Shown: positions 1 through 64,000, counted from the first letter of the stretch. The stretch is 64,000 bases of DNA from an uncultured Chloroflexia bacterium (GCA_963789905.1 CAWBMK010000007.1:189955-253954); one strand, 5' to 3'. The notes: generated from the sequence alone by a model not told the origin. Numbers and translations: made by a program.

Positions 1-395
<395 letters not shown>

Positions 396-406
396 CGGTC
401 GTGGCG

Positions 407-3509
<3,103 letters not shown>

Positions 3510-3546
3510 CGAGCGCGCGAGCGCTTGTGGGCCCGAGTTCGCCGGC

Positions 3547-4218
3547 CTAGGTGGACTTCTTGGTCGTCTTGCGGGCCGTCGCCTTGGGGGCCGATTTCTC
3601 CGCTGCGGCCTTCGCCGCGGGGGCGGCCTTGGCCTCGGTCGTCGCCGGTGCCGCGGTCTTCGCGGCGGGCTTCCTGGCGGGTTTCGCAGCGGGCTTCTTC
3701 GTCGCGACCGCGGCCTTTGGGGCCTGCTCGGCTGCTGCGGCAGCGGCGGCCGCGGCGGCCTCTGCCCGGGTCGTCTTGGCGAGCGCTGCGCGAGCCTTGC
3801 CGGCGGCCGTCTGGGCGCCCTTGGCCTTCGTCGCCTTCGAGGCGGCGATGCGCGCCTTGGCGGCCTTGGCCTGAGCCGCACCGCCGGTCTTCGTCTCGCG
3901 GGCGGCGGTCTTGACGCTTGCCCCGCCGGCTGCGGCGTTCACCTTGCGGGCCAGGCGCGACTTGCGACGCGCGGCGGCGTTGGGGTGGATCGCGCCCGAC
4001 TTCGCTGCCCGGTCGAGGGCGCTGATCGCGTCGGCCAGAGCATCCTGCGGATCCTCGCCATCGGGCCGGGTCGTGGCCACGAAGAGGGCGTTCTTGACCA
4101 GCGTCTTGGCCTTGGTCCGACGGGGGGCGAGAATCTCATGACGGCGCTTCGATGCGCGCACGCGCTTGAGTCCGGACGGGTTCCGGGCGCCGGTCCATGT
4201 GCGGGGCGTCTTGGCCAA
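3547..4218 (-). CDS. rpsT: 30S ribosomal protein S20 with long Ala/Lys-rich C-terminal extension
   Basis: S20 signature SALDRAAKSGAIHPNAAARRKSRL; TTG start with GAGG RBS; usual position near lepA. Confidence 0.9.
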   Translation of the reverse strand: MAKTPRTWTGARNPSGLKRVRASKRRHEILAPRRTKAKTLVKNALFVATTRPDGEDPQDALADAISALDRAAKSGAIHPNAAARRKSRLARKVNAAAGGASVKTAARETKTGGAAQAKAAKARIAASKATKAKGAQTAAGKARAALAKTTRAEAAAAAAAAAAEQAPKAAVATKKPAAKPARKPAAKTAAPATTEAKAAPAAKAAAEKSAPKATARKTTKKST

Positions 4219-4376
4219 GAGAAGACCTCATCGGACGTGGTGGGATGAGCGCGGGGAACGCGACGGCGGATGGTAGCACGGGCACCGTCGGCCTGATCCT
4301 GGCGCCCCGAATCGTCGGGGCGTCGGGTCGACGTCATCACGGGTTCCATGCTTGCCGTGGCGGACCTCGACCGGAT

Positions 4377-5679
4377 CTAGGGTTCGCCGTCGAGGATCTG
4401 GCTCAGCCGCCGGGCGATGCCCGCGCCGACGGCTGCGGCGCTGAACTGCCGCATCATGTGGGCTGCGAGCTCGCGCGCCGAGGTCCCGGCCGAACGCCGG
4501 ATCGCTGACGAGTCGACGCATGTGCTCGACGGCCTGATCGACATCGGGGTCGGCCCACTCCTGACCTTCGGGATACGGGTATTCGCCCTCGCCGACCGCC
4601 GTCAGCCGATAGTCCACGAGGAGGCTGTTGGTGTCGTCCATGAACTCGAGGTTCCCCGAATACGCGGTCCCGATGACGGGCTTGCCGAGGAACATCGACT
4701 CCGCGAGGCCGAGACCGAAGCCCTCGCTGCGATGAAGGGAAACATAGCTGTCGACGACGCTCTCCAGCCCGAAGACCTCGTCCCGCGGCATGAATTGGTC
4801 GATCACCTGAATTCGATCATCGGCATCGATCGCCTCATGGAGGTAGCCGAGCCGATCGTCGCCCTTGTCGGCGTTGGTCGATTTGATGACGAGGGCGACG
4901 CGCTGGTCCGTCCCCGGAAATGCGCTCCGAAACGCGTTGATGATCCCGAGCGGGTTCTTGCGCGCGACATACGAGTTGAAGCTGAACGTGAACAGGAAGG
5001 TGAACACGTCGTCGGCGAGCCCGAATTCCGATCGCCGATAGATGCGCGAAGGGGTCGCATTGACCGCCAGGCGGACCGTCCGCACCGGCTTGGACGTTGA
5101 GCCGGCCATGGTCTCGGCAACGAACCGGCTGGCGACCCAGATCTCGTCAACCCGGTCGATAGCTCCCTGCCAGGCGGCCGGAAGTCGGCCCAGCTCCCAG
5201 AACCAGAATCCGATGTTGTAGCGACCCGAGGTCAGCCCAGGTCCGAACTGGTTCATGAGCCGCACGGTATCGTTGGCGTTCACGCAGATGACGTTGATCG
5301 GGTGCGGCGTCTCGACCCCGATCGCGTTCGCGAATTGCAGGTCGGCACCCTGTGCGTCACTCGTGCTCGCGCTCACCAGCGCGACATCGACGCCGACCGC
5401 CTGGGCGGCGGTGACGAGCGATCTCGCAGCCTCCGCCATGCCGGAGTCACTACGGAAATGTCCGAGGACGTTGACTCGTGGGTCCGACCCGGATCCATCT
5501 GCCACGAAGGGCACGTGTTCGGCGACTGTCGCGACCCGGGGAGCCGGCGAGGGACGCCCGAGGAATCGTCGCCCGACCCGCCGGGTCTCGGGCGACAACC
5601 TGGCGGCCGCCCACCGAACCAGCCGCATGCCCCGGATCCGCGAATACGCTCCCGCCATGAGGCGCCTCAGGCGATCCAT
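4377..5679 (-). CDS. GT4-family glycosyltransferase, with an apparent +1 frameshift near 4468
   Basis: GFWFWEL, RKNPLG, SLHRSEGFGLGLAESM, VIGTAYSGNLEF; shifting frame at about 4468 gives a typical end AAHMMRQFSAAAVGAGIARRLSQILDGEP* (TAG 4379-4377). Confidence 0.85.
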
Positions 5680-5820
5680 CCGCGGCCTCCTACTGGGTAT
5701 TCGGTGCGGGTCACGGCCTCACGCTCCGGGGATCAAGTGCCGGGGCGCAGCGGCTTGGCATCGAGCGCCGCGACTGGGTGAACCGCGGTTCGGGGCCTGA
5801 TCCTGACTATACTCGCGTCC

Positions 5821-6840
5821 GTGCCGAAGACCGCATTGATCACCGGGGTGACAGGCCAGGACGGCTCCTATCTCGCCGAGCTGTTGCTCGACAAGGGGTA
5901 CCGCGTGGTCGGCATGACACGCCGGTCGAGCACGGCCACGAATGAGCGCATCGCCCACCTCGTCGATCGTCTCGAGATCGTGCAGGGCGATCTCCTCGAC
6001 CAGGCATCGCTCGTCGCGGCCCTGCGCGAGGTCGAGCCGGACGAGGTGTACAACCTCGCAGCCCAGAGCTTCGTCCCGACCTCCTGGAATCAGCCCGTCC
6101 TGACCGGCGAATTCACGGGGCTCGGCGTCACCCGCATGCTCGAGGCGATCCGCCAGGTCTCGCGACCGCTGCGCTTCTACCAGGCGTCCTCGAGCGAGAT
6201 GTTCGGCAAGGTTCGCGAGGTTCCGCAAAACGAGCTGACACCGTTCCACCCGCGCAACCCCTACGCCGTCGCGAAGGCGTACGGCCACTTCCTGACGGTC
6301 AATTACCGAGAGAGCTACGGGCTGTATGCGGTCTCCGGAATCCTGTTCAACCACGAGTCACCACGCCGTGGACTCGAGTTCGTCTCGCGCAAGATCACCG
6401 ATGGGGTGGCGCGGATCGCGGCCGGCCAGGCATCGACGCTCGCGCTGGGCAACCTCGACGCTGAGCGCGACTGGGGCTATGCGGGCGACTACGTGCGGGC
6501 GATCTGGCTGATGCTCCAGCAGGATGAGCCAACCGACTACGTCATCGCGACGGGGGTCGCGACGTCGGTCCGGGAGTTCTGTCGGATCGCGTTCGAACGA
6601 GCCGGCCTGAACTACCAAGATCACATCGTCGTCGACCCGAGCCTCTATCGGCCAGCCGAGGTCGATCATCTCCTCGGCGACGCGTCTCGGGCGACCCGGG
6701 ACCTTGGCTGGGCCCCGACGGTAGCCGTCCGCGACCTCGTCCACATGATGGTCGATGCCGATGTCGCGCGGTATGCGTCCGCGACCGAGCAGCGCGCTCG
6801 AAGCGCGGCGCCAGCAGGCGGAGCTCCCACGCGGGCGTGA
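5821..6840 (+). CDS. gmd: GDP-mannose 4,6-dehydratase
   Basis: [51 protein letters not shown]. Confidence 0.97.
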
Positions 6841-7748
6841 GGGTACTGGTCACCGGCTCTACCGGCTTCGTCGGTCGGTGGATGGTGGACGAGCTCCTCC
6901 ACGCGGGCCACGTCCTGGCTGCCGCACCCTTCGAGCGTGTCGAGATCACCGATGACGAGGCGATCGGTGCGCTGGTCGAGGAGACCCGGCCAGATGGAGT
7001 CGTCCACCTCGCCGGTATGTCATTCGGGCCGGACGCCACACGTGACCACGAGATGGCCGCACGGATCAACACCGGCGGAACCGTCGTGCTCCTGCGGGCT
7101 CTTGCGCGTCTGGAACACCGGCCAGCCGTTGTCGTCGTCGGCTCGTCGGAGGTGTATGGCAACCCGAATCCCCGTGACCTCCCGCTGTCCGAGAGTGCCC
7201 CGACCCGTCCGACCTCGCCGTACGGCCGCTCGAAGCTGGGTCAGGAAGAGGCCGCATTGGCAGCCGCCCACGCCGGAGCGGCGACCATCGCGGTCACCCG
7301 TTCGTTCAACCACACAGGGCCGGGACAGCGCGCCGAATTCGTGGCCCCCGCCCTGGCTCGCCGCGTGCTCGCCGCTCGCGACACCGGTCAGGTCGAGATC
7401 CCGGTCGGGAACCTCGACGTCCGGCGGGACTTCGGAGACGTCCGAGACGTCGTTCGCGCGTACCGTCTGATCCTCGAGGCGCTCGCTGTTGGAACGATCC
7501 CATCGGGTTCGGTCCTGAACGTGGCTGCCGGCAAGCCCATTGCGATCCGGGAGATGCTCGCGATCATCGCCGACATCGTCGGTATCGAGGTCCGACCGAT
7601 CCAGGATCCGTCCCTGACTCGGGCGAACGACCCACCGGAGGTCGTCGGAGACGCAACGCTCTTGAGCGCCTTGACCGGCTGGCGGCCGTCGATCCCGCTG
7701 CGCCAGACCCTCGCGGATCTGGTGGCCAGTGTCGAATCAGGCGGCTGA
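6837..7748 (+). CDS. GDP-4-keto-6-deoxy-D-mannose reductase (Rmd-like extended SDR)
   Basis: [36 protein letters not shown]; coupled to gmd. Confidence 0.8.
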
Positions 7749-7793
7749 AACGGCTGGCGGTGCCGCGGGCACGACCGGCTACCCTCCCGCCTG

Positions 7794-9605
7794 GTGACCA
7801 TCCCCCAGGAACGCATTCGTAACTTCTCGATCATCGCCCATATCGATCACGGCAAGTCCACGCTCGCCGATCGGCTGCTCGAGACGACCCACACGATCGA
7901 CCCGCGGCAGATGACAAGCCAGGTCCTCGATTCGATGGACCTCGAGCGCGAGAAAGGAATCACGATCAAGGCCCGCGCGGTCCGCCTGGAGTACCCCGCG
8001 AAGGATGGGCTCATCTACGGGCTGGACCTCATCGACACGCCCGGTCACGTCGACTTCAGCTACGAGGTGAGCCGCAGCCTCCAGGCCTGCGAGGGCGCGA
8101 TCCTCGTCGTCGATGCCACCCAGGGCATCGAGGCCCAAACGCTCGCCAACGTCCACCTCGCCCACCGCCAGGGTCTCGTCATCGTGCCGGTCGTCAACAA
8201 GATCGACCTGCCGTCGGCCGATCCCGACCTCGTGATCGAGGAGCTCGAGAGCGTCCTGGCGATCCCCCGCGAGGAGGTCCTCCTCGCATCGGCCAAGGAG
8301 GGGACCGGCGTCACCGAGATCCTCGAGGCGATCGTGGCCCGGGTACCCGCGCCAAGCGGAGACAGGCGGGCGCCGCTGCAGGGCCTCGTCTTCGACTCGC
8401 ACTACGATCCCTACAAGGGCGTCGTGGCGTATGTCCGCCTCGTCGCCGGACAGCTCCACGCCCGCGACGACATCAGGCTCATGGGCTCGGGCGCCGAGTC
8501 GGAGATCCTCGAGCTCGGCTTCTTCAGGCCGGGGCTCGTACCGGTCGACACGCTGAGCGCGGGCGAGGTCGGCTATGTGGCCACGGGCCTCAAGAGCGTC
8601 CGCGACGCCCAGGTCGGAGACACGATCACGACGGTCGGCCGTCCGGCCGCCGCGCCGCTGCCTGGCTACCAACCGGCCAAGAGCCTCGTGTTCGCGGGCG
8701 TCTATCCACTCGCCGGGGATGACTACCCACTGCTGCGCGACGCCCTCGAGAAGCTCCACCTCAACGACGCGTCGTTCACCTACCAGCCGGAATTGTCCGT
8801 GGCCCTCGGCTTCGGGTTCCGCTGCGGCTTCCTGGGGCTACTCCACATGGAGATCGTGCAGGAACGGCTCGAGCGCGAGTTCGACCTCGATCTCATCGCT
8901 TCCGCGCCATCGGTCGAGTATCGCGTCGTCCTCACCAACGGCCGGGGTGAGGTCGTCGTCGACAACCCGGCCAGGATGCCGGGGCCCTCGGACATCGAGG
9001 AGATCCACGAACCCTGGGTGACCCTCTCGATCGTGACGCCGTCGAGCTACATCGGGACGCTCATGGAGCTCTCGACGGGTCGGCGCGGCAGCTTCATCGA
9101 CCTCGAATACCTCGACCCGACCCGTGTCGTCATGCGTTTCGAGCTGCCCCTGGGCGAGGTCATCGTCGATTACTACGATCAGCTCAAGAGCCGAACCCAG
9201 GGTTACGCCTCGATGGACTACGAGGAGGCCGGCTACCGTCCGGCCGATCTCGTGAAGATCGACGTCCTCGTCAACGGCGAGCCTGTCGATGCACTCTCGC
9301 TCATCGCCCACCGCGACAAGGCTCAGCGGATCGGGCGGCTGCTCGTGGAGAAGCTCAAGGAGCTCATCCCGCGTCAGATGTTCGAGGTGCCGATCCAGGC
9401 CGCGATCGGCGCCAACGTCATCGCCCGCGAATCGATCCGGGCGATGCGCAAGAACGTCCTGGCGAAGTGCTACGGTGGCGACATCACTCGCAAGCGCAAG
9501 CTCATCGAGAAGCAGAAAGAGGGCAAGGCGCGGATGAAGCGCGTCGGGTCGGTCGAGATCCCACAGGAGGCGTTCCTGGCCGTGCTTCGGACGGACGAGG
9601 CCTGA
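7794..9605 (+). CDS. lepA: elongation factor 4 (LepA)
   Basis: [55 protein letters not shown]. Confidence 0.98.
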
Positions 9606-10366
9606 TGGGCGACTTGCTTGCGACATTCGGGCCGCTGATGGGCCTGGCCCTGGGTGGGCTTGCGGTGCTTCACCGACTCGAGGCCGAGAACGCCGGCGCG
9701 GCCGAGTTCGACGAGGTCCAGGACGGTCGGATGCCGCCGCTGCGACGGCGCCTCTACTGGTACCTCACGGGCTTCCTGCTCATCGCCGGGGTGCTCATTC
9801 TCGACCCCGAGGCCGACACCACCCTCCACCTCCAGCTCGGCGACCGGTTGCCGGCCATCCTGTTCGGCGTCGTCTACGCCCTCATCGGCGTCGGCCAGGC
9901 CGTGGCCTTTGCCATGTGGCGCTACGGGCGGCTGCGCTTCCCGCCGCCCGCTTCGTATCCGGGCGCGCTCATCAACGACATCGCGACGGCGTTCATCGAC
10001 GAGGCCGTGTTCCGCGGCATCGTTCTCGGCTACCTCGTGCTCATGACCGACGCGATCGGGTTCTCGCCGTGGGTCGCGATCGTCGCCGCGGCGCTCGTCT
10101 ACGTCCTGGCGACACGGGTCGCCGCGCGCGGGCGCCCTCCGTACATGCTCTTCTTCACGTTCGGGGTCGGCGTCATCGGCGGCTACCTGACGCTCATCAC
10201 GGGTGGGATCGGCGCCGCCTTCCTCGGCCACGCAGTGGCTCGCTTCTCGGTCTTCCTGGTGACTGGTCACGCCGGCCAGGTGACGTGGCGAGGGACCGAG
10301 GAGGAGGAGATCGAGCGCGAGCGCCGGCCGCCCGACGGCTGGCGGGTCGTCAAGGACCGCTCCTGA
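9605..10366 (+). CDS. CPBP/Abi-family intramembrane glutamic endopeptidase-like protein
   Basis: Multi-TM; DEAVFRG (EExxFRG variant) and C-terminal GHAVAR motif. Confidence 0.7.
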   Translation: MGDLLATFGPLMGLALGGLAVLHRLEAENAGAAEFDEVQDGRMPPLRRRLYWYLTGFLLIAGVLILDPEADTTLHLQLGDRLPAILFGVVYALIGVGQAVAFAMWRYGRLRFPPPASYPGALINDIATAFIDEAVFRGIVLGYLVLMTDAIGFSPWVAIVAAALVYVLATRVAARGRPPYMLFFTFGVGVIGGYLTLITGGIGAAFLGHAVARFSVFLVTGHAGQVTWRGTEEEEIERERRPPDGWRVVKDRS

Positions 10367-10380
10367 CCGACGCCGGCGTG

Positions 10381-11627
10381 ATGCCCGACGCGGCGCCACG
10401 TCCCCGCCCCACGCCGCCCGATTCGCTTTACCTCCACATTCCGTTCTGCGTGTCCCGCTGCCCCTACTGCGATTTCGTGGTGTACGCCGGCGCTGCTGCT
10501 CGGGGCCCACGGAACCGGATAGATACGTTTGTCGCCGCTCTGGAGGCCGAGATCGTCCTTCGAGCCGCTGCGGCGGACGCGCAGTTCGGACCACCGGGGA
10601 CACCCGGCAGGCCGCCGCTGGGGAGTGTCTATCTCGGGGGTGGCACCCCGTCGCTGCTCGGTCCTCGGGCCGTCGAGGATCTGATCGGGCTCTCCCGGGA
10701 ACGGTTCGGGCTGACGCCGGACGCCGAGATCACCCTCGAGGCGAACCCAGCTCCCGCGGAGCGTGGTCGCGCCTCCGATTGGCGGGCTGCGGGCATCACC
10801 CGACTTTCGATCGGAGCGCAGTCGATGGTCGATGGGGAGATCCGAGCGCTCGGCCGACGACACTCGGCAGCGGACGTCGTCGACGCCGTGGCCGAGGCTC
10901 GCGGGGCCGGGATCGCGAGCGTCAGCCTCGACCTGCTGTACGACATCCCAGGCCAGACCCTCGACTCCTGGTCCTGCTCCCTCGAGGCGGCCCTTGCTCT
11001 TGGCCCAGATCACCTGTCGCTCTACGCGCTGACGCTCGACGATCTCGATGCAAAGGGATTGGCCGTGCCGACGAGCGACCACTTGCCGACGACTCCAGGC
11101 GCCCGGCGATGGCGCGAGCGGGCGCGGGCGCGCCAGGACGACGATCGAGCCGCCGCGATGTACGAGAGTGTCGTCGAGCGCCTCGCGGGGACGACTGGCG
11201 TGGGTATGAGATCAGCAACTGGGCCCGCCCCGGTCATGAGAGCCGCCACAACCTCGTCTACTGGGAGCGCCGGCCCTACGAAGCGGTGGGTCCGGGCGCC
11301 CATGCCTTCGACGGCGCCGTTAGGCGCTGGAACGCAGCCGACCTGGACGCCTACGTCGCCCCTCTAGCACCATCTGACGGCTCACCACCTTCTATGCCAC
11401 CCGGCGGGTTCGAGCCGATCGACCGTCGAACGGCCGATGCGGAACGGCTCATCCTCGGCCTCCGGCTGGACTCCGGGATCCCACGCGCATGGGCCGAGCG
11501 CCCGCCGCTCGCCTCGGCCGCGCCATGGGCGATCGATTCGGGCCTCCTCGAGGCCATCGACGATCGGCTCCGCCTGACGACCCGCGGTCGCCTTCTCTCG
11601 AACGAGCTGTTCGCCCGGGTGCTCTGA
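10381..11627 (+). CDS. hemW: radical SAM heme chaperone HemW, frameshifted at about 11190
   Basis: LYLHIPFCVSRCPYCDF, GGGTPS, EANP; YEISNW and HNLVYW continue in another frame after a G run at 11187-11190; lepA-hemW-hrcA synteny. Confidence 0.88.
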
Positions 11628-11671
11628 CCGGACGCCGGACCTTCCCAGGCGGGCTAGACGCTGATCGGTCG

Positions 11672-11701
11672 TTGACACTCTCGGTTGGCGGCTGCTACGA
11701 T
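11672..11701 (+). promoter_or_regulatory. sigma70-type promoter of hrcA-grpE-dnaK
   Basis: TTGACA (11672-11677), 18 nt, TACGAT (11696-11701) with TG extension. Confidence 0.75.
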
Positions 11702-11713
11702 GCGGGTCATAAC

Positions 11714-11740
11714 TTAGCACTCTCATGTTTAGAGTGCTAA
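11714..11740. promoter_or_regulatory. CIRCE operator (HrcA binding site)
   Basis: Exact TTAGCACTC-N9-GAGTGCTAA just upstream of hrcA. Confidence 0.97.
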
Positions 11741-11756
11741 GAGCCACGAGGAGCCG

Positions 11757-12818
11757 ATGAGCCGCGTGCGGCGCACAAGGGGCTCGCTGGACCAGAGAAC
11801 ACAGGCGGTCCTGCGGGCAGTCATCGAGGAATACGTCACCACTGCTCAGCCGGTCGGCAGCCAGGCGCTCGTCGACCGCTACGGCATCGGCGTGTCCTCG
11901 GCCACCGTGCGTAACACGCTCGCCGAGCTGGAAGGTGCGGGCCTGCTCCGTCATCCCCACACCTCGGCCGGACGGATCCCCACCGACGCCGGCTATCGCT
12001 GGTATGTCGAGTCGGTCATGGATGCGGTGCCGTTGCCGGCCGTCGAGCAGCTCATGATCCGCCACCAGTTCGGCCAGGTCGAATTCGCCTCGGAGCATTG
12101 GTTCCGCCTCGCTGCCTCGACGATCGCCGCGGCGACGAGATCGGCGGGCATCGCGACGGCTGCCAAGCCGGCCACCGCTCGCGTCCGTCGCGTCGATCTC
12201 GTCGCCATCAACGATCGGCTGGCGAGCCTCGTCGTCGTCCTTCGCGAGGGGACCATCAAGCAGGTTCTGTTGACCCTCGACGACGGTGTCGACCAGACCG
12301 CGCTCTCTATCGTCGCCGGCGTCATCAACGAGCTGGTCGCCGGACGTTCCACCTCGGAGATCGGCGGGCGCCTGGAGTCGATCGACGCTCGCATGCCCTA
12401 CGCCGACCTCGCAACGCGCGTCGGCGAGCGGATCGCCGGCATCCTCCGCGAGTACGACGCGGCCATTGTCGAAGACGTCTACTCCGACGGCCTCCTCAAC
12501 GTGATGGCGGCCCCCGAGTTCGCCGAGGCGGACAAGCTGCGACGAGTGTTCTCCGCGCTGGAGAACCGGGCCTATCTTGGTGCGCTGGTCGGGGCGGTCG
12601 CCGAGGCCGGCACGATCCGCGTCTTCATCGGTTCCGAGAACGCGATGCCCGACATGCACGAGGTCTCGCTCGTCATGGCGCCCTACGGCCGGCCAGGCCG
12701 GGCTGTCGGCATCGTGGGCGTCCTGGGGCCGACACGAATGGCCTATTCGCAGGCCATCGGCACTGTCCGTTTCGTATCCGGGCTCATGCACGAGCTCGTC
12801 GACCACCTGTACGCCTGA
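11757..12818 (+). CDS. hrcA: heat-inducible transcription repressor HrcA
   Basis: PVGS, SSATVRN, PHTSAGRIPT, GVLGPTRM; CIRCE upstream. Confidence 0.97.
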   Translation: MSRVRRTRGSLDQRTQAVLRAVIEEYVTTAQPVGSQALVDRYGIGVSSATVRNTLAELEGAGLLRHPHTSAGRIPTDAGYRWYVESVMDAVPLPAVEQLMIRHQFGQVEFASEHWFRLAASTIAAATRSAGIATAAKPATARVRRVDLVAINDRLASLVVVLREGTIKQVLLTLDDGVDQTALSIVAGVINELVAGRSTSEIGGRLESIDARMPYADLATRVGERIAGILREYDAAIVEDVYSDGLLNVMAAPEFAEADKLRRVFSALENRAYLGALVGAVAEAGTIRVFIGSENAMPDMHEVSLVMAPYGRPGRAVGIVGVLGPTRMAYSQAIGTVRFVSGLMHELVDHLYA

Positions 12819-12825
12819 GGCATCG

Positions 12826-13398
12826 ATGACGACACCGCGACGATCGACCCGCCAGCACCCCGGCCAGCCGTCGGTCGACGGCCGTGCCGAGATCGAGCGT
12901 CTCGAGGCCGAGCTCGCCGATGCGAGGCGACAGGGCGAGGAGTTCCTGGCCGCGCTTCAGCGGGAACGAGCCGAGTTCATCAACTACAAGCGCCGGACGA
13001 CAGAGGAGCGCCAGGCAGCGCTCGGGCTCGCCTCGGAATCGCTGCTCCGCAAGGTCCTGACCCTGGCCGACGACTTCGACCGCGCCATCGAGGCTCGCCC
13101 GGAGGAGCTTGCCGATCACGCCTGGGTCGACGGCATCGCCGCCATCGATCGCAAGCTGCGGATCCTCCTCGAGAGCGAGGGCGTCACGCCCATCGAGTCG
13201 ACGCCGGGCACGCCGTTCGATCCCCGCGAGCATGAGGCCGTGGTGAACATCCCGGGCACCGGGCGAGCCGACGGCGAGATCGTCGAAGAGATCATCAGGG
13301 GCTATCGCCTCCGCGACCGCGTCCTGCGGCCCGCCATCGTGGCGGTCGCCGGAGGCGACGAAGAGACAACCACATCCACCGACACCACGAACGACTGA
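12826..13398 (+). CDS. grpE: nucleotide exchange factor GrpE
   Basis: [33 protein letters not shown]. Confidence 0.95.
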
Positions 13399-13415
13399 CA
13401 GGGAGCGGAACAGAC

Positions 13416-15377
13416 ATGGGCAAGATCATCGGCATCGACCTCGGTACCACGAACTCCGTGGTCGCCGTCATGGAGGGCGGCGAGCCGACCGTCATCGCCT
13501 CGGCCGAGGGCGGCCGGACGGTCCCGTCGGTCGTGGCCTTCACGAAGACCGGCGAGCGCCTCGTCGGCCAGCTCGCCAAGCGCCAGGCGATCACGAACCC
13601 GGCCAACACGATCTATTCGATCAAGCGCTTCATGGGCCGTCGTTTCGACGACAGCGAGGCCAAGCGAGCCGGCGAGCACGTTCCCTACAAGGTCGAGAAG
13701 GACCCCAAGTCGGATGGCGTCGTCGTCGTCGCCGATGGAAAGCGGTACACGCCGCCCGAGATCAGCGCGATGATCCTCCAGAAGCTCCGCTCCGACGCCG
13801 AGGCGTATCTCGGCGAGAAGGTGACCGAGGCGGTCATCACCGTCCCGGCCTACTTCGACGACACCCAGCGTCAGGCGACCAAGGACGCCGGGCGGATCGC
13901 CGGTCTCGACGTCAAGCGGATCATCAACGAGCCGACGGCGTCCGCCCTGGCCTACGGGCTCGACAAGAAGAAGGACGAGAAGATCGCCGTCTACGATCTC
14001 GGCGGCGGCACGTTCGACATCAGCATCCTCGAGCTCGGCGACGGCGTGTTCGAGGTCAAAGCCACCAACGGTGATACCCACCTCGGCGGCGACGACTTCG
14101 ATCAGCGGGTCATCGAGTGGCTGCTGGCCGAGTTCAAGAAGGACCAGGGCATCGACCTCTCGAAGGACGCCCAGGCCATGCAGCGCCTCAAGGAGGCGGC
14201 CGAGAAGGCGAAGATCGAGCTGTCCACGACGGCCACGACCGAGATCAACCTGCCTTACATCACGGCCGACGCGTCGGGCCCCAAGCATCTCGTCATCAGC
14301 CTCACCCGGGCGAAGCTCGAGGACCTCGTCTCCGACCTCATCGAGAAGACGAAGGAGCCCGTCCGGAAGGCGCTGAAGGACGCCAGTCTTGCGGCCAAGG
14401 ACATCGACGAGGTCATCCTCGTTGGCGGCCAGACGCGTATGCCGGCCGTCGTCGAGGCGGTCAAGTCCGTCTTCGGCGGAAAGGAGCCACACAAGGGCGT
14501 CAACCCCGACGAGGTCGTCGCGGTCGGCGCGGCCATCCAGGCCGGTGTCCTGGGCGGCGAAGTGAAGGATGTCCTCCTCCTCGACGTGACTCCGCTGTCC
14601 CTTGGGATCGAGACCCTCGGCGGCGTCATGACCCGCCTCATCGAGCGGAACACGACGATCCCGACCTCGAAGTCGCAGACGTTCTCGACCGCCGCCGACA
14701 ATCAGACCCAGGTCGAGATCCACGTCCTCCAGGGCGAGCGCGATTTCGCGACGGACAACAAGACGCTGGGACGGTTCATCCTCGATGGCATCCCGCCGGC
14801 ACCGCGCGGTATCCCCCAGATCGAGGTCGCATTCGACATCGACGCCAACGGGATCCTCGATGTCCGGGCCAAGGACCGGGCAACCGGCAAGGAGCAGCAG
14901 GTCCGCATCACCGCGTCGTCGATGCTGTCCAAGGACGACGTGGACAAGATGGTCAAGGATGCCCAGGAGCATGCCACCGAGGATCGCGAGCGTCGCGAAC
15001 AGGTCGAGCTCCACAACCAGGCCGAACAGCTGACCTACCAGGCCGAGCGGACTCTCCGCGACCTGGGCGACAAGGTCTCGGAGGACGATCGGACGGATGT
15101 CGAGTCCAAGGTGGCTTCGCTGCGCGAGGCACTGAAAGGCACCGACGACGAGGCCGTGAGGTCCGGCGCATCGGTCCTGGCGGAGTCGCTCTCGCGGGTC
15201 TCGACGAAGGCATACGATGCGGCCGCCTCATCGGCAGGCTCATCCGACGGTACCGCTGACGGCACGGACGGTTCGGCCGGGCCCGGCGATGAGTCGCCCT
15301 CAGAGGACGACGGAGCGGCGGGCGAAGGCGCCGCCGAGGGCGAGGAGACGGTCGAGGGCACCTACAAGGAGGTCTGA
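13416..15377 (+). CDS. dnaK: chaperone DnaK
   Basis: [38 protein letters not shown]. Confidence 0.99.
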
Positions 15378-15386
15378 GTGGCCGCG

Positions 15387-15502
15387 CTGAGCATGCCTGT
15401 GCTCATCGTCGGCGGCAGCGGGCGGTGGCCCTCGTCCCGATCTGTCCGATCCGCACTGGGCCACCCGTGCTGAACGCCGATCCTGAGCCTGTTTGTGCTC
15501 GG
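15387..15502. repeat. 116-bp REPIN-like palindromic element, family B, copy 1
   Basis: CTGAGCA-N6-TGCTCA hairpin, central stem GGTGGCCC...GGGCCACC, and terminal CTGAGC...TGCTCGG; same layout and length as 25374-25489. Confidence 0.75.
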
Positions 15503-15536
15503 CGTGATCAAGATCGGCGCGAATTGAGCTCTTCGA

Positions 15537-16736
15537 TCAGCCAGCGACGATCCGGTCGATGATGTCGCCGCTGGCCGGGTCGCGGAGGATGAGCTTGTGG
15601 CGGCCGTCGGGCAGGATCTCTCGCTTGATCACGACAAGGCCGTCGAGCGTCTCCGGCGTCGATGAGATGCGCGGCGTCGTTCCGCCGCGCCACTCGAACA
15701 AGGTGACCGGCTCCCAGGCCTTGGACTTCGCAGACCGATAGGCGGCGTCCATGATCGCGTTCACGACGTAGCCGTCGTAGAACGTTTCCATCGGGGCACG
15801 GCCGCCTTCCAGGGCATCGAACATGTCGGTGAACATCTCCGTATACCCGAGCTCTGCGATCTCATCACCGACGGGGAACAGCCAGCCGGCGGTCGTCTCC
15901 GCCTTTTCGGCGACATAGCCGCCGCCCCCACCGGCCGTGAAGATCTCGAAGCCGGTGCGCAGGAAGTGGTTGATCCAGATCGTGCCGCCGGTGCCGGCCA
16001 CCTCGTCACGCAGATCCATCCCACCCCGGAACGTCCAGCTGACCTCGAACTGGCCGATGGCGCCGGATTCGAAGCGGATGAGGACGATGGCGTTGTCCTC
16101 GTCGGCGATGGGGTGGACGAGGGTATCGATGACGCCCATGACCTCGACCGGCCGATTTCCCTTGCCGACGAAGTTGCGGATGATCTCGATGCAGTGGCAG
16201 CCGAGGTCGATGATCGCGCCTCCGCCGGTAAGGCGCCCGTCCCAGAACCACGCCGAGTGAGGTCCCGGATGGGTCTCACGCGAGCGCACCCAGGTGACGT
16301 CACCGATCGCACCAGCCTGGACGGAGCGGACCGCCTTGAGCGTCTTGGGCGTGTAGCAGAGATCCTCGAGGTAGCCGGCGAAGACACCCGCCTTCTCGAC
16401 CGACGCGAGCATCCGTCGGGCCTCGTCGGCGTTCCGGCCCAGCGGTTTCGTGCACAGGACGGCCTTGCCCGATCTGGCGACCATGGCCACCACCTCCTCA
16501 TGGAGGTGGTTCGGCAGGCCGACGACGACGATGTCCGTGTCGGGATGCTCGATGGCGGCGGCCAGATCGGTCGTGCTCTCAGGGATGCCCCAGCGCTCAG
16601 TGAATGCCGCCCCGCGCTCCGCGCTGCGCGAATAGACGACACGGACGCGATCGCGACTTCGCTGGGCGTGGATCGTCATCGTGTAGAAGTCGCCGATGAG
16701 CCCGGTGCCGAGCATGGTGACGTTGTGGCCGTTCAT
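15537..16736 (-). CDS. Gfo/Idh/MocA-family oxidoreductase
   Basis: GTGLIG Rossmann fold, [21 protein letters not shown]. Confidence 0.9.
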
Positions 16737-17815
16737 CGGTGGGCTCGCTCCTTCCCAGTGACGAGGTTACGGCCCGCCACGAGCGCCCGCAGCTTCGCCA
16801 GCGCGGCCCACCGGGCGGTCTGGCTGAAGCCGCAATCGGGCACGAGGGTGAGCCGTTCGCCGGGAACGCCAGCGGCGAGGAGGCGATCGGTTCGCTCGGC
16901 CACATCGGTGGGCGTCTCGATGTAGTAGTTCTTCACGTCGATGACGCCGGCGGCCAGGTCCCGGCCGCTGGCCGCGATCTCGCCGGCGATCTCGATCTCG
17001 GCCATCTCCCGGTTCGCGAACTCGAGAACGAGCTCATCGACCGGGAAGTCGAGCATCGTCTCGACGATCGGTCGGTACGTTCGCTTGGCCAGCGGTCGGC
17101 CGAGGTAGTTGCCGAAACACAGGTGAGCAGCCAGACGGACGCGCCCGACGATCGGCTCAACGGCCTCGGAGAAGAGGGCCGCGAAGTTCGCCGGCGCGTC
17201 CGGATGGATGGCCGCCGAGGGCTCATCGAGCTGGATGGATGTCGCGCCTGCGTCCGCCAGGGCCGCCAGCTCGGCGCGGAGGATCGGGACGAACGCCTCG
17301 GCCGCGGCGACGCGGTTGGCGTAGACGTCACCTGCGCCGGTGCGGAGACGGCCCGAGAGCGTGTATGGACCCGGCAGCGTCACCTTCAGGGGTCGATCGG
17401 TTCGCGACCTCGCATAGAGAAACTCGGCCACGACGCCGAGCCCATCTGGCGCGGCGATCCCCTCGGTCACCTCGAACCTGTGCTGCTGGTCGTGTCCGCC
17501 GGGCCCCAGCCGGCGAGGCGAGGCGAGCGGTCTGACGCCCGTCAGGTGGCGGTAGAACTCGGCGGTGAAGAACCCCGCCCGCCGCATCTCGCCATCGGTC
17601 ACGACGTCGATGCCCGCCTCCTCCTGGTCGTGCAGGGCGACGTCGACCGCATCGTCGAGCATCTCAGAGAGATCGTCGGGGCCGAACTCCCCGCGCTCGG
17701 CGGCTCCGATGCCCGAGACGAACCACGATGGCCATGCGTGCGAGCCGACGACGCTCGTGAGGAGGCCATCCGGCCGGTTGGCCGCGGTCGCCGAGAGCGA
17801 CGTGGGATCGGTCAC
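16733..17815 (-). CDS. cobalamin-independent methionine synthase II family (single-barrel MetE-like) zinc enzyme
   Basis: [30 protein letters not shown], zinc-ligand motifs HLCFGN, LEF, PDCG; GTG start at 17815 is tentative. Confidence 0.85.
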
Positions 17816-17852
17816 GAGAACCCTCCACAAGGGATCGAGCGAGCGGTGCCAA

Positions 17853-18707
17853 TCATGGAGCGGAACCGCCCGGGAGACCAGCCTGGCCTCCGCCCGGCGA
17901 CACGACCGACCAGCCTCCATCGATGCCAAGGACCTGGCCGGTTACCGCCCGCGACTCGGCGGAGAGGAAGTAGACGGCCGCGCTGGCCACGTCCTCCGGC
18001 GCCAGCATGGCACCGGCAAGCGGTTGCTTCCGACGGACGTAGGCGAGGGTCGCCTCGTCGGCCGCGGCGCGCTCGGACATCGGCGTCTCGGTCAGGCCCG
18101 GTGCGACCGCATTCACCCGGATGCCGGCCGATGCGTAGTAGGCCGCCATCGTCGTCATGAGCGAGAGGATCGCGCCCTTGGCGGCTGCGTAGGCATGAGT
18201 CGCGAAGAGCTCCGGGACTGGTTCGGTCGCCAGCACGCTGCTCATCAGGAGGATGGAGCCGCGACTGCCGGCCCCGTCCGGCTCCTGGGCCAGCATCCGG
18301 CGCACGACCTCGCCGCAGACGAGCGCCTGGGTCGTGAGGTTGAGACGGAGCGTCGCCTCCCAGGCCTCGGCGGTCATCAGATGCAGAGGCCCGTCGCCGA
18401 AGCGCCGACCGCTGCCGCCGGCCACGGAGAACAGTCCGTCGATCCGACCGAATGTCTCGAGGCAGACATCGACGGCCGCGGTGACGTCGCCTGACTCGGC
18501 AAGATCGGCCGCTCGCCAGGCGGCCGTCCCGCCTTCGGCGGCGATCCGCTCGGCGAGGGCGGCGCAGTGCCCGGGTGTGCGCGAGGTGATGAAGACTCGA
18601 GCGCCTTCGCCGGCGAACATGACGGCCGATGCGGCTGCGATGCCCGTGGAGCCGGTGACGAGGCACACGCGTCCGTCGAGCCGTCCAGTGCGCGATGGTT
18701 CGGTCAT
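17853..18707 (-). CDS. short-chain dehydrogenase/reductase
   Basis: TGSTGIA, catalytic YAAAK, RVNAVAPG, VTGQVLGIDGG. Confidence 0.9.
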   Translation of the reverse strand: MTEPSRTGRLDGRVCLVTGSTGIAAASAVMFAGEGARVFITSRTPGHCAALAERIAAEGGTAAWRAADLAESGDVTAAVDVCLETFGRIDGLFSVAGGSGRRFGDGPLHLMTAEAWEATLRLNLTTQALVCGEVVRRMLAQEPDGAGSRGSILLMSSVLATEPVPELFATHAYAAAKGAILSLMTTMAAYYASAGIRVNAVAPGLTETPMSERAAADEATLAYVRRKQPLAGAMLAPEDVASAAVYFLSAESRAVTGQVLGIDGGWSVVSPGGGQAGLPGGSAP

Positions 18708-18741
18708 CGATCTCCCTGACGCCGGTGTGGCACCGCGATTG

Positions 18742-18770
18742 TTGACGGTCGCCCGCCCGGCTCGTATCTT
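18742..18770 (+). promoter_or_regulatory. promoter of the rightward sugar-catabolism operon
   Basis: TTGACG (18742-18747), 17 nt, TATCTT (18765-18770). Confidence 0.7.
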
Positions 18771-18775
18771 GGCAT

Positions 18776-18806
18776 GGCTGTCTAGACGGCTAGATGGCTA
18801 GACAGC
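18776..18806. promoter_or_regulatory. putative GntR/HutC (DasR/NagR-like) operator array
   Basis: GTCTAGAC palindrome (18780-18787); CTAGA at 18782, 18790 and 18798; perfect inverted repeat GCTGTCTAG/CTAGACAGC; HutC-type regulator in the operon. Confidence 0.7.
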
Positions 18807-18839
18807 TGCGCATCGTCAGCGGAGGCATGGACGTCCATC

Positions 18840-19997
18840 ATGCGGCGGATCAGCGAGATCGGTGCGGCTGTCATCGGTAGTGGTTTCATCGGCACGGTCC
18901 ATGTTGAGGCACTTCGACGGATCGGCGTCAAGGTTCGTGGGCTCTTGGGATCGTCACCGGAGAGGGGGAGCGCCGCAGCAGAGCGCCTCGGCGTCAAGCG
19001 CGCCTATGCGAGCCTCGAGGAGCTGCTGGCCGACGACAAGGTCGAGGTCGTCCACGTCACCTCCCCGAACCACCTCCACTACCCACAGGCGAAAGCGATC
19101 CTGGCCGCCGGCCGCCACGTCGTCTGCGAGAAGCCTCTGGCGTTGACGAGCGCCGAGTCGGCGGAGCTTGTCGCGCTCGCGGCCGAGTCCGGTCGCGTCA
19201 ATGCCGTCAACTTCAATATCCGTTTCTACCCCCTCAACCAGCATCTCCGCGGCGTCGTCCGAGACGGCGGGCTGGGTGACATCCGGCTCATCAGCGGTCG
19301 CTACTTCCAGGACTGGCTGCTCCTGGACACCGACTGGAACTGGCGTCTCGACCCCGAGCTCGGCGGGGCCCTTCGGGCGGTCGGCGATATCGGATCGCAC
19401 TGGCTCGATCTGACGAGCTTCATCAGCGGTCTGCGCGTCGGCGAGGTCATGGCCGAGATGGCCACCTTCATCGAGACACGCCAGCAGCCGGCCGGGCCGG
19501 TCGAGACGTTCTCGACGGAGCGATCCGCCGATACCGTCGCCCGCCGAATCGGGACGGAGGACCTGGCCACGATCCTGCTGCGCTACGAGAACGGCGCCCG
19601 GGGTCTGGTCGCCGTGTCCCAGCTCAGCGCCGGTCGAAAGAACTCGCTGCAATACGAGATCGACGGCTCAGAGGCCGCCGCGAGCTGGGATTCGGAGCAA
19701 CCCGACCAGCTCTGGACCGGCCACCGTGACCGGGCCAATGAGGTCCTCATCCGCAACCCGGCCCTCCTGACCGATCTCGGGAGCGCCGCCGCCGTCCTGC
19801 CGGGCGGTCATGTCGAGGGTTTCGCGGACACGTTCGCCGCTCTCTATCGGGCCGTCTATGCCGATGTCGCCCGTGGCGATCCGGCCGAGCAGCCTGTCTA
19901 TCCAACGTTCGCGGACGGCCACGACAAGATGCTGGTCGGCGACGCGATCGCCGAGAGCGCCCGCGTTGGGCGCTGGACTGCGGTGACCTACCGATGA
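18840..19997 (+). CDS. Gfo/Idh/MocA-family oxidoreductase
   Basis: GSGFIG, SPNHLH, CEKPL, NWRLDP, DIGSH. Confidence 0.92.
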   Translation: MRRISEIGAAVIGSGFIGTVHVEALRRIGVKVRGLLGSSPERGSAAAERLGVKRAYASLEELLADDKVEVVHVTSPNHLHYPQAKAILAAGRHVVCEKPLALTSAESAELVALAAESGRVNAVNFNIRFYPLNQHLRGVVRDGGLGDIRLISGRYFQDWLLLDTDWNWRLDPELGGALRAVGDIGSHWLDLTSFISGLRVGEVMAEMATFIETRQQPAGPVETFSTERSADTVARRIGTEDLATILLRYENGARGLVAVSQLSAGRKNSLQYEIDGSEAAASWDSEQPDQLWTGHRDRANEVLIRNPALLTDLGSAAAVLPGGHVEGFADTFAALYRAVYADVARGDPAEQPVYPTFADGHDKMLVGDAIAESARVGRWTAVTYR

Positions 19998-20022
19998 TCC
20001 GACGATACGAAGGAGAATTCCG

Positions 20023-20937
20023 ATGAGGCTCGGCTTCCTCACCGCCCCGTTCCCCGAGACGCCGTTGATGGATGTCGCCGACTGGGCGGCCGGGAACGGC
20101 TTCGAGGTACTCGAGATCGCCTGCTGGCCACGCTCGAGTGGACCGACCCGCCGCTATGCCGGCACGTCCCATATCGACGTCACCGGGCTCTCGGCTGCGC
20201 AGGGCACCGAGATCGTCGACGAGATCGCCGCCAAGGGCCTCACGATCTCCGCCCTCGGCTACTACCCGAATCCCCTTCATCCCGATCCGGCCCATCGCGA
20301 GATGGTCATCGGTCACCTCAAGCACGTCATGACCGCCGCCCAGGCGATGGGGATCCCGCTCGTCAACACCTTCATGGGCGGCGACAGCTCGAAGTCAACG
20401 GACGAGAACTGGGACGAAGCGCTCCGGGTCTGGCCGGACATCGTGACCTTCGCCCGGGATCAAGGGGTGAAGATCACCATCGAGAACTGCCCCATGATCT
20501 TCAGCCGCGACGAGTGGCCGGCCGGCAACAACATCGCCTGGTCGCCGTACATCTGGCGCCGGATCATCGAGCAGTGGGGCGGCACGATCGGCCTCAACTA
20601 CGACCCCTCCCACCTCGTCTGGCTGATGATCGACCAGCAGCGGTTCATCCGCGAGTTCGGACCGCACATCCTCCACTTCCAGGCCAAGGACCTCGAGATC
20701 GATCGAGACGGCCTCTACGAGCGGGGGACGCTCTCGTCGGGGATCGGCTGGCAGGTTCCCCGCCTGCCCGGCCTCGGCGAGGCGCCCTGGGCGCGGATCT
20801 TTGCAGCCCTCTACCAGGCCGGCTATGCGGGTGACTGCATCATCGAGCACGAGGATCGCCGGTTCGAGGGCACGGACGAGCTGGTAAAGCGCGGCTTCCT
20901 CATCGCCCGCGATGTCCTCCGACCGTACGTGAAGTGA
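20023..20937 (+). CDS. sugar phosphate isomerase/epimerase (xylose-isomerase-like TIM barrel, AP_endonuc_2)
   Basis: IENCPM, NYDPSH, HFQAKD, PGLGE, IEHED. Confidence 0.88.
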   Translation: MRLGFLTAPFPETPLMDVADWAAGNGFEVLEIACWPRSSGPTRRYAGTSHIDVTGLSAAQGTEIVDEIAAKGLTISALGYYPNPLHPDPAHREMVIGHLKHVMTAAQAMGIPLVNTFMGGDSSKSTDENWDEALRVWPDIVTFARDQGVKITIENCPMIFSRDEWPAGNNIAWSPYIWRRIIEQWGGTIGLNYDPSHLVWLMIDQQRFIREFGPHILHFQAKDLEIDRDGLYERGTLSSGIGWQVPRLPGLGEAPWARIFAALYQAGYAGDCIIEHEDRRFEGTDELVKRGFLIARDVLRPYVK

Positions 20938-21686
20938 CGGCGATGTCTCTCTCGATCGACGATCTCACCTACAGCGACGTCGCCAGGACGATCGATCATT
21001 CGCTCCTTCGTCCGGAGCTCGATGACGCCTTCATTGAGGACGGCTGTCGACTGGCGGTCCGTTACGAGGTCGCCTCGGTCTGCCTCCGGCCTGCGGACGT
21101 GATCCGGGCCAGGGCGATCGTCGACGGTACGGGCGTCGCCGTGGGTACGGTCATTGGCTTCCCTCACGGCAGCCATCGGACCGAGACGAAGGTCTTCGAG
21201 GCGACGACGGCGCTCTCCGACGGAGCGACCGAGCTCGATATGGTCATCCAGATCGGGGCCCTCAAGTCCGGTCGGGACGCCGACGTTCGGGCCGACATCG
21301 CGGCGATCGTCGATGTCGCTCATGCACGCGACGCCATCGTCAAGGTCATCCTCGAGAACGCATACCTGACCGACGAGGAGAAGGTGCGCGCCTGCCACCT
21401 GGCCGAGGCGGCCGGGGCCGACTTCGTCAAGACGTCGACTGGATTCGCACCGTCTGGGGCGACGCACGAGGACCTGGCGCTCATGCGCCGGTCGGTCTCG
21501 CCCCACGTCCAGGTCAAAGCCGCCGGCGGCGTCCGAACGCTCGACGCGCTGCTCGCGGTGATGGAGCTCGGCGTCACCCGCGTCGGGGCAACCGCGACCG
21601 CCGCGATCCTCGACGATTTCCGTGCCCGCAAGGCCGGTGGTCGACCCGACCCCGTAGCCGCGACACACGACACGACCGCCTACTAG
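20934..21686 (+). CDS. deoC: deoxyribose-phosphate aldolase (DeoC-like)
   Basis: IDHSLL, VIGFPHG, ELDMV, KVILE, FVKTSTGF (Schiff-base Lys), VKAAGGVR. Confidence 0.88.
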   Translation: MTAMSLSIDDLTYSDVARTIDHSLLRPELDDAFIEDGCRLAVRYEVASVCLRPADVIRARAIVDGTGVAVGTVIGFPHGSHRTETKVFEATTALSDGATELDMVIQIGALKSGRDADVRADIAAIVDVAHARDAIVKVILENAYLTDEEKVRACHLAEAAGADFVKTSTGFAPSGATHEDLALMRRSVSPHVQVKAAGGVRTLDALLAVMELGVTRVGATATAAILDDFRARKAGGRPDPVAATHDTTAY

Positions 21687-21690
21687 GCCG

Positions 21691-22497
21691 GTGACGATGA
21701 CCATCCCCGACGCCCCGGCGCTGGCCTGGATGGGCCAGGCGCGCGCGCTGCTGGAGCGACTCGCCGAGTCACAGGCAGCGGCAATCGAGACAGCCAGCGG
21801 GTGGTGCGCCGAGGCCATCGCTGCCGGGGGCCTCGTGCACCTGTTCGGCACCGGGCACTCGCGGATCCCGGTGGAGGAGATGTTCCCGCGTTACGGGTCC
21901 TATCCGGGATGGAATCCGATCGTCGAGCTGTCGATGACGTTCCACACCCAGGTCGTCGGGGCGAACGGCCAGCGACAGGCGATGTTCATCGAGCGGACGC
22001 CGGGCCTCGCGGAGGTCATCCTCTCGAACTTCTCGTATCGACCGACCGACGTGATGATCGTCTTCTCGGCCAGCGGTCTCTCCACGGTGCCGGTCGAGAT
22101 GGCCCGTGGGGCGCGGCGCCGCGGCCTCCGCACGATCGCCGTGACCTCGGTCGCCCAGTCCCTCGCCAGCGAGCCGCAGGAAGCGGCGGGAGCCCGCCTC
22201 CTCGACGAAGCGGACCTCGTCATCGACCTGTGTACCCCGCCTGCCGACGCCCTATGCGACATCCCGGGACTGGAGACACCGGTTGGTCCGGGATCGACGC
22301 TCGCCGCCGTTGCCGTGGCCAACGCGATCAAGGTCCGCGTCGCCGAGCTGCTGGTCGATCGAGAGGCCATGCCGCCCGTCATCACACGTCCGGTGGTCGT
22401 CGGACCGGAACGCTCCCAAGCCCTTTTCGATGAGGCATATGCGGACCATGCGCGGCGTATCGCCCGCGCCCTCGACCAATCCATCGGAGGTCGCTGA
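21691..22497 (+). CDS. SIS-domain sugar isomerase-like protein
   Basis: LFGTGHS, FSASG, IAVTS, PVGPGST. Confidence 0.8.
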   Translation: MTMTIPDAPALAWMGQARALLERLAESQAAAIETASGWCAEAIAAGGLVHLFGTGHSRIPVEEMFPRYGSYPGWNPIVELSMTFHTQVVGANGQRQAMFIERTPGLAEVILSNFSYRPTDVMIVFSASGLSTVPVEMARGARRRGLRTIAVTSVAQSLASEPQEAAGARLLDEADLVIDLCTPPADALCDIPGLETPVGPGSTLAAVAVANAIKVRVAELLVDREAMPPVITRPVVVGPERSQALFDEAYADHARRIARALDQSIGGR

Positions 22498-22511
22498 CTG
22501 CTGCTGTGGGC

Positions 22512-23459
22512 ATGCCGGCCGGGGGCCTACATCTCGGGCTCGATCTTGGGGCGACGAACCTCAAATGGGCGGTCCTCGAGCGCACACACGACGGCTGGAA
22601 GACCGCGGCGACAGGCCAGACGCAGACGCGCTCGGGGAGCGGTCCGGACAGCATCGTGGCCGAGCTGGCCGAGGTCGGCCTGACTGCCGAACGCGAGGTC
22701 GGGGGCGACGTCGTCTCCATCGGCATCGGCGTTCCGGGACTGTACGATCCGGCGACCGGCGCCACGCGGTTCCTGCCGAATGTGCCCGGTGAGTGGGCCG
22801 GCCGACCGGTCGCCGGGCCCGTCGGGGCCGCGATCGGAGCGCCGGCGGCGCTCATCAACGACGCCCGGGCCTTCACGCTGGCCGAGCTCACCCTGGGTGC
22901 CGGTTCGGACTGCGATTCGATCGTCGCTCTCACGATCGGGACCGGCGTCGGGGGCGGCATCGCCATCGATGGCCAGGTCCTCTTCGGCCACGACGGGACG
23001 GCCGGTGAGATCGGTCACCAGACGATCGAGCCCGATGGCCTGCCATGCACCTGTGGCAATCGCGGCTGCCTCGAGCCATACGCCAGCGCCGCCAGGATCG
23101 CCGAGCTGTGTGGGACGGCGTCGGCCGAGGACGCGGTAGACGCGGCGCATGCCGGTGACGGCAGGGCGCTTCGTGGTCTGGCCGAGGTCGGTCGATGCCT
23201 GGGCATCGGCATCGCCAATCTCATCGTCCTCGTGAACCCGGATCGCATCGTGATCGGCGGTGGCGTCGCCATCGGGGCAGGCGACCTGCTGTTCGAGCCG
23301 ATCCGCACGGAGATCGCCGCGCGGGTGCACGTCACCTCACTGGCCGGGATCGACGTCGTGGCGGCCGAGCTCGGGACCCTTGCCGGGGCGATCGGGGCGG
23401 CCGTGCACGGAGCCCGAACCGTGGCCAAGCTGGAGGCAGGGTCGGATGGCAATCGATGA
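22512..23459 (+). CDS. ROK-family sugar kinase
   Basis: GLDLGATN, INDARA, TIGTGVGGG, GEIGH, CTCGNRGCLE; no HTH. Confidence 0.9.
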   Translation: MPAGGLHLGLDLGATNLKWAVLERTHDGWKTAATGQTQTRSGSGPDSIVAELAEVGLTAEREVGGDVVSIGIGVPGLYDPATGATRFLPNVPGEWAGRPVAGPVGAAIGAPAALINDARAFTLAELTLGAGSDCDSIVALTIGTGVGGGIAIDGQVLFGHDGTAGEIGHQTIEPDGLPCTCGNRGCLEPYASAARIAELCGTASAEDAVDAAHAGDGRALRGLAEVGRCLGIGIANLIVLVNPDRIVIGGGVAIGAGDLLFEPIRTEIAARVHVTSLAGIDVVAAELGTLAGAIGAAVHGARTVAKLEAGSDGNR

Positions 23460-24220
23460 CTGATCCCTACCTCCCGCGCTACCGCGAGATCGAGCAGGCC
23501 CTTCGGATCAGGATCGCAACCCTTCGCCCCGGCGACCCGATCCCTTCCGAAGCCGACCTGGTGGGCGAGTTCGGTGTCAGCAGGATGACGGCGCGGGCCG
23601 CCCTCGGGGTCCTCGCCGACGAGGGCCTGGTCTCGCGGGAGCCCGGCCGCGGGACGTTCGTGGCGGAGCAGCCCCACCACCGGCGGGCCGACAGCCTCGT
23701 CTCCTTCTCGAACGAGATGCGCCGTCAGGGTCGAGCCCCCTCGTCGCGTCTCATCCTCCGCCAGGTGCGCGCGCCGACGACGGAGGAACGGACCGATCTG
23801 GGTCTTAGGACGGGCCAACGCGTCGTGGCCCTGCGCCGGATCCGACTCGCCGACGACAAGGCCATCGCCATCGAGGACGTGACCCTGCCGGAGCGCTGCG
23901 CCGATGTGGTCATGGGGGCGGATCTCGAGAAGGGCTCGCTCCACGAGGCGCTCATCGGCGGGGGATTCGTGTTGGCGCGCGGCTACGCGACGCTGTCCGC
24001 CGAGGCGGCGACGGCCGAGGACGCACGCCTGCTTGGCGTTCGGGCGCGCCATCCCCTGCTCGTCGAGCGGCGAGTGATCCGCGACGACCATGGACGACCG
24101 CTCGAGCGGACGGAGTCCCGCTATCCGGGTGATCGCTACGGGCTCGATGTCGCATTCCAGGTCGAGGCGCCGCGTGAGCGCCCCCTTCGGCGCCCACGCT
24201 CCACACGAGGCGGACGGTGA
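23456..24220 (+). CDS. GntR/HutC-subfamily (UTRA) transcriptional regulator
   Basis: PSEADL, GVSRMTARAAL, GRGTFV, UTRA domain; ATGA coupling. Confidence 0.92.
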   Translation: MTDPYLPRYREIEQALRIRIATLRPGDPIPSEADLVGEFGVSRMTARAALGVLADEGLVSREPGRGTFVAEQPHHRRADSLVSFSNEMRRQGRAPSSRLILRQVRAPTTEERTDLGLRTGQRVVALRRIRLADDKAIAIEDVTLPERCADVVMGADLEKGSLHEALIGGGFVLARGYATLSAEAATAEDARLLGVRARHPLLVERRVIRDDHGRPLERTESRYPGDRYGLDVAFQVEAPRERPLRRPRSTRGGR

Positions 24221-25335
24221 GCGAGATCGTCGTTGGGCGACTCGTCATCGACGACGAGGTCGTTCCAGGTCGTCTCGTGATCGAGGACGGTCGCATCGTT
24301 GCGGTCGAGCCTGATGAAGCCGCAGCTCGAGGGCCATTTGTCGCACCAGGGCTCATCGACCTCCACGTCCACGGCTGGGGCGGGCACGATGCGATGGGCG
24401 GAGGTGGCGCGCTCGACGGGATGGCGCGAGCCCTCCTCCGTCGCGGGGTCACCGCGTTCCTCCCGACGGCGGTCTCGGCCCCGCTGCAATCGCTCCATGC
24501 CTTCGCCGCGCGCGTTCGGCTCTGGATGCAGAGTCCCGCGGCGGATGGCGCCCAGCCGCTGGGGTTCAATCTGGAGGGGCCCTTCCTGGCGTCGGTCCGC
24601 CGTGGCGCCCACGACGCGTCCGCCCTGCGCATCCCGGCTGACGTGCCGGCAGCCGAGGTCGACGCGCTGCTCGAGGCGATGCGGATCATGACGATCGCAC
24701 CGGAGCTGCCGGGCGCCCTCGAGCTGATCGGCCGCCTGGCCTCAGCCGGCGTGTCGCCGTCACTCGGCCACTCGAACGCCTCGCTCGATGAAGCGCGCGC
24801 AGGGTATGCGGCAGGTGCCGTGTCGACGACCCATCTCTTCAACGCCATGAGCGGCCTCGACCACCGTGATCCGGGCCTGGCGGTCGCTGCCCTGACCACC
24901 GATCCGGCGTTCGTCGAGCTCATCGCAGACGGTCACCACGTCCACGAAGCCCTCTGGCCGATCGTCCTCCGGACCAAGCCCGCCGATCGGGTGGTCCTCG
25001 TCAGCGACGCCGTCCACCTGGCCGGCACGGATGTCCGGCGCGGTCGCCTCGGTGGCATCGCTGTCGAGGTTGACGGCAGCCGCTGCGTGATCGCCGGCGA
25101 GGACCGATTGGCCGGATCGCTCATCGCCCTGGACACGGCCGTCCGTAACCTCGTCGCCTCCGGTGTTGCCTTGCCTCGCGCGATCGCTGCCGCGAGCCGC
25201 GATCCGGCCGCGCTCGTCGGCGCGACCGGTCGCGGTCGTCTCGCCGTCGGCCTGCGTGCCGACCTCATCGAGCTCGATGACCAGCTCGTCGTGACCCGGG
25301 TCATGCTCGGCGGGTTCTGGCACGGTACAGCCTGA
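24217..25335 (+). CDS. nagA: N-acetylglucosamine-6-phosphate deacetylase
   Basis: PGLIDLHVHG, LEGPF, TIAPE, GHS, THLFNAM, DGHHV, SDA, LAGS. Confidence 0.92.
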   Translation: MSEIVVGRLVIDDEVVPGRLVIEDGRIVAVEPDEAAARGPFVAPGLIDLHVHGWGGHDAMGGGGALDGMARALLRRGVTAFLPTAVSAPLQSLHAFAARVRLWMQSPAADGAQPLGFNLEGPFLASVRRGAHDASALRIPADVPAAEVDALLEAMRIMTIAPELPGALELIGRLASAGVSPSLGHSNASLDEARAGYAAGAVSTTHLFNAMSGLDHRDPGLAVAALTTDPAFVELIADGHHVHEALWPIVLRTKPADRVVLVSDAVHLAGTDVRRGRLGGIAVEVDGSRCVIAGEDRLAGSLIALDTAVRNLVASGVALPRAIAAASRDPAALVGATGRGRLAVGLRADLIELDDQLVVTRVMLGGFWHGTA

Positions 25336-25373
25336 GCTGCCGATCCGGGCGTGGCTCGCCGATACCCGCGGGT

Positions 25374-25489
25374 CTGAGCATGGTGGTGCTCAAAGTCCTT
25401 GTCAGTAGGCGTGGCCCGCCTGCGATCCTGCTGATCTGCCCGTAGCGCCACGCATGCTGACAGTCGGCTCTGAGCACGTGCGTGCTCGG
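25374..25489. repeat. 116-bp REPIN-like palindromic element, family B, copy 2
   Basis: CTGAGCA-N6-TGCTCA, TGTCAGTAGGCGTGGC...GCCACGCATGCTGACA stem, CTGAGCA-N6-TGCTCGG. Confidence 0.75.
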
Positions 25490-25531
25490 TCCTGGCCGTA
25501 GGGCGGTTGCTGCCGATGTAGGCTCATGGCC

Positions 25532-27232
25532 ATGGCGCTGATCCGCGTTGCGATCGCAGCGGTCGTGGGCCTGCTCACCGCCCTCGGGATCCGCAAGCTG
25601 ATGCGCCCTGGGCGTACGCCGATGCTCGAGATCGAGCCGGATTCCGCGGCCGTACCGGGCTCGAACATGCCGGCACCGGAACCCGCAGTCGAACCCGAGC
25701 CGGCGCCCGAGCCAGCCGCCGAGCCAGCCGCCGAACCCAAGGCCGGGGCGGAGCCGGCAAGGCCGAAGGGACGCCGCCGCAAAGAGCGCCGGCTCGATGG
25801 CGTCAACGACATCCGTCAGTTCTTCCGGACGACGGACAAGCCGGTCTACTTCGTCTCGGCGACCGCCTTCAACCTGCTGGGCATCGACCGCTGGATGCCG
25901 ACCTTCCGCTACATCAACTACTACGACAGCTTCGACGGGCAGCATCCCGCCGTCGTCGTCCCGCGCGAGAGGAGCCCGCGCGCGTTCGAGTCGATCGAGG
26001 AGATCTGCAACTACCTCCTCGCCCACAAGGAGACGCATGATCTCGTGGGCGATCGGGGAGGCCTTGCGACCTTCCTCATGTTCGACGAGGAGACCGAGGT
26101 GCTGGCCAGGGAGGCCGGGCTCGAGGTCGCTTTCCCATCGGCCGCCCTGCGCCATCGGCTCGATTCGAAGATCGAAACGACGAGGCTCGGCAATGACGCC
26201 GGCGTCCCATCGGTCCCCAACGTCCTCGGTCGGGCGGACAGCTACGTCGACCTCGAACGACTTGCCGAGCGCGGCGGACTGGGCACCGACCTCGTCGTCC
26301 AGACCCCCTATGGCGACTCAGGCAAGACGACGTTCTTCATCGACCGGGTAGAGGGCTGGCAGGAGCACGCCGCCGAGATCGTCGGCCAGGACATCAAAGT
26401 CATGAGGCGGATCGTGCCTCGCGAGACGGCCATCGAGGCGGTCGTCACCCGCCACGGCACGCTCGTGGGGCCGCTCATGACCGAGTTGACGGGTTTCCCC
26501 GAGCTGACGCCCTACGGCGGTGGGTGGTGCGGCGACGAAGTCTTCGGTCAGCCGCTCCCGGCCGACATGCGCGCGCTGGCCCGCGAGCGGACCCGGTCGA
26601 TGGGCGAGCGCCTTCGCACAGAGGGCTACCGCGGCTACTTCGAGCTCGACTTCCTGGCCGATACCGCCTCGGGAGAGCTCTACCTCGGCGAGCTGAACCC
26701 TCGGGTGACTGGTGCCTCGCCGATGACCAACGTCTCGTCCCTCGCCTACGGCGACATGCCGCTCTTCCTGTTCCACCTCCTCGAATGGATGGGCGTCGAC
26801 TACGAGCTCGACGTCGACGAGCTCAACGCCCGCTGGGCGGAGCCGGAGAATGTCGATGCCTGGGCACAGTTCATCCTCAAGGACACCGACGACGAAGTCG
26901 AGCTCATCACGTCAGCCCCACGATCGGGCGTCTGGCGGATGGGCGACGATGGCCTCCTGACGTTCGCCCGAAGCGCGACCGACTGGCATGGACTGACCGA
27001 CGAATCGGAGGCCTTCTACCTCCGCATCGCCGAGACGGGCGGATATCGCTATCACGGCGCCGACCTCGGCATCCTGGTCACACGCGGACGGCTCATGACC
27101 GACGACCACGAGCTGACCGATCGAGCACGAGCCTGGATCGACGGCGTCAAGGCCCAGTTCGAGTCAGTTCCGGTCGAGGTCCCGACGTTCGCCATCCCGC
27201 GGCCGGACCCGTTCGGCTTCAAGCTCCTTTAG
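25532..27232 (+). CDS. ATP-grasp (biotin-carboxylase-like) protein with N-terminal membrane anchor and Pro/Glu linker
   Basis: DSKIETTRL, QTPYGDSGKTTF, GYFELDFL, GELNPRVTG; hydrophobic N-terminus then EPAPEPAAEPAAEP. Confidence 0.8.
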   Translation: MALIRVAIAAVVGLLTALGIRKLMRPGRTPMLEIEPDSAAVPGSNMPAPEPAVEPEPAPEPAAEPAAEPKAGAEPARPKGRRRKERRLDGVNDIRQFFRTTDKPVYFVSATAFNLLGIDRWMPTFRYINYYDSFDGQHPAVVVPRERSPRAFESIEEICNYLLAHKETHDLVGDRGGLATFLMFDEETEVLAREAGLEVAFPSAALRHRLDSKIETTRLGNDAGVPSVPNVLGRADSYVDLERLAERGGLGTDLVVQTPYGDSGKTTFFIDRVEGWQEHAAEIVGQDIKVMRRIVPRETAIEAVVTRHGTLVGPLMTELTGFPELTPYGGGWCGDEVFGQPLPADMRALARERTRSMGERLRTEGYRGYFELDFLADTASGELYLGELNPRVTGASPMTNVSSLAYGDMPLFLFHLLEWMGVDYELDVDELNARWAEPENVDAWAQFILKDTDDEVELITSAPRSGVWRMGDDGLLTFARSATDWHGLTDESEAFYLRIAETGGYRYHGADLGILVTRGRLMTDDHELTDRARAWIDGVKAQFESVPVEVPTFAIPRPDPFGFKLL

Positions 27233-27252
27233 CCGCCCGCACGTGTCGACTC

Positions 27253-28249
27253 GTACCGACCACGTTCCGTTTCATCGATGAGCCGCAGCCGGGGCCGAGA
27301 TGGGCGGCGATCTTCGAAGAGCAGTGGCCCGCATACCAGGCTTGGTTCCTGCGCGAGGGCGAGGAGGCGCGAGCTTCGTTCGGGGCGTCGATCGGGATGC
27401 TGCGCGAGCACCTGCCCGAGATCGTCCCGACCTACGAGTGGCTGGTCGAACTCGCTGGCGGCGGCGACCTCGCCGCTCGGATGCTCTCGATGGTCGACCC
27501 GCCCTCGTACCTCGCAGCCTGCTCGCAGGTCGCCTTCACGAAGGGGCGGCCTGCCCTCGTCCGCAACTACGACTACCTGGCCGACCGCTTCGACGGCATC
27601 GTCCTCTCGACCGCCTGGACAGGACGACGGGTCATCGGGACGTCCGACTCGCTGTGGGGCTTGCTCGATGGGGTCAACGATGCCGGGCTCGCTGTGTCGC
27701 TGACGTTCGGGGGTCGACGGCTGCTCGGCCATGGATTTCGGCATCCCGCTGATCGTCCGCTACATCCTCGAGACGTGCGCCACGGTCGCCGATGGTCGGG
27801 CTGTCCTCGAGCGCGTGCCGCTCCACCTCGCCCACAACCTGACCTTGCTCGACGCATCTGGCGCCTTCGTCACGGCATATCTCGCGCCGGAACGACCGCC
27901 CGTCTTCGCCGACGTGCCCTGGGCGACGAACCACCAGGAGGTCCTCGACTGGCCCGAGTACACGACCGCGACCCGCTCCCACGAGCGCGAGGCACTCATC
28001 CGAGCCGCTCTCGACGGTCCCGCGACGACCGACGAGCACCTGATTGCCGCTTTCCTCGAGCCGCCGCTCCGCGACTCGGCCGGCGCCGACCACTTCGGCA
28101 CGCTCTACACGGCCGTCTTCCGCCCCGCCGACGGGATCGCCGAGTACCGCTGGCCCGATGCCACGATCGTCCAGTCCTTCGCCGCCTTCACCGAGCTCAC
28201 CCACACAGCCATGACCCTGGGGGACCGCCGCCACGTTACGCGCCCCTGA
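27253..28249 (+). CDS. C45-family (Ntn-hydrolase) peptidase/acyltransferase; frameshift at about 27737, start unresolved
   Basis: AC/SQ nucleophile site, RNYDY, LDGVNDAGL, then GFGIPLIVRYILETC, TNHQ and FGTLYTA in the shifted frame. Confidence 0.8.
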
Positions 28250-28292
28250 TCGGGGCGCAGACCCTGCTCGGGCGGTAGGATGCTGAGTCCCG

Positions 28293-29249
28293 ATGTCGAG
28301 CCAGCCTGAGACCGCGCCGCTCGTTTCCGCCCGGGCGCTGACGAAGCGGTTCGGGGCCTTCACGGCCGTCGACGCCATCGACTTCGACGTCGCGCGCGGC
28401 GAGGCTTTCGGCTTCCTCGGACCGAACGGGGCCGGCAAGACCTCGACGATGCGGATGATCGGCTGCGTCAGCCCGGTGACCGACGGCACGCTCAGCGTGC
28501 TGGGCCTGGACCCAGCGAGGGACGGGCCGCGGATCCGAGCCCGGATCGGGGTCGTGCCGCAGACCGACATCCTCGACGACGAGCTCTCGACCCTCGAGAA
28601 CCTCATCGTCTACGGCCGCTACTTCGACATCCCGCGGGCCGAGTCACGGCGGCGGGCCGTGGATCTTCTCGAATTCGCCCAGCTCAGCGACCGCGCCGAG
28701 ACCCGCGTCCAGACCCTGTCTGGGGGGATGAAGCGCCGCCTGACGATCGCCCGGTCGCTCATCAACCAGCCCGAGCTCCTGCTCCTCGACGAGCCGACGA
28801 CTGGGCTCGACCCGCAGGCCCGTCACCTGCTCTGGGATCGCCTCTACACACTCAAGCGGCGCGGCGCGACGCTCGTTCTCACGACGCACTACATGGATGA
28901 GGCCGAGCAGCTCTGCGACCGCCTCGTCATCATGGACGGCGGCCGGATCGCCGCCGAGGGATCGCCCCGCGAGCTCATCGAGCGCCACTCGACGCGCGAA
29001 GTCCTGGAGCTGCGCTTCCCGGAGATGGCCGGCGAAGAGCAACGGGACGGGCACATCGACGCCGTGCTCGCGGGCCTCGGTGACCGCATCGAGCACCTCG
29101 CCGAGCGGGTAATCCTCTACACGAACGACGGCGAGGCCGCATCCGTCGCCGTCCACGACCGCGGCCTCCGGCCGGAGAGCGTCCTCGTTCGCCGCTCGAC
29201 CCTCGAGGACGTCTTCCTCCGCCTGACCGGCCGGACGCTCGTCGATTGA
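28293..29249 (+). CDS. ABC-2 exporter ATPase (NodI/DrrA-like)
   Basis: GPNGAGKT, LSGGMKRR, LDEPTTGLDPQAR, TTHYMDEAE. Confidence 0.92.
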   Translation: MSSQPETAPLVSARALTKRFGAFTAVDAIDFDVARGEAFGFLGPNGAGKTSTMRMIGCVSPVTDGTLSVLGLDPARDGPRIRARIGVVPQTDILDDELSTLENLIVYGRYFDIPRAESRRRAVDLLEFAQLSDRAETRVQTLSGGMKRRLTIARSLINQPELLLLDEPTTGLDPQARHLLWDRLYTLKRRGATLVLTTHYMDEAEQLCDRLVIMDGGRIAAEGSPRELIERHSTREVLELRFPEMAGEEQRDGHIDAVLAGLGDRIEHLAERVILYTNDGEAASVAVHDRGLRPESVLVRRSTLEDVFLRLTGRTLVD

Positions 29250-29262
29250 TGGGCGGGCGGCG

Positions 29263-30039
29263 ATGACGGCCATGACCGGCGCCCTGCGGGTTCTCGAGCA
29301 CGACCTTCGCTTCTACCGCCAGACGTGGCGCGGGACTCTCACGTCGACCTTCGTGTCGCCCGTTCTCTTCCTGGCGGCCCTCGGCGTCGGCCTCGGCTCG
29401 TTCGTCGACCAGAGCGGCAACGAGGTCATCCCGGGCGTGTCGTACGCGGCCTTCGTCGCCCCGGCCCTTCTGATGACTCAGGCGATGCAAGCGGCCATCT
29501 TCGAGTGCTCGTACCCCCTCATGGGGAAGTTCGAGTGGCGCAAGACGTTCTTCGGCATCCTCGCCACGCCCGTGTCGGTCGGCAGCCTGTTCGCCGGCGA
29601 GGTCATGTGGCTCTCGTTCCGCCTCAGCGTCGGGGCGATCGGCTTCTTTGTCGCCCTCCTCCTGTTCGGTCTCGTCTACTCGCCGACCGGCATCGTGGCC
29701 ATCCCGGTCGCGATCCTGACCGGCCTCGGCTTCGCCCTGCCGATGTTCGCGTTCACCGCGACGATCACCAAAGACGAGTCGTTCGCCCTCATCTTCCGGT
29801 TCATCCAGATTCCCCTCTTCCTGTTCTCCGGCGCATTCTTCCCGATCGATCAACTGCCGCCGATCTTTGCCGCGATCGCCTGGTCGACGCCGATCGCCAA
29901 CGGCATCTACATCGCCCGAGCGGCGACCCTCGGGATGCTCGATGCGTCGGCTCTGCCGCACCTGGCGGTCATCCTCGTCTGGGTCGGCCTTGGCGGCTGG
30001 CTGGCCCTTCGTCAGTCGCGCAAGCGGCTCGTGGTCTAG
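29263..30039 (+). CDS. ABC-2 exporter permease
   Basis: About 6 TM, YAAFVAPAL, LFSGAFFP. Confidence 0.9.
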   Translation: MTAMTGALRVLEHDLRFYRQTWRGTLTSTFVSPVLFLAALGVGLGSFVDQSGNEVIPGVSYAAFVAPALLMTQAMQAAIFECSYPLMGKFEWRKTFFGILATPVSVGSLFAGEVMWLSFRLSVGAIGFFVALLLFGLVYSPTGIVAIPVAILTGLGFALPMFAFTATITKDESFALIFRFIQIPLFLFSGAFFPIDQLPPIFAAIAWSTPIANGIYIARAATLGMLDASALPHLAVILVWVGLGGWLALRQSRKRLVV

Positions 30040-30042
30040 GCG

Positions 30043-30849
30043 ATGACGACGTTCGTCCGCTCGCTACCGCGCCCCGCGTTCTTCGGCGGTCGGCGGGCTG
30101 GTCGTCTGGTGGAGCGGAACTTGTTCGTCTACCGCCAGACATGGACGATCATCGTGTCCGGCTTCTTCGAGCCGATCTTCTACTTGTTCGGGCTGGGGTT
30201 CGGGGTCGGGGCGCTCGTCGGAGACGTGCCAGGGCCCGATGGCCAGCCGATCTCGTACGCGGTGTACGTGGCCCCCGCGCTGCTTGCCGTGTCGGCGTTC
30301 AACGGCGCGGTGGCCGAGGCGACCTACAACTTCTTCTTCAAGCTGCGCTGGCAGAAGACGTACGATTCGATCCTGGCGACCCCCCTGTCGCTCCACGACA
30401 TCGCCCTGGGCGAGCTCATCTGGTCGGCCTCGCGTGCGGCAATCTATGGCGTCGGATTCCTCATCGTGGCGGCGATCCTCGGATTGATCGAGTCGCCCCT
30501 CGCGATCCTGGCCCTGCCGGCCGCCCTTCTCCTGGCCTTCGCCGTCGGCGCGATCGCCATGGCCGGCTCGACGTGGCTGCGCTATTGGACCGACCTCGAT
30601 CTCATCTCGATCATCATCCTGCCGGTCTTCCTCTTCTCGGGCACGTTCTACCCGATCAGCGTCTACCCGCCGCTCCTGCAGGCCGTCGTATGGCTGTCGC
30701 CGCTGTACCACGGGACCGAGATCATCCGGGCGCTCATGCTCGGCGCCGTCGGGCCGATCATCGTCGTCCATATCGCGATCCTCGTGGCCTACGCGCTCGT
30801 CGGGTTCACCATCTGTGCCCGGCGCCTCAACGTCCTGCTCCTGAAGTGA
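30043..30849 (+). CDS. ABC-2 exporter permease
   Basis: FFEPIFY, YVAPAL, LFSGTFYP. Confidence 0.9.
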   Translation: MTTFVRSLPRPAFFGGRRAGRLVERNLFVYRQTWTIIVSGFFEPIFYLFGLGFGVGALVGDVPGPDGQPISYAVYVAPALLAVSAFNGAVAEATYNFFFKLRWQKTYDSILATPLSLHDIALGELIWSASRAAIYGVGFLIVAAILGLIESPLAILALPAALLLAFAVGAIAMAGSTWLRYWTDLDLISIIILPVFLFSGTFYPISVYPPLLQAVVWLSPLYHGTEIIRALMLGAVGPIIVVHIAILVAYALVGFTICARRLNVLLLK

Positions 30850-30871
30850 CCTGTCGGTCGTCGATGCGCTC

Positions 30872-31600
30872 GTGAGCGAGCCGACCGCGCCCGACACCCT
30901 GGCCGGGCTGGCCGCTCTGACCGCGGAGATCGTCGACTGCCGGCGATGCCCGCGCCTGGTCTCATGGCGCGAGCAGGTGGCTCGGGACAAGGTCGCCCGC
31001 TTCGCCGCGGAACCGTACTGGGGCCGGCCCGTCCCGGGCTTCGGCGACCCCGCCGCACGGATCCTCCTGATCGGCCTTGCGCCCGCCGCGCACGGCGGCA
31101 ACCGCACCGGCCGCGTGTTCACCGGCGATCGGTCGGGCGATTTCCTGTGGGCGGCGCTCCATGCGACGGGCTTCGCGAACATGGCGTCGGCTCGTCGGCG
31201 CGACGACGGTCTGGCGCTCTCCGGCGCCTACGTTGCTGCGGCCGTCAGGTGCGCACCGCCTGCCAACAAGCCGACACCAGACGAGCGCGATGCCTGCCGC
31301 CCGTTCCTCGTCCGCGAGATCGCCTTGCTGCGAGAGCTGCGGGTCATCGTGCCGCTCGGAGCCTTCGGCTGGGACGCAGCCTTCCGCACGCTCGATGCCC
31401 TTGGCCTCGACACGCCGCGGCCACGCCCGCGCTTCGGCCACGGTGTGGAGACCAAGGTTGGGCCGTACAGCCTCGTGGCTTCATTCCACCCATCGCAACA
31501 GAACACGTTCACCGGTCGACTGACGGCAGCGATGCTCGAGGCGGTCCTCCGACGCGCCCAGGAGCTGGCGGCAGTCGTGGCCGTCGGGGTTCTCAGATAG
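30872..31600 (+). CDS. uracil-DNA glycosylase family 5 (UdgB)
   Basis: CRRCPRL, GLAPAAHGGNRTGRVFTGD, RCAPPANKP, HPSQQN. Confidence 0.92.
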   Translation: MSEPTAPDTLAGLAALTAEIVDCRRCPRLVSWREQVARDKVARFAAEPYWGRPVPGFGDPAARILLIGLAPAAHGGNRTGRVFTGDRSGDFLWAALHATGFANMASARRRDDGLALSGAYVAAAVRCAPPANKPTPDERDACRPFLVREIALLRELRVIVPLGAFGWDAAFRTLDALGLDTPRPRPRFGHGVETKVGPYSLVASFHPSQQNTFTGRLTAAMLEAVLRRAQELAAVVAVGVLR

Positions 31601-31677
31601 GCAACCTGCTGCCGACGGCTAAGCCGATGCCCAGTTCAGGTCGTTGTCCGCCGTAGGCGGAGAAGGGAGCGCGCCAG

Positions 31678-32055
31678 ATGAGTCAGCGTACGAACGAGGC
31701 GGACATCGCGGCAGTGACCGAGACAGTTCGCGCCTACTACGACGGGATGACGGCGGGTGATGAGGCCAGGCTCGGCCGCGCGTTCCATCCCCGAGCCTGC
31801 ATCGTCGGCAACGAGGGTGGCGGGTTGTCCTGGTCGACCCTCGACGAATTCGTCGCGGAGTGCAAGGAGGCGGCCAGGCAGGCGGGACCCTACGAGTGGC
31901 GCATCGAGGGCCTCTCGTTCGAAGGTGATACCGCCCTGGTCAGGCTCGGGGGCCAGTTCGCCGGCGTGTGGTACAGCGACGACCTGTCCCTGGTCCGGAT
32001 CGACGACACTTGGCGCATCGTCCACAAGACGTTCTACCCGCATCCCGGAACCTGA
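31678..32055 (+). CDS. NTF2-like (lumazine-binding-2 type) protein
   Basis: YYDG, AFHP, DDLSLV, WRIVHKTF; RBS upstream. Confidence 0.75.
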   Translation: MSQRTNEADIAAVTETVRAYYDGMTAGDEARLGRAFHPRACIVGNEGGGLSWSTLDEFVAECKEAARQAGPYEWRIEGLSFEGDTALVRLGGQFAGVWYSDDLSLVRIDDTWRIVHKTFYPHPGT

Positions 32056-32204
32056 TGTCCGACGTGGTTCCAGGGCCTAGGACCCGTCGCAGCAGAGCAC
32101 GTTTACGGGACGACTCACCGCTTCCATGCTTCTAGACGTCATCGGGCGGCCCGCGAACTGGTCGGCGGTGCGGAACGATGGCGCCCACGTCGTCTGAAGA
32201 CTGT

Positions 32205-32702
32205 TCAGCCGATCCACTGCTGCCATTGTGGTGGCAGGGGCCTGTCGATCGCTCGCATGTAGATGCTGACCTTGCCGTAGAAGATCAGCAGGGCCTCGCG
32301 ATAGACGTCCAGCTGTTGGGCCACCGTCGGCTCGAAGTAGTCGGCCTCGAAATCGGCGCGGAGGATCCTCCGGCCGGCGATGTCCTCCTCGGTCAGGCCC
32401 TCGAGCGCGGCCATCAGGTCGGCATCGAGCTTGGCGTACCAGGCCGCCAGCGCGGCCACGCTTATCTCCACCTGCGGATCACGATTCCGGTAGCCGAAGT
32501 CCTGCCGGAAGGTTCTGAACGACTCGACGTAGGAATGCTCGATCTCGCCGATCTCACGACACAGCGCGCCGAGGCTAACGGTCGACCCACCCAGTCGGAA
32601 GGCCAGGTCGCCGTCGGTCAGCAGTGCCATGAGCTGGTCGCGCAACGCCTGGTACTCCGGGAAATACGAGGCGGCAAGGTACTCGCCGACGATCGAATTC
32701 AC
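32205..32702 (-). CDS. hypothetical protein (DinB-like helical fold suspected)
   Basis: Coding-like composition, GAAGGGA RBS, SLGALCREIGEIE...Y motif. Confidence 0.65.
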   Translation of the reverse strand: MNSIVGEYLAASYFPEYQALRDQLMALLTDGDLAFRLGGSTVSLGALCREIGEIEHSYVESFRTFRQDFGYRNRDPQVEISVAALAAWYAKLDADLMAALEGLTEEDIAGRRILRADFEADYFEPTVAQQLDVYREALLIFYGKVSIYMRAIDRPLPPQWQQWIG

Positions 32703-32816
32703 GTCATCCCTTCAGGCTGGCCGGTTCAGGATCAGCTTGATGGACACTCGGGTAAGTAGCCTTGTCCACAGCACAGCGCCAGGACTCGCCAGCCGAGTTG
32801 GGCCCGGAACGAGCGA

Positions 32817-33653
32817 TCAGGAGCGTGGCGGGTTGGTGGCCGTCCATCGATCGACCACGTCGACGAGCCTCTCGAACGCGACGCCTTCCAGGGACGCGGC
32901 CGCGTCGATGAACCGCTCCAGCATGGCCATCCGGTGGCCGCGCCCGATGCACTCGGGGTGGACGGTGACCATCACCAGGCCACCGGGCGCGTGCTCGTGG
33001 GCGTAGCGCAGCTCCTCGGTCCAGATCTCCAGGACGCTCGACGGCGCAGCGAGACCCGATCGCCCGGGCCCGGGCTCGAAGTGAGGCCAGTCGTCCATCG
33101 CCCAGTACACCGGGACCTCCACCAGGCTGCTCTCGCGTCCCCAGGTCGTGCCTTCGGCCGTCGAATGGCGGTCCCCGTGCCGGATCCGGTACAGGTTGTA
33201 GTCATCGGCCATGAGCGAGCTGTCGTAGCGGAAACCGGCCGCCTCGATGAGCTCGGTCGTTTTCGCACCCAGCGACCAGTACGGCGCCCGGAATCCGGCC
33301 GGCGCCGATCCGGTCACGGCCCGGGCGGCCTCCACCGACCGAGCGAGAACTTCCTGTTGCGACGCGTCGGGGAGTTCGGCGAAGTCCTCGTGGAACCAGC
33401 CATGGCAGGCCAGCTCGTGGCCGCCGGCCACGATCGCCTCCGTATCGTCGGTGAACGTGGTGAGTGAGTGACCGGGCACGAACCACGTGGCCGGAACGCC
33501 GCGTCGCGCGAGAAGGGCCAGGATTCGCTTGGCGCCGACACGCGGGCCGAACTCGGCATGCGACACCTTGACCGGGGGATCCGCGCGCCGGACCGCGTCG
33601 GAGATCGCGTCATGGTCGACGGTGATGGCGACCGTCAGGCGTGGAGGAGGCAT
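32817..33653 (-). CDS. polysaccharide deacetylase (PgdA/PuuE-like CE4)
   Basis: TVDHD, ATWFVPG, HELACHGWFH, GFRAP, YDSS, TVHPECIGR. Confidence 0.88.
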   Translation of the reverse strand: MPPPRLTVAITVDHDAISDAVRRADPPVKVSHAEFGPRVGAKRILALLARRGVPATWFVPGHSLTTFTDDTEAIVAGGHELACHGWFHEDFAELPDASQQEVLARSVEAARAVTGSAPAGFRAPYWSLGAKTTELIEAAGFRYDSSLMADDYNLYRIRHGDRHSTAEGTTWGRESSLVEVPVYWAMDDWPHFEPGPGRSGLAAPSSVLEIWTEELRYAHEHAPGGLVMVTVHPECIGRGHRMAMLERFIDAAASLEGVAFERLVDVVDRWTATNPPRS

Positions 33654-33708
33654 GACGCGATGGTAGCCCTCGGCCCTTGGGGCTGGCTCCCGTAGACTGT
33701 CCGGCGCG

Positions 33709-34818
33709 ATGGCGAGCGAGCGCGACTACTACGAGATCCTCGGGCTGCAGCGGGATGCCCGCGACGCCGATATCAAGAAGGCCTTCCGCAAGCTGGCCCA
33801 GCAGTGGCATCCGGACGTCAGCGAAGAGTCCGACGCCCACGACCGATTCAAGGAGATCAACGAGGCCTACCAGGTCCTGTCCGATCCCCAGCGGCGGCAG
33901 CAGTACGACATGTTCGGGCGGGCCGGCCTCGGCGACGCAGGAGCCGGGTTCGATGGCGGCTTCCCGGGCTTCGCCGACATCTTCGACGCCTTCTTCGGGG
34001 GCGGTACTGGCGCGCGGCGCGGGCGACCTGCCGCCGGGTCGGACCTCCGCTACGACCTTCGCATCTCGTTCGCCGATGCGGTCAACGGGACCGAGAAGGA
34101 GATCGAGTTCCCGGTCCTCGATCGATGCGAGACGTGCGGTGGCTCGGGCGCTGCCGAAGGCGCCGAACCCATTACCTGTTCGAACTGCCAAGGTCGCGGG
34201 GAGCTTCGGACGGTCCGCCAGACGATGCTCGGACAGATGGTCAACATGTCGGCCTGTCCGCGCTGCCGAGGCGAGGGCAAGGTTGTCGAGCAGCGTTGCG
34301 TCGACTGCCAGGGCGAGGGTCGGATCCAACAGCCGCGCACCCTGCGGGTCAAGATCCCAGCCGGCATCGATGAGGGCCACCAGATCAGGTTGTCGGGCCA
34401 GGGCGAGGTTGGGCCGCGCGGCGGACCCGCCGGCAGCCTCTACGTCGCGGTCCACGTCACGCCGCACAAGAGCCTCAAGCGCGAGGGCACCGAGCTCTAC
34501 TACGAGGCCGACGTGCCGATGGTCGGAGCGGCCCTCGGGACGACGATCACGGTCCCGACGGTCGAGGGCGACGAGCAGGTCGAGATCAAGCCGGGCACTC
34601 AGCCCGGGACGGAGATCAAGCTCCGCGGCCGCGGCGTCCCGCACGTCCGTCGGTCATCGGTCCGTGGCGATCTCCACGTGCTCGTCGACGTGACCGTTCC
34701 GACGCGGCTCTCGAAGCGCGAGCGCGAGCTCCTCCTGGAGCTGGCCGAGGAAGGCGGAGAGTTCGTAAAGGGCCACGATCCGGGCCTCATCGGTCGCGTT
34801 CGCGACGCGCTTGGCTGA
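33709..34818 (+). CDS. dnaJ: chaperone DnaJ
   Basis: DYYEILG, HPD, four CxxCxGxG repeats. Confidence 0.97.
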   Translation: MASERDYYEILGLQRDARDADIKKAFRKLAQQWHPDVSEESDAHDRFKEINEAYQVLSDPQRRQQYDMFGRAGLGDAGAGFDGGFPGFADIFDAFFGGGTGARRGRPAAGSDLRYDLRISFADAVNGTEKEIEFPVLDRCETCGGSGAAEGAEPITCSNCQGRGELRTVRQTMLGQMVNMSACPRCRGEGKVVEQRCVDCQGEGRIQQPRTLRVKIPAGIDEGHQIRLSGQGEVGPRGGPAGSLYVAVHVTPHKSLKREGTELYYEADVPMVGAALGTTITVPTVEGDEQVEIKPGTQPGTEIKLRGRGVPHVRRSSVRGDLHVLVDVTVPTRLSKRERELLLELAEEGGEFVKGHDPGLIGRVRDALG

Positions 34819-35824
34819 CGACGGCCCAACTGGCCCGGGGCCCGAGGGTGCGCCTATCGCCGCCAGCACCGACGGCTCCGACGGTACGACCGCGGCCGGT
34901 ACGTGGTACGAGCTTGCGGTCAGCGCCGACCACGAGGCGGTCGAGGTCGTCAGCGAGATCCTGTCGCGACATGCGAGCGGTGGCGTGAGCGTCGAGCCCG
35001 CATTCGTGCCGATCGACGACGGGCTGGGCGCCCGGCTCGATACGACCCGACCAGCGATCGTCCGGGCATACATTCCGGCGATCGATGTCCGAGCCGCACG
35101 CACCGCGATCGACGAGACGCGGACCGCGCTCGACCATCTGGCGGCCTTCGGATTGCGCCCGATCGGCGACCTCGAGGTCAACGTCGTGGCGGAGGAAGAC
35201 TGGGCGGAAGCGTGGAAGAGCCACTTCCCCGTGCTCCGCGTCGGGCGGCGCCTTGTCATCCGCCCGACCTGGCGCCGCCACCGGCGGGCCGCCGACGACA
35301 TCGTCATCGCCCTCGACCCGGGGATGGCCTTCGGCACGGGCCTCCATCCATCGACCCGCCTCTGCCTCGCGGAGCTCGAGGCCCTCGCGGACGACGGCGA
35401 CCTCGGAGCTGGCGATCGCGTCCTCGATGTCGGGTGTGGATCGGGCATCCTCGGCATCGCCGCCGGGCTGCTTGGCGCATCCGAGATCGTCGGGCTCGAT
35501 ATCGATCCCATCGCGATCGAAGCGACCACCGCCAACGCGCGGCGCAATCGGCTCGACCGACGGCTGACCGCCCGCCAGGGCTCGCCGCCATCCGGCGATC
35601 GGCCGTTCGATGTCGTCGTTGCCAACCTCGTCGCAGGCGTCCTCGTCGACCTCGCTGAGCAGCTGCGCGACGAGATGGTTGATGGCGGCGCGCTGATCGC
35701 GTCGGGCATCTTCATCGATCGGGAGGCCGACGTACGCGCGGCCTTTGACTCGATCGGCCTGACGACGATCGGGCGACGAGACGAGGGCGACTGGGTCGCG
35801 CTGAGGGTGACCCGGCACGGCTGA
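34811..35824 (+). CDS. prmA: ribosomal protein L11 methyltransferase
   Basis: EEDWAEAWK, LDPGMAFGTGLHPST, LDVGCGSGIL, VVAN. Confidence 0.93.
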   Translation: MADDGPTGPGPEGAPIAASTDGSDGTTAAGTWYELAVSADHEAVEVVSEILSRHASGGVSVEPAFVPIDDGLGARLDTTRPAIVRAYIPAIDVRAARTAIDETRTALDHLAAFGLRPIGDLEVNVVAEEDWAEAWKSHFPVLRVGRRLVIRPTWRRHRRAADDIVIALDPGMAFGTGLHPSTRLCLAELEALADDGDLGAGDRVLDVGCGSGILGIAAGLLGASEIVGLDIDPIAIEATTANARRNRLDRRLTARQGSPPSGDRPFDVVVANLVAGVLVDLAEQLRDEMVDGGALIASGIFIDREADVRAAFDSIGLTTIGRRDEGDWVALRVTRHG

Positions 35825-35853
35825 TCGGGAACGGCTGACCCTACAATCCCGCC

Positions 35854-36315
35854 GTGTCCCTGTTCCCCGTGGTGCTCATCACCCACATCTGCCTCGCCCT
35901 GGCCCTCGTCATGCCGTCGCTGTTGCTTCCGTTCGCCCTTCGGGCGCAGCGGCGAGCGTCGCCCGACGTCGACAACGGCCGGGTCGTCCGAACGCTGATG
36001 TGGCTCGAGATGCACGGCACCGGCGTTCTCGGCCTGGGGGTCGCTGCGACCGGCATCCTGCTCATCGTCGTCATCGGGCCGGCCATCGTCGGTCAGCCCT
36101 GGCTCATCGCGGCGCTCGGCATCTACACGGTGATCCTCGTCGTCGCGTTCTTCGTCCAGCGACCGGCCCTGGCGACGGTCTTCGGCGCCCCCGCCCGCCC
36201 CGATGACCCGAGCTGGCGTGAACGCGCCAAGCGCCTCCGCTACATGTCGTACTGCCTCGCAGCGATGGTCGGCCTGATCGCGTTCCTCATGACACAGAAG
36301 CCGGAACTCTGGTGA
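35854..36315 (+). CDS. membrane protein (DUF2269-like)
   Basis: 4 TM, N-terminal His, PWL, C-terminal LMTQKP. Confidence 0.7.
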   Translation: MSLFPVVLITHICLALALVMPSLLLPFALRAQRRASPDVDNGRVVRTLMWLEMHGTGVLGLGVAATGILLIVVIGPAIVGQPWLIAALGIYTVILVVAFFVQRPALATVFGAPARPDDPSWRERAKRLRYMSYCLAAMVGLIAFLMTQKPELW

Positions 36316-37703
36316 CGGCGATGCCGGTATCGGGTCCGACGGCCGCGATCACGAACCTCGGCTGCAAGGTCAATCAGTCCGAGCTCGAAGGCCTTTCGCG
36401 AGCCCTCCGCGAGCGTGGTGTCCCGGTGAGCGGCGACGGGACCGGGGTCGATCTCCACGTCGTGAACACCTGCACCGTAACCGCTGAAGCGGACGCCAAG
36501 TCTCGGGCCGCCGTTCGCCGGGCACGGCGGGCTAGCCCCGATGCGACGGTCGTCGTGACCGGTTGCTCGGTCAGCGTCGCTCCGGGAACCTACGTCGATC
36601 TTGATCCGACCGCCGTGCTGATCGACAACGCGTCGAAGGCGAGCCTCGGCGCAGAGGTCGTGACGCTGTTGGGCGCGCTCGACGGTCCGGCCGATCGGGT
36701 GCCGCTCAGTGGGCCGCTGCCGACCCTGGCCGGACCCGAGCTCGTCGGCGCCGCCGATCGCCGATCCGTCGCAGATCGAACCCGCGCCTTCGTCAAGGTC
36801 CAGGACGGCTGCTCGTTCTTCTGCACCTACTGCCTCATCCCGCGGGCGCGTGGCGCGGAGCGGTCCGTGGCACCTGAGGCCGTGCTGGCCGACGTTCGAC
36901 GGGCGATCGCCGCGGGGCATCGCGAGATCGTCCTGACCGGGATCAACATCGGCACGTACGACGGTGGCTCATCGGAGAGGGGTTATCGCGGCTCGCGTCA
37001 TGGCTCGGCATTGACCTTGGCCGGGCTCGTGCGGCGAATCCTTGACGAGACGGCGGTCGAACGGCTGCGCATCTCGTCGATCGAGCCGCAGCACCTCGAT
37101 GAGGATCTCCTGGCGGCCTGGGTCGATGGCGCGCCGCGCACGCTGCCCCACTTCCACCTGCCGCTGCAGTCCGGCGACGATGGGATCCTGCGGAGGATGG
37201 GCCGTCGGTACGACACGGCCGGCTACGCCGCGATCGTCGGCCGGGCCCGCGCGGCAGTGGCCGGCCTGGCCGTCCACGCCGACGTGATGGCCGGCTTCCC
37301 GACGGAGGATGGGGCCGCCCACGAGCGCACGCTGGCCTTCCTCCGCTCGCTCGAGCCGGCCGGCCTCCACGTCTTCCGCTATTCGGAGCGGCCGGGAACA
37401 GCGGCCGTGCGGATGGCCGGCGGCGTCGATGCGCCGTCCCGCAAGCGGCGAGCGGCCGACCTTCTGCGGCTGGCAGCCGAGGCACGCACGGGATTCGCTC
37501 GTCGCGCCATCGGCCAGGAGCGCCGCGTCCTGTTCGAGGAGCGCGGGAGCGACGGGCGGTGGGTTGGTCGGGCGGAGGACTATGTCGAGGTCGCCGTCGG
37601 GGGTGCCCTCGAGCTGGCGAATCGCGTCGGCCGGGTGCGCATCGAGGCGATCGACGGGGACGTGCCGGATCGGGCGATCGGCCGCCTGTTGAGCGCGGCC
37701 TGA
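36312..37703 (+). CDS. mtaB: tRNA t6A37 methylthiotransferase (MtaB-like radical SAM)
   Basis: LGCKVNQSE, NTCTVT, KVQDGCSFFCTYC, HLPLQSG. Confidence 0.88.
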   Translation: MTAMPVSGPTAAITNLGCKVNQSELEGLSRALRERGVPVSGDGTGVDLHVVNTCTVTAEADAKSRAAVRRARRASPDATVVVTGCSVSVAPGTYVDLDPTAVLIDNASKASLGAEVVTLLGALDGPADRVPLSGPLPTLAGPELVGAADRRSVADRTRAFVKVQDGCSFFCTYCLIPRARGAERSVAPEAVLADVRRAIAAGHREIVLTGINIGTYDGGSSERGYRGSRHGSALTLAGLVRRILDETAVERLRISSIEPQHLDEDLLAAWVDGAPRTLPHFHLPLQSGDDGILRRMGRRYDTAGYAAIVGRARAAVAGLAVHADVMAGFPTEDGAAHERTLAFLRSLEPAGLHVFRYSERPGTAAVRMAGGVDAPSRKRRAADLLRLAAEARTGFARRAIGQERRVLFEERGSDGRWVGRAEDYVEVAVGGALELANRVGRVRIEAIDGDVPDRAIGRLLSAA

Positions 37704-37715
37704 ACGGAGGGGTCG

Positions 37716-38063
37716 ATGACGACCGATTGCCTGTTCTGCCGCATCGTCGCCGGTGAGATCCCGGCGACGATCGTCCACGAGGACGATCTCGTCATCGCCA
37801 TTCGCGACATCGCCCCGCGGGCTCCGACGCACATCCTCGTCCTGCCGCGTGAGCACATCGCGTCGGCCGCCGAGCTCACCGACGACAACGCGCCGCTCGT
37901 CGGACGGCTGTTCGCGGCTGCAGCCGAGATCGCCCGGGCCGAGGGCATCGCCGACGCCGGCTACCGGCTCGTGACCAACGTCGGTCGCTGGGGTGGCCAG
38001 ACCGTCGACCATCTCCACGTTCACCTCATGGGTGGCCGTCCCTTCGAGTGGCCGCCCGGCTGA
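37716..38063 (+). CDS. histidine triad (HIT/HinT) nucleotide-binding protein
   Basis: DCLFCRI, GQTVDHLHVHLMGGR. Confidence 0.95.
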   Translation: MTTDCLFCRIVAGEIPATIVHEDDLVIAIRDIAPRAPTHILVLPREHIASAAELTDDNAPLVGRLFAAAAEIARAEGIADAGYRLVTNVGRWGGQTVDHLHVHLMGGRPFEWPPG

Positions 38064-38629
38064 TGCGGGTCTTCGTCGCGCTTGCAGCGGGGATCGCGGT
38101 CTTCGTTCTCGTCCTGGTCGTGATCGGCTCGCTGACTGGTGGAGGCGGAACGCCCGCTCCATCCGGCTCGGTGCCCTCGCGGAACCCATCCCCATCGTCC
38201 TCGCCGACGACGTCGCTGGCTGCCCAGGCGACCCGGGCCGAGGTCGTCAGCGCCCTGTCATCCAGATCGATCGGCGTCGAGAATGCCATCACGCCGTATC
38301 GCCCACCGGAGGCGCCGCTCCTGCAGTCGGCGCCGCGGCTCGTCCTGCAAGCCTTCCTGCCTGCGGACCCGCTGGCCGGCCACATCGTCGTCTACGAGCT
38401 GCCGACCGCGGCCGATGCCGACAGCGCCGGACGCGAGATGGCACAGTTCATCGCCTCGGGACCCGGTCGCGTGAACTTCACGCCCGATTCGGTGTTCGTG
38501 GTGCGCCAGCTCGGGCCGACACTGATCTTCTACACGTATGCGCCCGGCTCGCTCAGCGACCCTGCTGCGGCCGCGGCGGTCGCCGAGGGCCTCTCGTCGA
38601 TCGGAACGGCCGTCCCGATCGTCGGATGA
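38063..38629 (+). CDS. hypothetical membrane-anchored protein
   Basis: N-terminal TM, Ser/Pro linker; TGATG coupling to HIT. Confidence 0.7.
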   Translation: MRVFVALAAGIAVFVLVLVVIGSLTGGGGTPAPSGSVPSRNPSPSSSPTTSLAAQATRAEVVSALSSRSIGVENAITPYRPPEAPLLQSAPRLVLQAFLPADPLAGHIVVYELPTAADADSAGREMAQFIASGPGRVNFTPDSVFVVRQLGPTLIFYTYAPGSLSDPAAAAAVAEGLSSIGTAVPIVG

Positions 38630-38711
38630 CCGCGGAGGGCGGTGTCAGCGGGTGCCTCTCTCCGGAGCGGGCGGGGGTCGATCGGCGGTTGGGCCGCGGC
38701 CACCAGAGACT

Positions 38712-38909
38712 CCGAACAACGCACGCCTGGTGAGCGCACTGCGCCCGGTCAGAGATCGGACAGTGCGCTGTCGGTTTCTCACGGCGGAATCAGCTGGCGG
38801 ATAGCCGCCTGCGGCTATCAGAGGACGTCAGCCGGTACCGAATCTCGATCGATTGCTCCGACTAGAGGCTCGGTTGCCGCTCAACGCCCGCTGGGCGTGC
38901 GTTGTTCGG
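38712..38909. repeat. 198-bp MITE/REPIN-like element, family A, copy 1
   Basis: Perfect 16-bp terminal inverted repeat CCGAACAACGCACGCC; internal 9-bp inverted repeats at 38733/38761 and 38800/38811; arms match 57251-57442. Confidence 0.75.
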
Positions 38910-38956
38910 CTACGGCGGCCTTTGGCCCGAAACGTGCGGAACTTCTCGCATACCTT

Positions 38957-38994
38957 GATCGCTGATACCCGATCGGGCGATCGCTGATACCCGA
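38957..38994. repeat. 16-bp direct repeat x2
   Basis: GATCGCTGATACCCGA at 38957 and 38979. Confidence 0.85.
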
Positions 38995-39013
38995 CCCGCT
39001 CGCCGGACGGTGA

Positions 39014-40678
39014 TCAGGAGCGGTCCGAGGCGACCCAGGCGGCAACGAGATCGCGCTTCACCTTGAGCGTGTGGGTGCGCGGGAAATCGGCCTCGGGCCA
39101 CAGACGCCAGCCGACGATCCGCTGCGCCTGGCCGAGGTTCGAATTGGCCTCCTTCACGGCCGCATCGATGCCAGCCTTGACGGCCGCCGGATCCTCCGCC
39201 ACCTCCGACGACCCGCGCGATGGGATGTCGCCGCCCTGGGGGATGCCATGAGTTCCGGGCGCCAGGACGATCGCCTCGAGGCGGCCGGGTTCCGTCTCGA
39301 GGACGACCGAGTCGCGGATCCCGGCGTTGCGGAGGGCGTTCTCCATGTCCTCGGGATACACCTTGAAGCCGTTCGGCAGGACGATCCGATCCTTCGTCCG
39401 ACCGGAGAGGATGAGGCGGCCGTCGGGGTCGAGGTGACCGATGTCGCCCGAGTGATACCAGCCGTCGACGTCGATAGCCCGGGCGGTCGCCGCTGGATCG
39501 CTCCAATAGCCCTTGAACAGCGTCGGGCCGCGGAAGAGGATCTCGCCGTCCGACGCGATCTGCATCTCGACCGGCGGTTGCGGTCGGCCGACGGTGCCGA
39601 GGCCGTGGTCTTCGCGCGTCGTGCAGGTTCCGAACCCGTTCTCCGTGGAGCCGTAGCCCTGGATGACGATGACGCCGAGGTCCTCCCAGCTCTGCTGGAG
39701 GGCCGGCGGCAGGAAGGCCCCGGCGCTGACCATGATGCGGAGCTCTCCGCCGAGCGCGGCGTGGACCCGTCGGAACAGGAGTCGACGTGCGGGGTAGGGG
39801 AGGTGCCGCCCGAATCCACGGAGGCGGTCGAACATGGCTCGCCTGCCGCTCTTGTCGACCTCGCGGCTGATCGCCTCCCAGAACAGGTCGAGGACCTGGG
39901 GTACGACCACGAGCGACGTGACGCGGTGATCGCGCAGGGCGTCGAAGATGACCCGCGGGTTGCGACTACGGACGTACAGGACGTCGGCCCCGACGGACAT
40001 CGCGTAGAGCACGCCGACCGACTGCTCGAGCAGGTGGGACAACGGCAGCAGCGACACGATCCGGTGCTCGAGCGGCGGGATGACCCGATGCATCGACCCC
40101 ACCGACTCGACGATGTTGTCGTGAGCGAGCATGACGCCCTTCGGGGTGCCGGTCGTGCCGGAGGTGAACACCAGCTCCCAGATCTCGTCGGGTCGCGGTC
40201 GCTCCCAAGTGTCCAGCTGCTCCTCCCAATCGGCCGGGAAACTGTCGTCGGGCTCGGCGCAGATCGCCTCAACGGTCGTCGTCGGGAAGTGCTCGAGTCG
40301 GACCTCGCGCGGATCTGGGGCATCGCGCCCGGTGCCCAGGATGAGGTGGCGCGGCTCGGCTTTGGCGACGACGCCGGTGATCGCCTCGGCGCTCATCCGC
40401 AGGTCGAGCGGGACGAGGATGAGCCGCGCCCGGATCGCTCCGAAGTAGGTGGCCGGGAGCTCCGGCGTGGAGGGGCTCCAGGTCAGCAGCCGATCGCCGG
40501 GCTGAAGCCCGAGCGCCCGGAGGCGCCAGGCCGCGATCCGGCTCCGCCGCTCGACCTCCCGGTACGTCCATCGATCCGTGCTTCCGTCGTCACGCCGGAT
40601 CCCGAATGCCGGCCGATCGGCGTACCGTCCGACCGCCTCGTCGAGCAGGTCCAGAAGCGTCTCCATCTGACCGCGCAT
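39014..40678 (-). CDS. AMP-binding long-chain acyl-CoA synthetase-like protein
   Basis: FTSGTTGTPKG, LPLSH, QGYGSTE, WYHSGD, GRTKD; start at 40678 or 40666. Confidence 0.9.
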   Translation of the reverse strand: MRGQMETLLDLLDEAVGRYADRPAFGIRRDDGSTDRWTYREVERRSRIAAWRLRALGLQPGDRLLTWSPSTPELPATYFGAIRARLILVPLDLRMSAEAITGVVAKAEPRHLILGTGRDAPDPREVRLEHFPTTTVEAICAEPDDSFPADWEEQLDTWERPRPDEIWELVFTSGTTGTPKGVMLAHDNIVESVGSMHRVIPPLEHRIVSLLPLSHLLEQSVGVLYAMSVGADVLYVRSRNPRVIFDALRDHRVTSLVVVPQVLDLFWEAISREVDKSGRRAMFDRLRGFGRHLPYPARRLLFRRVHAALGGELRIMVSAGAFLPPALQQSWEDLGVIVIQGYGSTENGFGTCTTREDHGLGTVGRPQPPVEMQIASDGEILFRGPTLFKGYWSDPAATARAIDVDGWYHSGDIGHLDPDGRLILSGRTKDRIVLPNGFKVYPEDMENALRNAGIRDSVVLETEPGRLEAIVLAPGTHGIPQGGDIPSRGSSEVAEDPAAVKAGIDAAVKEANSNLGQAQRIVGWRLWPEADFPRTHTLKVKRDLVAAWVASDRS

Positions 40679-40762
40679 GCTATCGGACCGACGTCCGACG
40701 GCGGCTGCGCGTTGCGGTCGTCCCCATATCGTGCTACCTTCAGTTAGCATGTTATCGAAAGA

Positions 40763-41695
40763 ATGATGGATACGCGGCGGGACGCCGTCACCGGGGCGTT
40801 CGGGTTCACCGGCCGAGCCATCGCTGAACGGCTCCTCCTGGCGGGGCGGAGCGTGGTCACCCTCACGCGGCGGACGCCCACCAACGACCCGCTCACCGGC
40901 CGGATGGATGTCGTCGGGCTGGATTTCGGCGACCCTGATCGGCTGCTCGAGGCTCTCGACGGCGTCGACACGCTCTTCAACACGTACTGGATCCGGTTCC
41001 CGCGCGGCAGCGAGACCTTCGAACGGGCAATAGCCGACTCGACAACCCTCGTCGTCGCCGCCCGCGAGGCCGGTGTGCGGCGGCTCGTTCATGTCAGCGT
41101 CGTCGGAGCGGATCCCGCCGGTCCGACTCCCTACGTGCGCGCGAAGGGTCTACTCGAGGCGACGATCAGATCGTCGGGCCTCGACTGGTCGATCGTTCGG
41201 CCGACGCTGACGTACGGTCCGAACGACATCCTCGTCAACAACCTCGCCTGGGCGCTTCGCCGGCTGCCCGTCTACGGCATCCCGGGGCACGGCCGATATC
41301 CCATCCAGCCTGTCCATGTCGATGACGTCGCTCGCATCTGCATCGAGGCGGCGGATGAACCGGCCGGGTCCCTCACCGATGCCGCCGGACCTGAGACGCT
41401 CGCCTATCGGGAGATGGTCGCCATCGTCCGCGCATCGATCGGGAGCCGGGCACTCGTCGTCACGATGCCCGGTCCGCTCGTGCTCGCTGCAGGACGCCTG
41501 CTCGGCCTCGCCGTCCGCGACGTTGTCCTGACGCGCGACGAGATCCGCGAGCTGACGAGTGGCTGGCTGTCCTCATCGGAGCCTCCCCGGGGCCGAATCC
41601 GTTTCAGCGACTGGGTGCCCGCGAATGCCGCCAAGCTCGGTCGCCGCTGGTCGAGCGAGCTCGCTCGCAACTACTGCTTCGATAGCTCCAGATAG
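40763..41695 (+). CDS. NAD-dependent epimerase/dehydratase (NDUFA9-like atypical SDR)
   Basis: VTGAFGFTG, YVRAK, IVRPT, QPVHVDD. Confidence 0.82.
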   Translation: MMDTRRDAVTGAFGFTGRAIAERLLLAGRSVVTLTRRTPTNDPLTGRMDVVGLDFGDPDRLLEALDGVDTLFNTYWIRFPRGSETFERAIADSTTLVVAAREAGVRRLVHVSVVGADPAGPTPYVRAKGLLEATIRSSGLDWSIVRPTLTYGPNDILVNNLAWALRRLPVYGIPGHGRYPIQPVHVDDVARICIEAADEPAGSLTDAAGPETLAYREMVAIVRASIGSRALVVTMPGPLVLAAGRLLGLAVRDVVLTRDEIRELTSGWLSSSEPPRGRIRFSDWVPANAAKLGRRWSSELARNYCFDSSR

Positions 41696-41820
41696 GCACG
41701 ATCTGACGCGAAACAGGCATCTGGTACACTCCGGCGGCCCTGAACGGGGTGACGGCCGACGCCGGTGGCGCCGAGCGTGGCCGAGAAGGCAAACAGGAAG
41801 CCTGGGGAGGTGAATCCGGA

Positions 41821-42009
41821 TTGGCGGAAGTCCGTGTGGGTGAGAACGAATTGTTCGAGAGCGCCCTTCGCCGCTTCAACAAGAAGATCCAGCAAAGCGG
41901 GATCCTGGCCGAGGCTCGTCGGCGCGAGCACTACGAGAAGCCCTCGGTGAAGCGGAAGCGCAAGGAAGCGAAGCGCCGCAAGGCAGCGCGTCTCGGACAG
42001 GCGGGTTAG
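41821..42009 (+). CDS. rpsU: 30S ribosomal protein S21
   Basis: [19 protein letters not shown]; TTG start after GGAGGTG. Confidence 0.95.
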
Positions 42010-42060
42010 GCCCACCTCGGCAATGCCGAACGGGGGCAGACCCCGAACGGAGCCATACCG

Positions 42061-42510
42061 GTGACACTTCGCGACAGACTCCAGGCCGACCTCACCGCCT
42101 CGATGAAGGCAGGCGACGCGTTGACGCGCGACACCCTTCGCATGGCGTCGAGCGCGGCCTACAACGTTGAAAAGGCGCAGCGGGAACCGCTCACCGAGGA
42201 GCAGTTCACCGCCGTCCTCACGCGCGAGGTGAAGACCCGGCGCGAGTCCGTCGATGCGTTCCGAGCCGGTGGCCGCGAGGATCTCGCCGCCAAGGAAGAG
42301 GCCGAGATCGCGATCCTCAGCGTGTATCTGCCGGAGCAGCTCTCCGACGAGGCCGTCGCCGCACTCGTCCACGACGCGATCGAGGCGACCGGCGCGAGCG
42401 GGCCCAAGGACATGGGCAAGGTCATGGGCTGGCTCTCACCGAAGACAAAAGGTAGGGCGGACGGTAAGCGCGTCGCCCAGCTCGTGAACGAGGCGCTGGC
42501 CGCCGGATGA
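42061..42510 (+). CDS. GatB/YqeY domain protein
   Basis: RRES, GREDL, YLPEQLS, KDMGKVMG, GRADG; follows rpsU. Confidence 0.93.
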   Translation: MTLRDRLQADLTASMKAGDALTRDTLRMASSAAYNVEKAQREPLTEEQFTAVLTREVKTRRESVDAFRAGGREDLAAKEEAEIAILSVYLPEQLSDEAVAALVHDAIEATGASGPKDMGKVMGWLSPKTKGRADGKRVAQLVNEALAAG

Positions 42511-44660
42511 TCGCCCAGCAGGCAGGATCGGCCGCCCTCCGCTTCACCGGGCGTGACGCCCGGCGGGCCGTCATCGCGTTCGTGCTCATGACGATGTCCC
42601 TCACGACGATCCTGGCCGCCGATATCACCCCGTCCCAGGGGGCGCTCGCCGTCGGCGACGTCGCGATCGGCGACATCCGGGCTCCTCGCGCGACGTCGTA
42701 TGACAGCGCGATCCTGACCGCCGAGGCTGTCCAGAAGGCCCGTCTGGCTGTCGAGCCCCAGTACGACTTCAGCGCGGCCCAGGCCAACTCGCTGGCATCG
42801 CAACAGGCCGCGGCGCTTGCCCGGCTCGCAGCGCCGGTGAATGCCGCCTACGCCTCGACGCTGACCAAGGAGGAGCGCCTCGCGCTCCTCCAGACGGTCG
42901 TTCCCGGGCTGACCGAAGCGTCTCGGAAAACGCTCATCGGCCTTTCGGAGGACCGATGGACGGCTGTCGGTGAAGAAGCCGCACGCGTCCTCGACTCCCT
43001 GCTCCGTTCGGAGCTGCGCGACACGCAGGTCGCCCCGATCCGATCGAGCCTGGCCGGCCGATTCGGCGGAGATCTCGACGACGGCGAGCGGGCACTTGCC
43101 GCCGAGCTCATCGGGCCGCTCGTCGTCCCCAACTCCTCGTTCTCCGACCAGCTGACCAGCCAGGCGCGCGATCGCGCGGCCGAGGCGATCCAACCCGTCG
43201 CCAAGCAGGTCCGCCTCGGAGAGGTCGTCGTTCGCGACGGCGAGGCGATCACGCCGCTCGCCCTCGAGGCCCTCACCGCGCTCCGACTCAACGACGTCGA
43301 GCCGAACGTCACCGCGATCGCCGGGTGGGCTTTGCTGGCGGCCCTGCTGGCGGGGATCGCCCTCGCCTGGATCTGGCGCTTCCGGCCGCTGCTCTGGAAC
43401 CGCGACAACGCCCTCATCCTCATCGCGCTCACCATCCTGTTCTTCGCCTTCGCCCTGAAGCTGACGGCCGAGCGATCGATCCTGCCCTTCTTCGTCCCGA
43501 CTGCCGCAGCCGGGATGCTGCTGGCGATCCTCCTCGACGCGTCGCTGGCCGGCCTTGTCGTCGCCGTGATCGCTCTCATCGGCGGTGGTCTCAACGGGTC
43601 GCTCGAGCTCTCGACGTACATCCTGCTCGGCGGGTTGGCCGAAATCGTGGCCATCCGACGGGGCGATCGCTACGTGGTCTTCCTCCAGGCCGGCATTGCC
43701 TGCGCTCTCGTCTACGCAGGGGTCGTCCTCGCCTTCGCCCTCCTTGGCTCCTGGGATACGACCGGATTGCTCCAGCTGCTCGGGGCATCCGCGGCAGCAG
43801 CGGCGGGATCGGCGATCGCCGCGCTCGGCACGTTCGCAGTCCTCGGCAATGTCTTCGGGATCCTCACCGTGTTCCAGCTCCTCGAGCTCGCGAATCCCTC
43901 GCAGCCACTCCTCCGCCGCCTCCTCGTCGAGGCGCCGGGGACGTACCACCACTCGCTGATGGTCGGCAACCTCGCCGAGCGTGCGGCCGAGGCGATCGGC
44001 GCCGATCCGCTGCTCGTCCGCGTGGCCGCCTACTACCACGACATCGGCAAGCTCGAGGATCCACTCGCATTCATCGAGAACCAGGCCGGCGGGGAGAACG
44101 TCCACGACATCCTCGAGCCGGCCGAGTCGGCCCAGGTCCTTGCCCGCCACGTGACCGACGGGATCGAGCTCGCCTACCGGAACCGCCTGCCGAAGTCGCT
44201 CATCGCCTTCATCCCCCAGCACCATGGGACGTCGCGCATGAGCTACTTCTGGGCGAAGGCCCGCGAAGAGGCCGCGGTGCCCTACGGAGGTCTCGAGACG
44301 GCCGACGGTCGCCGAGCTGCGGACGCGCTCGACGACAACAAGTTCCGCCACATCGGCCCGAAGCCGCAGTCGCGCGAGGCGGCCATCCTCATGCTCGCCG
44401 ACGGGGTCGAGGCGTCGGTCCGGTCGCTCATCTCACGCGACGAGCCGGCAATCCGGGCGATGGTCGGGCGGATCATCGCGGATCGTCTCGAGGACGGCCA
44501 GTTCGACGAGTGCGACCTCACCCTGCGCGACCTCGAGCGGATCCGCGAGGCGTTTGTCAGCCAGCTCCTCGGGATGTACCACCAGCGGATCGCCTACCCG
44601 CAGAACAAGGTCGTCGAGCTCGAGTCGCGTCGCGCGGCGGGAGGCGACGGCGGCGCCTGA
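42507..44660 (+). CDS. 7TM-HD phosphohydrolase (PgpH-like c-di-AMP phosphodiesterase)
   Basis: Extracellular domain, 7 TM, APGTYHHS, YYHDIGK, QHHGT, LADGVEA. Confidence 0.9.
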   Translation: MIAQQAGSAALRFTGRDARRAVIAFVLMTMSLTTILAADITPSQGALAVGDVAIGDIRAPRATSYDSAILTAEAVQKARLAVEPQYDFSAAQANSLASQQAAALARLAAPVNAAYASTLTKEERLALLQTVVPGLTEASRKTLIGLSEDRWTAVGEEAARVLDSLLRSELRDTQVAPIRSSLAGRFGGDLDDGERALAAELIGPLVVPNSSFSDQLTSQARDRAAEAIQPVAKQVRLGEVVVRDGEAITPLALEALTALRLNDVEPNVTAIAGWALLAALLAGIALAWIWRFRPLLWNRDNALILIALTILFFAFALKLTAERSILPFFVPTAAAGMLLAILLDASLAGLVVAVIALIGGGLNGSLELSTYILLGGLAEIVAIRRGDRYVVFLQAGIACALVYAGVVLAFALLGSWDTTGLLQLLGASAAAAAGSAIAALGTFAVLGNVFGILTVFQLLELANPSQPLLRRLLVEAPGTYHHSLMVGNLAERAAEAIGADPLLVRVAAYYHDIGKLEDPLAFIENQAGGENVHDILEPAESAQVLARHVTDGIELAYRNRLPKSLIAFIPQHHGTSRMSYFWAKAREEAAVPYGGLETADGRRAADALDDNKFRHIGPKPQSREAAILMLADGVEASVRSLISRDEPAIRAMVGRIIADRLEDGQFDECDLTLRDLERIREAFVSQLLGMYHQRIAYPQNKVVELESRRAAGGDGGA

Positions 44661-45237
44661 GCGGGCGGTCCGCGTCTACCGACCCCCGTGGCGCATCGAC
44701 GTCACCATCCGGTCGGGCGTCGCGCACGTCGTCTCGATCGCTGCCCTCGCGCGGACGATCGCCGCCGCGCTCGATTCGACCGGTCCGCCAGCGCCAGCCT
44801 CGATCGGCCTGATCCTCACGGGCGATGCCGAGCTGTCCGAGCTGAACGTTACCCACCTGGGCCACTCTGGGCCGACCGACGTGCTGTCCTTCCCGCTGCT
44901 GGAGCCTGAGGCTTATCCGCCGCATCAGGGTCGCCTCAACCAACCCGCCGATCGACCGACCGCTACGGCCTTTCGGCTGCCGCCAGGCCGGCGCCCGCAC
45001 CTCGGCGACATCGTCGTCTCGGTCGAACGCGCGATTGATCAGTCCGAGTCCGGCGCAGGCGGCCAGACGAACGACGTGACCTGGTCGCCGGCCGACGAGC
45101 TGCGCCTCCTCGTCGTCCACGGCACGCTCCACATCTGCGGCTGGGATCATGCGCGACCGGCCGAAGGAGCCGCGATGCGTGACCTCGAGCGAACGATCCT
45201 CAACCGTCCGTCACGGGGCCGTCGCGGACGGGGGTAA
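44656..45237 (+). CDS. ybeY: rRNA maturation endoribonuclease YbeY, start codon unresolved
   Basis: PTDVLSF, LGDIVVS, VHGTLHICGWDH; follows pgpH-like gene. Confidence 0.85.
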   Translation, partial: PERAVRVYRPPWRIDVTIRSGVAHVVSIAALARTIAAALDSTGPPAPASIGLILTGDAELSELNVTHLGHSGPTDVLSFPLLEPEAYPPHQGRLNQPADRPTATAFRLPPGRRPHLGDIVVSVERAIDQSESGAGGQTNDVTWSPADELRLLVVHGTLHICGWDHARPAEGAAMRDLERTILNRPSRGRRGRG

Positions 45238-45327
45238 TATCGGCACGCGGGGCCCGACGGAGTCGTTCGGGCCCGATTCGCGTGTCCGCCGCAGCTCACG
45301 CGTCCGTTGGAGAGGGATCGCCTGCTC

Positions 45328-46011
45328 GTGAAGATGATCATCGGCCTCGGGAATCCGGGGTCGCAGTATGCCGAGACCCGCCACAACATCGGCTGGATGG
45401 TCCTCGATCGATTGGCCGATCGGGCCGGCTGGTCCGGTCACGGCCGTCAGCGAGATGCGGCGTCCGTCGTCCAAGGTCGTCATCTCGGCCTCGACCTCGT
45501 CCTCGCCAAGCCGCTCACGTTCATGAACGAGTCTGGCGTGGCCGTCCGCAAGCTGCTCGTGCGTCACCACGCGCCGCTCTCGGAGATCCTGGTCATCGCC
45601 GACGATTTCGCCCTGCCGTTCGGCAAGCTCCGCTTCCGGGAGGGCGGCGGAGCCGGTGGTCACAACGGCCTCGCATCGATCATCGACGAGATGGCGTCCG
45701 AGAAGTTCTCGCGCCTGCGGATCGGGATCGGGGAGCCCGGCCCGGCCGCGGTCGACCACGTCCTGTCCCGCTTCACGGTCGAAGAGCGGGCGCGGCTGCC
45801 GGAGCTTCTCGACGCCGCGACGGACGCGGTCGAAGCGTGGGCTCGTGACGGGACGAGCAAGGCCGCGAATCGATTCAACACATTCCAGCTCCGCCCGGCC
45901 GAGGAGACGATGACCGCGGCACCGGGCGAGGTCGATGGGCCGCCTGGGCCGGACGGGATCCGCCGAACGAAGACCGGCTGGCGACGCGTCCTTCGACGCG
46001 GGGAGCCGTGA
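45328..46011 (+). CDS. pth: peptidyl-tRNA hydrolase
   Basis: IGLGNPG, TRHNIG, KPLTFMNESG, GGHNGL, RLRIGIG. Confidence 0.95.
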   Translation: MKMIIGLGNPGSQYAETRHNIGWMVLDRLADRAGWSGHGRQRDAASVVQGRHLGLDLVLAKPLTFMNESGVAVRKLLVRHHAPLSEILVIADDFALPFGKLRFREGGGAGGHNGLASIIDEMASEKFSRLRIGIGEPGPAAVDHVLSRFTVEERARLPELLDAATDAVEAWARDGTSKAANRFNTFQLRPAEETMTAAPGEVDGPPGPDGIRRTKTGWRRVLRRGEP

Positions 46012-49000
46012 CCGTGCCCAGACTCGAGGTTCCCGGCCAACGCCTCTCGCGCAAGACCGCCGTCGCCCGGCGGGTGGCGGCCACCCGGGCGTCCGACGCG
46101 CGGCCGCGGAGCGGGGCGCGGATCCCGGACCTCTCGGCGCTGCCGCCGCTTCTCATCGATACCGGAGCCTTCGCTTCCCTCCGCGAGCGGCTCGACGCGA
46201 GGGTGGGTCACGCAGGCGTCACCAGCGTCCCACACGGCGCCAAGACCTTTCTGGCGGCCGCCCTCGTCGCCGCCGGCGAGCGGATCTGCTGGATCGCTCG
46301 CGATGCCGAGATCGGCGATCGCGTGTCCGATGAGCTCGGTGCCTGGCTCGGCGACCCCGGGCGGATCGCCGTCCTCGAGCCGCGGACCGCCCTCGCCTAC
46401 GAACGCAGCGAGCTCGTTGCCGATGAGACGGCAGCCCGGGTGGCGGCGCTCGCCCACTGGCGCGGCGGAGGGGCGCGCGTCCTCGTAGCGTCGGTCCAGG
46501 CGCTCCTTCAGCACACGATCGATGCGACCGACCTGCCGGCCGCGCCGCGCGTCCTTGCGACCGGTGCCCGTGTCGGGATCGATACCCTCTCCGAGGAGCT
46601 TCTGGCCCTCGGCTACAGGCCGACGATGGAGGTGGCCGGCCGGGGCGAGTTCGCGCGCCGCGGCGGCATCGTCGATGTCTTCCCGCCCTCATCGTCTCTC
46701 CCCGTCCGCCTCGAGTTCTTCGGAGACGAGATCGAGTCCCTGCGGGCCTTCGACCCGGCCGACCAACGCACGGTCGGGCAGATCGGCGAGCTCGAGCTCC
46801 TGCCGGCGAGCGAGTTCCTGCTCCCCCAGGCCGTCGAGCGCGTGGCAGGACTCACGGCAGCGGGAGCCCTGCCCGGCGATCGTTCGCTTCCCGAGCGTCT
46901 GGCGGCGGATCTCGCCCGTTTCGCAGGCCGCGGCGAGCGGCGGGCGATCGATGCCGGGGACGCGGCGGAGGTCTGGGCGCCGTATCTGGCACCGGCGACC
47001 GGTCTCGACCACGTGTCGGTCGACACCCTGCTGCTCTTCGACGAGCCGGGCGATATCGCCGAGTCGGCCGATTTCCTGTGGCGCCAGGCGGACGAGCGTC
47101 GAGCCGAGCTCGTCGAAGCCGGTGAGCTGCCGAAGAGCTGGCTGTCCGCCTATCTCGGTCGGAAGGACTGGTCGGCCCGCCTCAGGGCCGCCCGGACGCT
47201 CGAGCTGACCTGGGAGAGCGAGCTTTCGCGGAAGACGGCCATCGCCGGAAGCGGACTCGCGTCTGGCGATCTGTTCGGCTGGCACGAGCCCGAGCTGCCC
47301 TTCGGTCGGGTCGGCCGGATCGCCGAGGCGGTCGAGGGCTGGGTCTCCGAGCGGGCTCGCATCGTCGTCGCATCCGACCAGGCGCCGCGTCTCGCCGAAG
47401 TGATGGAGGAGGCCGGCCGGCCGGTGGCGGTCGTCGCCGACGTCGTCGATCCGCCACCACCGGGAGCCGTGGTCCTCGTCGACCGCAGCCTTGGCAGCGG
47501 GTTCGCCGGCGGCCCCGATGGCCTCGTCGTCGTAACCGACCGGGAGCTGTTCGGATCGGTTCGCGTCCGCCGTCCCAAGGCCCTTCGACGGGTCGTCCCG
47601 CGCGACGTCCTCGAGCGCCTCGAGGCCGGCGACCTCGTCGTCCACATCGATCACGGCGTCGGGCGCTATGAACGGATGCTCCGCCGGCGCGGGCCGGGTG
47701 GCGAGGAGCGCGACTACCTCGAGGTGGCATTCGCGGGGACGGATCGGATGTTCGTGCCGGTCGAGCAGATCGGCCGGGTGACGCGCTACGCGGGCGGTGA
47801 GCGGCCCCAGCTGTCGCGCCTCGGAGGAACCGAGTGGCAGCGGACGAAGGAGCGGGTGCGGCGCGCCGTCGGCGACCTGGCCGACGAGCTGCTCGCCCTC
47901 TACGCCGCTCGGACCGATGCGCCGGGCCACAGTTTCGGGCCCGATGGCCCATGGCAGGGCGAGCTCGAGGCGAGCTTCCCGTACGAGGAGACGCCGGACC
48001 AGCTGCGGGCGGTCGTCGAGGTCAAGCTCGACATGGAAGCCGTCCGGCCGATGGATCGGATCGTCGTCGGCGACGTCGGCTACGGCAAGACCGAGGTCGC
48101 CCTTCGGGCCGCCTTCAAGGCCGTGACCGACGGTCGCCAGGTGGCCGTCCTCGTGCCGACGACCGTCCTCGCCGACCAGCACTATCGGACCTTCCTGCAG
48201 CGCTTTGGAGCCTTCCCGGTCGAGATCCGGCTGCTGTCTCGGTTCGTCGCCCACGCCGAGCAGCAACGCACGGTGGTGGGGCTCGCCAGCGGCGATGTCG
48301 ATCTCGTCATCGGCACCCATCGATTGCTGTCGCGCGACGTCCGCTTCAAGGAGTTGGGCCTTGTCGTCGTCGACGAGGAGCAGCGCTTCGGCGTTGCCGC
48401 CAAGGAGCGTCTCAAGCAGCTCCGTCGCGAGGTCGACGTGTTGACGCTGTCGGCGACGCCGATCCCTCGGACGCTCAATCTCGCCCTCGCCGGCGTCCGC
48501 GACCTGTCGGTCATCGAGACGCCGCCCGAGGATCGGCTGCCGATCCAGACCCGCGTTGCCGAGGCGTCGGCGGGCCTCGTCCGCGACGCGATCCTGCGCG
48601 AGCTCGACCGCGGCGGCCAGGTCTTCTACGTCCACAACCGGGTCGAGACGATCGAGGCCCAGGCGGAGCAGCTCCGACGGCTGTTGCCGGGCGCCTGCAT
48701 CGGGGTTGGTCATGGCCAGATGGCCGAGGGGGCCCTCGAGCGGGTCATGGTCTCGTTCGCGGCGGGCGACACGGACGTCCTCGTCTGCACGACGATCATC
48801 GAGTCGGGTCTCGACATCCCCAACGCCAACACGATTGTCATCGATCGCGCCGACGCCCTCGGGCTGGCCCAGCTCTATCAGCTCCGCGGGCGGGTCGGTC
48901 GGTCGTCGCGCCGCGCCTACGCCTATCTCCTGTACCGGCGCAGGGAGCGGATGACGGAAGAAGCGCGCCGCCGCCTGCAGGCCATCTTCAACGCATCGGA

Positions 49001-49667
49001 GCTCGGCGCGGGCTTCCAGATCGCCCTGGCTGACCTCGAGATCCGGGGCGCGGGCAACATCCTCGGCGCCGAGCAGTCGGGCCACATGGCGGCCGTCGGG
49101 TTCGACCTCTACTCGCGGCTCCTGTCCGAGGCAGTCGAGGAGCGGCGTGCCCACCGCGAGGGTCGCGAGCCCGTCGTGGAGACGCCGGCGGCAGTGGTCG
49201 ATCTGCCCGTCGACGCCCATCTCGCGGACGACTACGTGCCCGACGTTGCCCAGAAGCTCGAGCTCTATCGGCGCCTCGGTCGCGCCCGTACGCCGGCCGA
49301 TATCGCGGCCTTCCGAGCCGAGCTGATCGACCGCTTCGGGCCGCCACCCCAGGCCGCGCAACGCCTCGTCGAGGTGGCCGAGCTGCGGCTGGCCGCCGAG
49401 GCCGCCGGGGTGTCGTCGATCAACCGCGAGGACGGCCAGCTCGTCGTCCGATTCGGGGCCGGTCTGTCGCGTGCGACCGCGATGCGCCTCCTGGCCGGCG
49501 CCGGCCTGCCGTGGGTGCGACCGACCGATGTCGTCTTCGCCAGCAATCAGGTCCGCATCCGGGCGCCGGCCGATCCCGGCCGGGCCTGGGCGCTGACGCA
49601 GGCCGTGGTGGCCCGCCTCGGCGACGACGAGCGCGAGCCATCGACCGCGGACGCCGTTGGCCGATGA
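46008..49667 (+). CDS. mfd: transcription-repair coupling factor
   Basis: RGGIVDVF, VVHIDHGVG, GDVGYGKTEVA, DEEQRFG, TRG motif DLEIRGAGN. Confidence 0.97.
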   Translation: MTVPRLEVPGQRLSRKTAVARRVAATRASDARPRSGARIPDLSALPPLLIDTGAFASLRERLDARVGHAGVTSVPHGAKTFLAAALVAAGERICWIARDAEIGDRVSDELGAWLGDPGRIAVLEPRTALAYERSELVADETAARVAALAHWRGGGARVLVASVQALLQHTIDATDLPAAPRVLATGARVGIDTLSEELLALGYRPTMEVAGRGEFARRGGIVDVFPPSSSLPVRLEFFGDEIESLRAFDPADQRTVGQIGELELLPASEFLLPQAVERVAGLTAAGALPGDRSLPERLAADLARFAGRGERRAIDAGDAAEVWAPYLAPATGLDHVSVDTLLLFDEPGDIAESADFLWRQADERRAELVEAGELPKSWLSAYLGRKDWSARLRAARTLELTWESELSRKTAIAGSGLASGDLFGWHEPELPFGRVGRIAEAVEGWVSERARIVVASDQAPRLAEVMEEAGRPVAVVADVVDPPPPGAVVLVDRSLGSGFAGGPDGLVVVTDRELFGSVRVRRPKALRRVVPRDVLERLEAGDLVVHIDHGVGRYERMLRRRGPGGEERDYLEVAFAGTDRMFVPVEQIGRVTRYAGGERPQLSRLGGTEWQRTKERVRRAVGDLADELLALYAARTDAPGHSFGPDGPWQGELEASFPYEETPDQLRAVVEVKLDMEAVRPMDRIVVGDVGYGKTEVALRAAFKAVTDGRQVAVLVPTTVLADQHYRTFLQRFGAFPVEIRLLSRFVAHAEQQRTVVGLASGDVDLVIGTHRLLSRDVRFKELGLVVVDEEQRFGVAAKERLKQLRREVDVLTLSATPIPRTLNLALAGVRDLSVIETPPEDRLPIQTRVAEASAGLVRDAILRELDRGGQVFYVHNRVETIEAQAEQLRRLLPGACIGVGHGQMAEGALERVMVSFAAGDTDVLVCTTIIESGLDIPNANTIVIDRADALGLAQLYQLRGRVGRSSRRAYAYLLYRRRERMTEEARRRLQAIFNASELGAGFQIALADLEIRGAGNILGAEQSGHMAAVGFDLYSRLLSEAVEERRAHREGREPVVETPAAVVDLPVDAHLADDYVPDVAQKLELYRRLGRARTPADIAAFRAELIDRFGPPPQAAQRLVEVAELRLAAEAAGVSSINREDGQLVVRFGAGLSRATAMRLLAGAGLPWVRPTDVVFASNQVRIRAPADPGRAWALTQAVVARLGDDEREPSTADAVGR

Positions 49668-50239
49668 GCGACGGATCGCTGATCCGGGCGTCGGATTCGA
49701 TGCTCCTCGTCATCGATGTCCAACCCGGTTTCCTGGCGCGCCTGGCGATCGAGGAAGCCGAGCGGATCGTCGACCGCATCGCCTGGCTGGCACGCGTGGC
49801 GACGAGGCTCGACATCCCGATCGTGGCGACCGAGGAGGAGCCCGATCGTAATGGTTCGACCGATGCGACAGTCGCGGCAGCCCTGCCGACCGGTGCATCG
49901 GTGCACCGCAAGAATGTCTTCGGACTGGCCGATCAGCGAGACATCATGGCCGCCGTGGAGCGGTTGGCGCGCCGGACGGCCGTTCTCGTCGGTTGCGAGA
50001 CCGACGTCTGTGTCGCCCACAGCGCGATCGGGCTCGTCGAGCGCGGCTACAGGACGGTCGTCCTTGCCGATGCGACGGGCTCGCCGGGCGATGGCCATGC
50101 CTCCGGCCTCGAGCGGATACGGCTGGCAGATGCCATGGTGACCACCACGAAGGGCATCTACTACGAGTGGGTACGCACGCTGGAGACGGCATACGAGGTC
50201 GAAGGAGCCGTCCCGCCTCCCTCGGGCTTGGATCTGTAA
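49664..50239 (+). CDS. isochorismatase-like cysteine hydrolase
   Basis: LVIDVQ, K, GCETDVCV. Confidence 0.85.
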   Translation: MSDGSLIRASDSMLLVIDVQPGFLARLAIEEAERIVDRIAWLARVATRLDIPIVATEEEPDRNGSTDATVAAALPTGASVHRKNVFGLADQRDIMAAVERLARRTAVLVGCETDVCVAHSAIGLVERGYRTVVLADATGSPGDGHASGLERIRLADAMVTTTKGIYYEWVRTLETAYEVEGAVPPPSGLDL

Positions 50240-50266
50240 GCCGCTCGGCCATGCAATCCTCGCACC

Positions 50267-50316
50267 CGACTGGACAGCGCTCGCGACTGGACAGCCGATC
50301 GCGCCCCGCCGATGAT
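50267..50316 (+). promoter_or_regulatory. 12-bp direct repeat overlapping a candidate promoter
   Basis: CGACTGGACAGC at 50267 and 50284; TGGACA-17-GATGAT. Confidence 0.5.
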
Positions 50317-50358
50317 GGCGAGGCCTGCGAGCCGACGGCTGGCGATGGAGGGACTGAC

Positions 50359-50991
50359 ATGAGCGCATACATGGTCGCTGCCCTGAGAGCCTGGAAGCTG
50401 CGCGGGCGGTCGTTCGCCGGCCTCATGGTCATCACGGCCGTGGTCGCTGCAGGATGCGGCGTGGCTGCGTCGCCGAGCCCATCGCCGGTTCCGTCGGCGA
50501 GCCCGTCGCCGGTTCCGTCGCCGAGCCCGTCAGTCGACCCGTCCGCGGCCTCGAGTGCAGGCCCGAATCCGGCCGCCGCGATCAAGATCGCCCCGCCCTA
50601 CACGACCTCGGCCATCGATCCGTTCATGGAGAACTCGATGAGGGAGCTCTTCCTGACCGGGGCGGGGTCGTTTGGGTCGCTCCTCGACTTCGGCGGCGTC
50701 CAGGTCAACCGCGACGACAAGCTGGCCGGCTTCCTGTTCACCCTCAGCCTCCCGAATGATGTGCCGTTCGACGCCACTTCCTGGGAGGCCTTCCGGAAAG
50801 GCATGGAAGGCGGATCCGCCACCACCTTCACGTCCAAGACAATCAACGGCACCGACGTCTACTTCGGCACGGCATCCGGCACGCCGATCGCCGTGATGCT
50901 GCTGGACGGCGACGTCGTGTTCATCATCGGGCTGGAGCCCGGAACCGAAACTGAAGAGATCGCGACGGCGGTCGCATCCGCCAACGCCTGA
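50359..50991 (+). CDS. putative lipoprotein with Ser/Pro linker
   Basis: Lipobox VAAGC; 24-bp tandem repeats encoding SPSPSPVP; GGAGG RBS. Confidence 0.7.
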   Translation: MSAYMVAALRAWKLRGRSFAGLMVITAVVAAGCGVAASPSPSPVPSASPSPVPSPSPSVDPSAASSAGPNPAAAIKIAPPYTTSAIDPFMENSMRELFLTGAGSFGSLLDFGGVQVNRDDKLAGFLFTLSLPNDVPFDATSWEAFRKGMEGGSATTFTSKTINGTDVYFGTASGTPIAVMLLDGDVVFIIGLEPGTETEEIATAVASANA

Positions 50992-51111
50992 CGCCCGCCG
51001 CAGATCGCGGGTCGAGGCGCCACCCCTGCAGCCCTTGATCCAGGTCGACCTTCGATCGGCCTGCGTTAGACTGACCGCGCCCAATCCGCCCAGCCGGAGG
51101 ATGCCGTTCTC

Positions 51112-51633
51112 GTGTCGGTCGAGGACCTGCGCGCTCATATCCGTGAGATCCCGGATTTTCCCAAGCCCGGGATCCTTTTCTACGACATCACGACCCTCCT
51201 CAAGGATTCAGGTGGCTTCCGTGAGGCGATCGATCAGATGCTCGGGCCATATCGCGACGAGCGGATCGACATCGTCGTCGGGATGGAGTCGCGCGGATTC
51301 ATCTTCAGCGCCCCCATGGCGCTCGAGCTCAAAGCTGGCTTCGTGCCGGTTCGTAAGCTCGGCAAGCTGCCGGCCGAGACGTACTCGATCGAGTATGCCC
51401 TCGAATACGGCAGCAACACGCTCGAGATCCACCGCGACGCGATCACAGCCGGTCAACGCGTGCTCGTCGTCGACGACCTGCTTGCGACCGGGGGCACGGT
51501 CGCTGGAACGATCGAGCTGGTCGAGCGCCTGGGTGGTGAGGTGGTTGGACTGGCCTTCCTCATCGAGCTCGACTTCCTCAAGGGGCGCGATCGATTGCCC
51601 GGTCGCCAGGTCACGAGCGTCATCCACTACTGA
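51112..51633 (+). CDS. apt: adenine phosphoribosyltransferase
   Basis: PDFPKPGILF, ESRGF, RKLGKLP, VDDLLATGGT. Confidence 0.97.
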   Translation: MSVEDLRAHIREIPDFPKPGILFYDITTLLKDSGGFREAIDQMLGPYRDERIDIVVGMESRGFIFSAPMALELKAGFVPVRKLGKLPAETYSIEYALEYGSNTLEIHRDAITAGQRVLVVDDLLATGGTVAGTIELVERLGGEVVGLAFLIELDFLKGRDRLPGRQVTSVIHY

Positions 51634-51651
51634 GGCGAGCGAACGAGCCGG

Positions 51652-53055
51652 ATGGTGGACGAGACGCCGCCGAAACCTGACGAATCGACCGAGGGACCCG
51701 CTCCCCAGGCCGAGGAGGTCGACCTTGGCCGTCGCCTCTTCTTCCGCCGTTTCGCCGGCGACGTCGTCAACGCGGCCGTCGGCGTCGTCGGGGCGGCATC
51801 CTCCATCTCTGCGACGTCGATGGAGGCGGCCAGGACGCTCCTTGCCGACGTCGAGCTCGATGAGCCCGAGAGCCCTCCGAATGGCGAGGCGAGCGGCTTC
51901 CGAACGCCCTTCCGGGAGGAGGATGGCGCGCTCTTCCTCATCGACCAGCGACGCTTGCCGAGCGAGCTCGTAGAGCTCCGCTGTGAGACCACCCGCGACG
52001 TGACCGTCGCCGTCCGGGACATGGTCGTGCGCGGGGCGCCGGCCCTCGGCCAGGTCGCCGCAATCGCCATGGCGATGGCCGCCAACCGGACGCGGACGAT
52101 GCAGTCCCACGCCCGCGCCGCGAACCTGAACGGTGCCGCTAACGCCCTGGCCAACGCCCGCCCGACCGCGGTCAACGTTCGCTGGGCGGTCGATCGGATG
52201 CTTGCTCGCTACGAGGCCCTGGGCGGTCTCGCGGCCGACGGTGACGCGCTCGCCGACGGTCTCCGGGCCGAGGCCGATGCGATCGTCTTCGAGGCGACCG
52301 ACGACCATGGCCGGCTCGCCGAGGCAGGCTTCGCGCTCCTGCCGGAACCCGAGGATCGACCGCTGCGGTTGCTCACCCACTGCAACACCGGGCCACTCGC
52401 CTGTGGCCAGTTCGGGACGGCGCTCGGCGTCGTCCAGGTGGCCCACAACCACGAACGGCGGCTGCACGTCTACGTCGACGAGACGCGGCCGTATCTCCAG
52501 GGCTCGCGCCTGACCGCCTGGGAGCTGGATCAGGCCGGCATCCCGCACACTGTCGTCGCCGACGTCGCGGCCGGCTGGCTCATGACCAACGGCCTCATCG
52601 ACGCCGTCCTCGTCGGCGCCGATCGGATCGCCGCCAACGGTGATACGGCGAACAAGGTCGGGACATACGGGCTGGCTGTCCTCGCCGCCCGCCACGAGGT
52701 GCCCTTCTACGTCGTGGCGCCGACCTCGACGGTCGATCTTGCGACGCCCGATGGTGCGGCCATCCCGATCGAGCAGCGGTCGCCCTCGGAGGTCCTGTTG
52801 TTCCGCGGTCAGCGCGTCGCACCGATCCGGACGGGTGCACTCAACCCGGCATTCGACGTGACGCCGGCCGAGCTCATCAGCGCGATCGTGACCGAGGAGG
52901 GTGTCCTTCGGGCGCCCTTCGAGATGTCGCTCCCGGCCGCCCTCGAGCGGCGCGCGGCGCGGCGCGTGCCGCCGCCGCCGTTCCCGGGCTACGTCTCCGA
53001 CGGTGATCGCGGCGCCGAGCCCGAACCGACCGCAACAGCTGGAGCGAGCGGCTGA
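51652..53055 (+). CDS. mtnA: S-methyl-5-thioribose-1-phosphate isomerase with N-terminal extension
   Basis: DQRRLP, MVVRGAPA, RPTAVN, THCNTG, ETRPYLQG, GADRIAANGD, NPAFDVTP. Confidence 0.92.
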   Translation: MVDETPPKPDESTEGPAPQAEEVDLGRRLFFRRFAGDVVNAAVGVVGAASSISATSMEAARTLLADVELDEPESPPNGEASGFRTPFREEDGALFLIDQRRLPSELVELRCETTRDVTVAVRDMVVRGAPALGQVAAIAMAMAANRTRTMQSHARAANLNGAANALANARPTAVNVRWAVDRMLARYEALGGLAADGDALADGLRAEADAIVFEATDDHGRLAEAGFALLPEPEDRPLRLLTHCNTGPLACGQFGTALGVVQVAHNHERRLHVYVDETRPYLQGSRLTAWELDQAGIPHTVVADVAAGWLMTNGLIDAVLVGADRIAANGDTANKVGTYGLAVLAARHEVPFYVVAPTSTVDLATPDGAAIPIEQRSPSEVLLFRGQRVAPIRTGALNPAFDVTPAELISAIVTEEGVLRAPFEMSLPAALERRAARRVPPPPFPGYVSDGDRGAEPEPTATAGASG

Positions 53056-53930
53056 TGGCGACCGTCGCCGTCGCGCGCGACCGCAGCGGGATCGTCGCCA
53101 AGCCGGTCACCGACCGGATGGTCCTGCGCGCCTTCCTCGATCGCGACCGCCTCTGGGCGGCCTACGCGATCTGCGACCTCGAGGATCACGAGTTCCGGCG
53201 CACTCGCTGGGGCGGCGCCTGGGAGGGCGATCGGCTCGTCGCCCTGGCGGTCGAATACGCCGGGCCGACACCCCAGCCGCTGTTCGCGATGGGCAGCAGC
53301 GAGGGGATCGACGCGATCCTCCGCGACGTCCTGAGGCCTCGTGCCGCCTACATCGCAACACGAACCGAGGTCCTCGGCGCGGTCACCCGCAACTACCGCA
53401 TCGAGCCGGCGGTCCCGATGGTCCGGATGTGGGTCGATCAGACGCGCTTTCGGCCGCGGGTCGAGCCGGCCGTCCAGCGCCTCGCCCCAGCCGAGGTGGG
53501 CGACCTCAACCGTCTCTACCGGCTCGGCTTCGCGTCGTGGCTGCCCTCGACTGCGATCACCGAGGGTGTCTACTACGGCCTGCGCATCGGCGGCCGGCTG
53601 GTATCCGCCGCCGGGACTCACGTCGTGAGCCCGCGGGCCCGCCTGGCGGTCGTCGGCAACGTCCTGACGAGCGGCGAGTATCGCGGTCGCGGCTACGCCC
53701 AAGCGGTGACCGCGGCGGTGACTGAAGCCCTCCTCGGCTACTGCGACCAGGTCGTCCTCAACGTCCGCTCCGACAACCCACCGGCGCTCCAGGCCTACAG
53801 GTCGATCGGATATGCGGAATACTGTCGCTTCGAGGAGCGGCTCGGCTATCGACTCGAGGCTCCATGGTCGGGCTGGATGACGGGCATCCGCCGGCTTCTT
53901 CGCTCTGGAAAGGATGCCAGCCGCCGATGA
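53055..53930 (+). CDS. GNAT acetyltransferase (FR47-like)
   Basis: [26 protein letters not shown]. Confidence 0.85.
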
Positions 53931-55207
53931 CCTCTGCGCCCACCGCGTTGCCCGCCCACGACCTCACCGATCTCGGCCTGGCGGACGAGGGCACCCGGCG
54001 CATCGAATGGGCCGAGCGCGAGATGCCGGTGCTGCGTCTCATCCGCGAGCGCTTCGAGCGCGAGCGCCCCCTGGACGGCGTCCGGGTCGCCGCCTGCCTT
54101 CACGTCACGACTGAGACTGCGAATCTCGTCCGAACCCTGGTGGCCGGTGGAGCCGACGTGGTCGTGGCGGCCTCGAACCCCCTCTCGACACAGGACGATG
54201 TGGCGGCCGCGCTCGTCGCCCGCTATGGCATCGCGACGTATGCCCGCCGGGGCGAGGACCGCGACACGTACTACGCCCACCTCAACGCCGTGGCCGACAC
54301 CCATCCGATGCTGACGATGGACGACGGCTGCGATCTCGTCTCGCTCCTCCACAGCGAGCGACCCGACCAGGTCGGCGAGGTCTGGGCGGGGACCGAGGAG
54401 ACGACGACAGGCGTCGTTCGTCTCCGGGCAATGGCCGCCGACGGCGCCCTGCGTTTCCCGGTCATCGCCGTCAACGAGGCCCAGACGAAGCACTTCTTCG
54501 ACAACAGATACGGGACCGGCCAGTCGACGGTCGACGGGATCCTGCGGGCGACGAACATCCTCCTCGCCGGACGGCACGTTGTCGTCGCGGGTTACGGCTG
54601 GGTCGGTCGGGGCATCGCCTCGCGGATGGCGGGCATGGGCTCGCACGTCGCCATCGTCGAGGTCGATCCGGTTCGCGCGCTCGAGGCGCTCATGGACGGG
54701 TATGCGGTCATGACCGCCGCTGACGCTGCTCCGTGGGGCGAGCTGTTCGTCACCGCGACCGGCAATCTGAACGTCTTCCGGCGCGAACATTTCGCGGCGA
54801 TGCGTGACGGCGCGATCATGGCCAACAGTGGCCACTTCGATTCAGAGCTTGACCTCGTAGCCCTGCGGGAGATGGCCGAGGGCCACGTCCGCGAAGTCCG
54901 CACCAACGTCGTCGAGTACGACATCGGCGGCAAGCGGATCAACGTCATCGCCGAGGGACGCCTCGTCAATCTCGGGGCGGCCGAGGGCCACCCGGCGGCG
55001 GTGATGGACATGAGCTTCGCCAATCAGGCCCTGTCTGCCGAGTACGTCGCCCGCGAGCACGCCAGTCTCGAGAACCTCGTCTATGTCGTGCCCGAGGCGA
55101 TCGATCGCGAGGTCGCCCGGCTCAAGCTCGCCGCGCTGGGCATCGAGCTCGAGGGGATGACCGCCGAGCAGGCTGCCTACGTAGCATCCTGGCGGCACGG
55201 GACGTAG
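53927..55207 (+). CDS. ahcY: adenosylhomocysteinase
   Basis: [44 protein letters not shown]. Confidence 0.97.
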
Positions 55208-55210
55208 CCG

Positions 55211-57172
55211 ATGAAGGGGGACGAGACCACCGGCTCCAACGAGCCGATCGTCGCACCGTACGGGAGCTGGCGATCGCCGATCACCCTCGAGATGCTCGCC
55301 ACGTCGGGTCGGGCGCTCATCGGCGTTCACGCCCAGGATGGGCGTGTCTGGTGGCTCGAGGGACGGCCCTCAGATGGCGGCCGCGCGACGCTCGTGCGCT
55401 GGGCGCCCGGCGGCGAGCCCGAGGACATGTCGCCTCCAGGGATGAACGTCCGCAGCCGCGTTCATGAGTACGGCGGCGCGGCATTCCTCGTCGATGGCGA
55501 CCTTGTCGTCGTGTCGGATTTCGTCACCGGCCGGCTGCACCGCCTGGGCCCGGGCCGGACGTCCGAGCCGATCACGCCGGAACGAGCCTGGCGCTACGCG
55601 GACGTCATCCATGACACCCGCCGGAGCCGCCTCGTCGCCGTCCGCGAAGACCATGAGACGGGTGGCGAGCATGTCAACGAGCTCGTTGCGATCCCGCTCG
55701 GCGGCGGCGATCTCGAAGTCATCGCTACCGGCCGCGACTTCTACAGCGCTCCCCGCCTGGCACCCGACGGCGACCGCCTCGCCTGGCTCGAATGGGATCA
55801 TCCGAACCTGCCCTGGGACGGCACGAGCCTGCGCCTTGCCGATGTTCGGGCGGACGGCTCGCTTGGGGCGCCGGTCACCGTCTTCGGCAACGCCCACACG
55901 TGGGTGAGCCAGCCTCACTGGTCGGCCGAGGGCGAGCTGTGGTTCGTCGCCGAGCCCGGTGAGTGGGCAAATCTCCACCGCCTCGGCCTCGACGGTCGGG
56001 TGGAGCCCGTGGCCGCGATGGCCGCCGAGTTCACCGGGCCAGACTGGACATTCGGCCAGCAGACATACGGCTTCCTGGCCGACGGGCGGCCCCTCGCCGT
56101 CGCTCGGACCGGTGGCCGCGACCGCCTCTATCTCATCGACCGGCGCGCGGGCTCGACACGAGAGATCGCCCTTCCCTTCACTGAGATCCTGCATCTCTCG
56201 ATCGACGGCGATGCGGTGTACTTCATCGGCGCCCATCCCGCAGCGCGCCTCGCCGTCATGAACCTCGATGTCGGCAGCGGGCGATGGGCGGTCGTTCGGG
56301 CCGGTTCCGACAGCGATCTCGATCCGGCGATCGTGTCGGCCGCCCAGCCGATCACCTACCCGACGACCGATGGCGCGATCGCTCATGCGATCTTCTACCC
56401 GCCCACGAACCCGGCATTCGCGGGCCCCGAGGGAGATCTGCCGCCGCTCATCGTCACCAGCCACGGAGGGCCGACGGGGGGCGCCTACACGGGCCTCTCG
56501 CCGGCGGCCCAGGCGTTCACGAGTCGGGGGATCGCGGTCGTCGACGTCGACTACCGTGGCAGCACCGGCTACGGCAAGGCCTACCGCCGGGCATTGGAGG
56601 GCCGTTGGGGCGTGGTCGATGTCGACGACTGCGTCGCGGCCGCGCAGTCCCTCGTGGCGCGTGGCCTCGTTGACGGCAAGCGCCTGGCGATCCGCGGCGG
56701 CTCGGCGTCGGGCTACACAACGTTGTGCGCCCTCGCATTTCGCGACGGCTTCTCGGCCGGGGCGTCCTGGTTTGGCCTGGCCGACCTCGAGAAGTTCGTC
56801 ATGGACACCCACAAGTTCGAATCGCGCTACCTGTTCAGCCTCGTCGGTCGTTATCCCGAGGCCAAGGAGCTGTACCGCGAGCGTTCACCGATCCATTTCG
56901 TCGATCGAATCAGCGTTCCCGTGATCATCCTCCAGGGCGCCGAGGACCGCGTCGTGCCGCCGAGCGAGGCGGAGGCGATCGTCGCCGCCCTGCGAGCGAA
57001 CCACGTGCCCCACGCCTACCTGCTCTTCCCCGGCGAGGATCACGGCTTCCGCAGCGCCGAGGCCATCATCCGAGCCTACGGCGCCGAGTTGTCCTTCTAT
57101 GCCCAGGTTTTCGGCTTCAGCCTCGCCGACGACGTCGAGCCTCTCGTCATCGAGAACCTCCCCGCGTCCTGA
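55211..57172 (+). CDS. S9-family peptidase
   Basis: APYGSW, HGGP, YRGSTGYG, GGSASG nucleophile, QGAED, GEDHGF. Confidence 0.93.
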   Translation: MKGDETTGSNEPIVAPYGSWRSPITLEMLATSGRALIGVHAQDGRVWWLEGRPSDGGRATLVRWAPGGEPEDMSPPGMNVRSRVHEYGGAAFLVDGDLVVVSDFVTGRLHRLGPGRTSEPITPERAWRYADVIHDTRRSRLVAVREDHETGGEHVNELVAIPLGGGDLEVIATGRDFYSAPRLAPDGDRLAWLEWDHPNLPWDGTSLRLADVRADGSLGAPVTVFGNAHTWVSQPHWSAEGELWFVAEPGEWANLHRLGLDGRVEPVAAMAAEFTGPDWTFGQQTYGFLADGRPLAVARTGGRDRLYLIDRRAGSTREIALPFTEILHLSIDGDAVYFIGAHPAARLAVMNLDVGSGRWAVVRAGSDSDLDPAIVSAAQPITYPTTDGAIAHAIFYPPTNPAFAGPEGDLPPLIVTSHGGPTGGAYTGLSPAAQAFTSRGIAVVDVDYRGSTGYGKAYRRALEGRWGVVDVDDCVAAAQSLVARGLVDGKRLAIRGGSASGYTTLCALAFRDGFSAGASWFGLADLEKFVMDTHKFESRYLFSLVGRYPEAKELYRERSPIHFVDRISVPVIILQGAEDRVVPPSEAEAIVAALRANHVPHAYLLFPGEDHGFRSAEAIIRAYGAELSFYAQVFGFSLADDVEPLVIENLPAS

Positions 57173-57219
57173 CGGCCCGCCGCGTCCTGACGGCAGGCCG
57201 CGTCCTGACGGCAGGCCGC
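57162..57219. repeat. 18-bp tandem repeat x3 spanning the S9 peptidase stop codon
   Basis: CCGCGTCCTGACGGC(CC/AG)G at 57162, 57180 and 57198. Confidence 0.9.
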
Positions 57220-57250
57220 ACCCTCCTCGGGCTTGGGGCGTGCCACGTCC

Positions 57251-57442
57251 TCGCAGAATGCACGCCAGATGAGCGTTGTAGGTCGGATTGCGCAGGGGCG
57301 CGAAGTGCGTCACCGCGCCAGGCACGCCGGGGTGAGCATTCCGGGGCAGATCTGGTCTCCGCCGAGCGTACCGCGACCGCCCACCGTGTCCCCGCCACAA
57401 TACCAGCGCCCCCACAATGCTCACTCGGTGTGCGTACTTCGG
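57251..57442. repeat. 192-bp MITE/REPIN-like element, family A, copy 2
   Basis: Left arm TCGCAGAATGCACGCCAGATGAGCGTTGT; right arm (reverse complement) CCGAAGTACGCACACCGAGTGAGCATTGT; third partial arm at 57322-57340. Confidence 0.7.
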
Positions 57443-57459
57443 TATGTTCGCTGGGGTCC

Positions 57460-58464
57460 CTAGTTCGGGAGAAGCTTGTCGGTCAGGAGCTGATCGACGG
57501 TGACGGGCTTGGCGACCGGACTGTCGGGCAGGTTGGTCATGAAGTCGAGCATGGCGGACCAGCCCGGGCGGTCGAGGGCACCGAGTCCGGCGGTCGCCGT
57601 AGTCTCGTCCTGCCACATGTCGATCGTCGCCTTGAGCACCGCCAGCTGGGTGTCGCGATCGGAACCAACCTCCGGCACGCGGACGATGGCCGCCTCCAGG
57701 CCCTTCTCAGGGTCGGCGATGATCTCCCTCTCGGCCCGCAGCGTCGCATCCACTAACGCACGCAGCGCATCGCCCTTGGCGGCCAGCGTCGAATCGCCGA
57801 CGATCAAGCCGTTGCCGACCAGCGGGACGATGTCGTCGACGGTGAAGACCACAGGATCGCCACCCGCCAGGCCGAGCACCACCGGCTCGTTGTTGGCGAA
57901 GCCCGTCGCCGCATCGCACTCGCCGCGGTCGACGCATGCACTCTGACTGAAGTCCGGGAACAGGACGAGCTCGACATCGTCGGGCGTCAGGCCGGCATCA
58001 CCGAGCAGCGCCTGGAGCATGATCCAGCTCGAGCCGTACCGGCCCGGTGTGCCGATCTTGCGGCCTTTGAGATCGGCGATCGTCTTGATTCCGGATGCGC
58101 CGGGGGCGAACACGACGTTGGGGAAGTCGGCATAGATCGTGGCCCCGTAGCGGATCGGGATGCCCTGGCTGACAGCCGGCACGACCGAGGTCCCATCGGC
58201 GAGGGCGATGTCGACGGCCCCCTGGCCGACGAGCGTGACGAGCTCGAGATCGATCTTGTTGATGAGCTCGACCTCGAGGCCCGCGTCACGGTAGTAGCCG
58301 GCTTGATCGGCGAGGTAGAACTGGGCGAACTGGACCGACGGGAAGAAGCCGAGGCCCACGGCCAGCTTGACGGGTTCGTTCGCCGAGGGCGAGGCACCAC
58401 CGGTGCAGGCGATCGCAGTCGTCGCCATAAGGAGACTTGCGATCGTGAGGCGTGCCGTCCGCAT
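57460..58464 (-). CDS. ABC substrate-binding lipoprotein, NMT1/THI5 family (RibY-like, riboflavin)
   Basis: Lipobox AIAC, PSVQFA, DLKGRKIG, GRYGSS, GFANNEP; FMN riboswitch upstream. Confidence 0.85.
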   Translation of the reverse strand: MRTARLTIASLLMATTAIACTGGASPSANEPVKLAVGLGFFPSVQFAQFYLADQAGYYRDAGLEVELINKIDLELVTLVGQGAVDIALADGTSVVPAVSQGIPIRYGATIYADFPNVVFAPGASGIKTIADLKGRKIGTPGRYGSSWIMLQALLGDAGLTPDDVELVLFPDFSQSACVDRGECDAATGFANNEPVVLGLAGGDPVVFTVDDIVPLVGNGLIVGDSTLAAKGDALRALVDATLRAEREIIADPEKGLEAAIVRVPEVGSDRDTQLAVLKATIDMWQDETTATAGLGALDRPGWSAMLDFMTNLPDSPVAKPVTVDQLLTDKLLPN

Positions 58465-58550
58465 CGATGTCCTCCGGCCCGTTGCGACCTGGGTTGTCGG
58501 TCGCCCTCAGGGGTCGGAAGGGTGGGCACGGTCGCAAGGACACGCGGCCC

Positions 58551-58710
58551 GCCTTCTTCCATCCGGACTCTCACCGTCGGCTCCGGCTCGACGTCCTCGC
58601 GGCCGCCGTTCGGATCTGCTGACACCCAGCGTTGTCGCCGGGCCGCTCGTGGGCTCGCCCGCTCTCACGGGTCCTACCACCGGTCGGGGTTTTCACCCTG
58701 CCCTGAAGGC
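58551..58710 (-). ncRNA. FMN riboswitch (RFN element) with atypical P5/L5
   Basis: Minus strand CUUCAGGGCAGGGUGAAA..CCCGACCGGUGG...CAGAUCCG...CCGGAGCCGACGGUGAGAGUCCGGAUGGAAGAAGG; P1 GCCUUC/GAAGGC; RBS-sequestering stem downstream; TG-n-TACGAT -10 at 58723-58718. Confidence 0.93.
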
Positions 58711-58760
58711 CCGCGAAATCGTAGCACGGAGCCCCGGAGAGTCCTGAATCGGCAACGGAA

Positions 58761-59507
58761 CTAGCCGCGGGCACCCAGCAGGCGGTGCTCGATGGCGACG
58801 ACGATCCCGTACATGACGACCCCCACGACGGCGATCAGGAGGAGCGTCGCGAACAAGAGGGGGATGTCGAAAAGGGCCCCCCTTGCCAGGTTGATCAGGA
58901 CGCCCAGGCCGCGGTCGCCGCCCGCCCACTCGGCCACGATCGCGCCAACGACCGCCAGGGTCACGCCGATCCGGAAGCCACCCAGGATCTGGGGCAGGGC
59001 GGCCGGGACCTCGATCGTTCGGAGGAGCTGGCCTCCTGTCGCCCGAAGCGATCGGCCCATCTCGAGGAGCCCCTGGTCGACGCTACGGAAGCCGATCATC
59101 GTGGAGACGGCGATCGGGAAGAAGACGATCAGGGCGCAGATGACGACGCGGGCCCCCAGTCCGGTCCCGAACCACAGGGCGATGAGCGGGGCGAGGGCGA
59201 GGATCGGCGTCGACTGGGCGGCCACGATGTAGGGGGACAGGACGGCGCCCGCGACGCGCGACCGGGCCAGCGCATATCCGACGAGCAACCCCAGCGTGCC
59301 GCCGACCGCGAGCCCGAGCAGGATTTCGACGAGCGTCGTAACGAGGTGCGGCCAGAAGGTCCCGTCGACCAGGGCATCCACGAACCGCTCGAAGACGACG
59401 ATGGGCCCCGGCAGGATGAATGGCGGGTAGTCGAAGATCGCCACGATCGCGGCCCATCCAACGAGGATCGCCACCGCGCCGAGGGCCACGGCCGCCCAAC
59501 GCTTCAT
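58761..59507 (-). CDS. ABC permease, SsuC/TauC type (RibX-like)
   Basis: ILPGP, QSTPILALAP, FFP, EAA-like loop, AIVAEW. Confidence 0.88.
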   Translation of the reverse strand: MKRWAAVALGAVAILVGWAAIVAIFDYPPFILPGPIVVFERFVDALVDGTFWPHLVTTLVEILLGLAVGGTLGLLVGYALARSRVAGAVLSPYIVAAQSTPILALAPLIALWFGTGLGARVVICALIVFFPIAVSTMIGFRSVDQGLLEMGRSLRATGGQLLRTIEVPAALPQILGGFRIGVTLAVVGAIVAEWAGGDRGLGVLINLARGALFDIPLLFATLLLIAVVGVVMYGIVVAIEHRLLGARG

Positions 59508-60343
59508 GGTTCGTCCGTCGGTTGTGCCGTGTCTGCCGCGGACGCATCGTCGGTGATGGCCGGCCACCCAAGCAGGCTGCGGACTTCGAGCGACGCCGCC
59601 GCAAGAAGGGGCGAGTCGAGGTCGATGATCGTCCGCGGTCGCCCGAGCGGGCTCCGGATCTCGCCGGCGATTCGGGCGGGTCGCTCGGACAGGACGACGA
59701 CCCGATCGGCCAGGAAGAGCGCCTCGCGGACATCATGGGTGACGACGACGATCGTGGTCCCGATCCGGGTCCACAGTCGGAGCAGCTCGACGTCGAAGCG
59801 CTCTCGGGTCAGGGCGTCGAGGGCGGAGAAGGGCTCGTCGAGCAGGAGGATGGAGGGCCCTCGAGCGAGGGCGCGCGCGATCGCCACGCGCTGGCGCATC
59901 CCGCCCGACAGCTCGTGAGGGCGGGCGTCGGCCGATCCTTCGACCCCGACCCGGCGGAGAAGCTCGATACCGCGCTCACGACGATCTTCGATGGGCACGC
60001 CCTCGAGCTCGAGCGGATACGTGGCGTTGTCGACGGCCGAACGCCACGGCAAGAGTCGCGGCTCCTGGAACACGAGCCCGACAGCAGTTTCCGGCCCGTG
60101 GACCGGCCTTCCGACGGCTTCCACCGATCCACCACCCGGCGAGAGGAGGCCGGCGATGAGGCGGAGCAGCGTGCTCTTGCCGGATCCGTTGGGCCCGACG
60201 ATCGCCACCACCTCGCGCGCGGCGACGTCGAGGGAGATGTCGTCGATGACCGGGGCGCCGCCCTCAGAGGTGTCGAAGGCGAAACGAAGTCCGGTCAGGC
60301 GGATCGCCGCCGTCGCCGCGGGCGGTGAGGCGGCCGCGGTCAC
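59504..60343 (-). CDS. ABC ATPase, SsuB/TauB type
   Basis: [36 protein letters not shown]; GTGA overlap with metK stop. Confidence 0.92.
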
Positions 60344-61566
60344 CCCGCAGCGGCGAGGATCGGCTCCGGCAACCCGGCATCGGCCGCAAGGAGGGCGGCC
60401 TTGTCGACCCGCTCCCACGGCAGGTCGAGATCGCTCCTGCCGAAGTGGCCGTAGGTGGCGGTCTGCCGGTAGATCGGCCGGCGCAGCTCGAGAGCCGAGA
60501 TGATCGAGGCCGGGCGGAGGTCGAAGTGGCGGTCGATGAGGGCCTCGATCCGCTCGTCGTCGATATGTCCGGTTCCGAACGTCTCGATCGACATCGAGAT
60601 GGGGCGGGCGATGCCGATCCCGTAGGCGAGCTCGAGCTCGAAGCGATCGGCGAGCCCGGCCGCCACGACGTTCTTGGCCACCCAGCGAGCCGCATAGGCG
60701 GCCGATCGGTCGACCTTCGTCGGGTCCTTGCCCGAGAAGCAGCCGCCGCCGTGGCGAGCCATCCCGCCGTACGAGTCGACGATGATCTTTCGTCCGGTGA
60801 GGCCGGCGTCGCCCATCGGGCCGCCGGTTACGAAGCGACCGGTCGGGTTGACGTGCATGACCGGATCGACACCCCGCAGCTCGTCGGGGATCGTCGGCAG
60901 GATGACCGTCTCGACGAGGTCGTGGCGGATCCTCTCGGGCCGGACGTCGGGGTCGTGCTGAGCTGCGATGACGACGGTCCTGACGCGCTTCGGAACGCCG
61001 TATTCGTATTCGACCGTGACCTGCGTCTTGCCGTCGGGTCGGAGATACGGCAGCTGGCCCGACTTGCGTACCTCGGCCAGCCGGCGAGCCATTCGATGGG
61101 CGAGCATGATCGGCATCGGCATGAGCTCGGGCGTCTCGCGACAGGCGAAACCGAACATCATCCCCTGGTCACCCGCGCCGAGCTCGCCCGACCCGGCGCC
61201 ATCCTCGCGAACCTCGAGCGCGTCGTTGACGCCCATCGCGATGTCCTTGCTCTGTTCCTTGACCGAGACGAGCGTGCCGCAGGTCAGGTAGTCGAAGCCG
61301 TACTCGGCCTTCGTGTACCCGATGTCGCGGACGGTATCGCGGACCACGACCTGGAGATCGATGTACGTGCTCGTCGAGATCTCGCCGAGGACGACGACCA
61401 ACCCTGTCGTGGTTGCCGTCTCGCAGGCGACGCGAGCGTAGGGGTCCTCGCGGATGATCGCATCGAGGATGGCGTCGCTGATCTGGTCGCACATCTTGTC
61501 CGGGTGGCCTTCGGTGACCGACTCGGACGTGAAGAGGTAGTGGGCGTCGTCGACGATGCTGGTCAT
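60340..61566 (-). CDS. metK: S-adenosylmethionine synthetase
   Basis: [45 protein letters not shown]. Confidence 0.98.
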
Positions 61567-61621
61567 GGCGCGGACTGTAGCACGCGACCTCGGGCCCTCC
61601 GACCCGCCCTCGGGCGAGGCG

Positions 61622-62866
61622 TCACGCGGCGGCGACCTTGGCCTTGAACTCCTCCCAGATGTCGAGCCGCTGTGTGTTCGAGGAGTTGTCCTTTGCGGCC
61701 TCGAGGCTGGCGATGACGGTGGCCGGCGGGTAGATAGCCGGATCGTCGAGCAAGGCTGCGTCGACGAGCGGTCGGGCCTCGTCGTTTGCGGTCGCATAGC
61801 CGTTGTGATTCGACTCCTCTGCCTGGATCGCCGGCTCCTGGATGAAGTCGAGCCAGGCGTACGCGGCGTCCACGTGGGGTGCGCCGGTCAGGAGCGTCCA
61901 CGCGTCGAGGCGGAAGAGCGATCCCTCGATCGGGACGATGTAGCCCGCATCGGACGTCTCGGGCGTCCCAAGCTCGGCGAGCAGCGGCCCCGTCCAGCCG
62001 AGGGCGAGCCACGCCTCCTCGGAAGCCAGGCGCGCCCCGTAGGTGTCCGAATCGATGGCCAGGATGTGTGGGGCCACGCCCAGCAGCACCTTCCGGGCGG
62101 CCGCCAGCTCCTTCTTGTCGACCGAGTTCAGGGAGTAGCCGAGGAGCTTGAGGGGGAACACGAACACGTCGTCCATCGAGTCGACCAGGATCGTCTTGCC
62201 CGAGGCGTCGCCCTTTACGAGCGCCTCGAACTCCTTCCACGATCGTGGCGGCAATGGGACCGCCTTGCCTCTGTAGAGGATGCCGGTCGTGTCGCCGTAG
62301 TCCTTCGGGACGTGGTACTCCTGCTGGGGGTCCCACCAGAGGTGCTGGAAGGCCGGGTTGATGAGCTGGGCGTTCGGGAGCCGGCTGAAGTCGAGCTTCT
62401 GGATGTAACCTTTCTTGATCAGCTGCGGCAGGTACTCCGCGGAAGGGCAGCAGATGTCGGAGCCGGTCGGTCCGGCCGCGAGATCGTCGAGCAGCTGCTG
62501 GTGGCTGCCGAAGCTGTCGTGGTGGACATCGGTCACGCCGAACCGGGTCCCGAACTCGTCGATGTTGTCGGGTGCGATGTTGTCGGTCCAGTCGAGGATG
62601 CCGAGCTCGGTCCCGACGGATGGACTGGGCGAGGCCGGCGGGCCCGATGGGGCCGGCGACGACGATTGCGCCAGCGAGGGTGGGGGAGACGCATCGGCGC
62701 CGCAGGCCGCGAGGATGGCGGCCGAGCCAGTGAGACCAAGGAACCGAAGGGCTGTTCGGCGGTCGATGACCTTCCGGTTGTCGACGCCCGTCCGGCGGTC
62801 GATGACCGTCCGGTTGTCGATGACCGTCGTCGGCTTGGGGCGCGCTGGGCGCGACAGGGGAACTAT
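61622..62866 (-). CDS. PotD/PotF-like polyamine ABC substrate-binding Tat lipoprotein; non-canonical (ATA/CTG) or lost start
   Basis: Frame stays open upstream of 62536 through [23 protein letters not shown] to a TAA at 62881-62879; no ATG/GTG/TTG in that stretch; PotD-like WDP, LGYSLN, PIEG, AYAWLDF. Confidence 0.75.
62757..62829 (-). repeat. 18-bp tandem repeat x4 in the signal-peptide region
   Basis: Encodes [24 protein letters not shown]. Confidence 0.85.
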
Positions 62867-62991
62867 GCAGACCTCACGTTATGCCTCGATCCACCCGGGC
62901 CGGAGCCCTCGGGGCCAACGGCCGGGCGCATGGTACCGAAGGGCACCGGGTTCGTCGTCCGACTGCTTGCCCGTGCGAGAATCGACGACCG

Positions 62992-64000
62992 ATGGACATC
63001 GTCGTGCTTGCAGGCGGAGGCGGGACCCGCCTCTGGCCGCTCTCGGATCCGGCGCGACCCAAGCCGTTCCTGCCGCTCCTCGGAGACGAGACGCTCATCC
63101 AGCGGACGGTCGCGAGGCTGGAACCGCTCGTCGACGCCTCGCATGTGACCGTGGTCACCGACGTCCGGTACGCGGATCTGGTCCGCCAGCAGCTCCCCGA
63201 TGTGACGATCGTCGCCGAGCCTGCAGGTCGCAACACCGCCGCCGCGGTGGCCCTCGCCGCGCAGTCCCTGAAGGGATCGCTGGACTCGGTCATGGTCGTC
63301 CTGCCGGCCGATCACGCCATCGGCGACGAGACCACCTTCGTGGGCATGCTCCCGGCGGCCGGGATGCTGGCCACCGGGGGGTTCGGCGTGCCGTCCCCTC
63401 TCGTGACGTTCGGGATCCGACCCGACCACCCGGCGACGGAGTACGGCTACCTCGTTCCCAGGGTCGAGGATGGGGCCGAGATGGCCGGCCTCATGGCCTA
63501 CCCACTGGCCGCCTTCGTCGAGAAGCCCGACCCGGCCCGGGCTGCCGAGCTCCTTGCCCGACCGGGCACGGCCTGGAACGCCGGCATCTTCCTGTGGCGA
63601 CGTCGGGCGATCCTCGACGCGTTCGCCCAGTACGCCGGCGACATCGCCACGACGATCGCGGACGGGCTCGGACGCGACGCTCTTGCGACGTCCTACGACG
63701 AGGTCCGGGCGACGTCGATCGATCGAGCCGTGATGGAGCCGGCGGCAGCCGATGGGCTCGTCGTCATGGCCTCGGCCGACGTCGGCTGGTCCGACCTCGG
63801 ATCGTGGACCGCCCTTCTCGCCCGTCTCGGCGCTCGTGGGACGGGACGGGTCGTCGCCGCCGGCGAAGCCGCCCGCTCAGGGGCCGATGATCTCGTCGTC
63901 GAGCGGATCGACGGGCAGCTCGTCCTCTTCGACGGCCCGCGCGATACCCTCGCCTCACACCCGGTCGCGATCCTCGAGGGGACCGCTCCCGATCGGGAGA
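62992..64000 (+). CDS. manC: mannose-1-phosphate guanylyltransferase, 3' truncated by window edge
   Basis: MDIVVLAGGGGTRLWPLS, PKPFL, EPAGRNTA, PADH, EYGY, FVEKP, WNAGIF, GWSDLGSW. Confidence 0.92.
   Translation, partial: MDIVVLAGGGGTRLWPLSDPARPKPFLPLLGDETLIQRTVARLEPLVDASHVTVVTDVRYADLVRQQLPDVTIVAEPAGRNTAAAVALAAQSLKGSLDSVMVVLPADHAIGDETTFVGMLPAAGMLATGGFGVPSPLVTFGIRPDHPATEYGYLVPRVEDGAEMAGLMAYPLAAFVEKPDPARAAELLARPGTAWNAGIFLWRRRAILDAFAQYAGDIATTIADGLGRDALATSYDEVRATSIDRAVMEPAAADGLVVMASADVGWSDLGSWTALLARLGARGTGRVVAAGEAARSGADDLVVERIDGQLVLFDGPRDTLASHPVAILEGTAPDRE

Follow-up and report, generated by a model that had tools for sequence, protein, structure and literature searches.

Two-barrel MetE, the 5-methyltetrahydropteroyltriglutamate-homocysteine methyltransferase, has an N-terminal barrel, Glu583 and DMV in addition to a catalytic barrel with its zinc and homocysteine sites. 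Epoxyalkane:CoM transferase belongs to the MetE-like superfamily, and the epoxide system combines EaCoMT with hydroxypropyl-CoM dehydrogenases and the FAD-dependent 2-KPCC. The core methionine synthases (MesA-D/core-MetE, PDB 3rpd) are proteins of roughly 350 aa that lack a folate-binding barrel; according to PMC7857596, the four core families are methionine synthases, shown or predicted, and the two characterised ones both use methylcobalamin in vitro. Among amino-sugar systems, Streptomyces possesses NagA and the GlcNAc-6P dehydratase NagS (SCO4393), whose homologues of about 26-36% identity outside Streptomycetaceae were found to be inactive or nearly so on GlcNAc-6P (PMC12680351). Conversion of glucosaminate-6-phosphate to KDPG is known as the DGL reaction, followed by the Entner-Doudoroff pathway (PMC9529869), and also figures in a predicted haloarchaeal route (PMC12343721). 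Finally, the 3-keto-sugar pathways for levoglucosan, C-glycosides and inositol combine Gfo and AP_endonuc_2 proteins.

In the window, the 64-kb stretch of DNA that was analysed, ten closely spaced genes at positions 15537-25335 form two divergent operons on either side of a 132-bp spacer:

15537..16736, minus strand: Gfo/Idh/MocA oxidoreductase GFO_L, 399 aa (PF01408/PF22725/PF02894)
16733..17815, minus strand: MetE-like single-barrel zinc protein, 360 aa, GTG start (PF01717)
17853..18707, minus strand: SDR-family oxidoreductase, 284 aa, which opens the leftward operon (PF13561, 166 bits)
18708..18839, no strand: shared divergent control region with a promoter-like site and a putative operator
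18840..19997, plus strand: Gfo/Idh/MocA oxidoreductase GFO_R, 385 aa (Pfam)
20023..20937, plus strand: AP_endonuc_2, xylose-isomerase-like TIM barrel of sugar isomerase/dehydratase type (PF01261, 102.6 bits)
20934..21686, plus strand: deoxyribose-phosphate aldolase DeoC (TIGR00126)
21691..22497, plus strand: SIS_2 phosphosugar-binding protein, NagS/UPF0309 relative (PF13580, 142 bits; NF002805, 257 bits)
22506..23459, plus strand: ROK-family sugar kinase, 317 aa, without a DNA-binding extension (PF00480, 180.8 bits)
23456..24220, plus strand: GntR/HutC-type regulator, wHTH plus UTRA effector domain (PF00392 and PF07702)
24217..25335, plus strand: NagA-like amidohydrolase of the N-acetylhexosamine-6-phosphate deacetylase type (TIGR00221)

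The two divergent, linked operons and the gene families proposed by the sequence-only reading were confirmed for all ten genes with Pfam and NCBIfam, and this stretch is a real catabolic locus with a predicted HutC/GntR-type repressor in control. Neighbouring genes overlap by 4 nt at four junctions (16733-16736, 20934-20937, 23456-23459 and 24217-24220), and GC3 is 0.81-0.90 for nine of the ten genes, the GntR ORF having been dropped by the gene caller for overlap. The Meth_synt_2 ORF spans 16733-17929 on the minus strand and, as the called protein has 360 aa, its true start is 17815. The regulator is of the HutC/DasR type, with a GntR wHTH and UTRA domain and a palindrome in the divergent spacer. 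The operator region postulated to be common to both operons is indeed represented in the 132-bp spacer, by a putative operator (18777-18807) in the form of a triple-repeat palindrome, with a 13-nt unit occurring three times at 8-nt spacing and a perfect 9-nt inverted repeat (18777-18785/18798-18806), next to a promoter-like site at 18742-18770 (plus strand). This operator presumably resembles DasR/NagR boxes, and GTCTAGAC has only 3 occurrences in the whole 2.83-Mb genome. As had likewise been noted, no glycosidase, NagB or transporter lies within the cluster (15537-25335). The genome, which is 94.7% complete, yielded no NagB (TIGR00502), and orthologues of a cluster-linked CUT2 ABC transporter are located about 55 kb downstream, beyond the window.

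The MetE-like protein scores 82.7 bits against PF01717 (gathering score 21), which makes it a superfamily member, and it matches PDB 3rpd (E 4e-23; 26% identity), with less than 34% identity to plasmid-borne MesD and the haloarchaeal enzymes. In Foldseek, its AF2 model (pLDDT 91.8) reaches a TM score of 0.80 with 3rpd and of 0.75 with T. maritima MetE; the protein has the core methionine-synthase (beta/alpha)8 barrel. It resembles the core synthases in size, in fold and in its zinc and homocysteine ligands, and shares the catalytic barrel and both sites with two-barrel MetE. The zinc motifs were correctly read as intact (H231, C233, E265 and C328; His-x-Cys, Glu, Cys), and E76, E265 and C328 align with Glu462, Glu642 and Cys704 of T. 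maritima MetE. The homocysteine ligands S25 (GS motif), E76 (alignment) and D197 (DEP motif) are kept as well; in the T. maritima enzyme, Ser411, Glu462 and Asp577 hold the carboxyl and amino groups of homocysteine (PMC539065). Of 27 aligned family representatives, all have E265, 25 have C233 and C328, and 24 have S25, E76, D197 and H231. The folate determinants of two-barrel MetE are absent, there being no N-terminal barrel, Ile203 in place of the pterin-binding Glu583 and G81-F82-F83 in place of DMV. With these missing and 39 bits against a TIGR01371 cut-off of 930, MetE proper was rejected, and so were the curated core methionine synthase equivalogs (score/cut-off in bits: NF003317, 180/406; NF006589, 111/392; NF002119, 66/258; NF002272, 44/399). 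No methyl-donor-specific residue was identifiable in the protein.

The recurrence of the MetE-like gene with sugar genes, which the sequence-only reading proposed as a check, was borne out: the gene recurs inside sugar-breakdown clusters of soil bacteria, and among 80 related genome loci, 53 of which have at least 6 kb of flank on each side, none of the 53 lacked sugar genes. Its partners across the 80 loci, labelled by tblastn thresholds with Pfam confirmation on a subset, are a PTE-family lactonase (63), SDR (54), GFO_L (45), SIS (35), KDPG aldolase (24) and FAD oxidoreductase (20), with the lactonase immediately upstream of the MetE-like gene in 59 loci and GFO_L immediately downstream in 39. 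Metagenome contigs with GC contents of 0.51-0.71 show the same partners in different gene orders. On a quick ML tree, a 27-row clade (SH-aLRT 96) comprises 22 members in sugar context, 5 too short to judge and none in other contexts, and the sugar-context label has to change 7 times on the tree, compared with 23.9 times on average after shuffling. At one non-sugar locus, L152, a PF12831 gene accompanies a MetE-like gene too. The proposed amino-sugar link stood in part, as NagA-like, HutC-type GntR, ROK and SIS genes recur with the MetE-like gene in several lineages, but NagA is near it at only 4 of the 80 loci.

What did not hold is the cluster as a single pathway unit, since it is a mosaic in which two sugar modules, each inherited separately, have been fused. 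Module A comprises GFO_L and the GFO_R-AP_endonuc_2-DeoC-SIS_2 block; in relatives a CUT2 monosaccharide ABC transporter comes after it, and a ROK regulator governs it. The MetE-like gene is native to module B, which consists in relatives of GntR/UTRA-SIS_2-SDR-FAD oxidoreductase (PF12831)-ROK kinase-PTE lactonase-MetE-like-KDPG aldolase, sometimes with a NagA-like gene. The DeoC/AP_endonuc_2/Gfo block was found without the MetE-like gene in 8 family genomes (those of 10 such genomes for which loci were fetched and context obtained), and the converse holds in 16 of the 53 well-flanked loci. This arrangement makes it doubtful that the MetE-like protein and DeoC act in one pathway and leaves the amino-sugar link partial. 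The MetE-like gene is optional even in otherwise intact clusters, as in three relatives (G059, G086 and G041), which retain SDR-FADox-PTE-GFO_L, no MetE-like gene separates PTE from GFO_L. In the window only SDR, MetE-like, ROK, GntR and NagA remain of module B; the SDR is kept, and the other constant partners, namely the PTE-family lactonase, the PF12831 FAD oxidoreductase and the KDPG aldolase, are missing. As the sole PTE of the genome is only 26% identical to the cluster PTE and no match to a PF01081 aldolase was obtained in the genome, this MetE-like copy may be in a reduced context or on its way out.

The remaining enzymes can be assigned with varying precision. Levoglucosan dehydrogenase for GFO_R (164.6 bits, cut-off 650) and IolG for GFO_L (126.5 bits, cut-off 355) were rejected as equivalogs; GFO_L also reaches 115 bits against levoglucosan dehydrogenase, again far below the cut-off, and 16 of the 28 family genomes carry an orthologue of it at 77-83% identity. 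Relatives of GFO_R include levoglucosan and scyllo-inositol dehydrogenases (PDB 6a3f and 5ya8), and the AP_endonuc_2 protein matches IolE, 2zds and 8ro4 weakly. Module A resembles the 3-keto-sugar pathways in combining two or three Gfo proteins with AP_endonuc_2 beside a CUT2 transporter, whereas its DeoC (TIGR00126, 223 bits, cut-off 117.3) and SIS_2 are foreign to them. A canonical iol cluster (IolD, IolB) is located elsewhere in the genome. The SIS_2 protein matches NagS (PDB 9eol, E 1.2e-27) and keeps its phosphate serines and all four essential residues (H53, R64, E94 and D179, corresponding to H56, R67, E101 and D186), but alters two important ones (S91 to M98 and N228 to V235). As in Streptomyces it is paired with a NagA-like protein, here also with ROK and a HutC-type regulator, yet its gene lies in a catabolic operon and not, like that of NagS, beside dmdR1. 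The ROK kinase scores 171.6 bits against the ROK glucokinase subfamily model, below the cut-off, and the amidohydrolase is best called NagA-like, as its TIGR00221 score (222.4 bits) falls marginally under 225.65. The PTE lactonase of the related loci has its best solved relatives in PDB 3msr/3ovg and 3pnz, codes that we take to be tied to MS53_0025. MS53_0025 hydrolyses pentono-1,4-lactone-5-phosphates, according to a review.

Housekeeping methionine synthesis is an unlikely role for the MetE-like protein, because the same genome encodes a full MetH (1658 bits), no cobalamin or SAM riboswitch was found in an Rfam search of the window, and orthologues (at least 70% identity) are patchy, with only 6 of the 28 family genomes carrying one. 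The sequence-only reading was to fail if the gene lacked sugar partners elsewhere or acted as an ordinary core synthase; given its co-occurrence with sugar genes and this improbable core role, neither outcome was found. A variant in which it is an ordinary folate-independent core synthase fed by methyl-corrinoid or another donor, backing up MetH next to sugar genes that are incidental, is very unlikely in our view, although all zinc and homocysteine residues are intact, close relatives are annotated as methionine synthases in their source records, and, of the six family genomes with an orthologue, four have MetH while G008 and G098 gave no MetH match. The protein scores far under every curated model, and the sugar-gene linkage survives locus rearrangement and widely differing contig GC. 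Unlike core synthase genes adjacent to MesX or corrinoid-protein genes, with MesX directly upstream of MesD in the plasmid reference, the MetE-like gene is found in sugar operons; no corrinoid-protein gene occurs among the annotated loci and no MesX (PF08908) match in those loci or in the genome, where the control, however, matched in no genome. The gene lies mid-operon behind the putative HutC-type operator and, with a 4-nt stop/start overlap, is translationally coupled to the Gfo gene GFO_L. Furthermore, 6 family genomes have neither MetH nor a MetE-like orthologue, so that the two genes do not complement each other.

We tentatively propose that the MetE-like protein is an accessory homocysteine S-methyl/alkyl transferase with a sugar-derived donor, a function that is possible rather than probable. 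Its zinc would activate an amino-acid thiol, most simply L-homocysteine, to which a methyl or other alkyl group would be transferred from a sugar or sugar-acid intermediate, phosphorylated and oxidised, that the neighbouring kinase, SIS_2, dehydrogenases and lactonase would provide. The products would be methionine or a thioether and a sugar skeleton free to be cleaved by an aldolase; among candidate substrates, the simplest would be an N- or O-methylated (amino)sugar. Against this, no gene indicates a methylated or thio-substituted sugar, and if homocysteine were used stoichiometrically, the flux from a growth substrate would be limited. Thiol-carrier chemistry similar to that of epoxyalkane:CoM transferase, with a zinc-thiolate adding to or eliminated from an enone, an epoxide/anhydro sugar or a 3-deoxyosone produced by SIS_2, Gfo or AP_endonuc_2, and the thioether then being processed by the SDR and FAD enzyme in the manner of the epoxide carboxylase system, seems quite improbable. 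The co-occurrence of MetE-like, SDR and FAD oxidoreductase genes parallels that system, PF12831 accompanies a MetE-like gene at the non-sugar locus L152 too, and a NagS-type SIS_2 would make reactive enamine/imine products. However, the conserved ligands of the homocysteine alpha-amino and carboxyl groups are ill-suited to a non-amino-acid thiol carrier, PF12831 differs from the disulfide-reductase family of 2-KPCC, and there is no endogenous source of S-ribosylhomocysteine (LuxS absent, MtnN below the cut-off, AhcY present).

The main rival to the transferase, in itself unlikely, has the MetE-like protein supply the missing Edd/DgaE-type step in a route that breaks down amino sugars oxidatively and independently of NagB. 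After ROK and NagA, hexosamine-6-phosphate would be oxidised to a lactone by the SDR or FAD enzyme and opened by the PTE lactonase to a 2-amino-2-deoxy-aldonate-6-phosphate; the MetE-like barrel would bind this alpha-amino acid by its amino-acid ligands, and the zinc, as a Lewis acid, would eliminate water and ammonia to give KDPG for cleavage by KDPG aldolase. Genes and reactions come in matching order, SDR-(FADox)-PTE-MetE-like-KDPG aldolase, which mimics a dehydrogenase-lactonase-dehydratase-aldolase series, with no IlvD/Edd, enolase-superfamily or UxuA-type dehydratase in the Pfam-annotated loci, which favours this rival. It also accords with the solved relatives of the PTE lactonase and the phosphorylated lactones on which MS53_0025 acts, with the recurrent NagA-like, HutC-type GntR and ROK genes, and with the search of the genome that found no NagB. 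The logic of the DGL/DgaE route, from amino sugar acid phosphate through KDPG to an aldolase, fits the dehydrogenase, lactonase and KDPG aldolase of module B, but that route uses the PLP-dependent DgaE, which has no homologue in the annotated loci, whereas the candidate here is a zinc TIM barrel. Lyase activity is known for no member of the MetE-like fold, and the three relatives that retain SDR-FADox-PTE without the MetE-like gene would be odd if it were a core step. The window genome lacks both the PF01081 aldolase and a cluster-type PTE, the SIS_2 protein with its NagS dehydratase residues could supply dehydration itself, and C2 of D-glucosaminate has the D configuration while the site is built for L-homocysteine.

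The small MetE-like zinc enzyme in sugar-breakdown clusters of soil bacteria probably has a hitherto undescribed job. That a methionine-synthase barrel has taken on a new role as an amino-aldonate-6-phosphate ammonia-lyase/dehydratase, dependent on zinc and not on PLP, and completes a NagB-independent, Entner-Doudoroff-like amino-sugar route, is decidedly unlikely; if true, kinase, deacetylase, dehydrogenase, PTE lactonase, MetE-like lyase and KDPG aldolase would make up a previously unknown oxidative route for amino sugars.

The source genome (2.83 Mb, 94.7% complete) has Chloroflexota MAGs labelled Candidatus Limnocylindrales as its closest relatives. The window, part of its contig C7, has a GC content of about 0.69, and genes in this high-GC sequence were called by a GC3-based caller. 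The sugar cluster comprises ten genes in two divergent operons, with dnaK (13416-15377) on one side and a biotin-carboxylase-like gene (25526-27232) on the other, and neighbouring genes overlap by 4 nt at four junctions. The sequence-only reading had proposed this divergent arrangement and the protein families involved, and both are borne out by the gene calls and profile matches.

Genes of the sugar cluster in the window
15537-16736, leftward, Gfo/Idh/MocA oxidoreductase (GFO_L)
16733-17815, leftward, MetE-like protein, 360 aa as called
17853-18707, leftward, SDR
18840-19997, rightward, second Gfo/Idh/MocA oxidoreductase (GFO_R)
20023-20937, rightward, AP_endonuc_2 barrel
20934-21686, rightward, DeoC (TIGR00126, 223 bits, cut-off 117)
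21691-22497, rightward, SIS_2 protein
22506-23459, rightward, ROK kinase
23456-24220, rightward, GntR+UTRA regulator
24217-25335, rightward, NagA-like amidohydrolase (222.4 bits, below the cut-off of 225.65)

On the dnaK side, a 570-aa open reading frame (13302-15014, minus strand) matches PF10712, 'NAD-specific glutamate dehydrogenase', with 524 bits; since the DnaK gene on the opposite strand is beyond doubt (1014 bits), this frame looks like the well-known shadow frame antisense to dnaK rather than a gene. The plus-strand gene just after the cluster (25526-27232) matches the NCBIfam model NF005096 'biotin carboxylase' with 740 bits (cut-off 684); it is without a Pfam match at E <= 0.001 and shows weak matches to TonB models (E ~2e-4) at residues 33-107 near the N-terminus.

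The 132-bp divergent spacer contains a promoter-like site, directly followed by a candidate operator (18777-18807) in which a 13-nt unit occurs three times at 8-nt spacing and which includes a perfect 9-nt inverted repeat. This operator presumably resembles DasR/NagR boxes, and the operators of GntR-linked relatives differ from it. Its core octamer has three occurrences in the whole genome; the genome-wide search with this core gave only two other sites, both unrelated-looking, and yielded no regulon.

The MetE-like protein matches PF01717 with 82.7 bits and scores far under the cut-off of every curated methionine-synthase model. Among solved structures, the single-barrel enzyme 3rpd comes closest (E 4e-23), and the AF2 model of the MetE-like protein (pLDDT 91.8) has TM scores of 0.80 to 3rpd and 0.75 to Thermotoga maritima MetE. 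According to the available text of Pejchal and Ludwig (PMC539065), MetE binds zinc through His618, Cys620, Glu642 and Cys704, homocysteine through Ser411, Glu462 and Asp577, and the pterin through Glu583, Trp539 and, from the other barrel, Lys104. By alignment and motifs, the zinc ligands of the MetE-like protein are H231, C233, E265 and C328 and the homocysteine ligands S25, E76 and D197, each of the seven being conserved in 24 to 27 of 27 family representatives (30-78% identity). Unlike MetE, the protein lacks the N-terminal barrel, carries Ile203 at the Glu583 position and has GFF at the DMV motif. With the zinc and homocysteine ligands intact and the folate determinants missing, alignment and model make it look like a competent zinc/amino-acid-thiol enzyme that would be unable to use methyl-folate.

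Eighty genome loci carrying MetE-like relatives of 64-80% identity were analysed. Their genes were assigned through tblastn searches with 21 reference proteins, requiring 40% identity and 50% coverage or more, and Pfam served as a spot check on 11 loci. The gene immediately upstream of the MetE-like gene encodes a phosphotriesterase-family lactonase-like hydrolase (PTE) in 59 of these loci, and the downstream gene is GFO_L in 39. Wherever 6 kb or more of flank is available on both sides (53 loci), sugar genes are present, and metagenome contigs show the same association, so that the recurrence of the MetE-like gene with sugar genes elsewhere, on which the earlier proposal depended, is confirmed.

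Partner genes at 80 genome loci with MetE-like relatives
PTE-family hydrolase, 63
SDR, 54
GFO_L, 45
GFO_R, 42
AP_endonuc_2, 41
ROK regulator, 36
SIS_2, 35
CUT2 binding protein, 31
DeoC, 29
KDPG aldolase, 24
PF12831 FAD oxidoreductase, 20
NagA, 4

Another 80 loci came from a scan of metagenomes in which distant representatives served as queries. Relatives with at least ~49% identity to the window protein, on contigs with a GC content of 0.51-0.71, again have sugar partners in varying gene orders: SIS_2, SDR, FAD oxidoreductase, GFO_L-like proteins, ROK, FGGY and PfkB kinases, PTE, KDPG aldolase, GntR/UTRA regulators and CUT2 transporters. More distant relatives occur in another context, with Liv-type ABC transporters, CoA ligases and acyl-CoA dehydrogenase, which suggests that core-MetE-like enzymes with non-housekeeping roles form a wider set. 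For instance, relatives of 42-48% identity at L130:1986-8719, L152:3901-16468 and L118:7980-10381 lie with Peripla_BP_6 Liv-type ABC genes, AMP-binding CoA ligases, acyl-CoA dehydrogenase and, in one case, a PF12831 FAD oxidoreductase. MetE-like copies in Liv-type loci are often paired; a split MetE was ruled out for such pairs, as each copy has its full length and 5-8 kb separates the two, in Liv-type ABC/CoA-ligase contexts. In addition, two unrelated loci have a Peptidase_M24 gene (creatinase/prolidase-type) beside the sugar cluster with the MetE-like gene (L083:13992-15176 and L128:10981-12120, both minus strand), a neighbour that may point to a substrate with an amino-acid or amide linkage.

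A quick maximum-likelihood tree of 97 rows took in the window protein, 11 members of the 80-locus genome set picked across the identity range and those metagenome hits that reach 300 residues and are free of stops, with MesD and the catalytic half of a haloarchaeal split MetE as references. The window protein falls in a 27-row set (SH-aLRT 96) with 22 rows in sugar context, five whose contigs are too short for a judgement and none in another context. The sugar-linked MetE-like proteins make up a new clade within the core MetE fold that is defined by its context, and this clade is abundant in soil metagenomes. At least 7107 database proteins match the window protein at E <= 1e-10 among 8000 candidates scored, a count that includes relatives from non-sugar contexts and whose best 120 are 77-100% identical. 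Relatives in the plasmid collection are all below 34% identity, and the ESM Atlas returned only generic 'methionine synthase' clusters.

The sugar cluster of the window is a mosaic of two modules. Module A consists of GFO_L, GFO_R-AP_endonuc_2-DeoC-SIS_2 and, in relatives, a CUT2 ABC transporter; module B runs GntR/UTRA-SIS_2-SDR-FAD oxidoreductase (PF12831)-ROK-PTE-MetE-like-KDPG aldolase, sometimes with a NagA-like gene. Of the 28 family genomes, 16 carry a GFO_L orthologue (77-83% identity) and only six the MetE-like orthologue. Five genomes have module A alone, with GFO_L followed by GFO_R-AP_endonuc_2-DeoC-SIS_2-CUT2 transporter; two of them have a ROK regulator after GFO_L and four a third Gfo between DeoC and SIS_2. 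In three genomes (G059, G086, G041) SDR-FAD oxidoreductase-PTE abuts GFO_L without a MetE-like gene. In G038 the MetE-like gene lies 1.3 Mb from module A in a separate cluster ordered GntR-SIS_2-SDR-FAD oxidoreductase-ROK-PTE-MetE-like that also encodes a KDPG aldolase and another CUT2 transporter (L190); the module B arrangement was also seen in divergent genome loci and metagenome contigs. The window combines module A with module B fragments (SDR, MetE-like, ROK, GntR, NagA). It is without the FAD oxidoreductase and the PTE partner, the closest PTE in the genome being only 26% identical, and a genome search found no PF01081 aldolase. A CUT2 transporter orthologous to the cluster-linked one of relatives lies ~55 kb downstream of the cluster, outside the window. 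It comprises a binding protein, a fused ATPase and two permeases (L091:10550-15412, equal to source genome G000 C7:268549-273411; binding protein 268549-269751), with identities of 55%, 76% and 63% to the relatives' transporter, and adjoins genes for a GcvT-like and a creatininase-family protein.

The neighbouring proteins indicate phosphorylated sugars, sugar lactones and 2-keto-3-deoxy acids and, in some lineages, lean towards amino sugars. The nearest solved relatives of PTE are 3msr/3ovg and 3pnz, which we take to be structures of MS53_0025 and of Lmo2620. In the accessible part of a review, MS53_0025 is described as hydrolysing D-xylono- and L-arabino-1,4-lactone-5-phosphate. NagS, the Streptomyces GlcNAc-6P dehydratase, is a relative of the window SIS_2 protein (E 1.2e-27), which retains the four essential NagS residues and the phosphate serines, whereas S91 and N228 are changed. 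Three NagS homologues of ~26-36% identity from outside Streptomycetaceae are inactive or nearly so on GlcNAc-6P (PMC12680351). NagB was not found in the 94.7% complete genome.

The MetE-like protein is unlikely to be the housekeeping methionine synthase. The source genome encodes a full MetH (1658 bits), and the Rfam search of the window found no riboswitch or other Rfam family. An orthologue of at least 70% identity occurs in six of 101 genomes sampled across the class, one of the six being partial, in a tally that takes in the unpublished G067 with a distant paralogue only. MetH is present in 18 of 28 family genomes and in four of the six orthologue carriers, and six genomes have neither protein. 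It is improbable that the protein is a plain core methionine synthase whose place among sugar genes is incidental. The four core families of the fold are known or predicted methionine synthases, according to the available text of Price et al. 2021 (PMC7857596). A S-adenosylhomocysteine hydrolase (53963-55201, plus strand; PF05221, two matched stretches in a single 493-aa frame) is also encoded in the window, with MetH ~109 kb upstream on the same contig.

Tentatively, the preferred explanation is that the MetE-like protein is an accessory, substituent-removing enzyme. Zinc would activate a homocysteine-type thiol, and this thiol would take a methyl or alkyl group from a sugar-derived intermediate instead of folate or a corrinoid, a conservative reading that keeps the protein to the chemistry for which its fold and residues are suited. 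The MetE-like gene is optional in otherwise intact clusters and therefore fits such an accessory step. The same optional occurrence speaks against the strongest rival, a dehydratase or ammonia-lyase step between lactonase and KDPG aldolase, which also lacks precedent and has no aldolase in the window. This rather unlikely step would act on 2-amino-2-deoxy-aldonate-6-phosphate, an alpha-amino acid; the gene order fits, and the annotated loci have no conventional dehydratase. Beyond the four core families, the only further member of this fold that we know of is epoxyalkane:CoM transferase; thiol-carrier chemistry of that type has a low probability here.

Two substrate proposals were set aside. 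S-ribosylhomocysteine or methylthioribose was dropped as the leading idea: since AhcY is present in the genome, LuxS was not found and MtnN appeared only below cut-off, there is no endogenous S-ribosylhomocysteine, though an exogenous supply could still serve as substrate. Methyl-inositol demethylation feeding the iol pathway does not fit NagA, SIS_2, PTE and KDPG aldolase, and methyl-inositol stays a possible methyl donor. A canonical myo-inositol catabolic cluster lies outside the window (G000 C1:1745734-1761731). Its IolD and IolB score above cut-off, at 822 and 243 bits, and several paralogous Gfo genes and one AP_endonuc_2 gene are found close by.

A literature search, with most subscription journals outside its reach, found no paper linking a MetE-like enzyme to sugar clusters, and the word 'sugar' occurs 0 times in the accessible text of Price et al. 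2021. A clade fixed in sugar-phosphate catabolic clusters would point to a new class of methyl or alkyl donor, with methionine made directly from a sugar substituent, or to a new type of barrel reaction. The clade also offers a testable entry into three orphan families travelling with the MetE-like gene, namely the PTE 'phosphotriesterase homology' lactonases, the PF12831 FAD oxidoreductases and the non-Streptomyces NagS homologues.

What the first reader, a model, noticed from the sequence alone, without database searches (positions are those of the whole stretch)
58551..58710. FMN riboswitch variant: conserved L5 T-loop replaced by a GNRA-capped hairpin
Seen: where RFN elements read GAUCCGGUG(A)AAUUCCGGAGCCGAC, this one reads GAUCCG-AACGGCGGCCGCGAGGACGUCGAGC-CGGAGCCGAC (plus-strand 58586-58610), which folds as CGGCG/CGUCG, G.A, CC/GG and a GCGA tetraloop. 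P3a is also GNRA-capped (GAGA), and core junction sequences are retained. Known: the L5 T-loop docks with L3 as one of two pseudo-symmetric contacts in the FMN aptamer fold. Inference: a structural subtype using a different tertiary contact, possibly with altered affinity or ligand. The clean stem argues against sequencing noise.
Basis: partly seen in the sequence, partly recalled or inferred. Interest (0 to 1): 0.7.

Follow-up and report, generated by a model that had tools for sequence, protein, structure and literature searches.

The report
FMN riboswitch with extended P5 stem
This is a real flavin-sensing riboswitch in front of a riboflavin-uptake gene; its odd extra hairpin is the normal form in one class of Chloroflexota bacteria, a lineage-wide structural variant, not a sign of a new ligand.

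Summary
On the minus strand, 58714-58547 matches RF00050 (FMN) over the full model at 62.0 bits. That is below the 66.2-bit cut-off because 25 nt (58586-58610) sit where the model has a 9-nt L5. The core is intact. The element lies upstream of a RibY-like riboflavin-binding protein gene, and a helix is predicted to sequester the ribosome-binding site.

On its own the hairpin is no more stable than shuffled sequence (z -0.43). Relatives show it is real. In the same bacterial family, 55 of 93 FMN riboswitches carry a P5 extension. All 7 of its pairs show compensatory changes, and the flanking purines are conserved. The GNRA tip is not conserved (12 of 53).

Another 37 of the 93 have a short P5 stub and have also lost the L3 adenine; one has a canonical L5. 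A sister family has a third form. Outside this class, 86 of 88 sampled riboswitches have the canonical T-loop hairpin.

The extended form also precedes ribD operons, so FMN remains the likely ligand. This is a lineage-wide peripheral variant of a known class. I found no description of it in print, and Rfam's threshold partly misses it.

The parts
58547..58714 (-). FMN riboswitch aptamer (RF00050-type), full-length match to model positions 1-138
   Evidence: 62.0 bits, E 1.2e-13, gathering score 66.2; the only RF00050 hit in the 2.83-Mb genome.
58705..58710 (-). P1 5' strand (GCCUUC)
   Evidence: alignment; P1 pairs kept in 53 relatives, with changes on both sides at 2 pairs.
58551..58556 (-). 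P1 3' strand (GAAGGC). The overlapping GGAAG (58556-58560) can pair instead with the downstream CUUCC.
   Evidence: alignment; the alternative pairing is read from the sequence and is an inference.
58686..58698 (-). P2 with 7-nt L2 loop UGAAAAC (T-loop-like, retained)
58649..58680 (-). P3 (GUGG/CCAC) with internal loop UAGGA / CGAGC and the GAGA-capped P3a hairpin (58658-58671). A58675 is the equivalent of A38, the L3 base that docks into L5 in the solved structure.
   Evidence: The role of A38 comes from PMC12219259. 'UA' is kept in 46 of 53 type-A relatives.
58618..58646 (-). P4, extended hairpin with ACAA loop
58611..58614 (-). P5 5' strand (UCCG)
   Evidence: helix 1 is 100% paired in 55 sequences, with changes on both sides at 2 of 4 pairs.
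58586..58610 (-). P5a insertion replacing or interrupting the L5 T-loop: 5' AA, helix CGGCG.CC/GG.CGUCG, GCGA tip (58597-58600), 3' AGC
   Evidence: fold; 7 of 7 helix pairs with changes on both sides across 55 relatives; the 5' A is present in 46 of 55; the base two positions before the P5 3' strand is a purine in 55 of 55.
58582..58585 (-). P5 3' strand (CGGA)
58564..58576 (-). P6 hairpin
58515..58520 (-). Anti-Shine-Dalgarno segment CUUCCG
   Evidence: in the MFE fold of the leader it pairs with CGGAGG. Its role is inferred.
58471..58476 (-). Shine-Dalgarno region CGGAGG, 6 nt upstream of the ATG at 58464-58462
   Evidence: No terminator-like site in 58300-59000.
57460..58464 (-). Regulated gene: RibY-like lipoprotein substrate-binding protein (NMT1/THI5-like)
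   Evidence: PF09084, E 1.6e-40. SsuA-family hit far below its cut-off. RibY is described as a COG0715 binding protein under FMN riboswitch control in PMC4418817.
58761..59567 (-). Upstream ABC permease (RibX-like; BPD_transp_1, SsuC/TauC/SaoP-like)
59504..60418 (-). Upstream ABC ATPase

Best explanation
This is a functional FMN-sensing riboswitch whose peripheral P5 element is built differently from the textbook form. The six-helix junction and all core nucleotides are those of the FMN aptamer. In place of the 7-nt L5 T-loop, P5 continues through a small purine-rich asymmetric internal loop (5' AA / 3' AGC) into an extra helix, P5a, whose sequence, length and tip are free to vary. This form is inherited across a class of Chloroflexota; named relatives are labelled Candidatus Limnocylindrales.

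Inferred mechanism: when FMN is bound, P1 forms. That leaves the downstream CUUCCG free to pair with the Shine-Dalgarno CGGAGG and block translation of a RibY-like riboflavin-binding protein. Without FMN, the 3' strand of P1 (GGAAG) pairs with CUUCC and frees the ribosome-binding site.

Also inferred: the conserved purines of the P5/P5a internal loop take over the docking role of the L5 T-loop towards the L3 adenine (A58675). They may do so as a T-loop 'interrupted' by a helix, as in P3/P3a of the same RNA, or as a different contact.

Shown here: family resemblance, conservation of the helix and its flanks, and gene context. Not shown: ligand binding, the switch, or any tertiary contact.
For: - **Aptamer match.** Full-length RF00050 match, E 1.2e-13, with every highly conserved junction position present. 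In the alignment of 53 relatives of this type the core is nearly invariant.
- **Helix conservation.** In 55 relatives aligned with a model of the P5 region, all 7 P5a pairs show changes on both sides and 84.1% of cells are paired. For the whole structure, 90.5% of cells are paired against 78.5% in shuffles (0 of 500 shuffles reach it). The covariation score is 0.266 against 0.098. With partners slid by 1-3 columns, pairing falls to 27-59%.
- **Hairpin stability across the family.** The P5 hairpins of 53 relatives have a mean z of -2.18 against mononucleotide shuffles; 47 of 53 are below -1.
- **Flanking bases.** The base after the P5 5' strand is A in 46 of 55. The base two positions before the P5 3' strand is a purine in 55 of 55.
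- **Gene context.** The downstream gene is an NMT1-type binding protein, next to an ABC permease and ATPase. This matches RibXY, which transports riboflavin and is FMN-riboswitch-regulated in Chloroflexi; monocistronic ribY behind an FMN riboswitch is reported in Deinococci (PMC4418817, passages).
- **Genes behind type-A relatives:** ribD in 7, NMT1 binding proteins in 10, ABC ATPases in 16, family-5 binding proteins in 6. The other 14 of 53 are unresolved: 5 long ORFs match only a permease domain and 9 match no family.
- **Riboflavin supply.** The genome (94.7% complete) has no match to lumazine synthase or DHBP synthase but does have an FAD-synthetase domain. This fits dependence on imported riboflavin.
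- **Expression platform.** The leader MFE pairs CUUCCG with CGGAGG, and there is no terminator.
Against: - The score is below Rfam's gathering cut-off (62.0 against 66.2).
- The window's own P5a hairpin is no more stable than shuffles (z -0.43, 60 of 200) and is among the weakest of its kind (z -0.46).
- The covariation counts were made on an alignment fitted to the structure by the model, and the sequences are related, so both measures are inflated to an unknown degree.
- The whole-leader fold is not distinguishable from shuffles (z -1.30 and -1.46), so the sequestering helix is only a prediction.
- A docking role for the internal loop is weakened by the other forms in the class. Type B (37 of 93) has neither the extension nor the L3 adenine. 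Type C keeps an extension but lacks the L3 internal loop. The contact may therefore be dispensable.
- The 3' flank varies in length (2-4 nt) and does not fit one T-loop register throughout.
- No flavokinase domain was found in the genome.
Confidence: 0.8

Rival explanations
1. Neutral expansion. The L3-L5 dock is dispensable in this lineage. P5a is an unconstrained helical insertion tolerated at a permissive site, with no tertiary role; the aptamer still binds FMN.
For: Tip sequence and helix length are not conserved: GNRA tips in 12 of 53, loop sizes 3-7, inserts 27-40 nt. Type B riboswitches in the same family lack both the T-loop and the L3 adenine ('UC' in 34 of 34) and still sit before ABC transporter genes. 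Type C keeps P5a without an L3 internal loop. Barrick & Breaker 2007 note sites where unconserved helices can be inserted (PMC2258182).
Against: A helix is maintained by compensatory change across two families of a class. The flanking bases are conserved: A in 46 of 55 and a purine in 55 of 55. The canonical T-loop is nearly absent from the class (1 of 93 in the family, 0 of 20 in the sister family) yet it is seen in 86 of 88 elsewhere. A purely neutral insertion would be expected to coexist with intact T-loop bases.
Confidence: 0.3
2. Interrupted T-loop. The T-loop is not replaced but split. The first loop base (A58610) and the A of the 3' AGC form the trans Watson-Crick/Hoogsteen-type pair, GC are the two bulged bases, and P5a is inserted in the triloop, exactly as P3a is inserted in the P3 T-loop. 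The L3-L5 dock would then be essentially the canonical one.
For: [quoted passage not shown] The window's P5 flanks (AA ... AGC) mirror the 3' flank of its own P3 T-loop (... GAGC). Clear cases of canonical T-loop bases split by a hairpin were found: L2 of L058 (UGA[helix]AAUU) and L5 of L295 (UGAA[hairpin]GUAUU).
Against: The first position is A, not U, in 46 of 55 and is never U. The G-N-R bases are missing. In many relatives only 0-1 bases lie between the conserved purine and the P5 3' strand (for example ...GA-CGGA), where a T-loop needs two bulged bases.
Confidence: 0.35
3. Altered ligand specificity. The rebuilt P3-P5 domain changes the pocket so that the RNA senses riboflavin, a flavin breakdown product, F420/FO or roseoflavin rather than FMN.
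For: The regulated gene is an importer for riboflavin, not FMN. Rare FMN-riboswitch variants with changed specificity do exist (PMC6298564). Six relatives of this type precede a family-5 binding protein of unknown substrate.
Against: All core and junction positions match the FMN consensus and are invariant in 53 relatives. The published variants differ at the positions that bind the ribityl and phosphate groups (PMC6298564 abstract), and no such change is seen here. The same subtype precedes ribD operons in 7 relatives. Canonical FMN riboswitches also control riboflavin importers.
Confidence: 0.05
4. Decaying or non-functional copy. It would be a relic between the permease and binding-protein genes of an ABC operon that no longer switches.
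For: The score is sub-threshold. The position is unusual, inside the gene cluster, 46 nt after the permease stop. The hairpin is weak, with a G.A mismatch. No promoter-like site was found.
Against: Core bases are intact. P1 is intact and a complementary anti-SD/SD pair is in place. Ten relatives have the same riboswitch-to-NMT1-gene arrangement. It is the only FMN riboswitch in a genome that appears to need imported riboflavin. A translational switch does not need its own promoter.
Confidence: 0.05

Closest known systems
FMN riboswitch / RFN element (Rfam RF00050); solved Fusobacterium nucleatum aptamer
   Same: Six-helix junction P1-P6 matched over the full model, all conserved junction bases, an L2 T-loop-like loop, the L3 adenine, and a riboflavin-related downstream gene.
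   Different: L5 is not the 7-nt UGNNANN T-loop seen in 86 of 88 riboswitches sampled outside the class. P5 instead carries a 25-nt internal loop plus helix. The score falls below the curated cut-off (62.0 against 66.2). In the solved RNA, A38 of L3 intercalates between A72 and A73 of the L5 T-loop (PMC12219259; PMC3201879); those L5 bases do not exist here.
T-loops interrupted by a helix (Barrick & Breaker 2007, PMC2258182), e.g. the P3/P3a element of FMN riboswitches
   Same: A helix emerges from the loop that caps a G-C-closed stem, with unpaired purines on both sides and an A followed by two bases on the 3' side in the window's copy.
   Different: The first base is A rather than U, the G-N-R bases are absent, and the 3' flank varies from 2 to 4 nt among relatives. 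I could not see that paper's figures, so I do not know whether it drew such an insertion at P5.
Variant FMN riboswitches of Clostridioides difficile / Atopobium (Atilho et al. 2019, PMC6298564)
   Same: Close relatives of the FMN aptamer that are easily lumped with it or missed.
   Different: Those variants differ at ligand-contact positions and reject FMN (abstract). This one differs only in a peripheral loop and keeps the pocket. That paper's text does not contain the words T-loop, tertiary or peripheral (0 occurrences).
RibXY(Z) riboflavin ABC importer of Chloroflexus aurantiacus
   Same: COG0715/NMT1-type binding protein beside a COG0600-type permease and an ATPase, under an FMN riboswitch, in Chloroflexota.
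   Different: Here the riboswitch lies between the permease gene and the binding-protein gene, so it can control only ribY. Identity to the characterised RibY was not measured.

Membership tests
FMN riboswitch (RF00050) | Bit score at or above Rfam's gathering cut-off (66.2) | tested here: not met
   62.0 bits; no hit in gathering mode. The shortfall comes from the 16 extra nucleotides in L5. Relatives with the same extension score 41-90 bits.
FMN riboswitch (RF00050) | P1-P6 six-way junction, matched end to end | tested here: met
   Model positions 1-138 of 138 aligned, not truncated. P1, P2, P3, P5 and P6 are recovered by RNAalifold on 53 relatives.
FMN riboswitch (RF00050) | Conserved junction (ligand-pocket) nucleotides | tested here: met
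   All upper-case consensus positions outside L2 and L5 are matched. 66 columns are invariant in 53 relatives. Mapping onto the numbered contact residues of the solved structure rests on recall and was not computed.
FMN riboswitch (RF00050) | L5 T-loop (UGAAA-type 7-nt loop) docking with L3 | tested here: not met
   L5 is 25 nt and folds as internal loop plus helix plus GCGA tip. This feature is peripheral, not part of the pocket. Whether it is a split T-loop is open.
FMN riboswitch (RF00050) | Association with riboflavin biosynthesis or transport genes | tested here: met
   A RibY-like gene lies downstream. Relatives of the same subtype precede ribD (7), NMT1 binding proteins (10) and ABC ATPases (16).
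FMN riboswitch (RF00050) | Selective FMN binding and ligand-dependent gene control | not testable with these tools
   Needs in-line probing or ITC and a reporter assay.
T-loop motif | U-A trans Watson-Crick/Hoogsteen pair, GNR triloop and two bulged 3' bases on a G-C-closed stem (as stated in PMC2258182) | tested here: inconclusive
   The G-C closing pair and the 3' A plus GC are present in the window. The first base is A, not U, and the GNR bases are absent. The register is not constant among relatives.
RibXY riboflavin transporter | COG0715/NMT1-type binding protein with a COG0600-type permease, behind an FMN riboswitch | tested here: met
   PF09084 at 1.6e-40; PF00528 permease with best NCBIfam hits SaoP/SsuC/TauC, all far below their cut-offs; ABC ATPase. 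The family is described in PMC4418817.
RibXY riboflavin transporter | At least 38% identity over at least 80% of C. aurantiacus RibY (orthology rule of PMC4418817); flavin binding | not tested
   The reference protein was not fetched. Binding needs an experiment.

The most novel reading that the evidence does not exclude
A whole class of Chloroflexota has rebuilt the P3-P5 peripheral domain of the FMN aptamer, which is treated as conserved. The rebuild takes three forms: an extended P5 with the L3 adenine kept, an extended P5 with L3 closed into a plain helix, and a minimal P5 stub with no partner at all. These RNAs would then fold and bind FMN through a tertiary solution not seen in any solved FMN riboswitch, or with none on that side. 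That would be a natural experiment on how much of the 'butterfly' scaffold is needed, and possibly a way of tuning affinity or folding speed differently for biosynthesis and uptake genes.
Probability: 0.4. Interest if true: 0.55.

Novelty: new variant of a known kind. Interest (0 to 1): 0.38.

Why it matters
The L3-L5 T-loop dock is one of the two pseudo-symmetric staples of the FMN aptamer, and the aptamer is a drug target (ribocil, roseoflavin). Natural aptamers that lack it, or build it differently, test directly which peripheral contacts are needed for ligand binding and folding.

There is also a practical point. Rfam's cut-off fails for about half of the genomes with a hit in this family: 43 of the 87 genomes with a hit pass it. 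FMN regulons of these abundant soil and freshwater Chloroflexota are therefore under-annotated. Adding these sequences to the seed alignment would fix that.

The window's own element is an ordinary FMN switch on a riboflavin-uptake gene.

Tried and rejected
- **Single-sequence thermodynamics as evidence for the hairpin.** Rejected: z -0.43 and -0.65.
- **MAFFT plus RNAalifold on 53 full aptamers.** This did not recover P5a because the variable hairpins were misaligned. I replaced it with a covariance model of the P5 region and its alignment.
- **Pattern scan of 185,579 species genomes** for AGATCCG-N20-45-CGGAGCCGACGG. Only 17 were real FMN riboswitches; the other 103 are chance matches in other phyla and say nothing about distribution. 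The pattern also fixes the P5 stem sequence, so it cannot find extensions on other stems.
- **Kink-turn reading of the internal loop.** I considered it and dropped it. The 5' strand lacks the required G-A after a 3-nt bulge in most relatives (from the sequences).
- **Scripted measurement of L5 loop length outside the class**. This failed or mis-parsed many sequences. The counts given rest on the printed sequences, read by eye.
- **Whole-leader MFE**. It does not reproduce the aptamer fold and is not used for the aptamer.
- **Papers not held.** Vitreschak et al. 2002 could not be read, so what it says about extra stem-loops is unknown to me. Serganov et al. 2009 was not read either; its structure is cited through PMC3201879 and PMC12219259.
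- **Literature searches for a description of this variant:** 'FMN riboswitch' with T-loop and peripheral domains, with variant/consensus/Chloroflexi, and with P5a/Limnocylindr/P3a. None describes it. Figures and the supplementary alignments of the Breaker-lab papers were not seen and may show it.

Full report
**What is there.** Read on the minus strand, 58714-58547 is an FMN riboswitch aptamer. Rfam at gathering thresholds reports nothing in the window. With E-value reporting, RF00050 matches end to end (model 1-138) at 62.0 bits, E 1.2e-13, against a cut-off of 66.2. The alignment matches every highly conserved junction position. It puts 25 nucleotides between the P5 strands UCCG (58614-58611) and CGGA (58585-58582), where the model has nine.

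They fold as AA / CGGCG-G-CC-GCGA-GG-A-CGUCG / AGC. P3a is closed by GAGA.

**Is the hairpin more than chance?** Not on its own. In this 70%-GC context, 60 of 200 dinucleotide shuffles of the 33-nt P5 element fold at least as well (z -0.43), and 50 of 200 for the 25-mer. The case rests on relatives.

**Relatives in the same family.**
- RF00050 finds one element in the window's genome (2.83 Mb, 94.7% complete).
- It finds hits in 87 of 151 genomes of the same family, and only 43 of the 151 pass the cut-off. These tallies include one unpublished genome, G162, which I did not fetch.
- I fetched 93 of the 94 hits and sorted them by the P5 element.
- *Type A, 55 loci:* the window's form. P5 carries a 27-40-nt insert that always folds as a small asymmetric internal loop plus a hairpin.
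- *Type B, 37 loci:* P5 is an 11-12-nt stub (CCCUGGCAGGG-like).
- *Canonical L5, 1 locus (L058):* a normal L5 (CCGG-UGGGAAU-CCGG), but with a long hairpin inserted in its L2 T-loop.

**Evidence for the P5a helix.** A covariance model of the P5 region aligned 55 type-A sequences. On that alignment:
- All 7 P5a pairs have changes on both sides, and 84.1% of cells are paired.
- The whole structure is 90.5% paired against 78.5% in shuffles, and the covariation score is 0.266 against 0.098. None of 500 shuffles reaches either value.
- Sliding the partners by 1-3 columns drops pairing to 27-59%.

The alignment was fitted to the structure and the sequences are kin, so these figures flatter the helix. 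The variety of helix sequences makes the same point without a model. Against mononucleotide shuffles, the 53 hairpins parsed have mean z -2.18 and 47 are below -1. The window's copy (z -0.46) is among the weakest.

**What is and is not conserved in the extension.**
- The tip is free: GNRA in only 12 of 53, with loop sizes 3-7.
- The flanks are conserved. The base after the P5 5' strand is A in 46 of 55. The base two positions before the P5 3' strand is a purine in 55 of 55 (A 32, G 23). The last flank base is C in 29 and A in 19.
- The L3 adenine is kept in 46 of 53 type-A RNAs ('UA'). In the solved structure this base intercalates into the L5 T-loop (A38; PMC12219259, passages; L3-L5 T-loop/receptor, PMC3201879). 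It is replaced by C in 34 of 34 type-B RNAs, whose P3 internal loop is also closed.

**Range beyond the family.**
- *Same class:* hits occur in two of the five families sampled (f1 16 of 44, f4 41 of 50). None was found in the other three (f2 0 of 6, f3 0 of 49, f5 0 of 1).
- *Sister family f4:* of 20 loci examined (L218, from an unpublished genome, was left out), 3 are type A. The other 17 are a third form, type C: P5 CCUG/CAGG, a 5' A and 3' (C/U)AGA internal loop, and a covarying hairpin. P3 is a plain helix without the L3 adenine.
- *Other classes of the phylum:* scores are 80-120 bits, and 30 of 30 loci have the canonical 15-17-nt P5 hairpin with a 7-nt UGNNANN loop.
- *Three other phyla:* samples of 41 genomes each, centred on genomes of loci titled Streptomyces, Holdemania and Ensifer. 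They gave 58 loci after leaving out two from unpublished genomes. Of these, 56 are canonical, one has a 5-nt loop (L270), and one (L295, 59 bits) has a hairpin inside recognisable T-loop bases, UGAA[hairpin]GUAUU.
- *Pattern scan of one genome per species:* 17 real riboswitches among 120 rows, all titled Chloroflexota, Chloroflexi, 'Chloroflexia' or Candidatus Limnocylindrales.

**Ligand.** Nothing points away from FMN. The pocket positions are the consensus ones and are invariant across 53 type-A relatives. First genes downstream:

| Riboswitch type | Downstream gene | Count |
|---|---|---|
| A (53) | ribD | 7 |
| A | NMT1-type binding protein | 10 |
| A | ABC ATPase | 16 |
| A | family-5 binding protein | 6 |
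| A | long ORF with only a permease match | 5 |
| A | no family | 9 |
| B (34) | ABC ATPase | 26 |
| B | permease match | 2 |
| B | no family | 6 |

The published altered-specificity variants differ at ribityl- and phosphate-contact positions (PMC6298564, abstract).

**Gene context and switch.**
- The downstream ORF (57460-58464) is an NMT1/THI5-type lipoprotein binding protein. Upstream on the same strand lie a SsuC/TauC-like permease, an ABC ATPase and metK.
- This is the RibXY(Z) type of riboflavin importer, shown to transport riboflavin for Chloroflexus aurantiacus and known to be under FMN riboswitches in Chloroflexi. Monocistronic ribY behind the riboswitch is reported in Deinococci (PMC4418817, passages).
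- Here the riboswitch lies between the permease and ribY, so it can govern only ribY.
- No terminator-like or promoter-like site is found.
- The leader's MFE pairs CUUCCG (58520-58515) with CGGAGG (58476-58471), 6 nt before the ATG. The 3' strand of P1 contains GGAAG, which could pair with the same CUUCC. A translational OFF switch is therefore the likely mechanism. This is an inference: the folds are not better than shuffles (z -1.3 to -1.5).
- The genome shows no lumazine synthase or DHBP synthase, has four short RibD_C-only ORFs and an FAD-synthetase domain, and shows no flavokinase domain. In a 94.7%-complete MAG this suggests, but does not prove, riboflavin auxotrophy.

**How the extension may work.** Two readings remain open.
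[quoted passage not shown] The window's flanks (AA...AGC) resemble the 3' flank of its own P3 T-loop (...GAGC). L058 and L295 show clean cases of split T-loops. Against this reading, position 1 is never U in type A, the GNR bases are gone, and the 3' flank has no fixed register.
- *New or no contact.* Types B and C show that the class tolerates loss of the L3 partner.

I put about 0.35 on a split T-loop, about 0.3 on a neutral insertion, and the rest on a different purine-mediated contact.

**Novelty.** The element is a member-like variant of a very well known class. The variant architecture is class-wide. I found no description of it in three full-text searches. I could not see the figures or supplementary alignments of the Breaker-lab papers, nor Vitreschak 2002, and any of these may show it. 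It is of moderate interest for RNA structure and for annotation, and of low interest as regulation.

Noticed in passing
L004, L005, L008-L010, L015-L017, L019-L021 and others (37 loci of the family): Type-B FMN riboswitches. P5 is reduced to an 11-12-nt stub (CCCUGGCAGGG-like). The L3 adenine is replaced by C and the P3 internal loop is closed, so both partners of the L3-L5 dock are missing. 26 of 34 precede an ABC ATPase gene. Types A and B co-occur in G066 and G107.
   Followed up: partly
L214-L234 (sister family f4), e.g. L219:1501-1663: Type-C FMN riboswitches. P5 is CCUG/CAGG with a 5' A / 3' (C/U)AGA internal loop and a covarying hairpin, combined with a P3 that lacks the L3 internal loop. 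17 of 20 loci examined.
   Followed up: partly
L058 (match of 201 nt): The only family member with a canonical L5. It instead carries an insertion of about 37 nt inside the L2 T-loop (UGA[helix]AAUU).
   Followed up: no
L295 (G446, 59 bits, below the cut-off): In the phylum sample centred on a Streptomyces-titled locus, one FMN riboswitch has a small hairpin inside recognisable L5 T-loop bases (UGAA[GGCCUCAGGCC]GUAUU). This is a precedent for an interrupted L5 outside Chloroflexota.
   Followed up: no
L002, L027, L029, L032, L035, L036 (genes about 75 nt downstream of the aptamer): Six type-A riboswitches precede a family-5 (oligopeptide/nickel-type, PF00496) binding protein. It is not among the FMN-riboswitch-regulated transporters named in the passages I read of PMC4418817, so it may be an uncharacterised flavin importer.
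   Followed up: no
whole genome G000: No match to lumazine synthase (PF00885), DHBP synthase (PF00926) or flavokinase (PF01687). An FAD-synthetase domain is present in a 422-aa open frame, and there are four short RibD_C-only ORFs. The organism may be a riboflavin auxotroph. The missing flavokinase hit is unexplained.
   Followed up: partly
window 58761-61797, minus strand: metK, an ABC ATPase and a permease lie head to tail directly upstream of the riboswitch, with overlapping or abutting ORF calls. The riboswitch is therefore internal to a possible metK-ABC-ribY transcript.
   Followed up: no
L321 (match of 166 nt): A canonical FMN riboswitch from the phylum sample centred on an Ensifer-titled locus, with an insertion of about 25 nt in the P6 loop.
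   Followed up: no
family f2 (24 genomes of about 1.1 Mb): No FMN riboswitch was found in any of the small-genome sister family (0 of 24, 0 of 6), nor in family f3 of the class (0 of 49).
   Followed up: no
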